From assembly GCA_963788135.1 (NCBI GenBank), contig CAWBFT010000049.1:318546-382545 (forward strand): a stretch of DNA of 64,000 nucleotides. Reading direction: 5' to 3'. The DNA is from an uncultured Gammaproteobacteria bacterium. Lineage in GTDB: Bacteria > Pseudomonadota > Gammaproteobacteria > Methylococcales > Methylomonadaceae. A program made the position numbers and the translations under genes. The notes below the pieces were generated by a model. The model was not told the DNA's origin, made no database searches, and saw nothing but the letters and a program-made list of their open reading frames with translations. The stretch's first letter is position 1; each line of letters starts with the position of its first letter. Positions 1 through 64,000 of this stretch are shown here, piece by piece.

Positions 1-1122
<1,122 letters not shown>

Positions 1123-1363
1123 TAACACCCAATAAGCTTGGGTAGTGAGTTGGCACTGCTAAAGTAAGAGAACACACGGTACAGATTTCCATGTAAGCCC
1201 CAAGGTAAGGCAAAAAAGCCAAACCAAGAGGCTAAAAGAGTTGAGTAGCGGAAGCCAGAAAGCCGACGCCAAAAAAGTAGGGACAAAAAAATGAAAACGC
1301 ACTCAGTGAAAAGCACCGCTTTCACCCAGAAGCTTTCAGGGTTATCCTACTTTTAACACCGAA

Positions 1364-1484
1364 TTGCTTGGTGACCATAGCGAGCGTGAACCACCCGATC
1401 CCATCCCGAACTCGGAAGTGAAACCGCTTAGCGCCGATGATAGTGTGGCAGTTTGCCATGTGAAAGTAGGGAATCGCCAAGCGC
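1364..1484 (+). rRNA. rrf: 5S ribosomal RNA
   Basis: About 120 nt matching 5S along its length (TTGCTTGGTGACCATAGCGAGCG...CCGAACTCGGAAGTGAAAC...AGTAGGGAATCGCCAAGCGCC). Ends approximate, +/-3 nt. Confidence 0.9.
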
Positions 1485-1487
1485 CTA

Positions 1488-1548
1488 AACCAAAAGCCCA
1501 AAAGCCCAAAAGCCCAAAAGCCCAAAAGCCCAAAAGCCCAGAAGTCCT
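1488..1548 (+). repeat. Tandem 8-mer microsatellite (CCCAAAAG)x~6.5 in the rRNA 3' trailer
   Basis: Direct reading: aaaccaaaagcccaaaagcccaaaagcccaaaagcccaaaagcccaaaagcccagaag. Confidence 0.9.
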
Positions 1549-1570
1549 ACAGGACCCTGGGCTTTTTTTT
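1545..1570 (+). terminator. Rho-independent terminator of the rRNA operon
   Basis: Hairpin CCCAGAAGTCCTACAGGACCCTGGG followed by a T8 run. Confidence 0.75.
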
Positions 1571-2220
1571 GCCCTAAACCTAATGCCTTTGGAAAGGTTA
1601 ACAACATGTTTTATAGTAATTCAGCGGTCAAAAAAAGCGCATTATCTTAGGGGGTAGAGATAATGCCCGGATTCAAAAAGAAAGCAGGTTTACTACGAGG
1701 AGTTAATCAACGTGGTGCGTTTGATACAATTAAAGCATTAACTATGTCATTTTTACATAAATAATTATATAAAAATAGAACAACAGGTTATAAAAGATTA
1801 GGCAGGAATGTTAACTTTCACTCAAAGATAGCGACCCAAAAATAGACCCTTGTGACACTATTTGTCCAGGGGTAACCGGCACCGGTGGCAAAAAAAGGAA
1901 TTTTATTGGTCGGACTTTATTATCTCATCATGAGTCTGTGGCCTATGGCGAGAGGTTGTACTGTCACCTCGGGTGTCAAAGGAGCCATCCAGAACCATGA
2001 ATGAGCTTACAATTTGCAATGGGATTTTCGGCCGATCTTCCCAAAATGGTTGATTTGAGCCACGGTCGGCTTTGGAGGAGCACCAATAAAAAACGTATCC
2101 TATTGAATATATAAGAGTATTATTGAATATTAAAGTAACTTTGCTGGTGTGCTTAAATAACTCAGGAACTGACAAAATCAGGACTATATGTTAATCTAGT
2201 TTATAAGATAAACTAGAACT

Positions 2221-2472
2221 GTGAATTCAACAATGATTACTGTAGGCGCATTTGAAGCCAAAACACATTTGTCTTCCTTGCTTGAACGTGTAGCACAAGG
2301 CGAAGAAATCGTCATCACCCGGCATGGGAAACCATTGGCACGGCTTATTCCAATTGCTGTCGCTGACCGATCTCGAATCGACTTGGCTATTTCAAAATTA
2401 AAGACTCTCCGTAAAGGCTGCAACCTTGGAGGATTGTCGTGGCAAGAACTTCGTGACGAAGGCCGTCGATGA
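2221..2472 (+). CDS. Type II antitoxin, Phd/YefM family
   Basis: About 80 aa. The motif ITVGAFEAKTHLSSLLERVAQGEEIVITRHGKPLARLIP is typical of Phd/YefM antitoxins. 4-bp ATGA overlap with the downstream PIN toxin. The ORF opens with GTG at 2221; an ATG at 2233 is the more likely start. Confidence 0.8.
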   Translation: MNSTMITVGAFEAKTHLSSLLERVAQGEEIVITRHGKPLARLIPIAVADRSRIDLAISKLKTLRKGCNLGGLSWQELRDEGRR

Positions 2473-2885
2473 CTGGATTTGTCCTTGATTGTTCCATAGC
2501 CGTTTCTTGGTGCTTTGAAGATGAGGCGTCCGAGGTCTGTGACGCTTTATTGGAGCGCGTCAGGGACGAATGGGCTTTAGTGCCTTCCTTATGGCATCTT
2601 GAATTGGGAAACGTGATGGTACAGGCTGAACGCCGAGGTCGGATCATGTCGGCGGATGTATCAACCCGGCTTGAACTGATTGGTGATTTGCCTATAGTCA
2701 CTGATGACGAAACGCCACTAAGAGCCTTGCATGAAATCCTTGCACTTGCCCGTGCAGAAAACCTAACCACCTACGATGCCGCTTATTTGGAACTGGCGAT
2801 AAGGCGGGGTTTGCCCCTGGCGACTAACGATAAGCGTTTACGGAGCGCAGGCACCAATACAGGGGTTAAAATTATCCCTGATTAA
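2469..2885 (+). CDS. vapC: VapC-type PIN-domain toxin (ribonuclease)
   Basis: 138 aa. PIN-like acidic residues (DCSIAVSW...E...D...TYDAAYLELA...TND) and translational coupling to the antitoxin. Confidence 0.8.
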   Translation: MTGFVLDCSIAVSWCFEDEASEVCDALLERVRDEWALVPSLWHLELGNVMVQAERRGRIMSADVSTRLELIGDLPIVTDDETPLRALHEILALARAENLTTYDAAYLELAIRRGLPLATNDKRLRSAGTNTGVKIIPD

Positions 2886-3152
2886 GTGGATAAGTAAATT
2901 ACCAATCCCGGGTATCAGCTTTCTCCTTACCGGTCACTCAAAAAAATATTATTTTCACTTTAATGAATGTGAATTTTCGACCCCAAGCAGCCCTTTGACT
3001 ATGTCAGAATCCTATGTCTGCAATAATTCCTTTAGCTGATGTGCAATTTTTTATCCACAACAATCCAAAGAAGATGGTGTAACAGCTAAACAAAATCCCG
3101 ATGTCTGATGGTGACTTAAAAACATCATTCCAAGGCCCTTTACTCATAATTA

Positions 3153-4583
3153 TCAAGGCTTTTTCATTTCCCAGCCGCCCCCAAGTGCTTTGTATATAGC
3201 AACCAGATTTAAGCTAACGACACGTTCGCTACGTATCAACCCATCTTGGGAGTTAAATAAAACACGTTGCGCATCGAGCAAATCGAGATAGCTAGCCCAA
3301 CCCTTGTTGTAGCGCTGGGTGGCTAGTTCCACAGCCCTTTGATTAGCAGTAACTTCTTGCTGTAACAGTTGGTAGTGTTCCTGCTCTTTTGCATAGGTTA
3401 CTAATGCGGTCTCAACCTCTTCAAATGCAGTGAGGACTATCTTTTGATAATTCAGTTGTGCCTGATCTTGAGCCTCTATCTGAGCGTTGAGGTTGGCAAG
3501 CACTCGGCCAGCATCAAAAATCCGCCATTGGACAGTTGGCCCGATAGACCATGTGCGACTGCCGGGAAGAAAAAAATCACTTGCGCTGATGCTAGTGGCG
3601 CCTACCGATCCGGTGAGTGAAAACTTCGGGAAAAGCTCGGCTTTTACTTGCCCGATACGAGCCGTCTCGGCGGCGAGCAATCGCTCGGCTCGCAAAACGT
3701 CGGGGCGGCGAAGCAGCAGCTCCGACGGCAATCCGACCGGTACTTGCGGCGGCGGTGCCGGAATAGCCGCTGTTACGGACAGTTCCGTATTCAAGGCATC
3801 GGGGTTTTTCGCAAGCAGTACACTCAGGTGGTAAATCAACGAATGAATCGAGGATTCGATCGTCGGTACTTGCGATCGAATGCTCGCCAGCAGTGCAAGT
3901 GCTCTTTGCAATTCCAATTCTGCCGCTGATCCATGATCAACGCGGCTCCTGGTGATATTGACCGTTTCTTCTTGCGCTTTAATCTGGTTTTGGAGAATGG
4001 ATAATTGTCGCTGGGCGCCTCGGGTTTGCAGGTAATATCGTGCCACCTCAGATAGTAAGCTGACCATAACGTCGCGCTGGCCGTATTCCGTCGCGGTCAA
4101 CTCAGCTGTTGCCGCTTCGATTGCCCGACGTTTGCCGCCAAAGATATCGATTTCCCACGAAGCGTCGAATCCGGCTTTGTAAACATTGTTTTCAAAAGGA
4201 GTGTTGGATGATTTTGGCAATGATCCCAGAATAGGCTGATTTTCACTTTGTTTTTGCCGGGCATAGGAGCCGGAGGCACTCAGCGTCGGCCAAAAGTCCG
4301 CTTCAGCAAAGCCCTGTTGTTCTCGAGCTTGACGGACGCGGGCCTCGGCGATGCGTAGGTCAAGATTGGCCTTGACCGCTCGCTCGATCAGGGAGTCCAA
4401 TTCGGCATCGTGAAAGAGCTTCCACCATTCGTCGATCTGATCATTTTGGCTGGCGATGCTGTCGGAAAGGTTGCCGCTCCATTGCGCGGGTGCATCGAAA
4501 ATGGGGAGCTGATAGTCCGGGCCAACGGTACAGCCGGCTGCCAGGAGCATAAATAATGCGGAGATCTCTGCTTTTGTTTTCAT
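3153..4583 (-). CDS. Efflux outer-membrane lipoprotein, NodT/OprM family
   Basis: Lipoprotein signal ...LLAAGCTVGPDYQLP, the classic NodT N-terminus. Two OEP repeats. Start taken at MKTKAEIS (ATG at 4583 with GGAA RBS); the ORF could extend to 4661. Confidence 0.85.
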   Translation of the reverse strand: MKTKAEISALFMLLAAGCTVGPDYQLPIFDAPAQWSGNLSDSIASQNDQIDEWWKLFHDAELDSLIERAVKANLDLRIAEARVRQAREQQGFAEADFWPTLSASGSYARQKQSENQPILGSLPKSSNTPFENNVYKAGFDASWEIDIFGGKRRAIEAATAELTATEYGQRDVMVSLLSEVARYYLQTRGAQRQLSILQNQIKAQEETVNITRSRVDHGSAAELELQRALALLASIRSQVPTIESSIHSLIYHLSVLLAKNPDALNTELSVTAAIPAPPPQVPVGLPSELLLRRPDVLRAERLLAAETARIGQVKAELFPKFSLTGSVGATSISASDFFLPGSRTWSIGPTVQWRIFDAGRVLANLNAQIEAQDQAQLNYQKIVLTAFEEVETALVTYAKEQEHYQLLQQEVTANQRAVELATQRYNKGWASYLDLLDAQRVLFNSQDGLIRSERVVSLNLVAIYKALGGGWEMKKP

Positions 4584-4633
4584 AGGAAATTCCGTCGATG
4601 GGTCGTCATTAGGCAGGTTTTGGAATTCGACAT

Positions 4634-5740
4634 TCAGGCTAAGCGATGGCGGAATAACCAATTGGCCGAACTCAATGTCACGATGGCGATGATGATGAGT
4701 GGATATACATTAGGCAGCAATGCGATAGGGTCGATGTCCTTGAGGAAAAGTCCCTTTACGATGACGATGAAATGCCGTAATGGATTGATCCAATCCAGGT
4801 ATTGCAGCCAGCTAGGCATGTTGTCGACCGGCGAGGCATAACCGGATAGCATGATGGTCGGCATCACAAAGCAGAAAACCCCAAGAAACGCTTGTTGTTG
4901 CGTGGCACAAACCGATGAAATTAACAGTCCGAATCCAGCCAACGCCAAACAGTAAAAAATCATGCTGCTGTAAAGGAGCAACAGCGATCCCGCAAACGGA
5001 ACCCGATAAATAAAAATGGCGCCCAGCAAAATGATCGTCCCCTGCACGATAGCCACCAGAACGGCTGGAATAATTTTTCCGATCATAATCATCCCGGGCG
5101 TCAGCGGCGAGATTAGCAGTTGATCGAGCGTACCTTGTTCGCGTTCGCGTGCTACCGAAAGTGCCGTGACGATCAGCGCGTTGATCGACGTGATAATGGC
5201 GATCAGGCTGGGCAGTATATGCCAGACATAGTTCAGATTGGGATTAAACCAGTGACGAACAACCAAGGACGACGGTACATTCTTTTGCTGCAATTTAAAC
5301 CGCTCGTTGCTGTAGTCGTTGACGATTTGTTGCACGTAACCGAGGGCGATTTGACCGCTGTTGGAGCGGCGACCGTCGAGTATGGCTTGAATCTTCGGTG
5401 GACGGCCGGCCGCAATATCGCGCGAAAAATCCGGCGGAAAACGGATCACGATCAGCGCCTCCTGGTTGTCGATGGCATAACGCACCTCGGCTTCGCTGTA
5501 CAGCGCAAGTAGTTGGCTAAAGGCTTGTGCCTGTGAGAAACGCTGCATCAATTCCACGGACTCGCGACCGGAATCTTCGTTGTAAATTGCCAGCGTGTTG
5601 TTCTTGACTTCCAACGTCGCCGCAAAGGGGAACAAGGCCAGTTGCAGGATGACCGGCACGATCAAAACCATGCGGCTTTGCCGGTCTTGCAGCAGCATCT
5701 CAAGTTCCTTAATGATGAGTGTCAGGATGCGTGAAACCAT
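4634..5740 (-). CDS. ABC-2 type transporter permease (YbhR-like)
   Basis: Start MVSRILTLIIKELEM; six TM segments at the C-terminus. ATG at 5740 overlaps the upstream gene stop (TAA 5743-5745). The 172-codon N-terminal extension in the ORF track overlaps the upstream gene and is judged non-coding. Confidence 0.8.
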   Translation of the reverse strand: MVSRILTLIIKELEMLLQDRQSRMVLIVPVILQLALFPFAATLEVKNNTLAIYNEDSGRESVELMQRFSQAQAFSQLLALYSEAEVRYAIDNQEALIVIRFPPDFSRDIAAGRPPKIQAILDGRRSNSGQIALGYVQQIVNDYSNERFKLQQKNVPSSLVVRHWFNPNLNYVWHILPSLIAIITSINALIVTALSVAREREQGTLDQLLISPLTPGMIMIGKIIPAVLVAIVQGTIILLGAIFIYRVPFAGSLLLLYSSMIFYCLALAGFGLLISSVCATQQQAFLGVFCFVMPTIMLSGYASPVDNMPSWLQYLDWINPLRHFIVIVKGLFLKDIDPIALLPNVYPLIIIAIVTLSSANWLFRHRLA

Positions 5741-5742
5741 TA

Positions 5743-6870
5743 TTACTCCAAACGGCGGCGGGTTTTCAGCGCCGTCAGGCCAATGAAGAAACTGCCGGCA
5801 AACATCAGAAACATGCCGCTGTGTAACAAAATAGGCGCAACATTGCCGGCTTGAAAAAGCGTCTGGAGGGCAGTCACAAAATAGCGGGCCGGTATCAGAT
5901 AGGTGGCGCCTTGAATCACGGCGGGCATGCTGCGGATTTCGAACAGAAAACCCGAGAGCATCATAGCGGGCAGAAAGGCGGCATTGAGGGCTGCTTGGGC
6001 GGCGACGAACTGGTTGCGCAGCACGGTGGAAAGCAGCAACCCCAATCCAAGACTGCTCGCCAGAAACAGCGAGCCTATCCCCCATAAAATCAGTAGCGAA
6101 CCGCGAAACGGCACATGCATCATCAAGGCCGCGACACCGACGCACAAGAACAGCGAGACAATGCCCAGCACATAATAAGGCAACAGCTTGCTTAACAGCA
6201 GTTCGGTCCGGGTCACCGGCGAGGCCAGCAGCGCTTCCATCGTGCCGCGCTCCCATTCGCGTGCTACCACGAGTGAAGTCAGCAGTGCACCGATCACCGT
6301 CATGATGATGGTAATCGATCCCGGAATCAGGAAGTTCCGGCTTTCAGCAGCGGGGTTAAACCAAAAGCGCGGTTCGATGCTAATGCCGGGTGGCGTCAGT
6401 TCGCCCCGTTCGCGGGCACGTAGCTGCATCCAGCCAGTCCAGGCAGCGATCACATAATTTTGCACGAAGTTGGCGGTGTTGGGTTCCGAGCCGTCCGTCA
6501 CCACCAGTAGCGGCGCGGTGCCGGTCGGCTGTTTGAGTTTTTCGGCAAAATCTAACGGCACCACCACAAAGCCGCGTACCCGGCCTTCGGTCAGCGCCTG
6601 CCCGATCTCAGTCTGCGTTTCGGCGGTATGAACGAAAAAATAGGGTGAGCCGTAAAGGTTGTCAGCAAAATGTCTGGCCTCCGGACTGGTGTCTTCAAGC
6701 ACTAAGCCAATATGTACGGCGGTAGAATCCAGGTTGATGCCATAACCGAAAATGAACATCATCACCACTGGCAGTACGAAGGCGATCAGATTGCTACTGG
6801 GATCGCGCAAGATTTGCCAAGTTTCCTTTCGGCATAACGCGGACAAACGACGGAAGGAAATGGATTTCAT
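5743..6870 (-). CDS. ABC-2 type transporter permease (YbhS-like)
   Basis: Start MKSISFRRLSALCRKETWQILRDP (ATG at 6870, overlapping the ATPase stop as ATGA). ABC-2 permease topology. Confidence 0.8.
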   Translation of the reverse strand: MKSISFRRLSALCRKETWQILRDPSSNLIAFVLPVVMMFIFGYGINLDSTAVHIGLVLEDTSPEARHFADNLYGSPYFFVHTAETQTEIGQALTEGRVRGFVVVPLDFAEKLKQPTGTAPLLVVTDGSEPNTANFVQNYVIAAWTGWMQLRARERGELTPPGISIEPRFWFNPAAESRNFLIPGSITIIMTVIGALLTSLVVAREWERGTMEALLASPVTRTELLLSKLLPYYVLGIVSLFLCVGVAALMMHVPFRGSLLILWGIGSLFLASSLGLGLLLSTVLRNQFVAAQAALNAAFLPAMMLSGFLFEIRSMPAVIQGATYLIPARYFVTALQTLFQAGNVAPILLHSGMFLMFAGSFFIGLTALKTRRRLE

Positions 6871-8597
6871 ATCGAGACCTCCGAAGTATGCTGTTGAACC
6901 AGAGAGATAAACGCATCTTCCATCGATGGATCGGGATTCTGCGGGGATGCGATTTGCTCCTTGAGTTGGTCTGGAGAACCTGCCGCAATAATTTTGCCGC
7001 GAAACACCAAAGCGATGCGGTCGCAATATTCAGCTTCGTCCATGAAATGCGTCGTGACCATGACGGTGACACCCTTTTCGACGATGCCGTTTATATGGGT
7101 CCAAAACTCACGGCGCGTCACCGGGTCAACACCAGAAGTGGGTTCGTCCAGAAACAGAATTGCCGGCTGATGCATGACGGCGCAGGCCAACGCTAAGCGC
7201 TGCTTGAATCCGAGCGGCAGGGTATCGGGCGTCGTGCCAAGATACGGTTGTAGTCTGAATACCTCGATCATCTCCGCCATAACAGCTTTCTGCCTTGAAC
7301 CGCGTAAACCGTAAACGCCGGAAAAAAACTTCAGGTTCTGTTCGATTGTCAGATTACTGTACAGCGAAAATTTCTGCGCCATGTATCCCAGACACTGGCG
7401 TGCGGCACTGCCGCTGGTTTTAAGATCGATGCCCATGACTCGCGCCGCACCGGAGGTGGGCGCCAACAGTCCGCACATCATTCGAAACGTCGTCGATTTA
7501 CCGGCACCGTTCGGGCCGAGCAGGCCGAAAATTTCGCCGCGTTTGACCTCAAAACTAACCTGGTCGGTTGCAGTAAAGTCGCCAAAACGTTTGGTTAGAG
7601 CCACCGCTTCCACAACAGTATCGTCGGCGCCGAGCACAGGATTCAGGCTTTGCGCAAGAACCGAATCGCCTCCTGGACCCCCACCTAAGGCCTCGATAAA
7701 TGCATCCTCGAAGCGCGGCAAAACGGGCACGAGTTCCGCCTCGTCACCGGCGTCGAGTTCCTTGAGATTGGGATAGTCTGCACCTTCACGGAGCACTAGA
7801 CGGACCGCGTGACCTTGAATGACCCCGTCAGAGACTTCAGGCAAGCGCAAAGCTCTAGCGAGCAATTGCCGACGGTTGCCGGTTATCTGCCTGATTTGCA
7901 GGCTGCGATCATGAATACGCTGAGTAAGCTCCGCTGGCTTGCCGGAGAAGATCAACTGACCCTCGTTCATCAGTAACACTTCCGCACATAATTCGGCTTC
8001 ATCCAGATATGCCGTGCTCCAGACGACTGCCATGCCCTGCGCGATCAACTCATGGACCATTTTCCACAATTCGCGGCGCGAAATCGGATCGACGCCCACA
8101 CTTGGTTCGTCCAGCAGTAATAACTTAGGGCGACCCAACAGCGCGCAAGCAAGCCCGAGCTTTTGTTTCATACCGCCGGATAGATTGCCGGCTAATCGTG
8201 AGGTGAAGCGGGCAAGATCGGTAAATTCCAGGAGGCGTTTGAATGTAGTAACGCGCTCCTCACCCATCAACTCCCGCAGATCTGCGTGGAGTTCGAGATT
8301 TTCGATCACGGACAAATCTTCGTAAAGGCCAAATTTTTGCGGCATGTAGCCGATAAAGGTACGTAGCTGATCTACGTCGCGAATCGGATCGAAATGGTCT
8401 ACGGAAATCCTGCCGGAAGTCGGTGCTAGTAATCCGGCCATAAGCCGAATGAGCGTGGTTTTGCCTGCCCCGTCAGGCCCTACCAAACCGGTAATCTGAC
8501 CCGGCTTTAACACGGACGAGATGCCATCCAGCGCAGGCTTAGCTGTGTTGGGAAATATTTTTCGGACTGTGTCGAGTACTACCAAGGCATCGGTCAT
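6867..8597 (-). CDS. ABC transporter ATP-binding protein with two tandem ATPase domains (YbhF-like)
   Basis: 576 aa. Two Walker A motifs (GPDGAGKTT, GPNGAGKST) and two signature motifs (LSGGMKQKL, LPLGFKQRL). Confidence 0.9.
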   Translation of the reverse strand: MTDALVVLDTVRKIFPNTAKPALDGISSVLKPGQITGLVGPDGAGKTTLIRLMAGLLAPTSGRISVDHFDPIRDVDQLRTFIGYMPQKFGLYEDLSVIENLELHADLRELMGEERVTTFKRLLEFTDLARFTSRLAGNLSGGMKQKLGLACALLGRPKLLLLDEPSVGVDPISRRELWKMVHELIAQGMAVVWSTAYLDEAELCAEVLLMNEGQLIFSGKPAELTQRIHDRSLQIRQITGNRRQLLARALRLPEVSDGVIQGHAVRLVLREGADYPNLKELDAGDEAELVPVLPRFEDAFIEALGGGPGGDSVLAQSLNPVLGADDTVVEAVALTKRFGDFTATDQVSFEVKRGEIFGLLGPNGAGKSTTFRMMCGLLAPTSGAARVMGIDLKTSGSAARQCLGYMAQKFSLYSNLTIEQNLKFFSGVYGLRGSRQKAVMAEMIEVFRLQPYLGTTPDTLPLGFKQRLALACAVMHQPAILFLDEPTSGVDPVTRREFWTHINGIVEKGVTVMVTTHFMDEAEYCDRIALVFRGKIIAAGSPDQLKEQIASPQNPDPSMEDAFISLVQQHTSEVSI

Positions 8598-9601
8598 AAC
8601 GGGGCAGAATTGCTCAACGTGCTTTCATCCAGGTTGACGGTTATCGGCATACCCTGACGCAGTCTGTCATCGGGATTTTCCACGACAATCCGTAAGCGAT
8701 AGACGAGCGAAGAGCGCAGTTCCGTCGTCTCCACGGTTTTTGGGGTAAATTCGGCACGCGGAGAAATGTAACCTATCTGACCCTTATAACGCTTGCCGCC
8801 GGAGGAGTCGGTAACGATTTCGACCTTCATGCCCGGATGTATTCGGCCTAAATCGGGCTCGTGGACATAGGCGCGTACCCAAACTGGATTCACCAGGGAA
8901 AGTGTGAAAACCGGTGTGCCTGCTTGCAAAATGGCACCTGCCTCTTGTGCTCGGGTGAGAATGACGCCATCGGACGGTGCGGTTAATACCGCGTCATTCA
9001 ATTGCAAACTGGCAGTGGCCAGTGCGGCTTCAGTTTGTGCAAGATCGGCCTTGGCTTGGGAAATATCCTCGGTTCTAAACCCGGCTTCGAGGAGCGCCAG
9101 GTTATCGTGCGCTGATTTCAGTCTTGCCTGCGCCTCTTTGTGGTTGGCCTCGGCATTGTCGCGTTCCTGGCTCGAGACGCCTTTGTCGGCCAGTAATTCT
9201 TCGGCCCGCTGGAATAAGCGCTCGGCATTGATGGCAGTGGCCTCGCGCTCGCGGACGAGCGAGCGGGCTTGAGCGATCTCTTGCGGGCGATTGCCGGCTT
9301 CCCTTAACCTCAAACGCGCTCGCAACGAGTCAACCTGAGCCTGAGCGCTGGTGACCTGATTGCGATAAGGCTCGCCGTCCAGGCTGGCCATCACATCTCC
9401 CGCTTTGACCTTATCCCCCTCGTCGTAAAGAAGTTTCGCCAGCTTGCCTGGAACGCGAAAACCGAGGGTGACTTCGCGTATATCCACGTTGCCGTATAGT
9501 GTCAGCTTGATCTTATTCTGGCCGCGAAACGTGAGATAAACCCAGCTTGCACTGCCCACAATAATTAGCAAAACGATCACAAAAGGGATGATCTTTTTCA
9601 C
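8594..9601 (-). CDS. HlyD-family membrane fusion / secretion protein (YbhG-like)
   Basis: N-terminal TM segment, long coiled coil and a C-terminal beta-barrel domain. 4-bp overlaps with both neighbours. Confidence 0.85.
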   Translation of the reverse strand: MKKIIPFVIVLLIIVGSASWVYLTFRGQNKIKLTLYGNVDIREVTLGFRVPGKLAKLLYDEGDKVKAGDVMASLDGEPYRNQVTSAQAQVDSLRARLRLREAGNRPQEIAQARSLVREREATAINAERLFQRAEELLADKGVSSQERDNAEANHKEAQARLKSAHDNLALLEAGFRTEDISQAKADLAQTEAALATASLQLNDAVLTAPSDGVILTRAQEAGAILQAGTPVFTLSLVNPVWVRAYVHEPDLGRIHPGMKVEIVTDSSGGKRYKGQIGYISPRAEFTPKTVETTELRSSLVYRLRIVVENPDDRLRQGMPITVNLDESTLSNSAPL

Positions 9602-10164
9602 AATGATGCCTCATCAATGATTTGTGTTAGCAACAGCCGGAGCCCGGCCAAGTCCTGCTCTGAGGGATGCAGGATGCCGAAAATTCTCCAAAATTTAAGC
9701 CCATCCAGGGCAGCGAGAACCAGCCAACTTCGATCGGCAGGCAAGCCTTCATCAAGCATTCCTTGATGTACCCCCTGGAAAAAACGTTGCATCGGCTCCA
9801 GCATTTTCTGATTGCTGGACACGGCCCCTAACAATGGTCCGGCCACGCGTTGTAGCCGGGGAAATAGAGAACCCTCGGTATCCAACATCATATGTAGCAT
9901 CGTCCTGGCGTGTCGCCCCCGTCCAGGAGGCTCGCACGCCAAACCGGCGGCAAACCTTTCCTGAACGATGGAAGCGATGCGCGAAACCATACCCAGCACG
10001 AGAGCGTCTTTAGAGGGGAAGTGATAAAGAAGCCCACCTTTGCTAATGCCGGCTCTCGCAGCAACTGCCTCTAAGGTCATCGAATTGACGCCTTGCTCTA
10101 TCACGACGGCTTCGGCTGCATCGAGCAGACGTTCGCGGGTATTGGTTTTTTGAGTTCGTTTCAT
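9598..10164 (-). CDS. TetR-family transcriptional regulator (CecR/YbiH-like)
   Basis: N-terminal TetR HTH (RERLLDAAEAVVIEQGVNSMTLEAVAARAGISKGGLLYHF). First gene of the operon. Confidence 0.85.
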   Translation of the reverse strand: MKRTQKTNTRERLLDAAEAVVIEQGVNSMTLEAVAARAGISKGGLLYHFPSKDALVLGMVSRIASIVQERFAAGLACEPPGRGRHARTMLHMMLDTEGSLFPRLQRVAGPLLGAVSSNQKMLEPMQRFFQGVHQGMLDEGLPADRSWLVLAALDGLKFWRIFGILHPSEQDLAGLRLLLTQIIDEASL

Positions 10165-10176
10165 ACGACCATATAC

Positions 10177-10196
10177 TATACCGTCTGGACGGTATA
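10177..10196. promoter_or_regulatory. Putative TetR operator palindrome upstream of the tetR gene
   Basis: TATACCGTC-TG-GACGGTATA, 9-bp inverted arms with a 2-nt spacer, overlapping a TATAAT -10-like hexamer. Confidence 0.55.
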
Positions 10197-10270
10197 ATCA
10201 ATAGCCATCACAGCTTGCTTCGACGCGTTGGTAATACGTGTCGGTTACCGCGGCCGAAATGAACCATTCA

Positions 10271-11731
10271 TCACTCTCGAGTAATATTGTCCCCACCAAA
10301 AGACTTGAACAACGCGACATGTCCAACTGCCCAGTTCAAGCGACTTTGCACCAGTTTTTCGCGGGCCTGATGCCAGACCCTCCGGCTGTCCAAAACGATT
10401 TGCAGGTCGCTTTCACCCTCGGTGTAGTAGGCTTCAGCGGTTTCTGCAGCCTGGCGAGCCGAGCGTTCGGCTATTTCCAAGCTTTGCTGGCGATCATGTT
10501 CGCTTTGTAAATTCGCCAGCCCGTCTTCAACTTCTTTTAGCGCGTTCAGTACCGACTTTTCGTAGGTTGCCAAGGCTTCTCGGTAGCGTGCCTCTTGGGC
10601 ATCGACATTGGCCAGCAGCCTTCCGGCCTGAAAGATCGGCAGGGATAAGCGTGGTCCAAACCCATAGAAACCGCTGGATAAACTAGTGAAGTTACTTAGG
10701 TCCTGGCTTTGGAATCCGGCCGAGCCCGTCAAGGATAATTTCGGAAACAACTCTGCCACTGCCGCACCTATCGATGCGTTTGCAGACGCAACCACACGTT
10801 CGGCTTGACGGATGTCTGGGCGTCTCCGCAGTATATCTGACGGCAAGCCGGGGGCAATTTTCGGTGGCAACGGAATTGATACACTCAGCATAGCCAATTC
10901 TGTATCCAAAGCCGTCGGAGCCAAACCAGACAATAGCGCCAAGGCATGACGATGGTTTTTGATTTGCGCAGAGATAGGCGCAACAGTGCTTACGGCGGTT
11001 TCCAATTCCGCTTTGGCCCGCTGCACATCGAGAGCAGTTGTCAAACCTTCTTGGTAGCTGGCCTCGGACAAGCGAAGGATTTCGTGCTGGTTTTTAACAT
11101 TGTCTTCGGCTATTTCCAGCTGGCAATGCAGCGATTTCATTTCCAGGTATGTTCGCGCGACTTCGGCGGTAAGGCTCACTTTGATATCGCGCTTACTTTC
11201 TGCGATGGCTTCTGCGTTAGCGTCGGCCGCTTCCTGCTTTCGGCGTATACCGCCGAATAAGTCCAATTCCCAGCTGCTGTCGAAACCGGCTTGAAACAAA
11301 TTAAACGGCGAGCCTATAGGGCCGAAGGCCGTCGACTGACCGTTACCGTTTTGTAATGAGCCCATCATACCCAACAAGGCATTGGGACTGATGCGTTCGC
11401 GCTGGTAGGCGCTGGATGCATTGACGCTGGGCCAACGCTCGGCGTCGGTTGCATCGCGCTGGGATCTGGCCGCTTGGATGCGTTCACCCGCGGCTTTGAG
11501 ATCAAGATTGCCTTGTAAGGCATGTTCGATCAAACGGTTGAGCTTGTCGTCGTTGAAACCTCGCCACCATGGCAGCGATTCGGACTCGTGTCCTGGAGCC
11601 AATAGGGTTTCCGACCAGTTACTCGGCAAAGCCAGTTCAGGCGGCACATAATCCGGACCTACTGCGCAAGACGTCATCAAAACTAAGCTTAGTGCACCTG
11701 ACCACGTTTTGGCTTTTGATAAACCAATCAT
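10271..11731 (-). CDS. RND efflux outer-membrane lipoprotein, NodT family
   Basis: 486 aa. Lipobox ...LMTSCAVGPDYVPP. OEP repeats. Confidence 0.85.
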   Translation of the reverse strand: MIGLSKAKTWSGALSLVLMTSCAVGPDYVPPELALPSNWSETLLAPGHESESLPWWRGFNDDKLNRLIEHALQGNLDLKAAGERIQAARSQRDATDAERWPSVNASSAYQRERISPNALLGMMGSLQNGNGQSTAFGPIGSPFNLFQAGFDSSWELDLFGGIRRKQEAADANAEAIAESKRDIKVSLTAEVARTYLEMKSLHCQLEIAEDNVKNQHEILRLSEASYQEGLTTALDVQRAKAELETAVSTVAPISAQIKNHRHALALLSGLAPTALDTELAMLSVSIPLPPKIAPGLPSDILRRRPDIRQAERVVASANASIGAAVAELFPKLSLTGSAGFQSQDLSNFTSLSSGFYGFGPRLSLPIFQAGRLLANVDAQEARYREALATYEKSVLNALKEVEDGLANLQSEHDRQQSLEIAERSARQAAETAEAYYTEGESDLQIVLDSRRVWHQAREKLVQSRLNWAVGHVALFKSFGGDNITRE

Positions 11732-14700
11732 CTATTCCTCCTTGATTCCCAACCAAGTTGCGTACAAGGCGGGCAGGAACAACATGGTCAATACCGTCGC
11801 CACTAACAATCCGCCCATGATTGCGACTGCCATCGGCCCCCAGAACACGCTACCGGTCAACGGTATCATCGCCAAAATAGCGGCCACCGCAGTCAGCAAG
11901 ATAGGCCGTAATCGCCGAACGGCAGCTTCGATGATGGCATCCCAGGGCCTGAGTCCAGCGGAGATATCTTGTTCGATTTGATCGACCAGGATCACTGAAT
12001 TACGCATGATCATACCGGCCAAAGCGATCACACCCAGCGTGGCAACGAAGCCAAAGGGGGCATGGAAGATTAATAAAATGATGGACACACCTATCATTCC
12101 CAACGGCGCGGTCAGTAAGACCATTGCCGTGCGTTTGACGCTTTGCAGCTGTATCATCAACAGCGTGACCAGACCCAAAAGCATCACCGGCATCACCGCG
12201 TTGATAGATGCCTCGGCTTTCTGACTGCTCTCGACCGCGCCTCCCAACTCGATGCGGTAACCGTCCGGCAACTTGGCACGCAAAGGTTCCAACAGAGGTT
12301 CAATTTGCGCGGTCACCTCCGGTGCTTGGCTGTCGTCGCGGATGTCGCTACGAACGGTAAAGGTCGGGAATCTGTTTCGGCGCCAGATGATGCCTTCCTC
12401 GAAACCATAGTCGCTTCGTACCAATTGGCCCAAGGGTACCGCCTTGCCACTACGAGTGTGGACGTTGATTTCCTCAATCAAAGCCGGATTTTTGCGCTCG
12501 CCGGGTTCGGCTCGCCCCAAGACCTCGATCAGCTTGTTGCGCTCGCGGTAATCGGTTATGCCTAAACCCGATAGCATGGTGTTCAATACAGTGGAAATGT
12601 CTTGGGAACTGACGCCTAATACGCGAGCCTTATCCTGATCGACGTCCAGCCTCACTACCTTGCTGGGTTCGCTCCAGTCCAACTGTACGTCTTGGGTATG
12701 CGGGTTAGTGCGCATCACCTCGGCGACCTGCTCGGCGATTTGCCGGGTTTGGGCAATGTCGCGACCGGAGACTCTGAACTGCACAGGAAAACCAACCGGA
12801 GGGCCGTTTTCCAGGCGGGTCAGTCGAGCGCGCAACAGGGTAAAATCGTTGTCGAACGCTTTACGCAGTCGGGCGATCAGTTTTTCCCGCGCCGGCAAAT
12901 CCTTGGTTAGCACCACGAGCTGAGCAAAATTATCGTGATCCAGTTGTTGATCCAAGGTCAGGAAAAATCGAGGTGAACCGGCGCCGACGTAACTGACGAA
13001 ATTGACAATGTCGGGATCATTCTTTAACAACGCCTCGGCTTTCAGCGTTGCCGCTTCGGTAGACTGTATCGACGAACCCTGCGGCAACCAGAGGTCTATT
13101 AACACTTCCGGCCTATCGGAAAACGGAAAGAATTGTCGTTCAACCAGACTAAGCGCAGCTATCGATACTGCAAACAAAATCGCGGTGGCGGTCAACACCA
13201 GACGCCGCCGGCGCAAACAACTTGTCAATACGCGTCGAAATCTGGGATAGATGCCCCTGCTATAAACTTCGCTTTCGTCGTGTATGCCTTTGCCTTTCAT
13301 GTCCGGCAGCAGCAAATAGCCGATGTAAGGCGTAAAAATTACGGCCACCAACCACGAAGCCAGTAAGGCGATTGCCACCACAGCGAAGATCGTAAAACAA
13401 TATTCACCGGCCGAAGAACTGGCAAATCCCACAGGCGTGAAGGCTGCAGCCGTTACCAAAGTGCCGGTCAGCATAGGAAAGGCCGTAGAGGTGTACGCAA
13501 AGGTGGCGGCCTTGATACGATCCCAACCCTGTTCCATTTTTACCACCATCATTTCCACCGAGATGATGGCGTCGTCGACCAAAAGTCCCAAGGCGATGAT
13601 CAAGGCACCGAGCGAGATACGCTGCAAATCTATGCCGAGCAGCTTCATAACCAAAAAGGTCAAGGCCAATACCAATGGTACGGACAAGGCCACGACCAAG
13701 CCGGTACGCCAACCCAGGGACAGAAAACTAACTGCCAAAACGATAACGACGGCTTCACCCAGGCTTTTCATAAACTCGTGGATTGAACGCTTGACAACAC
13801 GTGGCTGATCCGAGACCTGATGAACGTCCATACCAACCGGCAGGTTTGCCGAAAGTTTGGCGATCTCGGTCGACAACTGCTCACCCAATTTCAGAATATC
13901 GCCGCCCTTCGTCATCGACACCGCCAAACCTATCGCATCCTCGCCCTGATAGCGAAACTTGGGTGTCATAGGCTCGGCATAGCCTCGATAGACGCGGGCG
14001 ATGTCGCCGACACGAAACTGACGACCGTTGGCTTCGATGCCGATCTCTTTAATGGCATCTACCGACTTCAAATCGCCACTGACTCGCATGTATACCTTGT
14101 CGCTAGAGGTTTCTATGCTGCCAGAGGGGTTCATGCCGTTTTGTTGGCGCAAGGTCTGAGCGATGGCCATGGGATCTATCCCCAGATTGGCTAGCTTGCT
14201 ATGCGAGACCTCAATAAAGACTTTTTCCTGCTGAACACCGAGCAAATCAACTTTGGCGACTCCGGGTATGGCCAATAATTCCTGGCGAACGTCGTCGACA
14301 GCGTCTTTCAGTTCGGCGTGGGTAAAACCGTCGGTGGTAAATGCGTAAATCGTGCCGTAGGTATCGCCGAATTCATCGTTGAAAAATGGCCCACGTACGC
14401 CTTCCGGTAGAGCATGAACGACGTCACTCAACTTCTTGCGTACCTGATACCAGGCATCCGGCACCGCCGTGCTGGGCGTGTAGTCTTTAAGATTGACGAA
14501 GATATAGCTCTTGCCTGGTTCGGAATAGCTTTGCACGAAATCCAGCCACGGCGTTTCCTGCAATTTTTTCTCCAAGCGGTCGGTGACTTGCTGTTCCATC
14601 TCGCGCGCCGTCGCGCCGGGCCATTCGGCGCTGACGACCATGGTTTTGATAGTGAACTCGGGATCTTCAGCGCGACTCAATGTTAGATAAGCCATCAGAC

Positions 14701-14782
14701 CGCCCAACATGATCACGACCAAGAGATAGCCGATGAATGATTGGTGGCGTAATGCCCAATCTGAGAGGTTTAGCTTAGTCAT
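11732..14782 (-). CDS. RND multidrug efflux transporter permease (AcrB/HAE1-like)
   Basis: About 1016 aa, 12-TM RND architecture. Start MTKLNLSDWALRHQ (ATG at 14782). The ORF-track extension would overlap the upstream MFP gene. Confidence 0.9.
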   Translation of the reverse strand: MTKLNLSDWALRHQSFIGYLLVVIMLGGLMAYLTLSRAEDPEFTIKTMVVSAEWPGATAREMEQQVTDRLEKKLQETPWLDFVQSYSEPGKSYIFVNLKDYTPSTAVPDAWYQVRKKLSDVVHALPEGVRGPFFNDEFGDTYGTIYAFTTDGFTHAELKDAVDDVRQELLAIPGVAKVDLLGVQQEKVFIEVSHSKLANLGIDPMAIAQTLRQQNGMNPSGSIETSSDKVYMRVSGDLKSVDAIKEIGIEANGRQFRVGDIARVYRGYAEPMTPKFRYQGEDAIGLAVSMTKGGDILKLGEQLSTEIAKLSANLPVGMDVHQVSDQPRVVKRSIHEFMKSLGEAVVIVLAVSFLSLGWRTGLVVALSVPLVLALTFLVMKLLGIDLQRISLGALIIALGLLVDDAIISVEMMVVKMEQGWDRIKAATFAYTSTAFPMLTGTLVTAAAFTPVGFASSSAGEYCFTIFAVVAIALLASWLVAVIFTPYIGYLLLPDMKGKGIHDESEVYSRGIYPRFRRVLTSCLRRRRLVLTATAILFAVSIAALSLVERQFFPFSDRPEVLIDLWLPQGSSIQSTEAATLKAEALLKNDPDIVNFVSYVGAGSPRFFLTLDQQLDHDNFAQLVVLTKDLPAREKLIARLRKAFDNDFTLLRARLTRLENGPPVGFPVQFRVSGRDIAQTRQIAEQVAEVMRTNPHTQDVQLDWSEPSKVVRLDVDQDKARVLGVSSQDISTVLNTMLSGLGITDYRERNKLIEVLGRAEPGERKNPALIEEINVHTRSGKAVPLGQLVRSDYGFEEGIIWRRNRFPTFTVRSDIRDDSQAPEVTAQIEPLLEPLRAKLPDGYRIELGGAVESSQKAEASINAVMPVMLLGLVTLLMIQLQSVKRTAMVLLTAPLGMIGVSIILLIFHAPFGFVATLGVIALAGMIMRNSVILVDQIEQDISAGLRPWDAIIEAAVRRLRPILLTAVAAILAMIPLTGSVFWGPMAVAIMGGLLVATVLTMLFLPALYATWLGIKEE

Positions 14783-15881
14783 GGCCGCTCTCCAACAGCC
14801 TGACTTTTTGCCCAGCCACCAGTTTATGCACGCCGGCGGTGACGACACGTTCGCCTTGGTTCACGCCGCCGATGATCTTGGCGTTCTGATCGTCGTAGCC
14901 TTCGACCATGACAGCTCTTGGCTGGACAGTTTGGCTTTGATCATCGAATACCCAAACCGAGGGCTTGCCATCAAGCTCGGTCAAGGCGGTCAACATCAGG
15001 TTAGCGACAGGTTGATTCTCGTTTTTTTGGATATGTACCGTCGCGGTCATGCCCAAACTGACAGAATCGTCGGCTTCCGGCACGGACACTTTGATGGTAT
15101 ATGTACGCAATACTTCGTCGACCCCTGGTGAGATTTCCCGCAATTGACCTTGATAAAATCGTTCCGGATTAGCCCATAGATTGATCTTAATCGAACTGGC
15201 AGCCTTCAAATCCTGTAAGCGATTTTCCGGAATACTGGTTACCACTTCCTTTTCGTCGGCTCGAACTAAGCGAAAGATGGCTTGCCCCGCGACTATGATT
15301 TGCCCGGATTCGGCGTCGACGGAAGTAAGCACGCCGGCGTGATCGGCTCTCAACTCGGCGTAACCTGATTTTCGCGCATAGCTGCCTTGCGAGGCTTTGG
15401 CCGCAGCGACGCGCGCTTCAGCGTTTCTGACCTGGTCCTGGCGTTTATCCAGGGCCGCTTGGCTGGCCAGATCCTTTTGCTGCAGGTTAATAAGATGGTT
15501 TAAATCCTTGCGGGCTAGGTCCAATTCGGCTTGAGCCGCCGCGAGTTGCGCTAAAGCACCGGCTTCATCGAGTTTGACGTCGGCTTGGTCTAGCGTCGCC
15601 AGCAATTGACCACGCTTGACGACCATACCAACATCAACCAGGCGTTGAAGTAGTTTGCCACCGACTTGGAATGCCAAGGGGCTTTCGTGACGGGCCTTGA
15701 TCTCACCTGAATAACGAGCGGTGACCGCTATCTGTCGGTATTCGACCCCCGTCACTCTGACCGGGCGCGGCGGCGGATCGACAGGTTTAGTCTCGGAGCA
15801 GGCGACCAACAGAAAAGCCAATGGCAGGCAAAAAATTAACGGTGTACGAATCTCTTTAGATAGAAAGCTAATGCCAATCAT
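14775..15881 (-). CDS. RND efflux periplasmic adaptor (membrane fusion protein) lipoprotein
   Basis: Lipoprotein signal MIGISFLSKEIRTPLIFCLPLAFLLVACSE. HlyD_D23 / biotinyl-lipoyl-like domains. Start chosen at 15881. Confidence 0.8.
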   Translation of the reverse strand: MIGISFLSKEIRTPLIFCLPLAFLLVACSETKPVDPPPRPVRVTGVEYRQIAVTARYSGEIKARHESPLAFQVGGKLLQRLVDVGMVVKRGQLLATLDQADVKLDEAGALAQLAAAQAELDLARKDLNHLINLQQKDLASQAALDKRQDQVRNAEARVAAAKASQGSYARKSGYAELRADHAGVLTSVDAESGQIIVAGQAIFRLVRADEKEVVTSIPENRLQDLKAASSIKINLWANPERFYQGQLREISPGVDEVLRTYTIKVSVPEADDSVSLGMTATVHIQKNENQPVANLMLTALTELDGKPSVWVFDDQSQTVQPRAVMVEGYDDQNAKIIGGVNQGERVVTAGVHKLVAGQKVRLLESGHD

Positions 15882-16000
15882 CGAAGGTACTAACTGGATG
15901 AGTTTTGCATCAACCTTGGGCCGGTTCGAAAACCCGATGTAGGGCAGTAAATTTTTAACCAACGCCTGCCCATAGTCTTGCTCCCGATCACCGCAAATAG

Positions 16001-16585
16001 TCATCCTTGCAATGCCTCTATCACCACCTGCACTAATTGGCTGCCTTCGGGTGTAGTCCAACTGCCGGCAAGTTCGGCAATGAGTTGATTGGTGGTGGTC
16101 AGTGTGACGCCGCCTCGTTCCATCCGGCGCAAAGCAATGTCATCAGCCATCACAGTGGGTGAACCACCGGCATCGGCGACAACCTGCACCTCGAAATCAT
16201 CGCGGACTAAACTCAATGCGGGATAAACGGTGCATACATCATTGGTTACGCCGGCGACGATCAGTTTTTTGCGACCGGTTGCTCTGACCGCTGCGGCGAA
16301 GTTCTCATCGTCCATGGCGTTGACAATACCAAAACGTTTGATTCGGGCAGCAAAATCGGCTGGCAGGATACCCTCCAGTTCACTTAACAACGGCCCCTGC
16401 GCGTATTCTTCCATGCTGGAGGTCAGTACGACAGGTAACTTAAGGATACTAGCCGTCTTCGCCAGCATCAGCGCATTGCGTTTCATTTCTTCAAACGGAA
16501 TGGACTTTACCCAGCTCATGGTACCAACCTGATGGTCGATCAACAGCATGGCGGCATTATCGGAACTGAATTTTTCGTAACTCAT
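16001..16585 (-). CDS. Isochorismatase-family hydrolase (YcaC-like)
   Basis: Start MSYEKFSSDNAAMLLIDHQVG (isochorismatase N-motif). ATG at 16585 with an AGGAGA RBS. Confidence 0.8.
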   Translation of the reverse strand: MSYEKFSSDNAAMLLIDHQVGTMSWVKSIPFEEMKRNALMLAKTASILKLPVVLTSSMEEYAQGPLLSELEGILPADFAARIKRFGIVNAMDDENFAAAVRATGRKKLIVAGVTNDVCTVYPALSLVRDDFEVQVVADAGGSPTVMADDIALRRMERGGVTLTTTNQLIAELAGSWTTPEGSQLVQVVIEALQG

Positions 16586-16657
16586 GATGTTTCTCCTACG
16601 TTGTTGATGGGATGCATGCACCCATTGGGTAATAGCTGTTAACCAGCCAAAATAAAA

Positions 16658-17485
16658 TTACAAAGAGCCAAATTCCCCGCGTTGATAAGCGGCAATACGA
16701 TCCGCTAAGGCTTCAGGCGATGCCAACGCCAACGAACCCTGCCAATGCACCGGTTGCCGTAACGGCACGCCGGAAAACAGGACAGCCTTGGTATGGCCAT
16801 GCTTCGCTCTTAGCGTAATTTCAGAAGGCATTGCCTGGGCTGGAAACACTGGTAGCTTGGGTTGGTTGGCATCAAAGACTTCGCCGTTAATCTCCAGTGT
16901 GCCGAAGATCGGCATGACGAAAGCACTGTGGCCATTCGGGATTGGCACTGACAGACTGGCTCCCTCATCCAGCGAGATGTCGAGCAGGCGGACCTCTGTC
17001 GGCGGGTGTAACGGGGAATGTGCCTCGCCAAAGACACCAAGAGGTACGCGGACTTTCACGCCGGGCAACTGCACGATGGGCACGTCTTGTGGCTCAAGGC
17101 TTAACGCAAACGCTTCGGCGTCCTGCTTATCAGCAGCCAAGTTGACGAAGATTTGCAGCATATGCACGGTCTTGCCGATCTCGGCTGGCACTTCGTTATG
17201 AATGATCCCGCTACCGGCCGCCGTCCAGTGCAGACCACCAGGCTGAATGTGGTTACGATTTCCCAGCGAATCCCGGTTATCGATGCCGGTTTCCGAATCG
17301 AGAAACAGGTAAGACACCGCTGAAAAACCTGCGTGGGGATGCGGCTGGAAGGTTGGCGTACTGATCCAGGCATGATCGACACCGAGAAAAGGGTCAATCG
17401 GTTCGGCCATCTCGCCACCCCGTAGCGAGTAAGCGCGAAAACCACTGCCTATGTTCATGGGGTGTAATTGCGCGATATTACTCAT
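16658..17485 (-). CDS. Pirin-family protein (bicupin)
   Basis: Pirin N-domain metal-binding motif HPHAGFSAVSYLF...H...E. Confidence 0.8.
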   Translation of the reverse strand: MSNIAQLHPMNIGSGFRAYSLRGGEMAEPIDPFLGVDHAWISTPTFQPHPHAGFSAVSYLFLDSETGIDNRDSLGNRNHIQPGGLHWTAAGSGIIHNEVPAEIGKTVHMLQIFVNLAADKQDAEAFALSLEPQDVPIVQLPGVKVRVPLGVFGEAHSPLHPPTEVRLLDISLDEGASLSVPIPNGHSAFVMPIFGTLEINGEVFDANQPKLPVFPAQAMPSEITLRAKHGHTKAVLFSGVPLRQPVHWQGSLALASPEALADRIAAYQRGEFGSL

Positions 17486-17496
17486 GACCGCATGCC

Positions 17497-18567
17497 TCAC
17501 TTAGCGTTCGTTTCGTTTAAAAACGGGTAATCGGTGTAGCCTTCCGCACCGGGCGTGTAGTAGGTATTCTTGTCCGGGCTGTTAAGTGCCGCACCTTGAC
17601 GGAACCGCTCGGGCAAATCGGGATTCGCCAGGAAAGCACCACCAAACACCGTGGCGTCGGCACGGTCATCAGCCAACGCGGCTTCAGCACTGGCCTGGTT
17701 AAGACCGCCACCCATCAGGTACGCGCCACTGAAGCGTGAGCGTAACAAGGTGTGATAGTCGAATTTGGCCCCGAACAGTGCGACGTGCAGGTAAGCCAGA
17801 TTCAAGTCACGCAGCTGATCAACCAGGTAGGTATAGGTTTCTTGAGGATTAGCATCGACGATGTCGTTGAAGTTCATTTCCGGAGAAATCTTGATCCCGA
17901 CCCGATCCCCGCCGGCCTCAGCCACCATTGCCGCCAACACGTCCAGTACAAAACGGGCTCGATTGGCGACAGAACCACCGTATTGATCCTGGCGCTGATT
18001 GCTGCCGGAAGACAGGAACTGTTCAGGCAAATAGCCGGAAGCGGTGTGGAGTTCGACGCCATCGAAACCAGCCTCGAGGGCGCGGCGGGTAGCGAGTCGA
18101 TAATCATCGATCACACCAGCGATTTCCTCCAGGGTGAGCTCGCGGGGCGTGACAAAGTCCTGCAAGCCGTTGGCGGTCCAGGTTTGGCCGGCTGGCTTGG
18201 TCGCGGAAGGGGCGACGGGTTGTGCTTCATTAGGTAGCAGCGAAGGATGCGAGATGCGACCACAGTGCATCAGTTGCATGAAAATACGACCGCCGTTGGC
18301 TTGAACAGCGTCAGTCACTTTCTTCCAGGCGTTAACCTGAGCATCAGTCGCTATCCCCGGCGTGCGCACATAGCCCTTGCCCATGACTGACGGAAAAACG
18401 CCTTCGGTGATGATCAAACCCGCGCTGGCACGTTGCCCATAATAAGTCGCGGCTAGATCGCTAGGGACGCCGTCGTCGTCAGCGCGTGAACGGGTCATCG
18501 GTGCCATGATCAGGCGGTTTGGCAACGTATGACGACCAAGTCGAACGGATGTGAAGAGTTGGCTCAT
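17497..18567 (-). CDS. NADH:flavin oxidoreductase, Old Yellow Enzyme family (NemA-like alkene reductase)
   Basis: 356 aa. OYE N-terminus LFTSVRLGRHTLPNRLIMAPMTRSRA and the MQLMHCGR motif. Confidence 0.85.
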   Translation of the reverse strand: MSQLFTSVRLGRHTLPNRLIMAPMTRSRADDDGVPSDLAATYYGQRASAGLIITEGVFPSVMGKGYVRTPGIATDAQVNAWKKVTDAVQANGGRIFMQLMHCGRISHPSLLPNEAQPVAPSATKPAGQTWTANGLQDFVTPRELTLEEIAGVIDDYRLATRRALEAGFDGVELHTASGYLPEQFLSSGSNQRQDQYGGSVANRARFVLDVLAAMVAEAGGDRVGIKISPEMNFNDIVDANPQETYTYLVDQLRDLNLAYLHVALFGAKFDYHTLLRSRFSGAYLMGGGLNQASAEAALADDRADATVFGGAFLANPDLPERFRQGAALNSPDKNTYYTPGAEGYTDYPFLNETNAK

Positions 18568-18671
18568 AGTGTGTTCCTCATAAAATTACGTTGGACACAT
18601 GATCTACTAAAGTGAATTCGGGATAAAGTAGGTATAATTGAAATCTTTGATCCATACATGGAGCAATCAAA

Positions 18672-19553
18672 GTGGAACTCTTGAATGACATGGCCTTATT
18701 CGTCGAGGTCGTTAAGGCGCGAGGCTTTCGGAATGCTGCCGAGGCTGTCGGGATACCTAACTCCACGGTATCGCGCCGGATCAGTGCCCTGGAAAAAGCC
18801 ATTGGACTGCGGCTGCTGCACCGAACCACACGTAAAATCGAGTTGACGGAGGCGGGCCTGATCTATTTCGAACGCTGCAAACGTATCGTTGATGAGGCCA
18901 AACTGGCTCATGAACAGCTCGGGGAGTTGTTGGCACAGCCGAGTGGCGTATTGCGGGCATCACTGCCGGTGGATTTTGCCAATATCTATCTAGCACCATT
19001 GATTGCCGAGTTTGCACGCCAATATCCTGGCATCAGCTTCGATTTTGACCTGACGCCTCGATTGGTGGACCTCGTGTCTGAACCTTTTGACGTTGCCATC
19101 CGCATGGGTAACCAACCGAACTCGAATCTGATTGCGCGTCGGTTGACGGACTTGAGGCGCTATCTCTACGCTTCACCACGCTATCTCGAAAATTTTGACG
19201 AACCGGCTCATCCAGCTGATTTGGCGCTGCACGAATGCATCGGATTCAAAACGACAAAAGCCAGTACCTGGACATTGCACAGTTCCGATGACTCGGTTGA
19301 AGTCGTCGTCGGTGGCCGATTCCAACTCAATAGCGTTGGCTTGATCCGGCGACTAGCCATGCTTGATCTGGGAATCACCATCCTGCCTGAGGAAATTGTC
19401 GTCGAAGACGTGGCACAAGGACGGTTATGTCGAATTCTCCCTGACTGGGAAGGGCCATCAACCCCCGTCTACGCGATGACCGAGACACGATTGTTACCGG
19501 CCAAGACGCAACGCTTTATCGACTTTTTGCGGGATCGTTTAGGCAACAGCTGA
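18672..19553 (+). CDS. LysR-family transcriptional regulator
   Basis: 293 aa. N-terminal LysR HTH (FVEVVKARGFRNAAEAVGIPNSTVSRRISALE). Divergent from the OYE gene. Confidence 0.85.
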   Translation: MELLNDMALFVEVVKARGFRNAAEAVGIPNSTVSRRISALEKAIGLRLLHRTTRKIELTEAGLIYFERCKRIVDEAKLAHEQLGELLAQPSGVLRASLPVDFANIYLAPLIAEFARQYPGISFDFDLTPRLVDLVSEPFDVAIRMGNQPNSNLIARRLTDLRRYLYASPRYLENFDEPAHPADLALHECIGFKTTKASTWTLHSSDDSVEVVVGGRFQLNSVGLIRRLAMLDLGITILPEEIVVEDVAQGRLCRILPDWEGPSTPVYAMTETRLLPAKTQRFIDFLRDRLGNS

Positions 19554-19825
19554 GCGCTAGTGAGCCTCCTTCAACATAGATCTCAAAGTTATTCATAAAA
19601 TGGGTAAGAATGTTTCTCTAGCTACCCAATGCCAAAATAATACCGCTTGAAAAGACCGCGCGTAACTAATTGAAATATATAGTGAGAAATTTAGCCCTTT
19701 GCGGACTTTCTCTTTTTGGAGCCGCCAGAATCGGAGAGAAAATAGGCCGGTAGAGAGTTAAATTGGGCCAATACACTATCGAAATGGTGCTCGTCAAAGT
19801 CCGCTGGAACCCGCAGCAACAGACA

Positions 19826-19857
19826 ATAAAAAAGCCCAACTGAGACCAGTTAGGCTT
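19826..19857 (-). terminator. Putative rho-independent terminator on the minus strand inside the ORF-free region
   Basis: Minus strand reads AAGCCTAACTGGTCTCAGTTGGGCTT followed by TTTTTT. Confidence 0.45.
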
Positions 19858-20679
19858 TGAAAATTGGTGGAGAAATCGGGATATGAACTCAAGTCCATGC
19901 ATTTATTGGATGATTTAAGATCATCGAAGACAGCTTTGCAACCCAATTCGGCCTATCAAAAGCTATGAAATTTGACTACTTGTATGACGCAAATTGGCCG
20001 AACTCGATTATTGAAATATCCAAAGGCTTTAGATTGGTGAAAGTCCGCAAAGACACCTCAAGCAGCCTTTCACCCTCATTAAAACTTTAACTGTTTACAA
20101 ATCTAATTCCTTGTAATGACAAGTTTGTCATGAGCGTCCGATTTCTGGAGTATTGCCCTGATCTGTTCAAGGGCCGCAAAGGGTCGACAGCACCAATTCG
20201 AATTTCTGGAATCGCGATATTTCTCAACGCCCGCTTTCGTGACTTTACAGACATCTGAAAATTATTTTAGCTTGTTAACCTTTTGACGTTTTCAAATCAG
20301 AATGAATTTTCGGTTAGATAACTTGGTTGACATTGATGGTAAATTAATCAATCGACTGCTCAATTGTTATGCATGAGTTGGATATGACCCGCCTTACGAT
20401 GCATGGGTAAGCAAATAAAATTTGCCTAAACTTTGGAAGCGAGTTTTACTTTTACAGGTTAACAAAGGTTAACAAGTCTGTAGAAAGCCTTAGGTTGTTT
20501 GCCGCATCGGCGTTATCAAAGGGTTTATGCGGGTATCAATAAATTCTAACATTATCACTAATTGTTTTTGCACCAATTTGTTTACTTGTATAAGCGCTAA
20601 TTGCACTGAAATTGTGCAAAACCAGTTGAATTGACCATCATTAACAGCGTTAGCCCTTGCAATTAGGCGTAGAAAAAAA

Positions 20680-20695
20680 TGGCATGAAGAATGCA
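20680..20695 (+). promoter_or_regulatory. Sigma-54-like -24/-12 promoter element
   Basis: TGGCATgaagaaTGCA against consensus TGGCACG-N4-TTGCW. GG and GC dinucleotides at the correct spacing. Confidence 0.35.
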
Positions 20696-20739
20696 TTAAT
20701 TTCAGTAAGGTTGTTCTCATCGTGTGTTGTACCTTCTCG

Positions 20740-20777
20740 GGCGCTGCTCTTTTGACAAGACCAGCGCCATTTTTTTA
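20740..20777 (+). terminator. Rho-independent terminator-like hairpin about 50 nt upstream of the ATP-grasp gene (possible attenuator or sRNA 3' end)
   Basis: GGCGCTG...(16-nt loop)...CAGCGCC followed by ATTTTTTTA. Confidence 0.45.
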
Positions 20778-20826
20778 CTGCACGAGATATTAACTTAGGA
20801 TAAAAAAAGTTATTAAAGGAAGTGTT

Positions 20827-22275
20827 ATGGTTTCAATGTGGCAGGATTATCAGTCGAACTATGCCTATGACGAGTTGCGCAGCGAAGCTTTGCAATCTTG
20901 CGCTTCCAGTCAGCGGCTAAGCAATCATTTAGATGATCTTGGCAGTGCAGCTCTTGAGCTTCGCAAAACTGCGGCAGAACTGGCAATTGTTGAAATGGGC
21001 GTCACTTTCACAGTCTACAGCGAAGAAGGAAACATCGATAGAGCATGGCCGTTCGACATTATTCCCCGAATAATTGAAAATAAGGAATGGTCTAAAATTG
21101 CAGTCGGTTTGCAGCAACGTCTGAAAGCATTGAATTGCTTTATAAACGACATGTACAACGAGCAGGCCTTTATTAAGGATGGCTTGATTCCCGCCTATAT
21201 AATTGAAAGCTCATCAAATTTCCTTAAAGAGTGCGTCGGCATCCAACCGAAATATGGTGTTTGGGCAAATATCTGCGGCAGCGATTTAATTAGGGATAAA
21301 GACGGTACATTTTACGTGCTTGAGGACAATCTTAGAGTGCCATCCGGTGTTTCTTACATGATTGAAAATCGTGTAATTACCAAAAAGGTTTTCCCTGAAT
21401 TACTGCAGGATCTAGATGTTCTACCTGTTGATGATTATCCTGCGCATTTGTTTGAAATGCTGGTATCAATCGCGCCTCAACATGTCGATATCCCGCGAAT
21501 TGCAGTGTTAACTCCGGGTATTTATAACTCCGCCTATTTTGAACATGCCTTTTTGGCTCAACAAATCGGTGCTGAGTTAGTGGAAGGCGCAGATTTGGTA
21601 GTACAGGATGATGATTGCGTGTACATGCGAACAATTAAGGGGCTGGAAAGAGTTGATGTAATTTATCGCCGCATTGATGATAAGTTTCTCGACCCGAATG
21701 TGTTTCGAAAAGATTCTGTATTGGGTGTTAAGGGATTGATCCGGGCTTGGAAAAAGGGCAACGTTGCTTTGGTTAACGCGCCGGGTTCTGGAGTTGCCGA
21801 TGATAAAGTTGTCTATGCCTATGTACCGCAGATGATTCGATATTATCTTAACGAAGAGCCGATTATTCCAAATGTTCCAACTTACTTGTGCAGTGATCCC
21901 GAACATCTTGATTTCGTGCTAAAGCATTTAGAAGAGTTAGTGGTTAAACCAGCCAATGAATCCGGAGGCTATGGCATGCTGGTCGGGCCGCATGCAAATA
22001 AAGAACAAATAGTTCGTTTTCGTAAGATTATCCAAGAGCAGCCGAGAAACTATATTGCTCAACCAACCATCGCTTTGTCGACCTGTCCAACCTTATGCGG
22101 AAGCCAATTAGAACCGAGACATATCGATTTGCGCCCGTTTATTCTTCAGGGCGAACACAGCTATGTCACGGCCGGTGGGTTAACTCGAGTGGCAATGAAA
22201 AAGGGCTCGTTAGTGGTTAATTCGTCCCAAGGCGGTGGTAGCAAGGATACTTGGGTTATTAATACAGGGAGTTAA
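20827..22275 (+). CDS. Circularly permuted ATP-grasp family protein
   Basis: 482 aa. Family-typical N-terminus (WQDYQSNYAYDELR...) and ATP-grasp core. Followed 2 nt later by an Alpha-E gene, the usual pairing. Confidence 0.8.
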   Translation: MVSMWQDYQSNYAYDELRSEALQSCASSQRLSNHLDDLGSAALELRKTAAELAIVEMGVTFTVYSEEGNIDRAWPFDIIPRIIENKEWSKIAVGLQQRLKALNCFINDMYNEQAFIKDGLIPAYIIESSSNFLKECVGIQPKYGVWANICGSDLIRDKDGTFYVLEDNLRVPSGVSYMIENRVITKKVFPELLQDLDVLPVDDYPAHLFEMLVSIAPQHVDIPRIAVLTPGIYNSAYFEHAFLAQQIGAELVEGADLVVQDDDCVYMRTIKGLERVDVIYRRIDDKFLDPNVFRKDSVLGVKGLIRAWKKGNVALVNAPGSGVADDKVVYAYVPQMIRYYLNEEPIIPNVPTYLCSDPEHLDFVLKHLEELVVKPANESGGYGMLVGPHANKEQIVRFRKIIQEQPRNYIAQPTIALSTCPTLCGSQLEPRHIDLRPFILQGEHSYVTAGGLTRVAMKKGSLVVNSSQGGGSKDTWVINTGS

Positions 22276-22277
22276 CC

Positions 22278-23216
22278 ATGTTATCTCGATCTGCCGAACG
22301 ATTATATTGGCTAGGGCGTTACCTTGAACGTACGGAAAATTGCGCTCGATTGCTCAGTGTTTATATGAATCTCATGTTCGATTTACCGATGAATGAAGAA
22401 ATAAGCTGGCAAAATTTATTGACTATATTCGGTGCAAAGGAGAGTTTTTTTAAACTTTATGATTTACCCAGCGAGCAAAATATTATGAGTTTTTTGCTTA
22501 CAGATAAAAAAAATGCGGGCTCCTTATTTTCATCCTTGGCTATTGCCCGCGAGAATATCAGGACATCGCGGGAATTAATGCCTGACGAGGCTTGGCACCA
22601 AGTTAACGAAATGTATTTATTAATCCGTGAGAAGGCAGATTCTGCAACGCATCGGCGAGGACGTGTTGTGTTGTTGGGTGAGATTATGCGCGGCTGTCAG
22701 CGTTTTACTGGATTTCTATCTGGTGCGATGAGCCAGGATGATGCGTTCAGATTTATCAAGATAGGGCGAAATATTGAACGTGCCGACATGACCACGCGTA
22801 TATTGGATATTGGTTCAGTATTGCTGGCGGAAGACCGTAGCGATAGACTCAGGCAATATGAAAACACGCTATGGATTAATGTCTTGAAAAGTTTGAGCGC
22901 TTTACTAATGTATCGTAAACATCGGAGGCTTCGGATTAACAGTGGAGATGTTTTGGATTATCTTATTAAGGACCACAACTTCCCGCGTTCAGTCATCCAT
23001 TGCATAAATGAAGTAAAGGCTTGCTATCAATTTTTACCCCGTTCGGAAGGTATCTCGGACAATCTCGATCAATTATCAAATTTGTTAACCGATGTGGATT
23101 TTTATCAAATTAAACCGAAAAGCTTGCACGAGTTGCTTGATAACATCCAGTTAAAATTAGGCGATGCTCACGATCAAATTGCCGCGAACTGGTTTTTAGC
23201 AGTATCCTCGGCATGA
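22278..23216 (+). CDS. Alpha-E domain protein (DUF403)
   Basis: N-terminus AERLYWLGRYLERTENCARLL is diagnostic of the Alpha-E family. Confidence 0.8.
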   Translation: MLSRSAERLYWLGRYLERTENCARLLSVYMNLMFDLPMNEEISWQNLLTIFGAKESFFKLYDLPSEQNIMSFLLTDKKNAGSLFSSLAIARENIRTSRELMPDEAWHQVNEMYLLIREKADSATHRRGRVVLLGEIMRGCQRFTGFLSGAMSQDDAFRFIKIGRNIERADMTTRILDIGSVLLAEDRSDRLRQYENTLWINVLKSLSALLMYRKHRRLRINSGDVLDYLIKDHNFPRSVIHCINEVKACYQFLPRSEGISDNLDQLSNLLTDVDFYQIKPKSLHELLDNIQLKLGDAHDQIAANWFLAVSSA

Positions 23217-23526
23217 TTTGTTATTACTGTAGATACGGGGTAGAAGTGTTTTTTTGAGAATAATCAATGCGAGGCTTGAGGCAGTCAGTTAGGCTTTAAT
23301 CCCTAACGTCAGCAGTTCCATGCTTTGCAAGTACGCGCTGATGGCGGCTGAATTTCTGTAAAGTCGGGAGAAACTTTCAATTGTTGCGAAATGCGGGGTG
23401 ATCTTTGTTAGCAGTTTCCAACAAAGCTTAATGCAATGGTCGAAGTTAGTTTTTATTTTAAACCCACTTAACCGGAGTATGGGAGATGGCAATACTTATC
23501 AATTCGGCAGCACATCTGGTAGGGGC

Positions 23527-24282
23527 TTATAGGCCATCGCGTAAAGGCTTGGCGTGTGTAAGGTCATAATGCGGTAGGGCAATAAACGCATTGCGCAATT
23601 CCTCATGCCAGCAACGTTTAATGGTTAATAAATAGTCATCATCGGCATCAAAACAGTAATATTCATCAAAGCTCAGGCTGTCCTTGCGGTAAACCAAAAG
23701 CTCAATGGGGGGGCCTACACTGGCGTTGCTACGGATGGTTGAATCCATGGAAATCAAACAGCATCGTCCAGCTTCATCCAGATGAGTAGACATCTTTATG
23801 AATCGATCCAGTACTGGTTTGCCATATTTGCTTTCACCAATCTGCAAATAAGGCGTTTGTCTTGATGTCGTAATGCTGTTGCCTTCAGCATATATCATAT
23901 AAGCGCCATGCGCTTCGTTGCCGATTTGTCCGGCAATAATGAAGGTCGCCGTCGGATTAAAACTGCATTGGCCTTCGTCTTCCTTGTGACGTTTTTGCTT
24001 GTCGACACTTATCCGTCCAATATAATCCGCCGCTTCGGATAAATATTGCACAGAATTCAAGTTAACCAAGGTGTTTTCGCGTTTGTCACGACGAAGTTGT
24101 TCAACGACTGCTTGCGTGGTCGCCAGATTCCCGGCATTCAGCAACACCAATTTCCGGTCAGGAGGTGTTGCGAACACGTGCATTTTTCCGTACGTGCTGA
24201 CGCTATCAATGCCGGCATTGGTGCGTGAATCCGACACCAATACCAGTCCTTCATCCACAGAAACCGCAATGCAATAAGTCAT
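23527..24282 (-). CDS. Anbu (ancestral beta-subunit) proteasome-homologue peptidase, Ntn-hydrolase
   Basis: MTYCIAVSVDEGLVLVSDSRTNAG carries the N-terminal Thr nucleophile typical of Anbu/HslV-like proteins. Convergent with the ATP-grasp / Alpha-E pair. Confidence 0.75.
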   Translation of the reverse strand: MTYCIAVSVDEGLVLVSDSRTNAGIDSVSTYGKMHVFATPPDRKLVLLNAGNLATTQAVVEQLRRDKRENTLVNLNSVQYLSEAADYIGRISVDKQKRHKEDEGQCSFNPTATFIIAGQIGNEAHGAYMIYAEGNSITTSRQTPYLQIGESKYGKPVLDRFIKMSTHLDEAGRCCLISMDSTIRSNASVGPPIELLVYRKDSLSFDEYYCFDADDDYLLTIKRCWHEELRNAFIALPHYDLTHAKPLRDGL

Positions 24283-24428
24283 GTTTTTACCAATTAGTAA
24301 TCAATCTGCAAATTTAAGTAATAAAGTTAACCACGGATTTTCCCGTAGCGCGTAAATTAATCCAGAGACTACAATAATAACTAAAATTCATCGTTTCATC
24401 CTATAGGTTTTAACCTAATTTTGATTAA

Positions 24429-25640
24429 ATGATCGTCAACAAATCGCGTCGCTCGTTCTTTAAGCAAACATCTAACTGTTGCATGTGTGGCTGCTTTTCT
24501 GGTTTAGCCAATTTGCGGCTTGCAAATCGTTGCCTCAATCCTGAAGATACGCCTTGTTCTGAATTGGAAAAACAAGCATGGAGGGGCGTTAATCCCGATA
24601 AATGGTGGGATTGCCATACCCATATTGTAGGTTCGGGTGATGGCGGCAGCGGTATCTTTCTTCATGCTGCCATGCAGCAACCATTACGGCATCCAATACA
24701 AAGCCTTTTGTATAAAGCTTATGCGAATGCGGCTTGTACTGGAAAACTAGGTAGTCAGGATGTCGCTTTCGTTGAAAGACTTGTGGCGCTTATGGAAACC
24801 ATGCCTAAAGGCGCGAAAGCCATGTTGTTTGCTTTCGATAAAGTATACGATTCTTACGGCAATCCAAGTGATGCAAAGACCTCCTTTTTTGTCCCCAACG
24901 ATTATGCGATGGCTCTGGCAAAAGCTTATCCTGATCGCTTTGAATGGGTTGCTAGCGTCCATCCGTACCGTAAAGATTGCGAGGCTGTATTGGAGCAGTG
25001 CCATTTGCAAGGTGCAAAAGCGATCAAATGGCTGCCCTCATCCATGGGCATAGACCCAGCCGACCCTAAATGTGAGCCTTTTTACAGGGCAGCGGCGAAG
25101 CTGAATCTGCCAATCATCAGTCACGGTGGTGAAGAAAAATCGGTGCATGGTGCAAATCAGCAGGAATTAAGTAATCCGCTTCGCCTTCGGCGTGCGCTGG
25201 ATGCCGGGTTGAGGATTGTGATTGCCCATTGCGCAACTTTGGGTAACGAAAAGGATGAGCAAGGGAAAAAATGCAGAAATTTCGATATTTTTGCCCGGTT
25301 AATGGCGGAAAACCAATGGCAAAAACAATTATTCGGGGATATATCAGCCATCACCCTAAGAAATCGCGAAATGGAAGTGGTCAAAACTCTGATTTCGGAA
25401 ACTGCTTGGCATGATCGACTGCTGAATGGATCCGATTATCCGTTAACCGGCGTTCTGCCGCTTATATCGGTTAAAAGCTTTGTACGCTCCGGATTGTTGT
25501 CCGAAGATAACATTAAGCCGCTGCTGGCATTGCAGGATCATCACCCGTTCCGATTCGATTTCGTGCTAAAACGCAGTCTGACTTGGCAAGGAAAGCGTTT
25601 TGCTAGCAGTATCTTTGAAACGCGGCCCTTTTTTAATTAA
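24429..25640 (+). CDS. Amidohydrolase-2 (TIM-barrel metal-dependent hydrolase) family protein with a Tat signal
   Basis: Twin-arginine motif KSRRSFFKQT. CHTH / HGGEE / AHCA metal-ligand-like motifs. Confidence 0.6.
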   Translation: MIVNKSRRSFFKQTSNCCMCGCFSGLANLRLANRCLNPEDTPCSELEKQAWRGVNPDKWWDCHTHIVGSGDGGSGIFLHAAMQQPLRHPIQSLLYKAYANAACTGKLGSQDVAFVERLVALMETMPKGAKAMLFAFDKVYDSYGNPSDAKTSFFVPNDYAMALAKAYPDRFEWVASVHPYRKDCEAVLEQCHLQGAKAIKWLPSSMGIDPADPKCEPFYRAAAKLNLPIISHGGEEKSVHGANQQELSNPLRLRRALDAGLRIVIAHCATLGNEKDEQGKKCRNFDIFARLMAENQWQKQLFGDISAITLRNREMEVVKTLISETAWHDRLLNGSDYPLTGVLPLISVKSFVRSGLLSEDNIKPLLALQDHHPFRFDFVLKRSLTWQGKRFASSIFETRPFFN

Positions 25641-26424
25641 CAGCCAACTTAACTGCCATAATAAAAATCAAGATAGAGAAATAGCGTTTAAGTTTTTTAG
25701 CGGGCAGTTTATGCGCTAATTTTGCCCCGATGGGAGCTGTAAATAGGCTGGCGAATCCTACCGCAAGAAATGAAGGCATATAAATGTAGCCAACGCTGTA
25801 ATCTGGCGCTTGAGTAATTTTCAGCCCCAGCAATACATAACTGGTCGTGCCTGCCAAAGCAATCGGCAGGCCACAGGCGCTGGAGATCGCAACCGCGTTG
25901 CGCATGGGGTAATGGCTATGTGCCAGATAGGGTACGGTTAAGGTGCCGCCACCGATGCCGACTAGAGCCGAGAGTGTGCCAATCAGAATGGCAACAAAAA
26001 AATCCATCAACCTGGATGGGTTACTCATGCCAGATTTGGGTTGGCCGCCTCGTGCCAATTCAATGCCGACATAAAACAAAAAAACTACAAAAATTATCCG
26101 CAAAATTTCGGTTTGGATTTTATCGGCGACTAAAGCCCCCAGGCCGGCGCCAACCATAATTCCAGGGGCTAATCGAAACACTTTTTGCCATGATACCGAA
26201 CCCAAGCGGTGGTGGCTGTAAACCGAAGAGGTCGCAGTAATGATTATCGCGGAGAGTGATGTTGCTATCGCCATGATCATAATTAACTCTTTTGGAAAAT
26301 CGTGTGCAGTAAATAAAAGTACCAGTACAGGTACGGTCACCAAGCCGCCGCCGATGCCAAATAGCCCGGCTAACAGGCCGGTGCAAAGGCCTAAGCCTAG
26401 ACTGCCAAAAATAATATCCTGCAA
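25633..26424 (-). CDS. TauE/SafE family sulfite/anion exporter membrane protein
   Basis: 263 aa. Two GxGGG repeats (GIGGGLVTVP, GIGGGTLTVP). Eight TM helices. Confidence 0.85.
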   Translation of the reverse strand: MQDIIFGSLGLGLCTGLLAGLFGIGGGLVTVPVLVLLFTAHDFPKELIMIMAIATSLSAIIITATSSVYSHHRLGSVSWQKVFRLAPGIMVGAGLGALVADKIQTEILRIIFVVFLFYVGIELARGGQPKSGMSNPSRLMDFFVAILIGTLSALVGIGGGTLTVPYLAHSHYPMRNAVAISSACGLPIALAGTTSYVLLGLKITQAPDYSVGYIYMPSFLAVGFASLFTAPIGAKLAHKLPAKKLKRYFSILIFIMAVKLAVN

Positions 26425-26523
26425 ATATATCTCCTGGATCAGCGAGCCTGTGGTGGGTTGTCATTATGCCGGTTTTAATCGGGTTTATGCTATCCTAACC
26501 TGTATGTTATTGGTTAAGAATTA

Positions 26524-27765
26524 TTGATGCAAAAGTATCTGGTTGGTGGCGCCGTCCGAGACAGGTTACTTGGCTATCCGGTGACTGAATATGACTGGGT
26601 GGTGGTTGGTGAAACGCCGGAATCCATGCTGAAACAGGGCTTCCGCGCTGTTGGTAAAGATTTTCCGGTCTTCCTGCATCCGGAAAGCCATGAGGAATAT
26701 GCGCTCGCCAGGACTGAGCGTAAAACGGCGCCAGGTTACAAAGGCTTTGCCATTCAAGCCAGCGCGAATGTCACATTGGAGCAGGATTTATTACGGCGCG
26801 ATTTAACGATTAACGCCATTGCCATGACGCCATCCGGGGAGATCATCGATCCATATGGAGGAGAGGCGGATCTTAACCGGCGGGTTTTCCGGCATGTTTC
26901 ACCCGCATTTGCCGAAGATCCAGTGCGCATCCTGCGCGTTGCCCGTTTTGCGGCGCGTTATCAAACATTTGGTTTTAAGCTGGCGCCGGATACCCTTGAG
27001 CTGATGCGGGCAATGGTGGATGCGGGTGAAGTCGATTATCTCGTTCCCGAACGGGTGTGGGCGGAGCTTTACAAAGCGTTAACCGAGACTTCGCCCTCAG
27101 CATTTTTTTGTATTCTGAAAGATTGCGACGCGCTGGAAAAAATCTTTCCAGAAATTTTTAACCTTTTTGGCGTTCCGCAACCACCTAAATATCATCCGGA
27201 AATCGATACCGGTATTCATGTGCTAATGAGCCTTGAGCAAGCCGCCATATTATCCCCAAAACCGGAAATCAGGTTCGCCGCATTAATGCATGACTTGGGT
27301 AAGGCGTTGTCGCCCAAAGAAAATTTGCCGCATCATCGCGGGCATGAAATAAAAGGCTTGCCCTTGCTGGAAACTTTATGCCGCCGCTTGCGTGTGCCCA
27401 CCGCATTTAAAGCGTTGGCATTGTTGGTGATGCAGTATCATACCCATTGCCACAAGGCGTTTGAAATGCGATCGGGAACAATAGCGGATTTGTTAACCGC
27501 TTTAGGGGCTTTTAAGCCACATCATAATCATTTGCCAGATTTCTTGTTGGCCTGCGAAGCTGACGCCAAAGGTCGAACCGGATTGGAGCATCAACCTTAT
27601 CCTCAAGCAGCTTATTTGTTAACCCTTGCGCAAACGGCGATGGCTGTTGATATCAATCCGATATTGAATGGTCAATTGCAAGGCGCCGAGATCGGTGACG
27701 AGATCCGTCGATTGCGTATTCAAGCGATTACCGATAAGATCAAAACAATGAAACAAACTATTTAA
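26524..27765 (+). CDS. cca: Multifunctional CCA-adding tRNA nucleotidyltransferase / phosphohydrolase
   Basis: N-terminus [13 protein letters not shown], followed by an HD domain. Confidence 0.9.
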
Positions 27766-27780
27766 TCAAAAAACTTAACT

Positions 27781-28263
27781 ATGCCTTCGTTTGATATTAT
27801 TTCCGAGTTTGACCCGCATGAAGTCACCAACGCTGTTGATCAAGCCAGTAAAGAAGTGGGTACCCGCTTCGACTTTAAAGGCACGGATTCCAGCTTTGAG
27901 TTAACCGACAATAAAATCGTGATGATTTCCGAATCTACTTTTCAGCTGCAACAAATGTTCAGTATTGTTTGCACCAAATTAAGCCGTCGCGGAATCGACA
28001 TCGCCTGTTTGGATGTTGGCGATGCCAAGGGCAGTGGCAAATTGATGCGGCAGGAAGTTACCTTGAAGCAAGGGTTGGATAGCGCTTACGCCAAAAAATT
28101 GGTTAAGCTGATTAAAGACAAAAAGCTCAAGGTACAAGCGGCCATTCAGGGCGATCAAATTCGCGTTACCGGAAAAAAACGCGATGACTTGCAAGAAGTA
28201 ATCCAAATGTTAAGACAGGAAAAACTGGAACAGCCACTGCAGTTTGAGAATTTCAGGGATTAG
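27781..28263 (+). CDS. yajQ: YajQ-family (UPF0234) nucleotide / c-di-GMP-binding protein
   Basis: 160 aa. MPSFDIISEFDPHEVTNAVDQASKEVGTRFDFKG is typical of YajQ. Confidence 0.85.
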   Translation: MPSFDIISEFDPHEVTNAVDQASKEVGTRFDFKGTDSSFELTDNKIVMISESTFQLQQMFSIVCTKLSRRGIDIACLDVGDAKGSGKLMRQEVTLKQGLDSAYAKKLVKLIKDKKLKVQAAIQGDQIRVTGKKRDDLQEVIQMLRQEKLEQPLQFENFRD

Positions 28264-28305
28264 TGGGTTGCCTGTCATTTAAAATCGAAGATCCTGATAA
28301 ATTAG

Positions 28306-28893
28306 CTACTTTTCGATCTCTGTTACCACTGGTTTCATGCCGTTTTTTTGCAAGCGGGACATCAAGCTATTGACGTTATTCATTTGGTTGTACGGCCCGA
28401 TCTTAACCCGATACCAGGTAACATTTTCTACCTTGGCTTTCTGGATAGTCGATTCGATACCCATTAGCGCCAATTTTGCTTTTAAGCGATCGGCTTCTTC
28501 AAAATCTTTGTAAGAACCGGCTTGTAAAATGTAAAGGGTGGATTTGTTTTTGCCGATATGCTCCTCCCGGGTACGGGTTTTAACTTCATAGTCAGGCACA
28601 ATCACTTCTTTTTTGGGCAAGATGGTATAAAAATCAAATTGTGGCGTCTGTGGTTTTTCTTCTTTGGTTTCAGCTTTTTCAGCTGGTTTGATTTCTGATG
28701 GCTCGGTTGTCGCGACTTGGTTTGCCTGCTTGTTGAAATCAGGGCTTTTCAGGTAAACCAAAAACACTGCAAAACCGATGGCGATAGCAGTAATCAGCAT
28801 CCATCTGACTATGCCGCCATTGTTTTGGGGGCGTTGACGCTGCCTGTCATTGGTATCTCGGTTATAGGTGCGGTGTTTGTAATCTTTAGCCAT
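28306..28893 (-). CDS. SPOR-domain cell-division protein (DedD/FtsN-like)
   Basis: N-terminal TM segment, Lys/Glu-rich linker and a C-terminal SPOR domain (YILQAGSYKDFEEADRLKAKLALMG...WYRVKIGPY). Confidence 0.75.
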   Translation of the reverse strand: MAKDYKHRTYNRDTNDRQRQRPQNNGGIVRWMLITAIAIGFAVFLVYLKSPDFNKQANQVATTEPSEIKPAEKAETKEEKPQTPQFDFYTILPKKEVIVPDYEVKTRTREEHIGKNKSTLYILQAGSYKDFEEADRLKAKLALMGIESTIQKAKVENVTWYRVKIGPYNQMNNVNSLMSRLQKNGMKPVVTEIEK

Positions 28894-30653
28894 TACATCG
28901 TTTCAGGTGTGTTGATGTTCAACAATTTTAGACCATTTGCAAGAACCTGCTTAACGGCGGAAACCAGATTTAATCGCGCATCTCTAAGTTCCGCTTCGTC
29001 CACCAAAAATTGGTGCGCGTTATAGTAAGTATGGAAGTCATTTGCCAACTCACGCAAGTATAAAATCAACTGGTGCGGTTCATGGCTTAAGGCGGCGCGT
29101 TCCAATGCTTCAGGATAACGTGCCAGCGTTGTTAACAAGTTAACCTCATGATCTTCTGTTAATTTGATCAAGTTGTCCATGCCTGATGCGATATTACGGG
29201 TGAAGCCCTTTTCAGCTATCTGACGTAATACGCTACAGACCCGCGCATGAGCATATTGCACATAATATACCGGATTCTCGCTGGTTTTTGACGTGGCGAG
29301 TTGCAAGTCGAAATCCATGTGCTGTTCAGAACGGCGCATCACATAGAAAAAGCGTGCTGCGTCTTTGCCTACTTCGTTACGTAATTGCCGCAGGGTAACA
29401 AATTCGCCGGAGCGGGTGGACATCTGTACTTTTTCATCGCCCCGATAAAGCGTGGCAAATTGCACCAGCAACACTTTCAACTTATTGGCGTCAGCGCCCA
29501 AAGCCTGGATGGCGGCCTTAACCCGCGGAATGTAACCGTGGTGGTCGGCGCCCCAGATATCGATAATCTGGTCAAAACCACGGTCCAGCTTATTCATGTG
29601 GTAAGCGATATCGGATGCAAAATACGTGAACTGTCCATTCTCACGTTTGACAACCCTATCCTTTTCATCGCCCAATTGGCTGGAAGCGAACCAAATCGCC
29701 CCGTCTTTCTCATACAAATGACCGGATTTTTTCAATCTTTCCAAGGCTTTGTCGACTGATCCGTTTTCTACCAAGTGTTGTTCGGAAAACCATTCCTGAT
29801 AGTTAACGCCGAATTCTTCCAAATCATTTTTAATGTCTTCCAAAATATCTTTCAATCCGGCTTGAAAAATATCTCGATAGCCATTGGTTCCCAACAACGT
29901 TTTTGTTCGGTTGATCAACGCATCAATGTGCGCTTCCTTATCGCCGCCTTGTGCTTCATCTGCGGGTATTTCTTCAACAACCAGATTAAAAGGTCGCCGA
30001 TATTCATTTCCGGATTTCTTATGGATTTCCCTGGCAATATCGCTGACATAGTCGCCCCGGTAGGCGTTATCCGGAAAGCGCACCGGCTCACCACATTCCT
30101 CCAAATATCTTAACCAGATACTGGTGGCGAGAATGTCCATTTGCCTTCCGGCATCGTTGACATAATATTCACGATGCACATTAAAACCGACTGCTGCCAG
30201 CAAATCCGCTACGGCTGATCCGTAAGCCGCGCCACGACCATGCCCGACATGCAATGGGCCGGTAGGGTTTGCGGAGACAAATTCGACTTGTATTTTTTTG
30301 CCCGATCCAATCCGGCTGCAACCATAATCTTTGCCTAATTCATGGATTTGCCGGACTACATCAAATTGCGAGCTCGCATCCATGAAAAAATTGATGAAGC
30401 CAGGGCCGGCGATATCCACTTTTGTGATCGCCGTATCTTTCGGTAATGCGGCGACCAGTTTTTCCGCCAATTTACGCGGATTCATTTTCGCCTGCTTTGC
30501 CAGTATCATCGCCAGATTAGTGGCAAAGTCTCCGTGCAAAGGGTCCCGGCAGCGTTCGACGATGATCGAGGCAATAACGTCACTAGCGATAATATCTTCT
30601 TTTTTAAGGGTTTCGATAGCTTTCAGAATAAGGGCTTCTAACTTTTTCTTCAT
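28893..30653 (-). CDS. argS: Arginine--tRNA ligase
   Basis: HIGH-region motif [11 protein letters not shown] and KMSK-like MSTRSG. Start taken at [11 protein letters not shown] (30653); the ORF-track start is 30698. Confidence 0.9.
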
Positions 30654-31092
30654 GAACCTTGTTTTTTGTAAAACTAATAATAACCCTTCATTATCCATGA
30701 TATCGCCAAGTTTATCTATGCAAACGCAAGTTGGCTCAAGTTATTTGTTGCCCCAATGCTTAATTTAGGTAGTACCGTCAAAACCTCCTCAAAATAAAGC
30801 TTCGGTGAATAAAAATATATATTTTATTTGTAATGTTGCCTTCGTGATTTTTCTTTAAATAAAATAGATATGATAATTTTATCAATAAGATAAATAAACA
30901 TATTACAAATATGGCATGGATATCGCTTAGTTATTTTTGTCGTTCATTGAGCTCAAGTGCTGACAAGTTGTGGTTTTTGCCACGCTGGTGCAACTTAACC
31001 CAATCTTGGTCGTTAGGTTGTATGCCGCCGAGTTCAAAATTGACAAACGGGTGGTTCTGGAGAATATAGATTGGTTCTATTCCAATACGCCC

Positions 31093-31164
31093 CAATGGAT
31101 AGCTCAATGGTAGAGCAATAGACTAATAATCTATCTGTCGTGGGTTCGACTCCCACTCCAACGG
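31093..31164 (+). tRNA. tRNA-like element, possible pseudo-tRNA: anticodon loop CTAATAA (anticodon AAT) and two acceptor-stem mismatches
   Basis: Cloverleaf by eye. D arm GCTC-AATGGTA-GAGC, anticodon arm ATAGA-CTAATAA-TCTAT, variable loop CTGTC, T arm GTGGG-TTCGACT-CCCAC. Acceptor CAATGGA pairs with TCCAACG with A-A and A-C mismatches. No CCA encoded. Conserved U8, A14, G18G19, A21, T54T55C56, A58 are all present. Confidence 0.5.
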
Positions 31165-31432
31165 TCTGTAAAACCGATATTAATAAATGCAGTAGGGCTG
31201 GTTGTGGAATGCATAAGCCTCCATTGCCTTTAACCCGCGAAAGAATTGCTGAACGGGCAAGCCGTCAGGTCGCTTTGAATGGCGAAGCGTATGGTTGAAT
31301 TAACAGTTATCGGGTTAGTGCAGGCTTAAGCGGGAACATTTCATCGCGCCTTTCATCTCCCTCGTTTAGCCGGACGGACGATTAGGTTAAGGGTATTGAC
31401 CAGATTTTTAGTAATGGAAGGGAATAATAATT

Positions 31433-32569
31433 ATGTTTATAAAAAATTTTATCAATAAGAACGAACGCGGTTTGTTGTTCGAACGCGGCGATTTCGTAAG
31501 GATTTTATCGCCTGGTGAATACCGTTTCTTTGTGCCATTTAAAAAACTGTCCATAAATAAAGTGCCAATCGATACGGTTTGCACAGATGAGACTTTATTA
31601 AATTACCTGCAAAAACATGAGCAGGAAGTTGCTGCGAAATACTTGACTATTTTCGAGCTGGCCGACTACGAAGCCGGTTTGCTTTATCAGGATAATAAAC
31701 TGGTCGAGATTCTGGCGCCAGCCACCCGCCGTGCTTACTGGAAAGGCGATGTTGATTTAAAAATGGAAAAAGTCGATTTAACTGCCGATTATGTAGTCGA
31801 TGAAAAACTGGGCCAACGCTTCAAGCAATCTGCCATTAAAAGTCGAGAAGTAAAAGGTGCGGATTGCATATTGTTTGCGCGTATTCCGGCGTATTTTGTC
31901 GGCGTATTGAAGGTGGATGGCAAGGTTGTGCGCTTGATGACGGCTTCTACTGAAGCTTTTTGGGATTTTAACCGTGATATCGTGGTGGAAACTGTGGATA
32001 CCCGCTTGCAAAACATGGAAATCAGCGGTCAGGAAATCTTAACCAAGGACAAAGTGGCGTTACGGTTAAGTCTGATAGCCACCTGGAAATACAGCGATCT
32101 GTTAAAGGCGTTTGAAAAGCTGAACAAACCGGCGGATCATTTGTATTACGAATTGCAATTCGCCTTGCGTGAAGCGGTGGGCGAACGGACGCTGGATAAT
32201 TTGCTGGAAAACAAACAATCGCTGAATACGATATTGTTAAATTTGGTTAAAACCAAGTTAGCGGAATTCGGCATTGAGGTGGCGAGCGTCGGTTTACGCG
32301 ACATCATCTTGCCAGGTGAAATGAAAACCATCCTCGCGCAGGTGGTAGAAGCGCAAAAAGCCGCCGAAGCTAATGTGATCAGACGGCGTGAAGAAACCAA
32401 TGCGACCCGCTCGCTGTTGAACACCGCGAAAGTGATGGAGGAAAACGCCACCGCCTTGAGGCTGAAAGAGCTGGAAACCTTGGAGCGGGTAGCCGAGCGG
32501 ATCGATAAGATTTCCGTTTATGGCGGACTGGATCAAGTGTTGAATGGCTTGGTTAACATCAAAGTGTAA
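31433..32569 (+). CDS. SPFH (band 7 / stomatin-prohibitin-flotillin) domain protein without a transmembrane segment, with an uncharacterised N-terminal region of about 190 aa
   Basis: The C-terminal half carries an SPFH core (GIEVASVGLRDIILPGEM...AQVVEAQKAAEANVIRRREE) and a coiled coil. RBS GGAAGGGAA upstream. Confidence 0.7.
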   Translation: MFIKNFINKNERGLLFERGDFVRILSPGEYRFFVPFKKLSINKVPIDTVCTDETLLNYLQKHEQEVAAKYLTIFELADYEAGLLYQDNKLVEILAPATRRAYWKGDVDLKMEKVDLTADYVVDEKLGQRFKQSAIKSREVKGADCILFARIPAYFVGVLKVDGKVVRLMTASTEAFWDFNRDIVVETVDTRLQNMEISGQEILTKDKVALRLSLIATWKYSDLLKAFEKLNKPADHLYYELQFALREAVGERTLDNLLENKQSLNTILLNLVKTKLAEFGIEVASVGLRDIILPGEMKTILAQVVEAQKAAEANVIRRREETNATRSLLNTAKVMEENATALRLKELETLERVAERIDKISVYGGLDQVLNGLVNIKV

Positions 32570-32570
32570 G

Positions 32571-32598
32571 AGCCTGCCCGCAAGGGCAGGTTTTTTAT
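32571..32598 (+). terminator. Rho-independent terminator
   Basis: GCCTGCCCGCAAGGGCAGG followed by TTTTTTATT. Confidence 0.85.
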
Positions 32599-32621
32599 TC
32601 ATCAACTACCTCCCAAAAAAA

Positions 32622-33524
32622 TTAATTAGGTAAAATCTTAAAATTAGTCACTAACTCATGCTGTCCTCCCGCCGGAATCTGGAGCAAGTCAAATGCAATA
32701 TTCCCGGTTTCCACGCAAACAAAGTGCCGGTAATCCTGATTTCCTAAATCCTCCATTTTTCTGGAGGTTTTCTGCCACGGATTCCAAACCACGCCGGTTT
32801 TGCAATGCTGCGAGGCAATTTCAATACGGCGGTTAAGAGATGGGTCAACCAGCACGAGATTATTGTCGATATCCTCATAAATGCGGTCGGTTTCTTCGCT
32901 GATGGTGACAATTCCTGTTTGCAGTTTTTCTTTGCCCTGGTCCAGCTTGTCGAAATAGCGGCAACCTTCCAGGCCTAAAACTTGCGCCTGATTTATATCA
33001 CCCACTTTAAAATAGGTGTGGAACGCTTGGGTGATGGAAAAGGCTTTATCGCCGGTATTCTCGGTTAACAATTTCAGGGTTAAGGTTTTTCCGATGATAA
33101 ATTCCAATGTTAACCGGAATGGCTGTTTCCAGGTCCTTTCTTGCTTCTGGCTTTCAATAAATTCCAGTGAAATTCTGGTTTCTGTTTCTGTGCTGAATGT
33201 GTTGATGATGCGCCATAAATTATTTCGAACGAAACCATGATTGGGCCGTTGCAAGCCCTTTGGATCGGGGCCAAACCATGGCCAACAGACGGGAATGCCA
33301 CCGCGAATGGCTTTACCTGTTTCGTAGAACGATTTTTTACTGAGAAAGAGCATGTCGCTGACTTGATCATGCGGCTTATAAGTGAGTATTTGCCCGCCGT
33401 GCAGTGAGATTAGCGCTTTTGCATTTAAGTTATTTATTTCTATAAACGGGAAATCGCCTTTGCCGGAAACAAAACTGACGTGGTTTTGGATGCTGAAATT
33501 ATCATGGAGTTGTTGAGTGGTCAT
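32622..33524 (-). CDS. yeaD: D-hexose-6-phosphate mutarotase (glucose-6-phosphate 1-epimerase, YeaD family)
   Basis: 300 aa. Aldose-epimerase-like motifs (GGIPVCWPWFG, HGFVRN). Confidence 0.8.
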   Translation of the reverse strand: MTTQQLHDNFSIQNHVSFVSGKGDFPFIEINNLNAKALISLHGGQILTYKPHDQVSDMLFLSKKSFYETGKAIRGGIPVCWPWFGPDPKGLQRPNHGFVRNNLWRIINTFSTETETRISLEFIESQKQERTWKQPFRLTLEFIIGKTLTLKLLTENTGDKAFSITQAFHTYFKVGDINQAQVLGLEGCRYFDKLDQGKEKLQTGIVTISEETDRIYEDIDNNLVLVDPSLNRRIEIASQHCKTGVVWNPWQKTSRKMEDLGNQDYRHFVCVETGNIAFDLLQIPAGGQHELVTNFKILPN

Positions 33525-33620
33525 ATCCTTCTTGATAGCTAGGGTTGTATCGTGAAACAGTCTTTTTCACAGAAAATAATGTTCATCTTAGCAAATACCG
33601 CTATCATTGCATTAAGTTAA

Positions 33621-34780
33621 GGAATCTCTGATTAAGTCACCCGAAATTGCTAATATTACTATCAACATAACATCAGGGTAGCCAAGCCATGAAGCAACAG
33701 AGCCTAGCATCGTTGACCTTTGAAGGGATGAAGAAACGCACCAAGCGAGAGAAGTTCCTGAGTGAAATGGAACAAGTCATACCCTGGGAACGGTTGCTGA
33801 AGTTGATTGAACCGCATTACCCTAAGGCCGGGAAAGGCCGTCAACCGATGGGGTTAAACGTGATGTTGCGGATTTACTGCCTGCAACAATGGTATGGCCT
33901 GTCCGACCCTGGGGCGGAAGAGGCGCTGTACGACATGGAATCAATGCGCCGCTTTGCTGGCTTGGAATTGGGTGAAGATGTGATCCCAGACGAGTCCACG
34001 ATCCTGAACTTCCGCCACTTGCTGGAACAGCATAACCTGACCCATGCGGTGTTCGAGGCGGTCAAGGCGTACTTGACCGAACAAGGCCTATTGCTGGCTG
34101 GGGGTAGTATCGTTGACGCGACCATCATCCATGCGCCGCCGTCCACCAAAAACCAAGCCAAGCAGCGCGACCCTGAGATGAGTTCGACCAAGAAAGGCAA
34201 CACCTGGCATTTTGGCATGAAAGCCCATATCAGTGTCGATGCCAACAGCGGCCTCATCCACACCGTCGGCATCACCACGGCGAGCGACCACGACAGCAGC
34301 GTCATCGGCGAATTGGTCAGGGAGGACGACCGCGCGGTGTTTGGCGACAAAGGGTATTACAACGACCAAATTAAGCAGGCAGCACGAAAGGCTGGTGTGT
34401 ACTGGGCGGTGCTGGACAAGGCCAAGCGCAACCGGAAGCTGTCGGCCTCGCAACGCAAGCGGAACAAAAAGCACGCGTCGGTCAGGGCGAAAGTGGAACA
34501 TGTCTTCCGCATCGTCAAGTGCCAGTTCGGATACCGCAAGACCCGTTATAAAGGAATCGCCAAGAACGCGGCGCAGGTATTTTCGCTGATGGCCTTGGCA
34601 AACCTGTACCAAGCCCGAGGTGCTTTGTTGGCGGTTGCAGGATAACTGCGCCCTAAACGCCTCAAATCGGAACAAATTCCGAGTTTGGGGCGTAACAAAA
34701 TGGGAATGAAGACACTTTTGTTGCCGTTTGGCGCTTTCCAACTAAACGGTAAGTTTTCCGTTGAGTTGTTCAGAGATTCC
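33621..34780 (+). mobile_element. IS5-family insertion sequence (about 1160 bp) flanked by a TTAA target-site duplication
   Basis: Terminal inverted repeats GGAATCTCTGA... at 33621 and ...TCAGAGATTCC ending at 34780. TTAA on both flanks (33617-33620, 34781-34784). The internal transposase gene has higher GC than its surroundings. Confidence 0.8.
33689..34645 (+). CDS. IS5-family DDE transposase
   Basis: 318 aa. IS5/IS1182-type motifs (NVMLRIYCLQQWYGLSD, VDATIIHAP, DKGYYN, FGYRKTRYKGIAKNA). Confidence 0.9.
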   Translation: MKQQSLASLTFEGMKKRTKREKFLSEMEQVIPWERLLKLIEPHYPKAGKGRQPMGLNVMLRIYCLQQWYGLSDPGAEEALYDMESMRRFAGLELGEDVIPDESTILNFRHLLEQHNLTHAVFEAVKAYLTEQGLLLAGGSIVDATIIHAPPSTKNQAKQRDPEMSSTKKGNTWHFGMKAHISVDANSGLIHTVGITTASDHDSSVIGELVREDDRAVFGDKGYYNDQIKQAARKAGVYWAVLDKAKRNRKLSASQRKRNKKHASVRAKVEHVFRIVKCQFGYRKTRYKGIAKNAAQVFSLMALANLYQARGALLAVAG

Positions 34781-34914
34781 TTAAGTGTGTTCAATAAGTT
34801 ATATCGTAAAAAGTTAACAAATTGCGTTCTATTTGGTGCAAAGTTTTATATTGAGTTGTTAGATTTAATTTGTTTTAAACAAGAAGTTTTTCCAAAGGTT
34901 AACAAGAAGAGGTA

Positions 34915-35910
34915 ATGATGCAGCTAGGTATGATCGGGCTCGGTAAGATGGGGGCTAACATGGTAAGGCGATTAATGGCGGGAGGTCACCAGTGCGTAGG
35001 CTTTGATGTCAATAAGGCGAGTGTTGATGCAATGGCTCAAGAAGGCGCGCAAGGCGCATACACTTTGGAAGAACTGGTTAACAAACTGCAGTCGCCCAGA
35101 GTCCTTTGGTGCATGGTGCCGGCGGGGGAGTTAACCGAAAAGACCGTAGCCGCGCTAGAAGTGCTGCTGGATGCTGGCGATATCATCATTGATGGCGGCA
35201 ACTCGTTTTACAAGGATGGCGTGCGCCGGAGCAAAATGCTGGCAGAAAAAGGCATTCATTATGTCGACGTCGGCACTAGTGGCGGCGTTTGGGGCGTAAG
35301 TCGCGGTTATTGCCTGATGATAGGCGGAGCGCAGGAACCCGTCCAGAGGTTGGATCCTATTTTCAAGACGCTTGCCCCGGGCAAAGGCGATATTCCTACA
35401 ACTCCGGGTCGAGATAATCCAACTGGTACGGCAGATCAAGGGTATCTGCATTGTGGTCCCGTGGGGTCGGGTCATTTCGTCAAGATGATCCATAACGGCA
35501 TCGAATACGGCATGATGATGGCGTATGCTGAAGGCTTCGGCATTATGCGCCATGCCGGCGACGATCATCTGCCTGTCGATCATCAATATGATCTTAACCT
35601 GTCTGAGATTGCCGAACTTTGGCGGCGCGGCAGTGTTATTGAGTCATGGTTGCTCGATCTTACTTCGATAGCCTTGCACGAAGACGATGATTTATCTGGG
35701 TTTTCAGGTTATGTGGAAGATTCCGGAGAAGGCCGCTGGACGGTACAGGCTGCGATTGAGGAAGCCGTCCCCGCACATGTGTTAACCGCAGCGTTATTCG
35801 AGCGATTCCGCTCGCGCCAGCAAAATACCTTTTCAGACAAAGTGGTTTCTGCGATGCGTAAGCAATTCGGTGGGCATGTGGAAAAGAAAAAGCCCGAAAC
35901 CAAAGGTTGA
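34915..35910 (+). CDS. gnd: 6-phosphogluconate dehydrogenase (decarboxylating), short Gnd-like/YqeC form
   Basis: Rossmann motif [15 protein letters not shown] and a 6PGD C-terminal domain. 331 aa. Confidence 0.8.
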
Positions 35911-35963
35911 CCAAAGTTAAAAGTAAACAGTAACCCCCATCTGTGCCGCTTTTGGAGCCATAA

Positions 35964-37508
35964 ATGCCCGACTTAAAAAATGATAATCCCCTTACCGCCG
36001 GAATCAACATAACTCATGCGCCGCAGCCGTGCACTTTGGTCATATTCGGCGGTGGCGGCGATTTAACCCGGCGTAAACTTTTGCCTGCTATTTATAATCA
36101 AGGGCTTGAAGGAGAATTACCCGCCAATTTCGCCGTGTTAGGGTTGGCTATCGAGAAAATGGATGACGCGGAATACCGTCAATTTGCTAAAAAAGGCATC
36201 GAACAATTCTCCAGGCAACCTTTGGAAGCGAATTACTGGACAGGTTTCGAACGCTGTCTGCATTATATTCAGGGTTCATTCGACGATCCGGAAGTTTATG
36301 TTAAGTTGAAAGCTCGCCTTGCCGAGATTGACGCTAATTTTGGCATCCCTGGCAATCGTGTGTTTTATCTGGCGATTCCTCCGACGTTTATTGAAACGTG
36401 TGTGCGCCAATTAAAAGCGGCAGGACTGGTCATGCCGGTTGACGGCCATAGCCCCTTTTCGCGGATTATTGTTGAAAAACCTATCGGAAGGGATCTGGAA
36501 AGCGCGCGCTTGGTTAATGCGACCTTGTCCGAAAGCTTTGATGAGCAGCAAATTTACCGCATCGACCATTATCTGGGAAAGGAGACGGTGCAGAATATCT
36601 TGGCTATGCGTTTCGGCAATGCCATTTTTGAGCCGTTATGGAATTCAAAACATATTGACCATGTACAGATTACAGTAGCGGAAGAAGAGGGTGTCGGTAC
36701 GCGCGCGGGTTACTACGATAGCGCCGGTGCGCTGAGGGACATGATCCAGAATCATATTTTGCAATTGTTAACCTTGATCGCCATGGAACCACCCTGGATT
36801 ATGGATGCTGATGTGATTCGCGACCATCGGCAGGATATCCTTAACTGCTTGCGTCCAATTACCAGAGAGACGTTCGACCAGCATGTGGTGCGCGCCCAAT
36901 ACGGCCCCGGCTTTCATCATGGCGAAGACGTGCCAGGATACCGACGTGAAGCGGGCGTGTCGCAGGATTCCATTACTGAAACTTACGTGGCATTGAAAGT
37001 GTTCATCGACAATTGGCGGTGGTCGGGCGTACCTTTTTATATTCGTACCGGTAAACGCATGCCGAAGCGAGCAAGTGAAATTGCTATCCAGTTTAAAAGT
37101 GTGCCGCCGATTTTATTTAATGCTAACCATGATCAACCTTTGGAACCTAATGTATTGGCGTTAAGCATCCAACCGAATGAAGGTTTGTCGTTAAGGATTG
37201 CAACAAAACTACCCGGCGCAAAGCTTAAAATTTTTCCTGTGAAGATGGATTTTCGTTATGGATCAACCTTTGGCGAGCAATCGCCGGAAGCGTATGAACG
37301 TTTGCTGCTGGACGTTATGGCGGGCGATGCAACGTTATTCATGCGGCGCGATTCGGTTGAATCATCGTGGGCGTGGATCGAAAATATTCTTGATGTGTGG
37401 TCGAGTAGTCGTACCCGTTGGATTCCTGAGTATGCTTCCGGCACCTGGGGGCCGATTGAGGCAGATCGATTAATCGAATCTGATAACCGCCAATGGCGTA
37501 CGCTATGA
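35964..37508 (+). CDS. zwf: Glucose-6-phosphate 1-dehydrogenase
   Basis: Motifs VIFGGGGDLTRRKL, RIDHYLGKE and EKPIGRD. Confidence 0.9.
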   Translation: MPDLKNDNPLTAGINITHAPQPCTLVIFGGGGDLTRRKLLPAIYNQGLEGELPANFAVLGLAIEKMDDAEYRQFAKKGIEQFSRQPLEANYWTGFERCLHYIQGSFDDPEVYVKLKARLAEIDANFGIPGNRVFYLAIPPTFIETCVRQLKAAGLVMPVDGHSPFSRIIVEKPIGRDLESARLVNATLSESFDEQQIYRIDHYLGKETVQNILAMRFGNAIFEPLWNSKHIDHVQITVAEEEGVGTRAGYYDSAGALRDMIQNHILQLLTLIAMEPPWIMDADVIRDHRQDILNCLRPITRETFDQHVVRAQYGPGFHHGEDVPGYRREAGVSQDSITETYVALKVFIDNWRWSGVPFYIRTGKRMPKRASEIAIQFKSVPPILFNANHDQPLEPNVLALSIQPNEGLSLRIATKLPGAKLKIFPVKMDFRYGSTFGEQSPEAYERLLLDVMAGDATLFMRRDSVESSWAWIENILDVWSSSRTRWIPEYASGTWGPIEADRLIESDNRQWRTL

Positions 37509-38641
37509 TGCATAAAGACTGCGTTTCCAAAGTTTTCAGGCAGGAATCCAATTTGGAGAGCATTGCCGATATTGAACCGGGTCTAGGCAGATTGTGGGCT
37601 AAGCTTAACCAGGACATCAACAGCGATGATTTTGCCGTGATCATGCGCGCTTGTATGTCGAATCTGATTATTTACTGTGATACCCCGCAAGAAGCTGAAA
37701 CGATTGATGAGGAAATCGCAGCGATTGTCGATGATCATCCCGCCCGCGTGATTTTGCTTGTTGATAATGGCAGCCCAAGCTCAGGTTCAATCGAAGCGGA
37801 TATCGAGCTGTATTACACTGAGCTGGATGATGGCTGGCAAGTCTGTGCAGAACGTATAGATATAACCGCGACCGCAGCCATGAAAGACCGTTTGCCTTAT
37901 GTGGTCAGGTCGTTGTTGGTCGGCGATTTGCCGACGACTTTCTGGTGGGCATCGCAGCGTGCGCCATCGATGGCGGGTGAGGTGTTCTTGCAACTGGCAA
38001 GTCTGGCAAATCAAGTCATATACGATAATGTCGGTTGGGTTAACCCGGCGCAAGGCGTCGCCACCATGACCCGTTGGGTAGAAGCGCAACAAAATAAACA
38101 GGTTGTGCATAATCTGGCTTGGCGGCGGTTTACCAATTGGCGCAAACTGATCGGACAAGTATTGGATCCTCAAGTGGCTCCAGGCGCATTGGACAATCTC
38201 CATACCATCGAAATATCCCATGGTCCTCATGCTTTGCCCACTGTCTGGCTATTAATTGGTTGGCTATCGGATCGTCTCAACTGGCAAGCTGTCGATGGCA
38301 AGCGTCTTTCTGATTCGGAGTTGATCTGGCGGTTCAGGAACAAGCAGCAAGCCATCAAAGTTCAAGTAAAACGCTTACCCGAAGGCGACCCGTTAATTTA
38401 CCGCCTGTTGTTTGACTGGAGCACTAAAACCAGTCACGATCGAATTTGTTTTGAGCGTTTGGATAGAGAGCGTATCGGCATCGTGGAAAAGGAATCGACG
38501 GTGCCCCCTCGGGTTTTTACCTCGCAAGTTCCGGAGCGTTGCACCTTAGTGACAGCACAACTGGCACAACGAACCAGGGATAAAATTTTTGAGAGCGCGC
38601 TAAAATCTTCTCAGGCGATGGCGGCCGTGTTTCAACAATAA
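37493..38641 (+). CDS. opcA: Glucose-6-phosphate dehydrogenase assembly protein OpcA
   Basis: 382 aa ORF overlapping the zwf 3' end by 16 nt, the usual zwf-opcA arrangement. OpcA-like N- and C-domains. Confidence 0.65.
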   Translation: MAYAMMHKDCVSKVFRQESNLESIADIEPGLGRLWAKLNQDINSDDFAVIMRACMSNLIIYCDTPQEAETIDEEIAAIVDDHPARVILLVDNGSPSSGSIEADIELYYTELDDGWQVCAERIDITATAAMKDRLPYVVRSLLVGDLPTTFWWASQRAPSMAGEVFLQLASLANQVIYDNVGWVNPAQGVATMTRWVEAQQNKQVVHNLAWRRFTNWRKLIGQVLDPQVAPGALDNLHTIEISHGPHALPTVWLLIGWLSDRLNWQAVDGKRLSDSELIWRFRNKQQAIKVQVKRLPEGDPLIYRLLFDWSTKTSHDRICFERLDRERIGIVEKESTVPPRVFTSQVPERCTLVTAQLAQRTRDKIFESALKSSQAMAAVFQQ

Positions 38642-38691
38642 ATGGTAATATGTTTTTTTTGAATTGGAAGTTAGCTGAATCGTTGAATACA

Positions 38692-40956
38692 TCAAAATAA
38701 ATCGACTGGATCAACATCCACGCTCCAGCGGATTTTTTTTGAAGTTTTGTTGTTGTCCAAATAATTAACTATCTCGGTTAACAACGCTTGCAAGTTTTTC
38801 CGGTTGCGGCTTTGCAGTAACAGTTGATAACGGTAAACGCCCACCCTTTTTTCCATAGGTGCGGCGACCGGGCCTAAAATTTGTGTATCCTTATTTTTAT
38901 GGGCTTGGGCGAAATTTGCCACATGCTGAAGAAATTCTATTACGAATCCTGATTTTTTTGCTTGTGCACGGAGCAAGGCATGATAGCTAAATGGAGGTAA
39001 CTGGGCTTGCTTGCGTTCCGCCAAAGTAATCTGGGCAAATCGATTATAACCTTCATGGATTAAAGTATTGAGCAAAGGATGCTCTGGATGGCGGGTTTGT
39101 AGGATGACTTTGCCGGGTTTTTCCGCGCGTCCTGCCCGCCCTGAGATTTGTACGATAAGCTGGGCCAAACGCTCTGCTGCTCGGTAATCGATGCTGAACA
39201 AGCCGCTATCGACATCGACAATCGCCACCAGGGTGACATTTGGAAAATGATGGCCTTTGGCTAACATTTGCGTGCCGAGAACAATATCGGCATGACCTTC
39301 GTTGATTTGGGCAAGATAGCGTTCCAGCGAACCTTTGCGCTGCGTGGTGTCGCGATCCAGTCGAACCAGTGTCTTATCGGGGAAAACCTCTTCTAGAGCA
39401 ATTTCTATACGTTCAGTACCCAAACCCAAGGGGGTTAACTCCTCCGAATTGCAAGCGGGGCATGATGGCGGTAACCGTTGCTCTTTGCAGCAGTGATGAC
39501 AACGAAGCAACTTGCTATGGCTGTGGACAACAAGGTTGGCGTCACAATGTTTACAACGGGCTACCCATCCGCAGCCATGGCAAGTCAAGGTAGGGGCAAA
39601 GCCGCGGCGGTTAAGAAAGATCAAAACTTGTTCGTCTTTTGCTAAAACCTTGCGAATTTCGCCAATCAATGCTTCGGAAAGCCCATGGTGCATTCTTTTG
39701 TTTCTGATATCCAACAAATACAAGGTTGGTTCAACCGCATTGCCAGCGCGTTCGGACAAGATAAGATGACGATAACGCTGTTGTCCGGCGTTATACAGAC
39801 TTTCTAATGAGGGTGTCGCCGAACCAAGGAGTACAGGAATATTCAGCAATTTGCCGCGCACAATGGCGACATCGCGGGCAGAAAAGCGGAAACCTTCTTG
39901 CTGCTTGAACGAGGTATCGTGTTCTTCATCCAGAATAATTAATCCCGGATTTTTTAGCGGAGTTAACAAAACGGAACGAGTGCCTAGCAAAATGGCGCTT
40001 GTGCCTTGTTGTGTTTTAAGCCAAGCGGCATGACGTTGTTTGTCGGTTAACCCTGAATGCGATATCGCGATTGCCACGGAAAAACGTTGTTCGAAACGTT
40101 CCACTAATTGGGGGGTCAGGTTGATCTCCGGTACGAGTACCAAAACTTGTTGCCCGCGTGCTAATACAGAACGAATAATTTGCATGTACACTTCGGTTTT
40201 ACCACTGCCGGTTACACCTTCCAGCAGGAACACTTTAAAGCTATCCAGGGAAGACGTAACTGCATTTACCGCTGATTGTTGCTCTGTGCTCAAGGTAAAT
40301 GATTTTGAGCACCCTAGGGCTTCTAGGTTAGCTTTTTCGTTAGCCACTAAAGAAGAATTTATCTTTGGCGGCGGGTTGGCTTGTATCAATTGCTTGTCAA
40401 TTAGCGCTTTTATGGGGGATCGCCAGTTGAATCCCAGTTGATTTAACCCAATCTCGCTTAAACAAGAGGGTTTACTTTGTTGAAAATAAGCAAAAAGCTT
40501 TTGTTGTTTTGGTGAACGTTTAAGTTGTTCTATGGCTTCAATTTCGCCAAGTTTTGTGAGTGCATAATATTTTTCTTCGTTTTCAAGAGTAGCCGACTGG
40601 CCTCTGCGTAAGGTTAAAGGGAATGCCGTCTCCATAACTTCGCCCAGAGGATGATGATAATAATCGCTGGTCCATCGAAGTAGGCGAATATCTTGTGTAC
40701 ACAGAAGTGGCGCATCGTCAATAATATTGGTGATAGTTTTTAGTTGAGAAAAAGCAACGTTACTGTTTTTGGTAACTTCGATAAGGTAAGCAACTTTTTT
40801 ACTTTTGCCGAAAGGGACTTCCAGCCGTAATCCAGGAATTAAATTCTCGCGATCAACGGCTTCCGGTGCAAGGTAATCGAATAATCGGTATATAGGCACC
40901 GCGACCGCCACTCTTAAAATGAGCGGAGAAGCAGAATTTTGTGACTTAGCCAGCAT
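38692..40956 (-). CDS. priA: Primosomal protein N' (replication-restart helicase PriA)
   Basis: 754 aa. Walker A GVTGSGKTEVY and DEEH box. Cys-rich zinc-binding region (CHGCGWVARCKHCDANLVVH...CHHC). Confidence 0.9.
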   Translation of the reverse strand: MLAKSQNSASPLILRVAVAVPIYRLFDYLAPEAVDRENLIPGLRLEVPFGKSKKVAYLIEVTKNSNVAFSQLKTITNIIDDAPLLCTQDIRLLRWTSDYYHHPLGEVMETAFPLTLRRGQSATLENEEKYYALTKLGEIEAIEQLKRSPKQQKLFAYFQQSKPSCLSEIGLNQLGFNWRSPIKALIDKQLIQANPPPKINSSLVANEKANLEALGCSKSFTLSTEQQSAVNAVTSSLDSFKVFLLEGVTGSGKTEVYMQIIRSVLARGQQVLVLVPEINLTPQLVERFEQRFSVAIAISHSGLTDKQRHAAWLKTQQGTSAILLGTRSVLLTPLKNPGLIILDEEHDTSFKQQEGFRFSARDVAIVRGKLLNIPVLLGSATPSLESLYNAGQQRYRHLILSERAGNAVEPTLYLLDIRNKRMHHGLSEALIGEIRKVLAKDEQVLIFLNRRGFAPTLTCHGCGWVARCKHCDANLVVHSHSKLLRCHHCCKEQRLPPSCPACNSEELTPLGLGTERIEIALEEVFPDKTLVRLDRDTTQRKGSLERYLAQINEGHADIVLGTQMLAKGHHFPNVTLVAIVDVDSGLFSIDYRAAERLAQLIVQISGRAGRAEKPGKVILQTRHPEHPLLNTLIHEGYNRFAQITLAERKQAQLPPFSYHALLRAQAKKSGFVIEFLQHVANFAQAHKNKDTQILGPVAAPMEKRVGVYRYQLLLQSRNRKNLQALLTEIVNYLDNNKTSKKIRWSVDVDPVDLF

Positions 40957-41024
40957 CTTTGACAGAAATTTTATGTTAGCGAGCTAAGTTATTATGAAAC
41001 TTAAGGTAATTTAAGTTACCCACA

Positions 41025-41059
41025 AAAATTGTGGATAACTTTGTGGGTAAGTGCATTTT
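41025..41059. promoter_or_regulatory. Cluster of three DnaA boxes immediately upstream of priA
   Basis: TTACCCACA (1 mismatch), TGTGGATAA (perfect, reverse) and TGTGGGTAA (1 mismatch) within 35 bp. An ACCGTTAGTAACGGT palindrome followed by TTTTT lies just downstream. Confidence 0.5.
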
Positions 41060-41195
41060 TGTTACCGTTAGTAACGGTTTTTATTACAGTTTTGTTACAT
41101 TGCGTAGATTTTAATCTATTAAATATTACATGTAAATCAATTGGTTGTGTGTTAATCAAAAGCTTGTTCCTGGGATTTTGACCAACTTTACCAAT

Positions 41196-42181
41196 TTACT
41201 CGGATTTGTGGATTATCTTTGGTATTCCAGTCAGTGCAGAACGATTAATGTCAACCATTATATTGTCAGGCAGAAAGCTTGATAGTGTCGGTTGAGGCTT
41301 GACAAATTTTAAAGTCATCCTGTCGCTTTCGCCGATGGCAAGATAAAAATCACGATCCTTTTCTTTTAATTTTAGGGTGGGCGGGAGCGTCCATACGCCT
41401 TCCGGGTAATCTTTGACGTCTTTGGGATTAGCGTTGATTTCGGATTTTGCCAAGAATTCAAACCCGGCATTTCTGGCTAAGGCGATCACGTAGTCTTCGT
41501 TAACATAACCTGATTTTGCGGTAGGGTTCTGGCGGTTTTCTGGCAGAGCCACGGTGCTCAACGACACCAAGAATACCCCCCGGTTTTAAGGCTTTAAACA
41601 TAGCGCTGAAAACCATTGCCGCCTGGTTGTTTTTCATCCAGTTATGCACGTTGCGGAAGGTTAGCACTCGGTCGGCTGTGCCCGTCAGGGGCGATTTTCA
41701 AATACTCAGGCGGTTGTAATGTTGTTATTTCGACTTTATCGTATAGGGATGGTTGGCTTTTAAGTTTTTCGTTAAATTTAGCCAGTTTCGCTTTCTGGTA
41801 AGAATTCTGCGTATCCGGAGAAAATTGTGCGGCATAGAATTTGCCTTTTTCCCTCAGAAATGGCGCCAGAATTTCGGTATACCAACCATCACCCGGCCAA
41901 ATTTCCACAACTGTCATAATGTCTTTGACGTCGAAAAAATTCAGGGTTTCTTCGGGGTGTCGGTATTGATCGCGGTGTTTGTTTTCTGGAGAACGGTGCG
42001 AGCCTTCAATTATTTGTTTTAATGTAGCAGGTGCGTTGCCAATTATTGGTGTGGGTGCAGCGGAAATAGATGTGGCGGCTTTTAGCTCATCAGCCTGCAA
42101 TGATGGAATTATTTGAATGCTAACAAGTAAAGCCAATAGTAATTTATACATATATTTTCTCGATGATGTCCAAGTTATCAA
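41196..42181 (-). pseudogene. Secreted class-I SAM-dependent methyltransferase, disrupted by a frameshift near 41650-41690
   Basis: Upstream ORF: signal peptide plus motif I (VVEIWPGDGWYTEILAPF). The downstream part continues only in another frame (TFRNVHNWMKNNQAAMVFSAMFKALKPGGVFLVSLSTVALPE, post-I/III motifs), which the ORF track splits into 41642..42181 and 41196..41570. Confidence 0.55.
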
Positions 42182-42200
42182 ATTCAGGCGTAGTTTTCGC

Positions 42201-42719
42201 CTAGCCTTCGCGATAATTCCAAAATTGTAGCAAACTTAAGGTTGCCAAACTTAAAAATGCAACGAGAGTCCAAGCGGGCATGCTGATGCCGAATAACGTC
42301 CAATCGACTTTGGCGCAATCGCCAGTGCCGCTTAACATTAACTTGATGGTTTCTGTGAGTGGAAAATTTTGCAATACGTAATCCAATCCAGGACCGCATT
42401 CAGGCACTTTATCCTCGGGCAGGTGCTGAATCCAGACATGTCTTGCCGAGACGGAACCGCCCGCCAAGGCAACAACAGCCCCCCAAATCGCATAACGCCT
42501 AGTGCCAATTAAGCCTGGGTTGTGAAGAAAAGCGATTAAAAAGCAAAAGCCAGTCAGAAAAATACCGATGCGTTGGGAAATACACAACGGGCAAGGTTCC
42601 AGTTTTTCTACAAACTGAAAATAATACGCTGCTCCCAAAAGCGTCACGCAGCCTAAAAAACCCAATAAAAACCAAATTCGGGCATTAAATCTTAATTTAT
42701 TTATCAAATTTTCTATCAT
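42201..42719 (-). CDS. dsbB: Disulfide bond formation protein B
   Basis: 172 aa, four TM helices. Cys pairs CPLC and C...C in periplasmic loops. Confidence 0.85.
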   Translation of the reverse strand: MIENLINKLRFNARIWFLLGFLGCVTLLGAAYYFQFVEKLEPCPLCISQRIGIFLTGFCFLIAFLHNPGLIGTRRYAIWGAVVALAGGSVSARHVWIQHLPEDKVPECGPGLDYVLQNFPLTETIKLMLSGTGDCAKVDWTLFGISMPAWTLVAFLSLATLSLLQFWNYREG

Positions 42720-43104
42720 TTTGGTTAATTTAAAACTAATGTTAAAGTCAAAGCTTTCATTATCTGATTGTAAACCTACAATGAGATTGAGTTCAGGTAA
42801 ATTTTACCAATCTCGATCCTTTATTATCCCGAAGAATTCGCTTCCATTTGGGCTGAGGGATTGTAATGGGTTAAGGGATTGTAAATGGCTACTGAAAAAT
42901 ATCACATTTTAAAAAATCAATTTTGTACTACATTTTTAATCCGTGATTCAATGAAATATCGTGCATTAACTGCATTTTTTGTGAGCGTTAAGGATATTAG
43001 GTGGTTTCTACTAAACTTACTTTTATTAAGTTGAATAGTTTCGTATTTTCCACTCCAGAAATTCATTTTTCGCATAGTAAAAATGTTACTTGGTAATTAA
43101 TTTT

Positions 43105-43851
43105 ATGAGCATACAAAACGATACGGCCATTAATAAACCAGTTATAAACCAGTATTCGGAATTAGATGTCATGATTCAGGCTTTGGCTTATCTCTCTATG
43201 GCGCGAGAAGGGGAGGGTGTAAACCATCTGAGGCGAATTCAAAGTTATATAAAAATTTTATCGAAATCGCTGAAATCGCACCCTCGTTTTGCAAGTTATC
43301 TGGAGTCAGACGAGGTTATCGATTCGCTTGCCAAGGCAGCTGCTTTGCATGATATTGGGAGCGTTGGTGTCCCTGACAGGATACTATTGAAACCGGGCAG
43401 GTTAACGACCGATGAATTTGATGTCATTAAAACGCATCCAAAAATCGGTTTAGATTTGATCTCGCAAGCTGAACAGGATACGGGGAAATCTGTGCCCATG
43501 TTAATTTATGCTAAAGAAATCATTTTTAATCATCACGAAAGATGGGATGGTAGTGGATATCCTGAAGGCATATTTGGGGATGAGATTCCGATTTCTGCTC
43601 GGCTTTTTATGGTGGCGGATGTCTACGATGCTTTGATTAGCCGAAGAGTATACAAAGCCCAAATGAACCATCAACAGGCGGTTAAGGTGATGTCGGACGG
43701 CAGAGCAACTCTATTTGATCCTGATGTTATTGATGTTTTCATTCAGGTGAATGAGGAATTTAGGCGAATTGCTTATTTATATGCCGACAATGAAAAAGAT
43801 TTCAAAAGGAAGATAGATTATTTAGAAAAAGCTATTGCGATAGAGCCTTAA
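43105..43851 (+). CDS. HD-GYP domain protein (cyclic-di-GMP phosphodiesterase-like)
   Basis: Metal-ligand motifs HD...H...HHERWDGSGYP...D. ATG at 43105 is preferred over the TTG at 43090. Confidence 0.8.
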   Translation: MSIQNDTAINKPVINQYSELDVMIQALAYLSMAREGEGVNHLRRIQSYIKILSKSLKSHPRFASYLESDEVIDSLAKAAALHDIGSVGVPDRILLKPGRLTTDEFDVIKTHPKIGLDLISQAEQDTGKSVPMLIYAKEIIFNHHERWDGSGYPEGIFGDEIPISARLFMVADVYDALISRRVYKAQMNHQQAVKVMSDGRATLFDPDVIDVFIQVNEEFRRIAYLYADNEKDFKRKIDYLEKAIAIEP

Positions 43852-44400
43852 AATCGTGGTCAATAAAATCTCTTTATTATGCCGAAACTTAAATATAAAC
43901 ATATTGAGCGGGAATCGCTTATGCAAATCAAAAATAGTCATGAAGTTAACAGGAGATTTAAGTTATGTAACTGAAATTGACAAGGTGTCATCATTGATAA
44001 CTTCCATTACAAGTTAGGAATGTTGGTGAATTCGCCTTTGATCGAAGCTCTTATTAATTAAGTATGTTTTATGTGCGCCAAGAATTGATAAAGTTGCTTT
44101 AATCAACTAAAAGTTTTTTTCACAGTAAATTAGATGTGGCTTTCCTTTCCGCCATGTGCTGTATTTAACTCACTTTTTTTGCTGTTTTTGACAATATCCG
44201 CAATTGTTAACAGCTTATATTTCCACTACTTCAATTCTCTTCAAATCTTGAACAGAGTTTCTAAAAATTTGTAAATAAGTATTCTTACGGATAGCTTAAG
44301 TATACCTTGCTGTTTGAATATATTAACGATAAAAGGAGAAAGCAAGTTTACTCCTTTTATTTCTTAATATTATTACAGTAGAAAGGGGAAACACAGCGCT

Positions 44401-45186
44401 ATGAAGATCTTTCCTGCAAGATTTATGTCGCCCGGATGCTTTATTAATCTGGTGCTGATGTCAGCTTTTTTCTTCACGACACAGGCGATAAGTCAACCTC
44501 TTCATGCCGCTGACGAGCAAAATACGGTAGAAATTGCTAAGAAGCCTCGCCTTTTAGACCCATTGTCCCCGAGCGAGCGCTCTCTTGCAGAACGGCTTGC
44601 CCAAAACGCTAATCGTTCAATGCGAGCAAGAATGATGTCGGAAAGTAAGCCTAGGCCAAAAGGATTGGAGGGTTTGGAAAATATGCAAACTCTCTATAGT
44701 CAACATCATAATGAAGACAAGAATTCCGATCCTTTATCGCGCAAAGCAGATGTTTTTTTATATGACTATTCGAATAACGAATCAATCCGGGTAGTGGTAG
44801 ATTTAAAAGATAATACCGTTCAAGACAGAGTTGTGACTAAAGGGGCCGTAAATCAACCCTTTTTTACTCAACGGGAAATAAATGCTGCGTTACAACTTAT
44901 TTTTGACCATCCTGACATGGGGTCTCGTCTCCGAAACGCTTACCGGAATGTATCTGGACAAGAACTTATAAATGTTAACCAGCTACAGGCAGAAGGTGGC
45001 ATCTATTTTACTGATCCCCGCACACCACTGGGTAGAATTACAGCCTCTTGTAAAGAGGATCGATGCATGCAGCTTTTTATACCCATTAATGACTCGAGTT
45101 TCATAGATACAAGTAACGTCATAGTCAATCTCTCAACGGGAGAAGTTATGTGGACTGATCAAGGCATATCTGAGCATACACACTAA
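44401..45186 (+). CDS. Secreted protein resembling copper amine oxidase N2/N3 domains only
   Basis: Signal peptide. VFLYDYSNNESIRVVVDLKDNTVQDRVVTKGAVNQPF matches the CuAO N3 domain pattern (...A.P.EGL...VDL....V..I.D.G.VP.P). Confidence 0.6.
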   Translation: MKIFPARFMSPGCFINLVLMSAFFFTTQAISQPLHAADEQNTVEIAKKPRLLDPLSPSERSLAERLAQNANRSMRARMMSESKPRPKGLEGLENMQTLYSQHHNEDKNSDPLSRKADVFLYDYSNNESIRVVVDLKDNTVQDRVVTKGAVNQPFFTQREINAALQLIFDHPDMGSRLRNAYRNVSGQELINVNQLQAEGGIYFTDPRTPLGRITASCKEDRCMQLFIPINDSSFIDTSNVIVNLSTGEVMWTDQGISEHTH

Positions 45187-45209
45187 TTAAATCTAGGAAA
45201 GTATATAAA

Positions 45210-46385
45210 ATGAGCATGTCGTACAAAAGAACGGTAAAAAATTTTAGTGCTGTAATACTCGTAATTCTGGGTGTTAGTGTTACACAAGCAGCTACGTGTA
45301 TTAATCCATCACCCAAATCTGTAGATTGCCAAATGACAAAGGGTGCTCGTTGGGAGTTTACTTGGGCTAATGATGTCAAAAAGGGCCTAGTATTGAGTGG
45401 GATAACCCTTACGGCAAAATCAGGGGCGCCCAGGACACTCATTCTTCAAGAAGCATCCTTAGCGCAACTGCTTGTGTCTTATGATAACAATAGCGGCAAT
45501 CAACACTATGCGAGTGATTCGGGACTAGCTTTAACCCCTTTAGCGGTTAAGGACTGTCCACTCCCCGGCAAATTATTACCAAATAATGGAGTCAATAGTG
45601 CGCTCTTATGTCAGATGATAATTCCACGTGGTTACGCTTGGCGCGGATCAGGACAAATTCAAGGAGAAAGTCTGATTTTATTTGGGGTGAGTGCGGTTGG
45701 TGGGGATACTTATATAAGCCAGTGGATATTCAACGATGATGGCTCTATCCAAATTAGGCTTGGCGTAAGCGGTCAGGTTGATCCATCACGTGACTCCTCT
45801 GCTGCTACAGGTTGGCCGATTGGTATTCCTGGATCGGCTCGTTACGCGACAAACCGTTATCATACCGCTTATTGGCGTCTTGATTTTGCCATAGGGGGAC
45901 AAGATAACGACTTATTTCAGCAGCTGGATTATGCCGGTTTACCATTTTTTGGATACATTAGAACTCAAACAATCACCGATAGATTGATTGAAGGTCAATT
46001 TAAGTATTCACCAGAAGGTCAGCGGTTTTGGATAATTAAAGATAAGGCAATTAGCAATTTAGCAAATGGACAGAAAATAGCTTTCCAAATAGTGCCGCAT
46101 CAAACATCTATGCATCGTGGTGGCGATGCCTTCACCAACTTTGATGTTTATGTTACCCAAAACAAAGCTTGTGAACAATTTGCTTCACATAATCCGACTA
46201 CAAGCGGTTGTGGGGTCGGTTTGCCTCAGTTTGTTAATGGAGAAGCTATCAGTGATCCTGTAGTTTGGGCTGGTTCTACTTGGCATCAAGTGCCACGCGC
46301 TGAAGATGAAGCCGATATTCAGACTCATTGGCAAGGGATCGTTATTGCGCCTCGTGATTTAACCGACACATCTCCCTTTAACTAA
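45210..46385 (+). CDS. Secreted copper amine oxidase catalytic-domain homologue lacking the TPQ consensus (probable pseudo-enzyme)
   Basis: Aligns to the CuAO catalytic domain: SAVGGDTYISQWIFNDDGSIQIRLGVSGQ (cf. VGNYDYIFDWIFHENGTIGIDAGATG), YHTAYWRLDFAIGG (cf. HQHIYNFRLDLDVDG), WHQVPRAEDE (cf. HVARAEEWP). N-Y-D is replaced by G-D-T, and the first His of HxH by R-Y. Confidence 0.7.
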   Translation: MSMSYKRTVKNFSAVILVILGVSVTQAATCINPSPKSVDCQMTKGARWEFTWANDVKKGLVLSGITLTAKSGAPRTLILQEASLAQLLVSYDNNSGNQHYASDSGLALTPLAVKDCPLPGKLLPNNGVNSALLCQMIIPRGYAWRGSGQIQGESLILFGVSAVGGDTYISQWIFNDDGSIQIRLGVSGQVDPSRDSSAATGWPIGIPGSARYATNRYHTAYWRLDFAIGGQDNDLFQQLDYAGLPFFGYIRTQTITDRLIEGQFKYSPEGQRFWIIKDKAISNLANGQKIAFQIVPHQTSMHRGGDAFTNFDVYVTQNKACEQFASHNPTTSGCGVGLPQFVNGEAISDPVVWAGSTWHQVPRAEDEADIQTHWQGIVIAPRDLTDTSPFN

Positions 46386-46402
46386 GTAACGGGCAATACA
46401 AG

Positions 46403-48316
46403 ATGAAATCGTTTTCTCTTTTTGAGTCATTCATTATCCAAACCGTCTCCTCGATCTTTTGCGCGGTTTTATTTTTGCTGTCTGTACAAAATGTGTTAGC
46501 ACAGACAACAGAAACGCTGGGTTGCTCGACTGAATACCAAATCGTACAAACTTTTGCTAATTCGGCTAAGTGGGAAATGTGTTGGGAGCCAAGAGCAGGG
46601 TATGGCTACCGTATAACGCAGGTCATTTATACGCCTCCGCATGGTATTCGAAGAAAAGTACTCGGTTCAATGCATCTAGCGCAATTATTTGTTCCATATG
46701 ATGAGAATGGCGCTCGATATCACGACATCGGTTTCGGTAAAAATCTGGAGTTGCTTACCCCAGCCGAATGCCCGGAAGGAAATTTGCAAACAAATCATAC
46801 GTTATGTTTGGTGCATCGCCCGACGGGATATTTTTATAAGAATGTGAGTATTGGAGAGTCGAGCCAGGGTGACAGCTTTGCTGTTTTCGGCTATATCGCC
46901 TTTAGCAGTTACAAGTACATTTTGCAGTACACATTTTTTGATGACGGCACGATAGAGCCGTCAGTCGGTGCCACAGGCAGTTTAGCTCGTTTTGCAGGGA
47001 CAGCGAGAACTGGTTGGCCAATTGGTAAACCCATTCAAATGGCCGTGAGTCACAACCATCTTCTCATTTGGCGAATGGATTTCGATCTTGATGGTAATTC
47101 AAATAATCGAGTTGAGAGAGTGAGCTTTACAAATACTGGCGGTGACGGGCGAAGTATGTCGGTAACGCCTCTTACAGTTGAAGCAAAAGAGGTCAATAGC
47201 CTTGCGAATGCCACGTTTTGGCGGGTTGTTAATACTGCCCAAAAAAATGCCGACGGACGCAATATCTCCTACGAAATTGAACCTAGTGTTACCGATTTAC
47301 TCCGCGCGCCAGAGGATTTTACTCAAAATGACTTTTACTTAACCCAGTATAAATCTACGGAAGAAATAGTCGATTCCGGCCTTGTCAGTTTTGTTGGCGA
47401 CGAAGTGATTACTGATCCTGTATTGTGGTATGGGGTAAACTTCCATCATGTTCCGCGTGCCGAGGATGATATTAAGATGCCTGTTCACTGGCAAGGCTTT
47501 CGCTTACGTCCGAGGGATGTAACTACGTCCAAGGCCGTTGTTACGAATTATGTGCCGGTCATCATAAATCCTGGGGCGCAAACGAGCGGCGTGAATAGCA
47601 ATGTGAGTATGCAAATCAAGGCAACCGATGCAAACGCTGGAGATATTTTGAAGTATAGTGCAACTGGATTGCCGACAGGGTTGAGTATCAATGCTGCCAC
47701 TGGCTTGATCAGTGGCAAAGTTCCAACTGTTGCTGGTGTTTATACAACTCAGGTATCCGTTAGTGATAGTCATCCGGGGGGGGCGGTCAGTGTCAATTTT
47801 ATTTGGACAATTAGCGCCGTGATGTCCAGTAACACACCGCCGGATATCATTAATCCCAATGCCCAGACAAGCGGAGTAAATAGCCCTGTAAGTATGCAAA
47901 TAAAAGCGACCGATGCAAATGCAAGGGATGTTTTAAATTATAGTGCTACCGGATTGCCGACAGGTTTGAGCATAAATAGTAACACCGGCTTGATTAGCGG
48001 TACTACGCCGGTTATTGCTGGCAATTATGCTGCCCAAGTAACTGTGAGTGATGGTCATCCGAATGGTATTTCCAAAATTAGCTTCCCTTGGACTATAACG
48101 GCGGGCGGTGTTTCTCAAACTCAGACATTCACTTCTCCTGATGTTATCACCATTCCAAATAAGGGAGACGCTTCACCGTATCCAGTAAATGTAAATGTTA
48201 ACGGAATGACGGGTTTTGTTAGCAAAGTAATCTTAACTTTGAATGGCTTAACCCACAGCTATCCGGCTGACATTGATATGCTGTTAGTTGGTCCGGGGGG
48301 CAGAAGGCAATACTGA
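46403..48316 (+). CDS. Secreted CuAO catalytic-domain homologue fused to Ig-like (He_PIG / dystroglycan-type cadherin-like) repeats and a proprotein-convertase P-domain. Terminates inside the P-domain at a poly-G frameshift.
   Basis: Catalytic Asp (YHDIGFG), Tyr in S-Y-K at the TPQ position, HNHLLIWRMDFDLDG and FHHVPRAEDD all present. Two repeats of INPGAQTSGVNS.VSMQIKATDANAGD.LKYSATGLPTGLSIN..TGLISG. P-domain start ...YPADIDMLLVGPGG, then a stop. Confidence 0.7.
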   Translation: MKSFSLFESFIIQTVSSIFCAVLFLLSVQNVLAQTTETLGCSTEYQIVQTFANSAKWEMCWEPRAGYGYRITQVIYTPPHGIRRKVLGSMHLAQLFVPYDENGARYHDIGFGKNLELLTPAECPEGNLQTNHTLCLVHRPTGYFYKNVSIGESSQGDSFAVFGYIAFSSYKYILQYTFFDDGTIEPSVGATGSLARFAGTARTGWPIGKPIQMAVSHNHLLIWRMDFDLDGNSNNRVERVSFTNTGGDGRSMSVTPLTVEAKEVNSLANATFWRVVNTAQKNADGRNISYEIEPSVTDLLRAPEDFTQNDFYLTQYKSTEEIVDSGLVSFVGDEVITDPVLWYGVNFHHVPRAEDDIKMPVHWQGFRLRPRDVTTSKAVVTNYVPVIINPGAQTSGVNSNVSMQIKATDANAGDILKYSATGLPTGLSINAATGLISGKVPTVAGVYTTQVSVSDSHPGGAVSVNFIWTISAVMSSNTPPDIINPNAQTSGVNSPVSMQIKATDANARDVLNYSATGLPTGLSINSNTGLISGTTPVIAGNYAAQVTVSDGHPNGISKISFPWTITAGGVSQTQTFTSPDVITIPNKGDASPYPVNVNVNGMTGFVSKVILTLNGLTHSYPADIDMLLVGPGGRRQY

Positions 48317-49422
48317 TGTCTGACACTGGTAGTACAACCCCCATTAATGCTATTTCGTTAACATTTGATGCTGCATCAGCCTCATTGTTGCCTCAGAGCA
48401 CAGTGATAAGTACTGGGGTCTATAAGCCTACGGATTACGCATTAGGCTATATTGATAGCTTTCCATCTCCCGCACCAACAGGCTCATATCAAGCTGATCT
48501 GAGTGTTTTTAATGGGGTTTCACCCAATGGAATATGGAAAGTTTATGTATTCGATGATTTAGGCGGCGATTTCGGAAAAATACAAAATGGGGTATCTCTA
48601 ACCATTACCACAGGCGGTAATACTACAGATACTAACACTCCACCTGTTATCACCAGTCCCGGTGCGCAAACAAGCATAATGAATAGGAGTGTAAGCCTGC
48701 AAATAAAAGCGACAGATGCAAACGCTGGAGATGTTTTAAAATATAGTGCTACCGGATTGCCGCCAAATCTAAGCATCAATGCCACTACAGGCTTGATCAG
48801 CGGGACTGCAACCACTGTTACTGGCAATTATACTGCCCAGATAACTGTGAGTGATGGTCATCCGAATGGTATTTCCAAAGTTAGCTTCCCTTGGAAAATA
48901 ACGGCGGGCAGTGCATTCCAAACCCAGACATTCACATCACCTGACGCTATCATTATTCCAAATATGGGAGCAGCTTCCCCATATCCAGCAAATGTAAGTG
49001 TTAACGGAATGACGGGCTCTGTTAACAAAGTATCTTTAACTTTGAATGGCTTATCCCATGTTTATCCGGCCGATCTCGATATTCTGTTGGTTGGTCCGGG
49101 AGGGCAGAAGTCGTTGCTGATGTCTGATGCTGGGGATACAAAACCCATTAATGCTATTTCGTTAACATTTGATGCCGCATCTGCTGCGGCTCTGCCTCAG
49201 AGCGCAGTGATAAAATCTGGTGTCTATAAGCCCACGGATTACGCCATTGGCCCTGCAGACAGCTTTCCAGTGCCCGCACCAATAGGTCCATATCAAACTG
49301 ATCTGAGTGTTTTTAATGGAGCCTCACCCAATGGAATCTGGAAAGTTTATGTATTCGATGATGTAGGCGGCGATTTCGGCAAAATACAAAATGGAATTTC
49401 ACTTAAGATTTCTACTCAATAG
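48316..49422 (+). CDS. Ig-like (He_PIG) plus P-domain repeat protein. Most likely the frameshifted continuation of the preceding CuAO-like gene.
   Basis: Begins with the second half of a P-domain, then one He_PIG repeat and one complete P-domain (ADLDILLVGPGGQKSLLMSDAGDTKPINAISLTFDAAS...GIWKVYVFDDVGGDFGKIQNGISLKI). Start overlaps the upstream stop (TGATG). Confidence 0.65.
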   Translation: MSDTGSTTPINAISLTFDAASASLLPQSTVISTGVYKPTDYALGYIDSFPSPAPTGSYQADLSVFNGVSPNGIWKVYVFDDLGGDFGKIQNGVSLTITTGGNTTDTNTPPVITSPGAQTSIMNRSVSLQIKATDANAGDVLKYSATGLPPNLSINATTGLISGTATTVTGNYTAQITVSDGHPNGISKVSFPWKITAGSAFQTQTFTSPDAIIIPNMGAASPYPANVSVNGMTGSVNKVSLTLNGLSHVYPADLDILLVGPGGQKSLLMSDAGDTKPINAISLTFDAASAAALPQSAVIKSGVYKPTDYAIGPADSFPVPAPIGPYQTDLSVFNGASPNGIWKVYVFDDVGGDFGKIQNGISLKISTQ

Positions 49423-49820
49423 ATAACAAAAGATTGATTTGGTGATGGCTAGGTGTCTTTTTTTTGTCCCTAGCCTTCTCTGCTCCTTCTGTTCTATTAT
49501 CCTTGTGTCTGCTTTCTTTGGGGAGTAAATCCTAAGATTGGAAGTATCAAAATTGATGCCGGCGATTAGAAAAATTCTCGGGATGATTATCGAATCAGGT
49601 GGTTTTCCTAAAAACTCGCCAGTAGTGCAAATTATTTGATTGTTATTTAATGTCTCTTTAAGCTAGACATCTTTAGCAAATAGTTAAAGATCTTGAATGT
49701 AAGAATTTCTAGGGTTGTTTACAGTATTTTGGGAAATACCGTAGATGAACATACATAAACAGCGTTTTACCGTGCTGGACAGAAAAGAAACCTGGCAGCT
49801 TTAAAACCCGCATCTGGAAA

Positions 49821-50270
49821 ATGACGCATTTGGCGGAACGCTTCAGGGTCTCAAGGCCAACGATCTATGCCATCCTCAAGCGGGCAAGGTTACAAGAATT
49901 TAAGCCCCGGGACAGCCAACCCATGCTTCAAGCCCCTCCAATTTGGCCTTAAACGCCTCGTCAAAGTTGACCAAGAGCGCCTTAAACGCAGAGCTAGACC
50001 CTACAACAAGTCTTATCCGGGCGAACTCGTCCACTTAGATACCAAGCGCCTGCCGCTGCTCAAAGGCCAATCACCCGCCCAGCCCAGGGAATACTTGTTC
50101 GTCGCTATGGACGACTTCTCCCGCGAGCTTTACGCCGGCATCCTGCCGGACAAGGCCCAAGACAGCGTCGCCCAATTTTTGGTCGGCAACGTCATTGCCC
50201 AATGCCCTTACCAGATCGACTACGCTTACTCCGACAACGGCAAGGAGTACCGGGGTACTGACAACCATGC
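49821..50270 (+). pseudogene. IS481-family transposase remnant (HTH and DDE integrase core fragments in different frames, C-terminus missing)
   Basis: MTHLAERFRVSRPTIYAILKRA (HTH), then in another frame LVHLDTKRLP...YLFVAMDDFSRELYAGILPDK...AYSDNGKEYRG (rve DDE core). Confidence 0.5.
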
Positions 50271-50645
50271 TTTAGCATCTCATTCTTGGTCCCGTCGCTT
50301 TTGTGCTTCACTTTCTTGGTCGCCAAGTCGCTGTAAAGGAAAGGCTTGCGAACCAATTCAAACGCCACCGGCAACGACACGCCGCCAACATGGTAAAGGC
50401 AGTTGAGGATATTGATGCCCTTGACCGTACAGTTCTTGGTGTGGTCAAAGTATTAGCACACCAGTTCGTTCTCGTCGGTATAGGGCTTTTCCTGGATCGT
50501 GTCGTCAAAGATCAATACGCCATCCTCCTGTTCGATCTCACGCACCGTCTTTTTGACGTGCCGCCATAATATTTTTGAGTCATAGTCGTCCCGGTTCAAA
50601 AATCGAGTCACTTGGTCGTGGCTTAACGCCCCGTCTAGCTGGCTT
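50271..50645 (-). pseudogene. IS4-like DDE transposase fragment abutting the IS481-like remnant
   Basis: Minus-strand reading ...EDGVLIFDDTIQEKPYTDENELVC(stop)YFDHTKNCTVKGINILNCLYHVGGVSLPVAFELV. Approximate limits. Confidence 0.35.
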
Positions 50646-50865
50646 AAACGGTGTAGCGTAAGCGAAAAGTTAGATTACGTTTACAGCTACCAGATTTACC
50701 TGTTTCTTTCAGTCTTTTGATATAAATCAATTGTTCATACGTTTAGTTGGTTATCTTTGTTCAAATAGAAGTTACATAAAAGGTTATCCCTGTGCAAATC
50801 CAGTTTTAAAGGAAAATATCACGGAGTGCAGATGTAACAGTTACTTTAATTATGAGAAGTTGAAT

Positions 50866-52242
50866 ATGATTTCATTAAAACTAAAAAAATCGTTTTCTTA
50901 TGGCTTGGCATTGCTGCTGGGTTGTTTTTTTAATTTATCTATAGCGGGTGAAACGACTATTGAAAGCGTCAGTTATAATGGTGTACAAGGAAATGCAAAT
51001 AGTGATCAACCAAGTATAAGCGCCGATGGTCGCTTTGTGGCATTTAATTCCGCATCTTCTAATTTAGTAACACAAGATAACAACAATAGCTATGATTCTT
51101 TTATTCATGACAGATTAACAAAACAAACTACACGAGTAAGTATTAATAGTCATGGGGTAGAAGGAAATTTTGGAGGTTTAAATACAGTCATTAGTGGTGA
51201 TGGTCGCTTTGTTGCATTTGAATCTTTTTCAACCAACTTAGTTGACGGTGATACCAATAATAATTATGACATTTTCTTACACGACCGTGTAAAAAACTAC
51301 CACACGGGTTAGTGTCGATAGTAACGGTGTAGAGGCAAATTCTTCTACGTTCGGAGGTATAAGCATAAGTGAGGATGGTTGTTTTGTAGTATTTCAATCT
51401 GATGCGACCAATTTAGTTAAGGGCGGAACAAAACAATTTCCAAACGTTTTTGTTCACGATACACTTACTAAACAAACACAGCTGGTCAATATTAATAAAA
51501 ATGGAAATGAGGGAAATGTCGGTAGCCAGCTAAATGGAACTCATAGCATAAGCGCCGAGGGGCGTTACATAACATTCACATCATGGGCTAGCGATTTGGT
51601 TGATGATAATAATGGAGCTTCTGATGTTTTCGTGTTTGACCGATTGAGCAAAAAAACAACGAGGGTTAGTGTCAATAGCAACGGAATTGAAGGAAACAGC
51701 TGGAGTTTGTCCCGATGTATAAGCTCTGATGGTCGCGTTATATTGCTTTTAATTCCCAGGCTTCTAATCTAGTTTCAAATGATAATAACAATATAGATGA
51801 TGTTTTCATCCATGATCGAATATCTAAGCAAACTTCTCGGGTAAGTATTGGAAGTAAAGGCCAAGAGGGAAATTGGTCTAGTGGCTTATCTATTAGTATT
51901 AGTGCAAACGGACGTTATGTAATTTTCAGTTCACTTGCGAACAATTTAGTCACTGGAGATACTAATTCAACATACGATGTATTTAGTCACGATCGGTTAA
52001 CTAAACAAACAACACGAATGAGTGTTGCCAACAATGGCGCGGAAGGTAATGGAGCCAGCCTTTATTCAGATCTCAGTGCCGATGGACGGTTTGTTGCTTT
52101 TGTGTCCAATTCCGATAATCTTGTTTCTAAGGATATTAATTATTCTGATGATATCTTTATCCGCGACCGTCTCCTAGATAAAAAACATCACTCCGATCTA
52201 AAAAATCAACGTAGTACAACAACCCTGGGGTTTAGCCAGTAA
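50866..52242 (+). pseudogene. Secreted PD40 / TolB-like beta-propeller repeat protein, with at least two frameshifts
   Basis: Signal peptide MISLKLKKSFSYGLALLLGCFFNLSIAGE. About eight repeats of S.DGRFVAF.S.ASNLV..D.N...D.F.HDRLTKQTTRVS. Reading frame changes at the A6 run near 51288-51293 and near 51730. Confidence 0.6.
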
Positions 52243-52602
52243 AGGCTACGGCGCATTTAATTTTAAGATTACCAACAATGGCCCCGATCCCGTCAATAAC
52301 GTGTCTGTCACCCATCAGGTTTCAAACGGACCAAAATTGCTTGGCATTCTGGCGAGCCAAGGGGTTTGTAACCGCTACGCTACGATCAGCTTATGCCAGC
52401 TCGGGAAACTCCTGCCCGGCAACAGCCTGTCTCTATTCAGTATCGCCAAATCGGATGACCGCGATCCACTATACAGCGTGTTATTGTAAGCGCGACGCCA
52501 GTTGTTGAGGCGACTCCGACTAATAACCGAGCTTACGTCTCGACTAAAGTTACGCCTTAATTTCCGATTTGGAATCACTCAATTCCGGTAAATAACTAAA
52601 AT

Positions 52603-53583
52603 AAACCCGTGGTGCATTTAGGGGATAAAAAATAAGTTGCTCATTTTCACTGGGTGAATATCATTAAATTTTCGCCAAAAAACAAATGATATGAGCAACT
52701 TATGTGTAAGTTATAACAAAATATTGGGGTTATTGCACGAACTGGAACCCGCAGACAATTTCCTCAAACAAGTCCGTACACCTAAGCTATCGGACAAACA
52801 ACTGATTGCGCTGTCGTTGTCGGCAGAAAGCCTCGGCATTGACTCGGAACGTTACCTGTTCAAACAATTGCCGGCCAACCTGGCAAGCCAAATTGAACGT
52901 TCCGTGTTCAACCGGAGGCGGCGAGGCCTGAAATTCATGGTTGAACATTTCCGCCAACGGATGGTCACTGTGCTGGTGCCGTCTGAGGGTTATTTTTTTT
53001 TGTTGACAGCATGCCCCTGGAAGTTTGTAAAACCGCCCGTGCCAAGCGCTCCCGTATTTGCCAAGATGTCGATGGGGCGGCGCCCAGCTACGGCTATTGT
53101 GCCGCGCACAACGCGCATTACTTCGGTTATAAATTCCATGCGGTTTGCACACCCCAAGGGGTTGTCAAAACCTTCGATATCTCAACCGCAGCCACTCATG
53201 ACATCCATTACCTCAACGATCTGAAAACCCAGCTCCAGCACTGCGTTTTGGTCGGGGATAACGGTTACCTGAGCCGCCAATATCAACAGGACTTGTTCGA
53301 AACTGCCGCCATCCGGCTGGAAACCCCGAAACGCCGTAACCAAACCGACTTTGTGCCGTTCAGCCCCGTGTTAAGGAAAGCCAGAAAACGCATCGAGACC
53401 TTGTTTTCCCAGCTTTGTGACCAGTTCATGATCCGACGTAATTACGCCGAATTCTTTACAGGCTTGTCCACCCGTATCCTCTCTAAAATGACCGCATTAA
53501 CCCTCATTCAATGGCTAAACCATCGCAATGGAAACAATTTGAACAACTTGAAAATCGTTATTTCCTAAATGCACCACGGGTTT
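52603..53583 (+). mobile_element. IS982-family insertion sequence (981 bp) with 20-bp perfect terminal inverted repeats
   Basis: AAACCCGTGGTGCATTTAGG at 52603-52622, and its reverse complement CCTAAATGCACCACGGGTTT at 53564-53583. Confidence 0.8.
52691..53568 (+). pseudogene. IS982-family transposase split by a frameshift in a T9 homopolymer (52993-53001)
   Basis: The ORF-track ORFs 52691..53224 and 53011..53568 join as ...SEGYFFF-VDSMPLEVCKTARAKR...YCAAHNAHYFGYKFHAVCTPQGV...LVGDNGYLS only if the tract were T10. Confidence 0.7.
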
Positions 53584-54401
53584 AATTAAAGTATAGTTTT
53601 TAGTTCGCCGTTCCATTTGGAAGTCAAAAGCAAGGCGGAATATTCAAGCATGTCCTTGCTTTTGCAATAGCACTTCGATTTTTAGCGTAGCCTAGCCAAA
53701 AAATGTATGAACAAGCTGTTATATCCTCGACCGTATAGGTTTCCGCATTTGATTGTGTATGCGGTGCTTACGGAACGAATTTTTTATAAAGACTCCAGTA
53801 ACCGTTCATTACATCGGTTATATTATTGATTGAGCCATGGTTTTCGGTCGGTGTCGGGGAGTCCTCTTCGCAGTTGAGAAATCCTTCATCATGTCCAATA
53901 GTTCTTTTGGAGCCTATATGAGTATGTATTCCATCCATATCGACTACATGCACCGGCATCGGAACGAATGGCTGCATTTCAAGAATCGTCCAATTGAACG
54001 AAAACCGAGCCCCTCAAGGTAAAGCTGGGGTTGGTTGCGGAGCTTATTCTTATTCCCCGGCACCTACAAGATTTACATTTATAGCGCTGTTTTTAATTGA
54101 CTAAACAGTTTTTGACCTAGTCAGGTTTCGCATTTCGAACAACTCTATAGCTACGTTCACTCAAGCTAAATATGAGCGGGTGTCGCGAGAAATATATTTA
54201 TTTAACAATGCCGAAAAAAAAGAATTGAGAGTATCACCGGCTAATTACTTCCATGGCAATCTCCTTGAGATTAGCGTTTTGAACGCTTTTTGAAAAAATA
54301 TGAAGTGGAGAAGTTTGTGACAATTTAAAAAACTATAAGAAGGGATAAGTATTAAATGAGAGCAGCTTAAAATTTTAAACTGCTCTAAACAAATAGTCTT
54401 A

Positions 54402-55019
54402 TTATGCTTTTTTTCTAGTACTTACTAAGCCCAGCAGTGCTGAACCGAATAACCAAAAAGCAGCTGGCACTGGTACCGAAGAGACAGGAGCTGTTCCTGT
54501 ATCAGCAGTCATGATGAATGTAGTGGCATCAAACCCTGTTTGACCCAAAAGATTACCTGCAAAACCAACGCCTTGATAAGCAGTGCCATAATCCGCATCG
54601 CCTAAATGGTTGTTTTGATCACCATATTGATCAGCATAATGCAAACCATCAATAATGAGTTCCACATTACGCCAATGAGAGGTATCACGACCGGATAAAT
54701 AGTCAAAATGAACGAAGTAACTAGTATTTTCAACGCCGAATGAAACCGCTGATGTAGTTGAATCTGCAATATGCGGGGGAGCATCGTTTCTCAGATCAAA
54801 TTTCAGAACAGCGTTTTTTGCACCGGTGACAAGATTAGTAATATCGAAAGAAAAATCCAGCCAAGTTGATGGAGTTGTATCGTTTGTAGCTTCGCCAACC
54901 TTTGTATAAACAGGAGCAGCAATACCACTGGTACTATTAGCTAACAATACAGATAAGAAAAAACAACTAAAAACAAAACGTATTTTATTACACATATAAA
55001 TTCCACAAATATTGATCAT
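54402..55019 (-). CDS. PEP-CTERM sorting-domain secreted protein (putative exosortase substrate)
   Basis: Signal peptide. C-terminal VPVPAAFWLFGSALLGLVSTRKKA: VPxP motif, TM helix and basic tail. The alternative start at 54995 (MCNKIRF...) is more plausible. Confidence 0.75.
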   Translation of the reverse strand: MINICGIYMCNKIRFVFSCFFLSVLLANSTSGIAAPVYTKVGEATNDTTPSTWLDFSFDITNLVTGAKNAVLKFDLRNDAPPHIADSTTSAVSFGVENTSYFVHFDYLSGRDTSHWRNVELIIDGLHYADQYGDQNNHLGDADYGTAYQGVGFAGNLLGQTGFDATTFIMTADTGTAPVSSVPVPAAFWLFGSALLGLVSTRKKA

Positions 55020-55463
55020 AGAACATAAATTATCATTCCCAACTTAAATTAATATTAACCAAACGAAGGCAAATCAAAAAAATTTAATAAAAATCAGGTC
55101 GTGAGCATAAGCTTACATAGTATTGTAGTTTTTTGGGTAAATTTTGCATATAGGTAATATTACCTACTGGATATTTGTAGGTTCGTAATGACAACATAAT
55201 AGCAAGTTCGTCGCCCATATTTATGAAATAAACCGTTATCTAGTATGGTCGATGTACTATTGAACTTAGCCGATACAAGTAAACACTTATATTTAGATGC
55301 TTACAAGTCTTGTTCTTTTTCAACCAAATGCCCCTTTAACTATAGAAAAAACTTACTTTTTCATTCGGCTGTACACCTTATAACATTTGATTTTTAACCA
55401 TCATGTTATGAGATAATTAAATGAAAATTAAATAGCCATTCGGTAAATAAATCAGGAACACAT

Positions 55464-56093
55464 ATGTTTTCATTACAAACCATCTTCGGCAAAGGCGATA
55501 AATTTTACGGCTTGCTTGAAGCCAGTGCTGAATCTGCGAGTTCGTCTTCCAGGGCGTTGATTGAACTTTTAGGCACTCCAGCCCCGCAGAGATCATTAGA
55601 AAAATTTAAACAAGCGCGCCGCCGCGAAAAAGATTTGTTCGCGCAAATCAGCGAGGAACTGGTTAATACTTTTGTTACTGTACTTGAACGCGAAGATATT
55701 GAGGCGTTGAGTAGCGCGCTTTATAAAATCCCCAAGGTCGTAGAAAAATTTGCGGAGCGGCATACCCTTGCCTTATCACGTATAAGTGATGTAGATTTTG
55801 CTCCGCGTGCCGCCATGCTGGAGCAAGCCTGTGAAGTTTTGGAACAAATGGTCGGATTGTTAAGAAAAGGTATGGATTTGGAACAAACCAAAAAGTTAAA
55901 CGACCAATTGCAGGATATTGAAGGTGAAGCCGATCGCCAAATACTTGAATTATATCGTGATGCATACACCTCTGAGTCAGATCCGATTCGTTATCTGGTA
56001 AAAAAGGATTTGTTTGAAATCCTTGAGAAAGCGATCGACCGTTGCCGGGATGCCGGTAATGTTATCTACCACATCGTCTTAAAAAACTCATAA
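55464..56093 (+). CDS. DUF47 / TIGR00153 family phosphate-transport regulator-like protein (PiT accessory)
   Basis: 209 aa immediately upstream of the PiT gene, the canonical pairing. PhoU-like helical repeats. Confidence 0.8.
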   Translation: MFSLQTIFGKGDKFYGLLEASAESASSSSRALIELLGTPAPQRSLEKFKQARRREKDLFAQISEELVNTFVTVLEREDIEALSSALYKIPKVVEKFAERHTLALSRISDVDFAPRAAMLEQACEVLEQMVGLLRKGMDLEQTKKLNDQLQDIEGEADRQILELYRDAYTSESDPIRYLVKKDLFEILEKAIDRCRDAGNVIYHIVLKNS

Positions 56094-56102
56094 AGGGCTC
56101 TC

Positions 56103-57218
56103 ATGTTGACTATGCTTTTGCTTGTCATACTGGCAGCGCTTGTATTTGAATTCATCAATGGTTTTCACGATACCGCAAATTCAATCGCTACCGTGGTTGC
56201 CACCAAAGTGTTAACCCCTACACAAGCGGTAATTCTTGCTGCTACCACTAATCTGGTTGGGGCTTTTTCGGGCACGGCTGTGGCTAAAACGATTGCTTCA
56301 GGGTTGGTCGATACAAATATTGTAACCGTTACCTCTGAAGTTTTGATTTGTGCGCTCATCGGCGCGATCATCTGGAACCTTATCACTTGGGCGCTCGGCT
56401 TGCCTTCTTCATCCAGTCACGCCTTGATTGGTGGCTTATGTGGGGCAGCTTTAGCTGCCGGAAACAATAATTTCGATGTATTAATCTGGTCGAAAACCGC
56501 CACAGTCTGGACTGAAAACAAAGGCTTACTTTGGAAAGTGGTGATTCCTATGGTCAGTTCCCCAGTGGCAGGTTTTACTTTGGGGATCTTCATTATGGGC
56601 ACATTGATGGCGATCGTTAGCGGAATGAATTCTGCGGGTGGCACATTAGCTCGGATATCCCGCCCTAAGTGGATAAATGTCTTTTTTGGCAAGGCGCAAC
56701 TTTTGTCCGCCGGTTATATGGGATTTGCCCATGGCAGCAATGATGCGCAGAAAACCATGGGCATAATTGCCTTAGCGATATTTTCAGCAAACGGTACCGG
56801 AGCCTTGGATAACCTACCCGCGTGGGCGGAATTTTTAAAACCGGATGGCGGTGAAAAAGATATCGATCGCTGGGTTATATTTACGTGCGCCTTGGTGATG
56901 GCGATGGGAACAGCCGTAGGTGGATGGCGGATTATCAAGACGCTGGGTCACAAAATGGTAAAATTACATCCAATCAACGGTTTTGCGGCTGAAACCAGTT
57001 CAGCGACCATTTTGCTGACAGCAGCGCATTTCGGTATGCCGGTTTCTACAACTCACAGTATTTCAACGGCCATAATGGGTGTAGGTTTTGCGAAAAATCC
57101 TCATGCACTCAAGTTAACCATTATCGAGCGTATTGTGTGGGCTTGGGTTTTAACCATTCCGGCAGCTGGGGGATTGTCTTGGGCAATGGTTAAATTAATG
57201 TATATGTTTCATGGATAG
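56103..57218 (+). CDS. pit: Inorganic phosphate transporter, PiT family
   Basis: N-terminus FEFINGFHDTANSIATVV and the C-terminal repeat GSNDAQKTMG. Confidence 0.9.
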   Translation: MLTMLLLVILAALVFEFINGFHDTANSIATVVATKVLTPTQAVILAATTNLVGAFSGTAVAKTIASGLVDTNIVTVTSEVLICALIGAIIWNLITWALGLPSSSSHALIGGLCGAALAAGNNNFDVLIWSKTATVWTENKGLLWKVVIPMVSSPVAGFTLGIFIMGTLMAIVSGMNSAGGTLARISRPKWINVFFGKAQLLSAGYMGFAHGSNDAQKTMGIIALAIFSANGTGALDNLPAWAEFLKPDGGEKDIDRWVIFTCALVMAMGTAVGGWRIIKTLGHKMVKLHPINGFAAETSSATILLTAAHFGMPVSTTHSISTAIMGVGFAKNPHALKLTIIERIVWAWVLTIPAAGGLSWAMVKLMYMFHG

Positions 57219-57385
57219 CTATTAATTTTTTTCCTAAAATCGATTATCAAAAACAGCTAATGTCAAAAACTAACATCTGGCATTATTCACAGGAATTACG
57301 GTCATTAATAGCTTAATTTAAATTCTCAAGAGCCATTAAACAATAAAAACCAGCTAATTTCTAAGATAAAAAAACACTATACACG

Positions 57386-57844
57386 TTATTCCAACGATAG
57401 GATAAATTCCCACTGCCGTTCATTTACGGGCATTATTGATAATCGATTTCCCCGTTTTACCAAAGCAAGGTCGGCAAGTTCAGTATGTTGCTTAAGCTCA
57501 GATAAAGTAATTGTCCTTGCCAGTTTGCTTATGAATTTTACATCCACCATCATCCAAGTCGGTCTGTTTGGATCGCTTTTAGGGTCGTAGTGCTTATCAT
57601 CAGGATCAAACGCCGAAAAATCCGGGTAGCTCTCTTTGGCGATTTCCATAATTCCGACAATGCCAGGCACTTTGCAGTTGGAATGGTAAAAAAACACTTG
57701 GTCGTGTAGTTTCATTTCGTCTCTCATGAAATTACGCGCCTGATAGTTGCGAACACCATCCCAATGTTCACTTTGGTGAGGTCGTTTTTTTAAATCGTCG
57801 ATGCTGAAGGTGTCGGGTTCCGATTTCATTAACCAATAATTCAT
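57386..57844 (-). CDS. EVE (PUA-like) domain protein
   Basis: 152 aa. MNYWLMKSEPDTFSIDDL is the typical EVE N-terminus. Confidence 0.8.
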   Translation of the reverse strand: MNYWLMKSEPDTFSIDDLKKRPHQSEHWDGVRNYQARNFMRDEMKLHDQVFFYHSNCKVPGIVGIMEIAKESYPDFSAFDPDDKHYDPKSDPNRPTWMMVDVKFISKLARTITLSELKQHTELADLALVKRGNRLSIMPVNERQWEFILSLE

Positions 57845-57997
57845 ACGTGTTCCCTATTATTCGTGTTTTATTCTTTAGTCAGGCTTTGCGCTGCACAACT
57901 TTTGCACATAATTTCAGCTAAAAGTCCTTGTTGTCATTATAAGTTTTGCATACTAAACGAATAAATTGTCTCTTACAAACTCACTAAGGGGACTTTT

Positions 57998-58186
57998 ATG
58001 CAAAACAGTTTTTATTTTAAACTCGGGCTTATTTTCTTTCTTATCATCGCGTTACTAATCCCGCGTTCATTTCTTAATGATCTGGTTAATGAACGCATAG
58101 GCTTGCTGTCGCCAGCCTATGACAGCATTAAGCAAAGTTGGCTCGAAGAGCAAGTATTGGCTAGGCCGATTCTGGTTCTGCCTTAG
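57998..58186 (+). pseudogene. N-terminal fragment of a CreD-like inner-membrane protein
   Basis: MQNSFYFKLGLIFFLIIALLIPRSFLNDLVNERIGLL... resembles the CreD N-terminus; 62 aa then a stop. Confidence 0.35.
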
Positions 58187-58357
58187 TCAGGTAACTCATC
58201 AAATAAAAGAAAAAATTCTGGATTCTGTTAAAGTTGCTCAAAACTTAACCAACAGATCAAAAGTCCCTGATTCCGAAAAAACTATCGGTTAACAGCAAAC
58301 TGGATAGCTCGATACCCTATCGAGGGATCTGAGGGATTTCTATTTGTAGCAATAATC

Positions 58358-58564
58358 TTGGGATACAAGGCGAATACAATCTCCGTTTATGACGATGGCA
58401 ACGGTATTTCCGATGCCAATTTTACCGTCCTGCGCAGCAGCGGCGGTACCGGTTTGGGTCTGGCGATTACCACGTCTTTGCTTAGAGCATACCAAGGCAG
58501 CATAGTGCTTTTACCCTCAAATCATGGCGCTGAGTTCAAGCTAACTCTGTCTGTCGTTCTATAG
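58358..58564 (+). pseudogene. C-terminal HATPase_c fragment of a sensor histidine kinase
   Basis: G1/G2 box remnants DDGNGISD...GGTGLGLAI. 68 aa only; no HisKA or sensor domain upstream. Confidence 0.45.
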
Positions 58565-59312
58565 CCGCAAATAGTAGTCTCAGCTTTTACGTTGTATAAG
58601 TGATTGATTCCAAGCTAATACATTGTAAGTTTGCACTATTAACCAAAGATTGCCGAGCTATATTGCTCTCTTCGTTTGATGGCTAAGAATTTTGTTGAAT
58701 TTTCAGTGTTAGAGGCTAGTTAGCTTTTTATTATGGGAAAGAGGTTTTGTCATGAAACTGTCATCAAGTTGTCATCAATAATTAACCTTAGCTTGTTACT
58801 TTGGATCTCAGAAAAACAGAATGAGGTTTTGCAATGAACAATATTTTTTCTAAATACATTAATTTAAAATTAAACAGTCTGACCGGAACATTAGTTTATT
58901 TGGCAATGACCAGCTTAATCGTGAGTTGGTGCATTGAATTTTTTGCCAGGGAGTTTTTTCGGTTAAGTTAAAAGATACGCTATCAAAATGCGTCGATTTT
59001 AATTCCTTTAACTTGAGGGTGTTTTGTGATAAATAAAAATATTTTTTTCAGGATGATTTTACCGATGTAGAGCAAGAGCTTTGTTATAAGTTAACCGCGT
59101 TATCTTCTCTTCTTTTGGTAACATTGCCGACGATGATATTGTTTATTATTGCCTATTACTTGAAACTTTAATCCTGTCACACAACAGCTTTGATTACCAA
59201 AAACCATAGTCTTTTTTCTATTATTGAAGGTTAACTCAGGTTCAGTTTTTAATTTCGTACAGCTATAGCGCTATAATTTAGTTCTTAAATAGCTTTTCGG
59301 AGTAGGTTCACC

Positions 59313-59792
59313 TTGAAAATCGACAAAAGCGCAGACTTGATTTTGCATTGGAGTGTTGTTGGGTTAATGCTGACAACACTAGTGATTTTCCTATTTGTCA
59401 GTCATAAATTTGGTCACGAGCTAGCGCCCCCATTGCCTGAGCATGATCGCATGATTATAAGGTCAGTTTTTTACGTGATTGCAATCATCTTTTTTCCTTT
59501 GACCAATCTCGTGCGTCACATCCATCTTAGATTAAATCAAACAATGCCCGGTGATGGAAATGCTCGCAGCCGATATTTGTTAACAGTGATAGTTTCTATG
59601 CTTTTCGTCGAAACTATCGGGGTGTTGGGTTTTGTAATATTTATGCTTGGGGATGATTTCAACACCCTTTACATTTTTATTGGACTTTCGTGTTTGGGGA
59701 CTTTTCTGTATCGGCCCAAGCTAGTCGAATACGAGAGTATTGTCGACTCCCTGTCGATAAACAGGGAACCATTTGAAAAATTCCCGCATTAA
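59313..59792 (+). CDS. Hypothetical small membrane protein (4 predicted TM helices), TTG start
   Basis: 159-aa ORF with hydrophobic segments. No recognisable family. Confidence 0.4.
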
Positions 59793-60601
59793 GTGGGATC
59801 GGCCACTTTGATTTTTTTGCGTCGGTAATTGTGTCCGTAAAATATTTCGGTTACCTCGCGTCTCAGTTTTTTTTCAATCTCGAGTTTTTGTTGATCGGTT
59901 AAGTTGCTTTCTTTCTCGAACAAATAATTCTCAAGTTCGGTCTCCTTAAGCATCATCTTGGTGTGAAAGATATTTTCCTGATACACATTCACATCGATCA
60001 TTTGGTAATCTTCTTGAGTATCTTTGGCGATATAGTTTTGAATAGACGTGATATTGTGGTCAATATAGTGCTTTTTGCCAGTGATATCGCGGGTGAAGCC
60101 ACGAACACGATAATCCATGGTCACTACATCAGACTCAAAGCTGTGAATCAAATAATTCAGCGCTTTTAATGGCGAAATCCGACCACAGGTCGACACATCA
60201 ATGTCGGCTCTAAACGTGCTAATACCATTGTCCGGATGGCTTTCTGGATAGGTGTGGACGGTAATGTGGCTCTTATCCAAATGCGCCAGTACTGTTTCCG
60301 GTAGTGGGCCTGGAGTCTGGCTGTTCATGCCTGCGGGCGGCATGACATCGCCTTCAGAGATCAGCATGGTGACGCTGGCGCCCTGTGGATCGTAATCCTG
60401 GTGGGCAATATTCAATATCTGTGCGCCGATGATGTCGGCAACATCTTTTAATATTTGGGTTAACCTGTCCGCATTATAAGCTTCATCGATATATTCAATG
60501 TAGGCCTGTTGTAACTCGGCGGGAGCGTAGCAAATGTCATAAATGTTAAAACTTAACGATTTGGTTAGATTGTTAAAACCGTGTAATTGCAATTTGTTCA
60601 A
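59789..60601 (-). CDS. speD: S-adenosylmethionine decarboxylase proenzyme
   Basis: Near-colinear with E. coli SpeD ([24 protein letters not shown]..., [29 protein letters not shown]). Likely TTG start at 60601, giving MNKLQLHGF like E. coli MKKLKLHGF. Confidence 0.85.
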
Positions 60602-60605
60602 CGCA

Positions 60606-61022
60606 TTAAACCTCGATAACTTCAAAATCGTGGGTAATTTCCACCGCTTTGCTTAACATAATGGAAGCGGAGCAGTATTTTTCCGCAGACAGTTTCACTG
60701 CTCGTTCAACAGCGGCAAGTTTTAAATTTTTACCGCTTACCTTGAAATGCAAATGTATCTTGTTAAATACGCTAGGAATCGCATCTACACGCTCGCCAGA
60801 TACTTCCGTTACGCAGCCGGTCACATTATTGCGGCCTTTTTGTAAAATCTGCACGACATCAAAGGATGAGCATGAGCCGACGGCAAGTAAAATCATTTCC
60901 ATTGGCCGCATGCCGATATTGCGTCCGCCATGATCGGGTGGGCCATCGATAACAACAGCATGCCCACTGCCGCTTTCACCGACAAACATCATGCCATCGA
61001 CCCATTTTATAGTTGCTTGCAT
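60606..61022 (-). CDS. osmC: OsmC/Ohr-family peroxiredoxin-like protein
   Basis: 138 aa. Conserved Cys pair (LAVGSCSSF ... EKYCSAS). Confidence 0.8.
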
Positions 61023-61149
61023 TAATCAATCCGAATTTACAACAGAAAATGCTGCATAGAGTAGCATAGAATGATTAAACCTAAGAACGTGTGAAAGTAT
61101 TTTTTTTTGCTATGCTTCATTGAGTAAACATTAACAATTTTAGTTACTG

Positions 61150-61818
61150 ATGGTGGTAGTGATGCAATTTAAACCGCAGGAAGATATCAATAAAAAAATG
61201 ATGGAATATTTGTTGCCGTTCTGTCATAAAAAAACGTATCCCTCAAAAACCGTAGTTTTTCGACCCGGCGATTTAGGGGATCGGCTGTATTATATTGTGG
61301 ATGGTTCAGTCAGTATCTGTGTAGAAGACGAAGAAAACGATCAGGAATTGGTGCTCGCTTATCTCAATCGATATGAGCTCATCGGTACTATCGGTATTTT
61401 CAAAGGTTCCGAGACCAGAAAAGTAACGGTCAGAACCCGTACTAAATGCCAATTGGCTGAAATAAGCTACGAACGTTTTCGCCAAGTAATGAAAAAGGAG
61501 CTTATAGAGCAAGCCCCCGATTTTTATCATATGATTGCGGAGCAATTGGCTGTACGTTTGTTAAAAACAAGCCGTAAATTCAGTGATCTGGCATTCATGG
61601 ATGTGGAAGGCCGTATTGCCCGTGCCTTGCTGGATCTTAGCAAAGAGCCGGACGCAATGACTCATCCAGATGGTATGCAGCTACACATTACCCGGCAGGA
61701 AATCGGCAAAATCGTTGGTTGTTCCAGGGAAATGGCAGGGCGCGTGCTAAAAGAAATGGAAGATAAAGGTTTGATCTCCGCTCACGGTAAAACCATCATC
61801 GTTTTTGGTACCCGCTAG
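61150..61818 (+). CDS. crp: cAMP receptor protein-type global regulator (Crp/Vfr orthologue)
   Basis: High similarity to E. coli CRP along its length (HKKTYPSKTVVF, YYIVDGSVS, AEISYERFRQ, DAMTHPDGMQLHITRQEIGKIVGCSRE, ISAHGKTIIVFGTR). Confidence 0.9.
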   Translation: MVVVMQFKPQEDINKKMMEYLLPFCHKKTYPSKTVVFRPGDLGDRLYYIVDGSVSICVEDEENDQELVLAYLNRYELIGTIGIFKGSETRKVTVRTRTKCQLAEISYERFRQVMKKELIEQAPDFYHMIAEQLAVRLLKTSRKFSDLAFMDVEGRIARALLDLSKEPDAMTHPDGMQLHITRQEIGKIVGCSREMAGRVLKEMEDKGLISAHGKTIIVFGTR

Positions 61819-61820
61819 CG

Positions 61821-62705
61821 CTAACTCATTTTTCTAGATTCTTGAATGGTTTCGTAAGCTTTGCTTATTTTCTGGGTTTTTTCTTTGGCCAACTTCATCA
61901 TTTCTTCCGGTAAGCCTTTAGCCACTAACTTGTCCGGATGGTTCTGGCTCATTAGTCTGCGGTAAGCATTTTTGATGTCGGCATCGCTGGCGGAGGGGTT
62001 AACCCCGAGTACTTCATAGGCATCCTGTAAGCTCGAAGTTTCTCGGCGTCGACGATGCTGACCTTGTTGGCGTTGTTGTCGATAATGTTGGTCATAATTC
62101 CCGGAATAACCGCTAAAGCCTCCATTCTGGAATCGATTTCTCGCTTGCACCATCATTTTCAGGCGCTCGTAATCAAAGGCCGATACATGTAGTCGATTGC
62201 AAATGTGTAGAAGCAATCGGTCTTCGTGAGTGTCGATACTACCGTCAGCCAGTGCCTCTTGAATTTGTATTTCTATAAACATCCGGATTAAATCCGTACG
62301 CCGATGGCATTCGCGGTAAAATTGGGTCAAAGCATCGTCTAGCGGAAAGTCAGGATTTTTACCATGTTGGAAAAGGTTGATCGCGGTTTTACGCACGTCC
62401 CCAGTTATCGACATTTGGTTCATTATGCGGTTCGCCAAGGATATTTCTTCCGGTGAGACTCGTCCATCGGCTTTGGCGATATAGCCCATGACCGAAAATG
62501 TCGCTGTAAAAAACGCCATTTGCACCCGATGTTGATCGCCAGGATTAAACCCGCTGTTATCGAAAGCGCCCTGATTTTCTATTGAAATCTTGCCGACATC
62601 GAATTGATGTCCGATGGATGCGCCAAAAACGGCGCCTAAGGGGCCACCAAGCATAAAGCCGAAAGCACCGCCGACCACTTTACCTAACCAACTCATTAAT
62701 CCCAA
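61821..62705 (-). CDS. djlA: Co-chaperone DjlA (DnaJ-like membrane protein)
   Basis: N-terminal TM segment, TerB-like domain and a C-terminal J-domain with HPD (DAYEVLGVNPSASDADIKNAYRRLMSQNHPDK). Confidence 0.85.
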   Translation of the reverse strand: MGLMSWLGKVVGGAFGFMLGGPLGAVFGASIGHQFDVGKISIENQGAFDNSGFNPGDQHRVQMAFFTATFSVMGYIAKADGRVSPEEISLANRIMNQMSITGDVRKTAINLFQHGKNPDFPLDDALTQFYRECHRRTDLIRMFIEIQIQEALADGSIDTHEDRLLLHICNRLHVSAFDYERLKMMVQARNRFQNGGFSGYSGNYDQHYRQQRQQGQHRRRRETSSLQDAYEVLGVNPSASDADIKNAYRRLMSQNHPDKLVAKGLPEEMMKLAKEKTQKISKAYETIQESRKMS

Positions 62706-62881
62706 ACCTTCTTATAGCTTAAATAATGATAAAATCACGCCGAAAACGGCTGATTGCGGAGTTTTGTTTGTGAGTTTACGAAACCACAATATGACGATAA
62801 TAAAGCTGTTTATCAATATTATTTTGTAATATTTAGTCCGAATATTTTTGAAAGTATCATCTACCGACTATTTGAGGTCTT

Positions 62882-63775
62882 ATGACAGCACCGGCAGCGC
62901 TTTATCAATCTAATTTAAAATCTTTAAAACTTAACACCCGCGGCAAAGTCAGGGATATCTACGACATAGACAGCCAGTCAATGTTAATTGTCGCTACGGA
63001 TAGGTTATCCGCCTTCGATGTCATTTTGCCAGATCCGATCCCTGAAAAAGGCGTGATGTTAACCCGTATTTCTAATTTTTGGTTTAAAAAACTTAACCAT
63101 ATTATCCCTAACCACGTATTAGGTGTTCCATTACCTGAAATTATTCAGGACGAATTGGAGAGAGCCCAAGTGGAGGAGCGCGCTATTGTTGTAAAGAAGT
63201 TGAAGCCTTTGCCGGTTGAAGCGATAGTCCGTGGCTATTTAATCGGTTCCGGCTGGAAAGATTACCTTAATACCGGGATGGTTTGTGGCATTAATTTGCC
63301 CGAAGGCCTAAAACAAGCTCAGCAGTTGCACCAGCCAATTTATACGCCGTCCACCAAAGCGGCCATTCACGACCACGACGAGAACGTCGCTTTTGAAAAA
63401 ACTATTGAACTGATCGGGCAGGATTTGGCAGAAAAAATCCGTAATGCCAGTTTGGAGCTATATAAAGCAGCCGCCAGTTATGCCTTAGAGAGAGGGATCA
63501 TTATCGCAGACACAAAGTTCGAGTTCGGTACTGACGAATCCGGAAAACTTTACTTGATCGATGAAGCCTTAACCCCTGATTCGTCGCGTTTTTGGCCGAA
63601 AGATGAGTATCAGGTAGGAATCAGTCCGCCCAGCTTTGATAAGCAATATGTTCGCGATTATCTGGAAACTCTGGATTGGGACAAAACTGCGCCCGGTCCG
63701 CATTTGCCACAGGAGGTGCTGGAACATTGCGCAGCAAAATACCGGGAAGCAGAAGCCAGGTTAACCGCCGCTTGA
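62882..63775 (+). CDS. purC: Phosphoribosylaminoimidazole-succinocarboxamide synthase
   Basis: 297 aa. SAICAR synthetase motifs ([26 protein letters not shown]). Confidence 0.9.
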
Positions 63776-63784
63776 GTATTGAAA

Positions 63785-64000
63785 TCAGATAAGCCCATGT
63801 TCAGCAAAAGAATAAGGTTCTCCGTCGCCGATAATGAAATGATCGAGCACGCGAATGTCAAACAGCCCCAATGCTTGTTTAAGCTTTTCGGTGATCGCTC
63901 TGTCTGATTGGCTGGGCTGGCTATTTCCTGAGGGGTGGTTGTGGGCAAAAATCACTGCCGCCGCATTATGCTGTAAGGCTTGTTTTGCGACTTCTCGCGG
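63785..64000 (-). CDS. radC: RadC-family JAMM/MPN domain protein, 3' portion (5' end outside window)
   Basis: Minus-strand reading ...[59 protein letters not shown], stop TGA at 63785-63787. JAMM motif HNHPSG. Confidence 0.75.

What the first reader, a model, noticed from the sequence alone, without database searches (positions are those of the whole stretch)
48286..48320. Poly-G tract frameshift splits the CuAO / Ig / P-domain gene into two ORFs; a second, in-frame G8 tract lies upstream
The P-domain begun at ...ADIDMLLVGPGG ends three codons later at a TGA. The next ORF starts on that stop (TGATG) and continues the same P-domain (MSDTGSTTPINAISLTFDAAS...). In the downstream duplicate module the equivalent DNA reads ccgggagggcagaag and the frame stays open (LVGPGGQKSLLMSDAGDTKPINAIS). 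Here it reads ccggggggcagaag, one nucleotide shorter, inside a G6 homopolymer. Restoring one G would give a single secreted protein of about 1006 aa. A further G8 run (47773-47780, ...catccggggggggcggtc) sits in frame within an Ig repeat. Homopolymeric G tracts in a surface-protein gene are the classic substrate for slipped-strand phase variation. Alternatively this is a fresh inactivating mutation or a homopolymer sequencing error.
Basis: seen in the sequence. Interest (0 to 1): 0.6.

Follow-up and report, generated by a model that had tools for sequence, protein, structure and literature searches.

The report
One-base frameshift, probably an assembly error
A single missing base splits a large secreted enzyme-like gene in two, but it is most likely a sequencing or assembly error, or else an ordinary recent mutation, and not a designed on/off genetic switch.

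Summary
ORF1 (46403-48316) and ORF2 (48316-49422) are two pieces of one gene. It encodes a copper-amine-oxidase-like domain, Ig repeats and two P-domains, and it is broken by a one-base deficit at the G6 run 48295-48300. Adding one base gives a 1006-aa protein. All homologues are single proteins that read through this motif.

The phase-variation reading is not supported:
- Nine homologous sites in six loci have no G run longer than 3.
- The nearest relatives read GGA GGG or AGA GGG, so the G6 is what remains after the lesion.
- G6 is below the length normally taken as phase-variable.
- G/C runs are not enriched in the window.

Selection looks the same upstream and downstream of the break, so the lesion is recent or not real.

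The window holds at least five other small-indel frameshifts within 12 kb. Two of them lie in a methyltransferase gene 7 kb upstream. They are absent from an independent read-derived assembly of the same locus that has identical gene spacing. That points to consensus indel errors in this assembly. The G6 site itself could not be reached in independent data.

Estimates: artefact about 0.58, genuine recent mutation about 0.27, phase variation about 0.08. Interest is low.

The parts
46403..48316 (+). ORF1, 637 aa. It holds an N-terminal hydrophobic leader (read by eye), a copper-amine-oxidase-like catalytic domain, two He_PIG Ig repeats and the first ~63 residues of P-domain 1. It ends 5 codons after the frameshift.
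   Evidence: PF01179 1.3e-29; PF05345 1.7e-31; alignment to pea CuAO 1ksi
47776..47783 (+). G8 run, in frame, inside Ig repeat 1 (CAT CCG GGG GGG GCG = HPGGA). The orthologue reads TCG GGT GGG GTG. Two independent Logan assemblies read through it in frame.
48295..48300 (+). G6 run at the frameshift (GGT CCG GGG GGc aga agg). It is one base shorter than the paralogous GGT CCG GGA GGG CAG AAG and the orthologous GGT CCA AGA GGG CAA AAG.
48314..48318 (+). TGATG: the stop of ORF1 overlapping the ATG of ORF2. The ATG is the conserved Met of the LMSD motif. A GAAGG (48303-48307) lies 8 nt upstream.
48316..49422 (+). ORF2, 368 aa: the rest of P-domain 1, Ig repeat 3 and P-domain 2. It has no leader peptide of its own and no promoter-like site upstream.
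47834..48636 (+). Module 1 (Ig2 + P1), the module that carries the frameshift.
48637..49419 (+). Module 2 (Ig3 + P2), a tandem duplicate of module 1. It is 81% identical in nucleotides, with dN/dS 0.30. The orthologue L001 lacks it.
49098..49104 (+). GGGAGGG in the intact paralogous copy, the probable ancestral or true state of the G6 site.
48039..48076 (+). 38-nt exact repeat (= 48842-48879). The independent k-mer assemblies stop here, 227 nt before the G6 site. A second exact repeat is 48340-48371 = 49144-49175.
41196..42151 (-). Calibrator: a methyltransferase gene broken by two +1 insertions (near 41681 and near 41535). It is 956 nt here, but a single 954-nt, 317-aa gene in an independent assembly of the same locus.

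Best explanation
The gene is most probably intact in the organism. It would encode a 1006-aa secreted protein: leader, CuAO-like domain, Ig, Ig, P-domain, Ig, P-domain. On this reading the one-base deficit at 48295-48300 is a consensus or assembly indel error, and the true sequence is GGGAGGG or G7.

- **Shown:** the one-base deficit, the continuity of homology across it, and the presence of other indels in this assembly that an independent assembly lacks.
- **Inferred:** that the G6 lesion belongs to the same class of error.

Either way, the lesion is not a programmed device.
For: 1. **Selection is unchanged across the break.** The frame downstream stays open for 368 codons. dN/dS is 0.305 upstream and 0.297 downstream against the paralogous module, and 0.188 on both sides against orthologue L001. 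So the lesion is very young or not real.
2. **All the other lesions are small indels.** The window holds at least five more frameshifts between 41.2 and 53.6 kb, all 1-2-nt indels. No in-frame nonsense codon appeared in the disrupted genes that were read.
   - Methyltransferase: two +1 insertions.
   - PD40 gene: one at an A6 run and one CGCG.
   - IS982-like transposase: inside a T9 run.
3. **An independent assembly lacks two of them.**
   - A read-derived (Logan) contig from run ERR15459710 carries the identical DsbB protein.
   - Its intergenic spacings of 385, 49 and 239 nt are the same as in the window.
   - Its methyltransferase is one gene of 317 aa and 954 nt.
   - Removing the window's two inserted bases gives exactly 954 nt and 317 aa.
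4. **The contig length suggests long reads.** The window comes from a 561-kb contig. This is an inference from length. Residual homopolymer-length errors are the commonest error of long-read assemblies and persist in repeat regions (PMC8812927 abstract). The G6 site lies between two exact repeats inside an 81%-identical duplicated module.
Against: - No reads or independent contig covering 48295 could be obtained. The Logan contigs end at 48068. Look-ups with predicted partial products failed, including the positive control.
- 70 homopolymers of at least 6 nt, including G7, G8 and A/T8 runs, sit in frame inside ORFs. Homopolymer calling is therefore mostly good.
- The frameshifts cluster in 12 kb next to IS remnants. 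About 40 other genes look intact. That also fits real decay of an accessory region.
- The Logan contig could come from a sister strain rather than the same genome.
- Most of the other indels are insertions, whereas this one is a deletion.
Confidence: 0.58

Rival explanations
1. The lesion is a genuine, recent, unprogrammed one-base deletion: either loss of the A in GGA GGG, or A>G followed by a slip. It truncates the protein to 637 aa (CuAO-like domain, two Ig repeats and a P-domain stub). It would be part of the decay of an accessory region littered with IS elements.
For: - The frameshifts cluster at 41-54 kb next to nested IS remnants: an rve fragment at 49867-50406, a weak DDE_5-like fragment at 50453-50611 and a split IS982-like transposase.
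- Genes elsewhere in the window are intact.
- Most long homopolymers are in frame.
- The truncated ORF1 keeps the whole catalytic domain. The orthologue manages with one P-domain, so truncation may be tolerated.
Against: - No relaxation of constraint downstream, and no second lesion in 1.1 kb.
- Every lesion located in the region's frameshifted genes is a small indel, with no in-frame nonsense codon found.
- Two neighbouring frameshifts are absent from an independent assembly of the same locus.
Confidence: 0.27
2. The gene is a slipped-strand phase-variable (contingency) gene. The poly-G tract toggles between G7 (ON, 1006 aa) and G6 (OFF, 637 aa), and the G8 tract upstream is a second switch.
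For: - A G7 would encode the same Pro-Gly-Gly-Gln as the intact copy.
- The G8 at 47776-47783 meets the cut-off of at least 7 G/C (PMC6321876).
- Two of the six G/C runs of at least 6 nt in 64 kb fall in this 3-kb gene. I calculate a binomial p of about 0.03.
- The product is a secreted or surface-type modular protein.
- The unchanged dN/dS downstream is compatible with a reversible switch.
Against: - The tract is absent from all nine homologous sites, where the maximum G run is 3.
- The G8 is not conserved in the orthologue.
- G6 is below the usual threshold.
- G/C runs are not enriched in the window.
- The G6 is itself the result of the lesion, so it is not independent evidence.
- Three assemblies agree on the frame through the G8.
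- No length variant was found in the metagenome or genome collections.
Confidence: 0.08
3. The split is functional. Either programmed -1 ribosomal frameshifting on G GGG GGC, or termination-reinitiation at TGATG, yields a full-length product or two products.
For: - G GGG GGC formally fits the X XXY YYZ slippery pattern in the ORF1 frame, and ORF2 is in the -1 frame.
- A GAAGG lies 8 nt before the ATG.
Against: - There is no stimulatory structure downstream: z = +0.8 against shuffles.
- There is no promoter-like site upstream of ORF2.
- No homologue has a split or a slippery site.
- The ATG and TGA belong to the conserved CTG ATG of the LMSD motif and are also present in the intact copy.
- ORF2 has no leader peptide and starts in the middle of the P-domain.
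Confidence: 0.02

Closest known systems
Residual homopolymer-length or indel errors in long-read bacterial and MAG assemblies (as described for polishing tools, e.g. Polypolish, PMC8812927)
   Same: - A 1-nt length change in a homopolymer that splits a gene.
- The downstream frame is perfectly preserved.
- Other indel-only gene breaks occur nearby, and two of them are absent from an independent assembly.
- The site lies in a duplicated module between exact repeats.
   Different: - The sequencing technology of the source assembly is unknown.
- Most long homopolymers in the window are in frame.
- The site itself was not checked against reads.
Poly-G/C phase-variable (contingency) genes of Campylobacter, Neisseria and Haemophilus (PhasomeIt criteria, PMC6321876)
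   Same: An intragenic poly-G run in a gene for a secreted or surface-type protein. A one-base change truncates the product.
   Different: - The tract is G6, below the cut-off of at least 7.
- It is not conserved in any homologue.
- No length variation has been observed.
- The host is an environmental Methylobacter-like gammaproteobacterium, judged from its closest homologues.
- There is no genome-wide excess of G runs.
Intact homologues: Candidatus Methylobacter favarea 'putative Ig domain-containing protein' (P0004, 903 aa) and the syntenic orthologue in GCA_965190425.1 (P0003, 737 aa)
   Same: - The same architecture: CuAO-like domain, He_PIG repeats and P-domain(s).
- The same upstream neighbours: a ~260-aa protein and a ~391-aa CuAO-like paralogue.
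- 61-74% identity.
   Different: They are single uninterrupted ORFs. The closest orthologue has one P-domain module, whereas the window has a duplicated Ig+P module.

Membership tests
SSR-mediated phase-variable (contingency) locus | Hypermutable tract of sufficient length (at least 7 G/C in PhasomeIt) in the reading frame | tested here: not met
   The tract at the frameshift is G6; the cut-off comes from PMC6321876. The separate in-frame G8 at 47776-47783 does meet it.
SSR-mediated phase-variable (contingency) locus | Tract conserved in orthologues or homology group | tested here: not met
   Nine homologous sites in six loci have a maximum G run of 3. The G8 site in the orthologue reads TCG GGT GGG GTG.
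SSR-mediated phase-variable (contingency) locus | Tract length differs between reads, isolates or assemblies of one lineage | tested here: inconclusive
   G8: three assemblies are in frame. G6: no independent sequence could be reached.
SSR-mediated phase-variable (contingency) locus | Reversible ON/OFF switching at high frequency with a phenotype | not testable with these tools
   Needs cultures or deep read data.
Assembly or consensus indel error | 1-nt length change at a homopolymer, with the downstream frame intact and under unchanged constraint | tested here: met
Assembly or consensus indel error | Other indels of the same assembly are absent from an independent assembly of the same locus | tested here: met
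   The methyltransferase is 956 nt with two frameshifts here, but 954 nt and 317 aa intact in the Logan contig, with identical spacings.
Assembly or consensus indel error | Reads contradict the consensus at this very site | not testable with these tools
   No read access. The Logan contigs stop at 48068.
Pseudogene (real gene decay) | Disrupted relative to intact orthologues | tested here: met
Pseudogene (real gene decay) | Relaxed constraint or further lesions downstream of the break | tested here: not met
   dN/dS is equal upstream and downstream, and there is no further stop in 368 codons.
Programmed -1 ribosomal frameshift | Slippery heptamer plus a downstream stimulatory structure, conserved in homologues | tested here: not met
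   The heptamer G GGG GGC fits formally. There is no structure (z = +0.8) and no conservation.
Copper amine oxidase (PF01179) catalytic domain | Pfam match above the gathering score, and three His copper ligands | tested here: met
   PF01179 scores 103.8 bits. HNH and the third His align to HDH and HHVP of pea CuAO 1ksi.
Copper amine oxidase (PF01179) catalytic domain | TPQ consensus N-Y-D/E-Y | tested here: not met
   The Tyr is kept, but the motif reads S-Y-K-Y, and N/Q-Y-Y/N-Y in homologues. The cofactor chemistry is therefore uncertain.

The most novel reading that the evidence does not exclude
The true sequence is G7 and the population holds a mixture of G7 and G6. A free-living methanotroph-like bacterium would then carry a lineage-specific, newly arisen contingency locus, with G7 and G8 tracts, that switches off the C-terminal P-domain/Ig modules of a secreted copper-amine-oxidase-like protein.
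Probability: 0.07. Interest if true: 0.45.

Novelty: not a real feature. Interest (0 to 1): 0.12.

Why it matters
If it is an artefact, the practical lesson is quality control. This contig carries several gene-splitting indels, so its 'split' genes should not be read as pseudogenes or switches without read support. These are the CuAO/Ig/P-domain gene, the methyltransferase, the PD40 protein and the IS982-like transposase.

If it is a real mutation, it is an ordinary truncation of an accessory gene.

It would be of moderate interest only if reads showed true tract-length heterogeneity. That would be phase variation arising de novo in an environmental methanotroph.

Tried and rejected
- **Same-species sequences across the site.** An exact-flank DNA pattern with a variable tract found 0 hits in the metagenome collection. 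Protein-seeded scans of the genome and metagenome collections found only relatives of at most 64% identity.
- **Exact-protein look-ups.** ORF1, P0002, ORF2, the PriA gene (38692-40956), the N-terminal methyltransferase fragment and the rve fragment were not on record.
- **Predicted Logan contig products.** I predicted the Logan contig that would carry a G6 version (48047-48316) and ran a positive control (49147-49422). Neither was found, so the test says nothing.
- **Repaired methyltransferase search.** The aim was to recover the intact Logan protein. The best hit was only 78% identical, so that collection lacks it.
- **'Designed' stop/start overlap.** Rejected, because the same CTGATG string is in the intact copy.
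- **C6 at 41576 as a frameshift site.** Rejected: it is in frame (KPGGI), and the methyltransferase shifts lie elsewhere.
- **Enrichment of G runs.** Rejected by Markov simulation.
- **Uniform random sequencing error.** Disfavoured, because the six frameshifts fall in about 12 kb of about 53 kb of ORF sequence. Non-uniform error remains possible.
Full report
**1. Observation**

The sequence reads ...gat atg ctg tta gtt ggt ccG GGG GGc aga agg caa tac TGA tg....
- The G6 run is at 48295-48300.
- ORF1 (46403-48316, 637 aa) ends LLVGPGGRRQY*. ORF2 (48316-49422, 368 aa) starts at the ATG that overlaps the stop.
- The paralogous copy at 49096 reads CCGGGAGGGCAGAAG and stays open.
- Inserting one base gives one ORF of 1006 aa that reads LLVGPGGQKAILMSDTGSTTPINAIS.
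- The second tract is a G8 at 47776-47783, in frame.

**2. What the gene is**

Pfam finds three kinds of domain:
- a copper-amine-oxidase catalytic domain (PF01179, 1.3e-29);
- He_PIG Ig repeats (PF05345, 1.7e-31);
- a proprotein-convertase-type P-domain (PF01483).

The repaired first P-domain module reaches the PF01483 threshold, with a match spanning the junction. Neither fragment scores on its own.

The catalytic domain aligns to pea CuAO. The HxH motif and the third His are kept, and the TPQ tyrosine is present, but in an S-Y-K-Y context rather than N-Y-D/E-Y.

The closest database proteins are single polypeptides of 737-1701 aa from Methylobacter-like organisms, for example Candidatus Methylobacter favarea at 903 aa. 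All read through LLVGPxGQKxxLMSD.

A syntenic orthologous locus (L001, GCA_965190425.1) has the same neighbours: methyltransferase, DsbB, HD protein, a 260-aa protein and a 391-aa CuAO-like paralogue. Its gene is an uninterrupted 737-aa ORF with one P-domain. The window has an extra Ig+P module, 81% identical in nucleotides to the first.

**3. Nature of the lesion**

At the nine homologous sites found in six loci, the codons are GGA GGG, AGA GGG, GGA GGA, GGC GGT or CTT GGG. The longest G run is 3.

The window's own paralogue (GGA GGG) and the closest orthologue (AGA GGG) both have an A where the window's copy 1 is one base short. The simplest history is loss of that A, which creates the G6. 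The alternative is A>G giving G7, followed by a slip. On the simplest history the G6 is the result of the lesion, not a standing tract.

The G8 is also specific to this lineage. The orthologue reads TCG GGT GGG GTG there.

**4. Tests of the phase-variation idea**

- G6 is below the cut-off of at least 7 G/C used to call phase-variable tracts, even in Campylobacter (PMC6321876).
- G/C runs of at least 6 nt are not enriched: 6 observed against about 6 expected. One G8 against 0.2 expected gives p of about 0.2.
- The TGATG overlap is only the conserved Leu-Met of LMSD. The intact copy has the same string.
- No RNA structure follows the formally slippery G GGG GGC, and no promoter-like site precedes ORF2.
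- ORF2 has no leader peptide and begins in the middle of the P-domain.

**5. Age of the lesion**

| Comparison | dN/dS upstream of the shift | dN/dS downstream |
|---|---|---|
| Module 1 vs module 2 | 0.305 | 0.297 |
| Window vs orthologue L001 | 0.188 | 0.188 |

There is no further stop in the 368 downstream codons. The lesion is therefore very recent, reversible, or not real.

**6. Context: other broken genes**

Between 41.2 and 53.6 kb the window has at least five more frameshifts:
- two +1 insertions in a methyltransferase gene, GG>GGG near 41681 and an extra base near 41535, judged against L001;
- two in a PD40-repeat gene, one at an A6 run (51291) and one CGCG near 51735;
- one inside a T9 run (52993) in an IS982-like transposase.

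Nested IS remnants lie at 49867-50611. No in-frame nonsense codon was seen in the methyltransferase, CuAO or PD40 genes or at the transposase junction.

Genes in 1-40 kb and 54-64 kb give full-length domain matches. Seventy homopolymers of at least 6 nt lie in frame inside ORFs.

**7. Independent assemblies**

Exact-protein look-ups found read-derived (Logan) contigs of runs ERR15459710 and ERR12035938 that carry this locus.

- **CuAO contigs.** Contigs with the identical 391-aa paralogue have the same 23-nt and 17-nt spacers. They read the large gene in frame for 555 codons, through the G8 tract. They end at window position 48068. That is exactly 30 nt into a 38-nt exact repeat (48039-48076 = 48842-48879), as expected for a k = 31 graph. 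They therefore stop 227 nt before the G6.
- **DsbB contig.** A contig with the identical DsbB protein has spacings of 385, 49 and 239 nt, the same as the window. Its methyltransferase is one gene of 317 aa and 954 nt. The window has 956 nt, and deleting the two inserted bases gives exactly 954 nt and 317 aa.

So two of this window's frameshifts are absent from an independent assembly of what is, by layout, the same sequence. The simplest reading is that the source contig carries consensus indel errors. It is 561 kb long, which suggests long reads, although that is an inference. A sister strain cannot be excluded.

Residual homopolymer-length errors are the commonest error of long-read assemblies and persist in repeats (PMC8812927). 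The G6 site sits between two exact repeats in a duplicated module.

**8. Verdict**

| Explanation | Probability |
|---|---|
| Consensus indel error; the gene is intact at 1006 aa | about 0.58 |
| Genuine recent unprogrammed deletion in a decaying, IS-rich accessory region | about 0.27 |
| Phase variation | about 0.08 |
| Programmed recoding or coupled two-ORF expression | about 0.02 |

The site itself was not checked against reads. Attempts to reach it through predicted partial products failed along with their control. Reads from ERR15459710 and ERR12035938 would settle the question directly.

Interest is low. This is either not a real feature or an ordinary frameshift.

Noticed in passing
window 41196-42151 (-): A class I SAM-dependent methyltransferase-like gene is split into three ORFs by two +1 insertions. 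An independent Logan contig of the same locus has it intact at 317 aa.
   Followed up: yes
window 50866-52242 (+): A PD40 (beta-propeller repeat) gene has two frameshifts, one at an A6 run (51291) and one at CGCG (~51735). About 150 codons between them are left in another frame.
   Followed up: partly
window 52691-53568 (+): An IS982-like DDE transposase is split exactly inside a T9 run (52993-53001). This could be an error, a mutation or transcriptional slippage.
   Followed up: partly
window 49867-50611: Nested IS remnants lie directly downstream of the CuAO gene: an rve integrase-core fragment on the + strand abutting a weak, sub-threshold DDE_5-like N-terminal fragment on the - strand.
   Followed up: partly
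window 44401-49422; L001 4002-8214: A three-gene cassette is conserved in Methylobacter-like genomes. It comprises a ~260-aa protein with a weak, sub-threshold AGAO-like N2 match, a 391-aa CuAO-like paralogue and the large CuAO/Ig/P-domain protein. The TPQ motif deviates (S-Y-K-Y) while the His ligands are kept. The family is uncharacterised.
   Followed up: partly
window 31092-31166 (+): ARAGORN calls a tRNA here as tRNA-Ile with anticodon AAT, and Rfam scores it at 58.7 bits. An A34 Ile tRNA is unusual for bacteria.
   Followed up: no
window 1-1482 and ~20000: The window starts inside a 23S rRNA gene (1-1121), followed by 5S rRNA (1367-1482). GC content drops from about 0.53 (4-20 kb; ABC, membrane-fusion (HlyD-type) and other transporter genes) to about 0.43 after 20 kb.
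   Followed up: no
window ~44402-44404: Two independent Logan contigs end and begin at this position, at the 5' end of the 261-aa gene. No exact repeat within the window explains this. It may be a strain-variable or low-coverage point.
   Followed up: no
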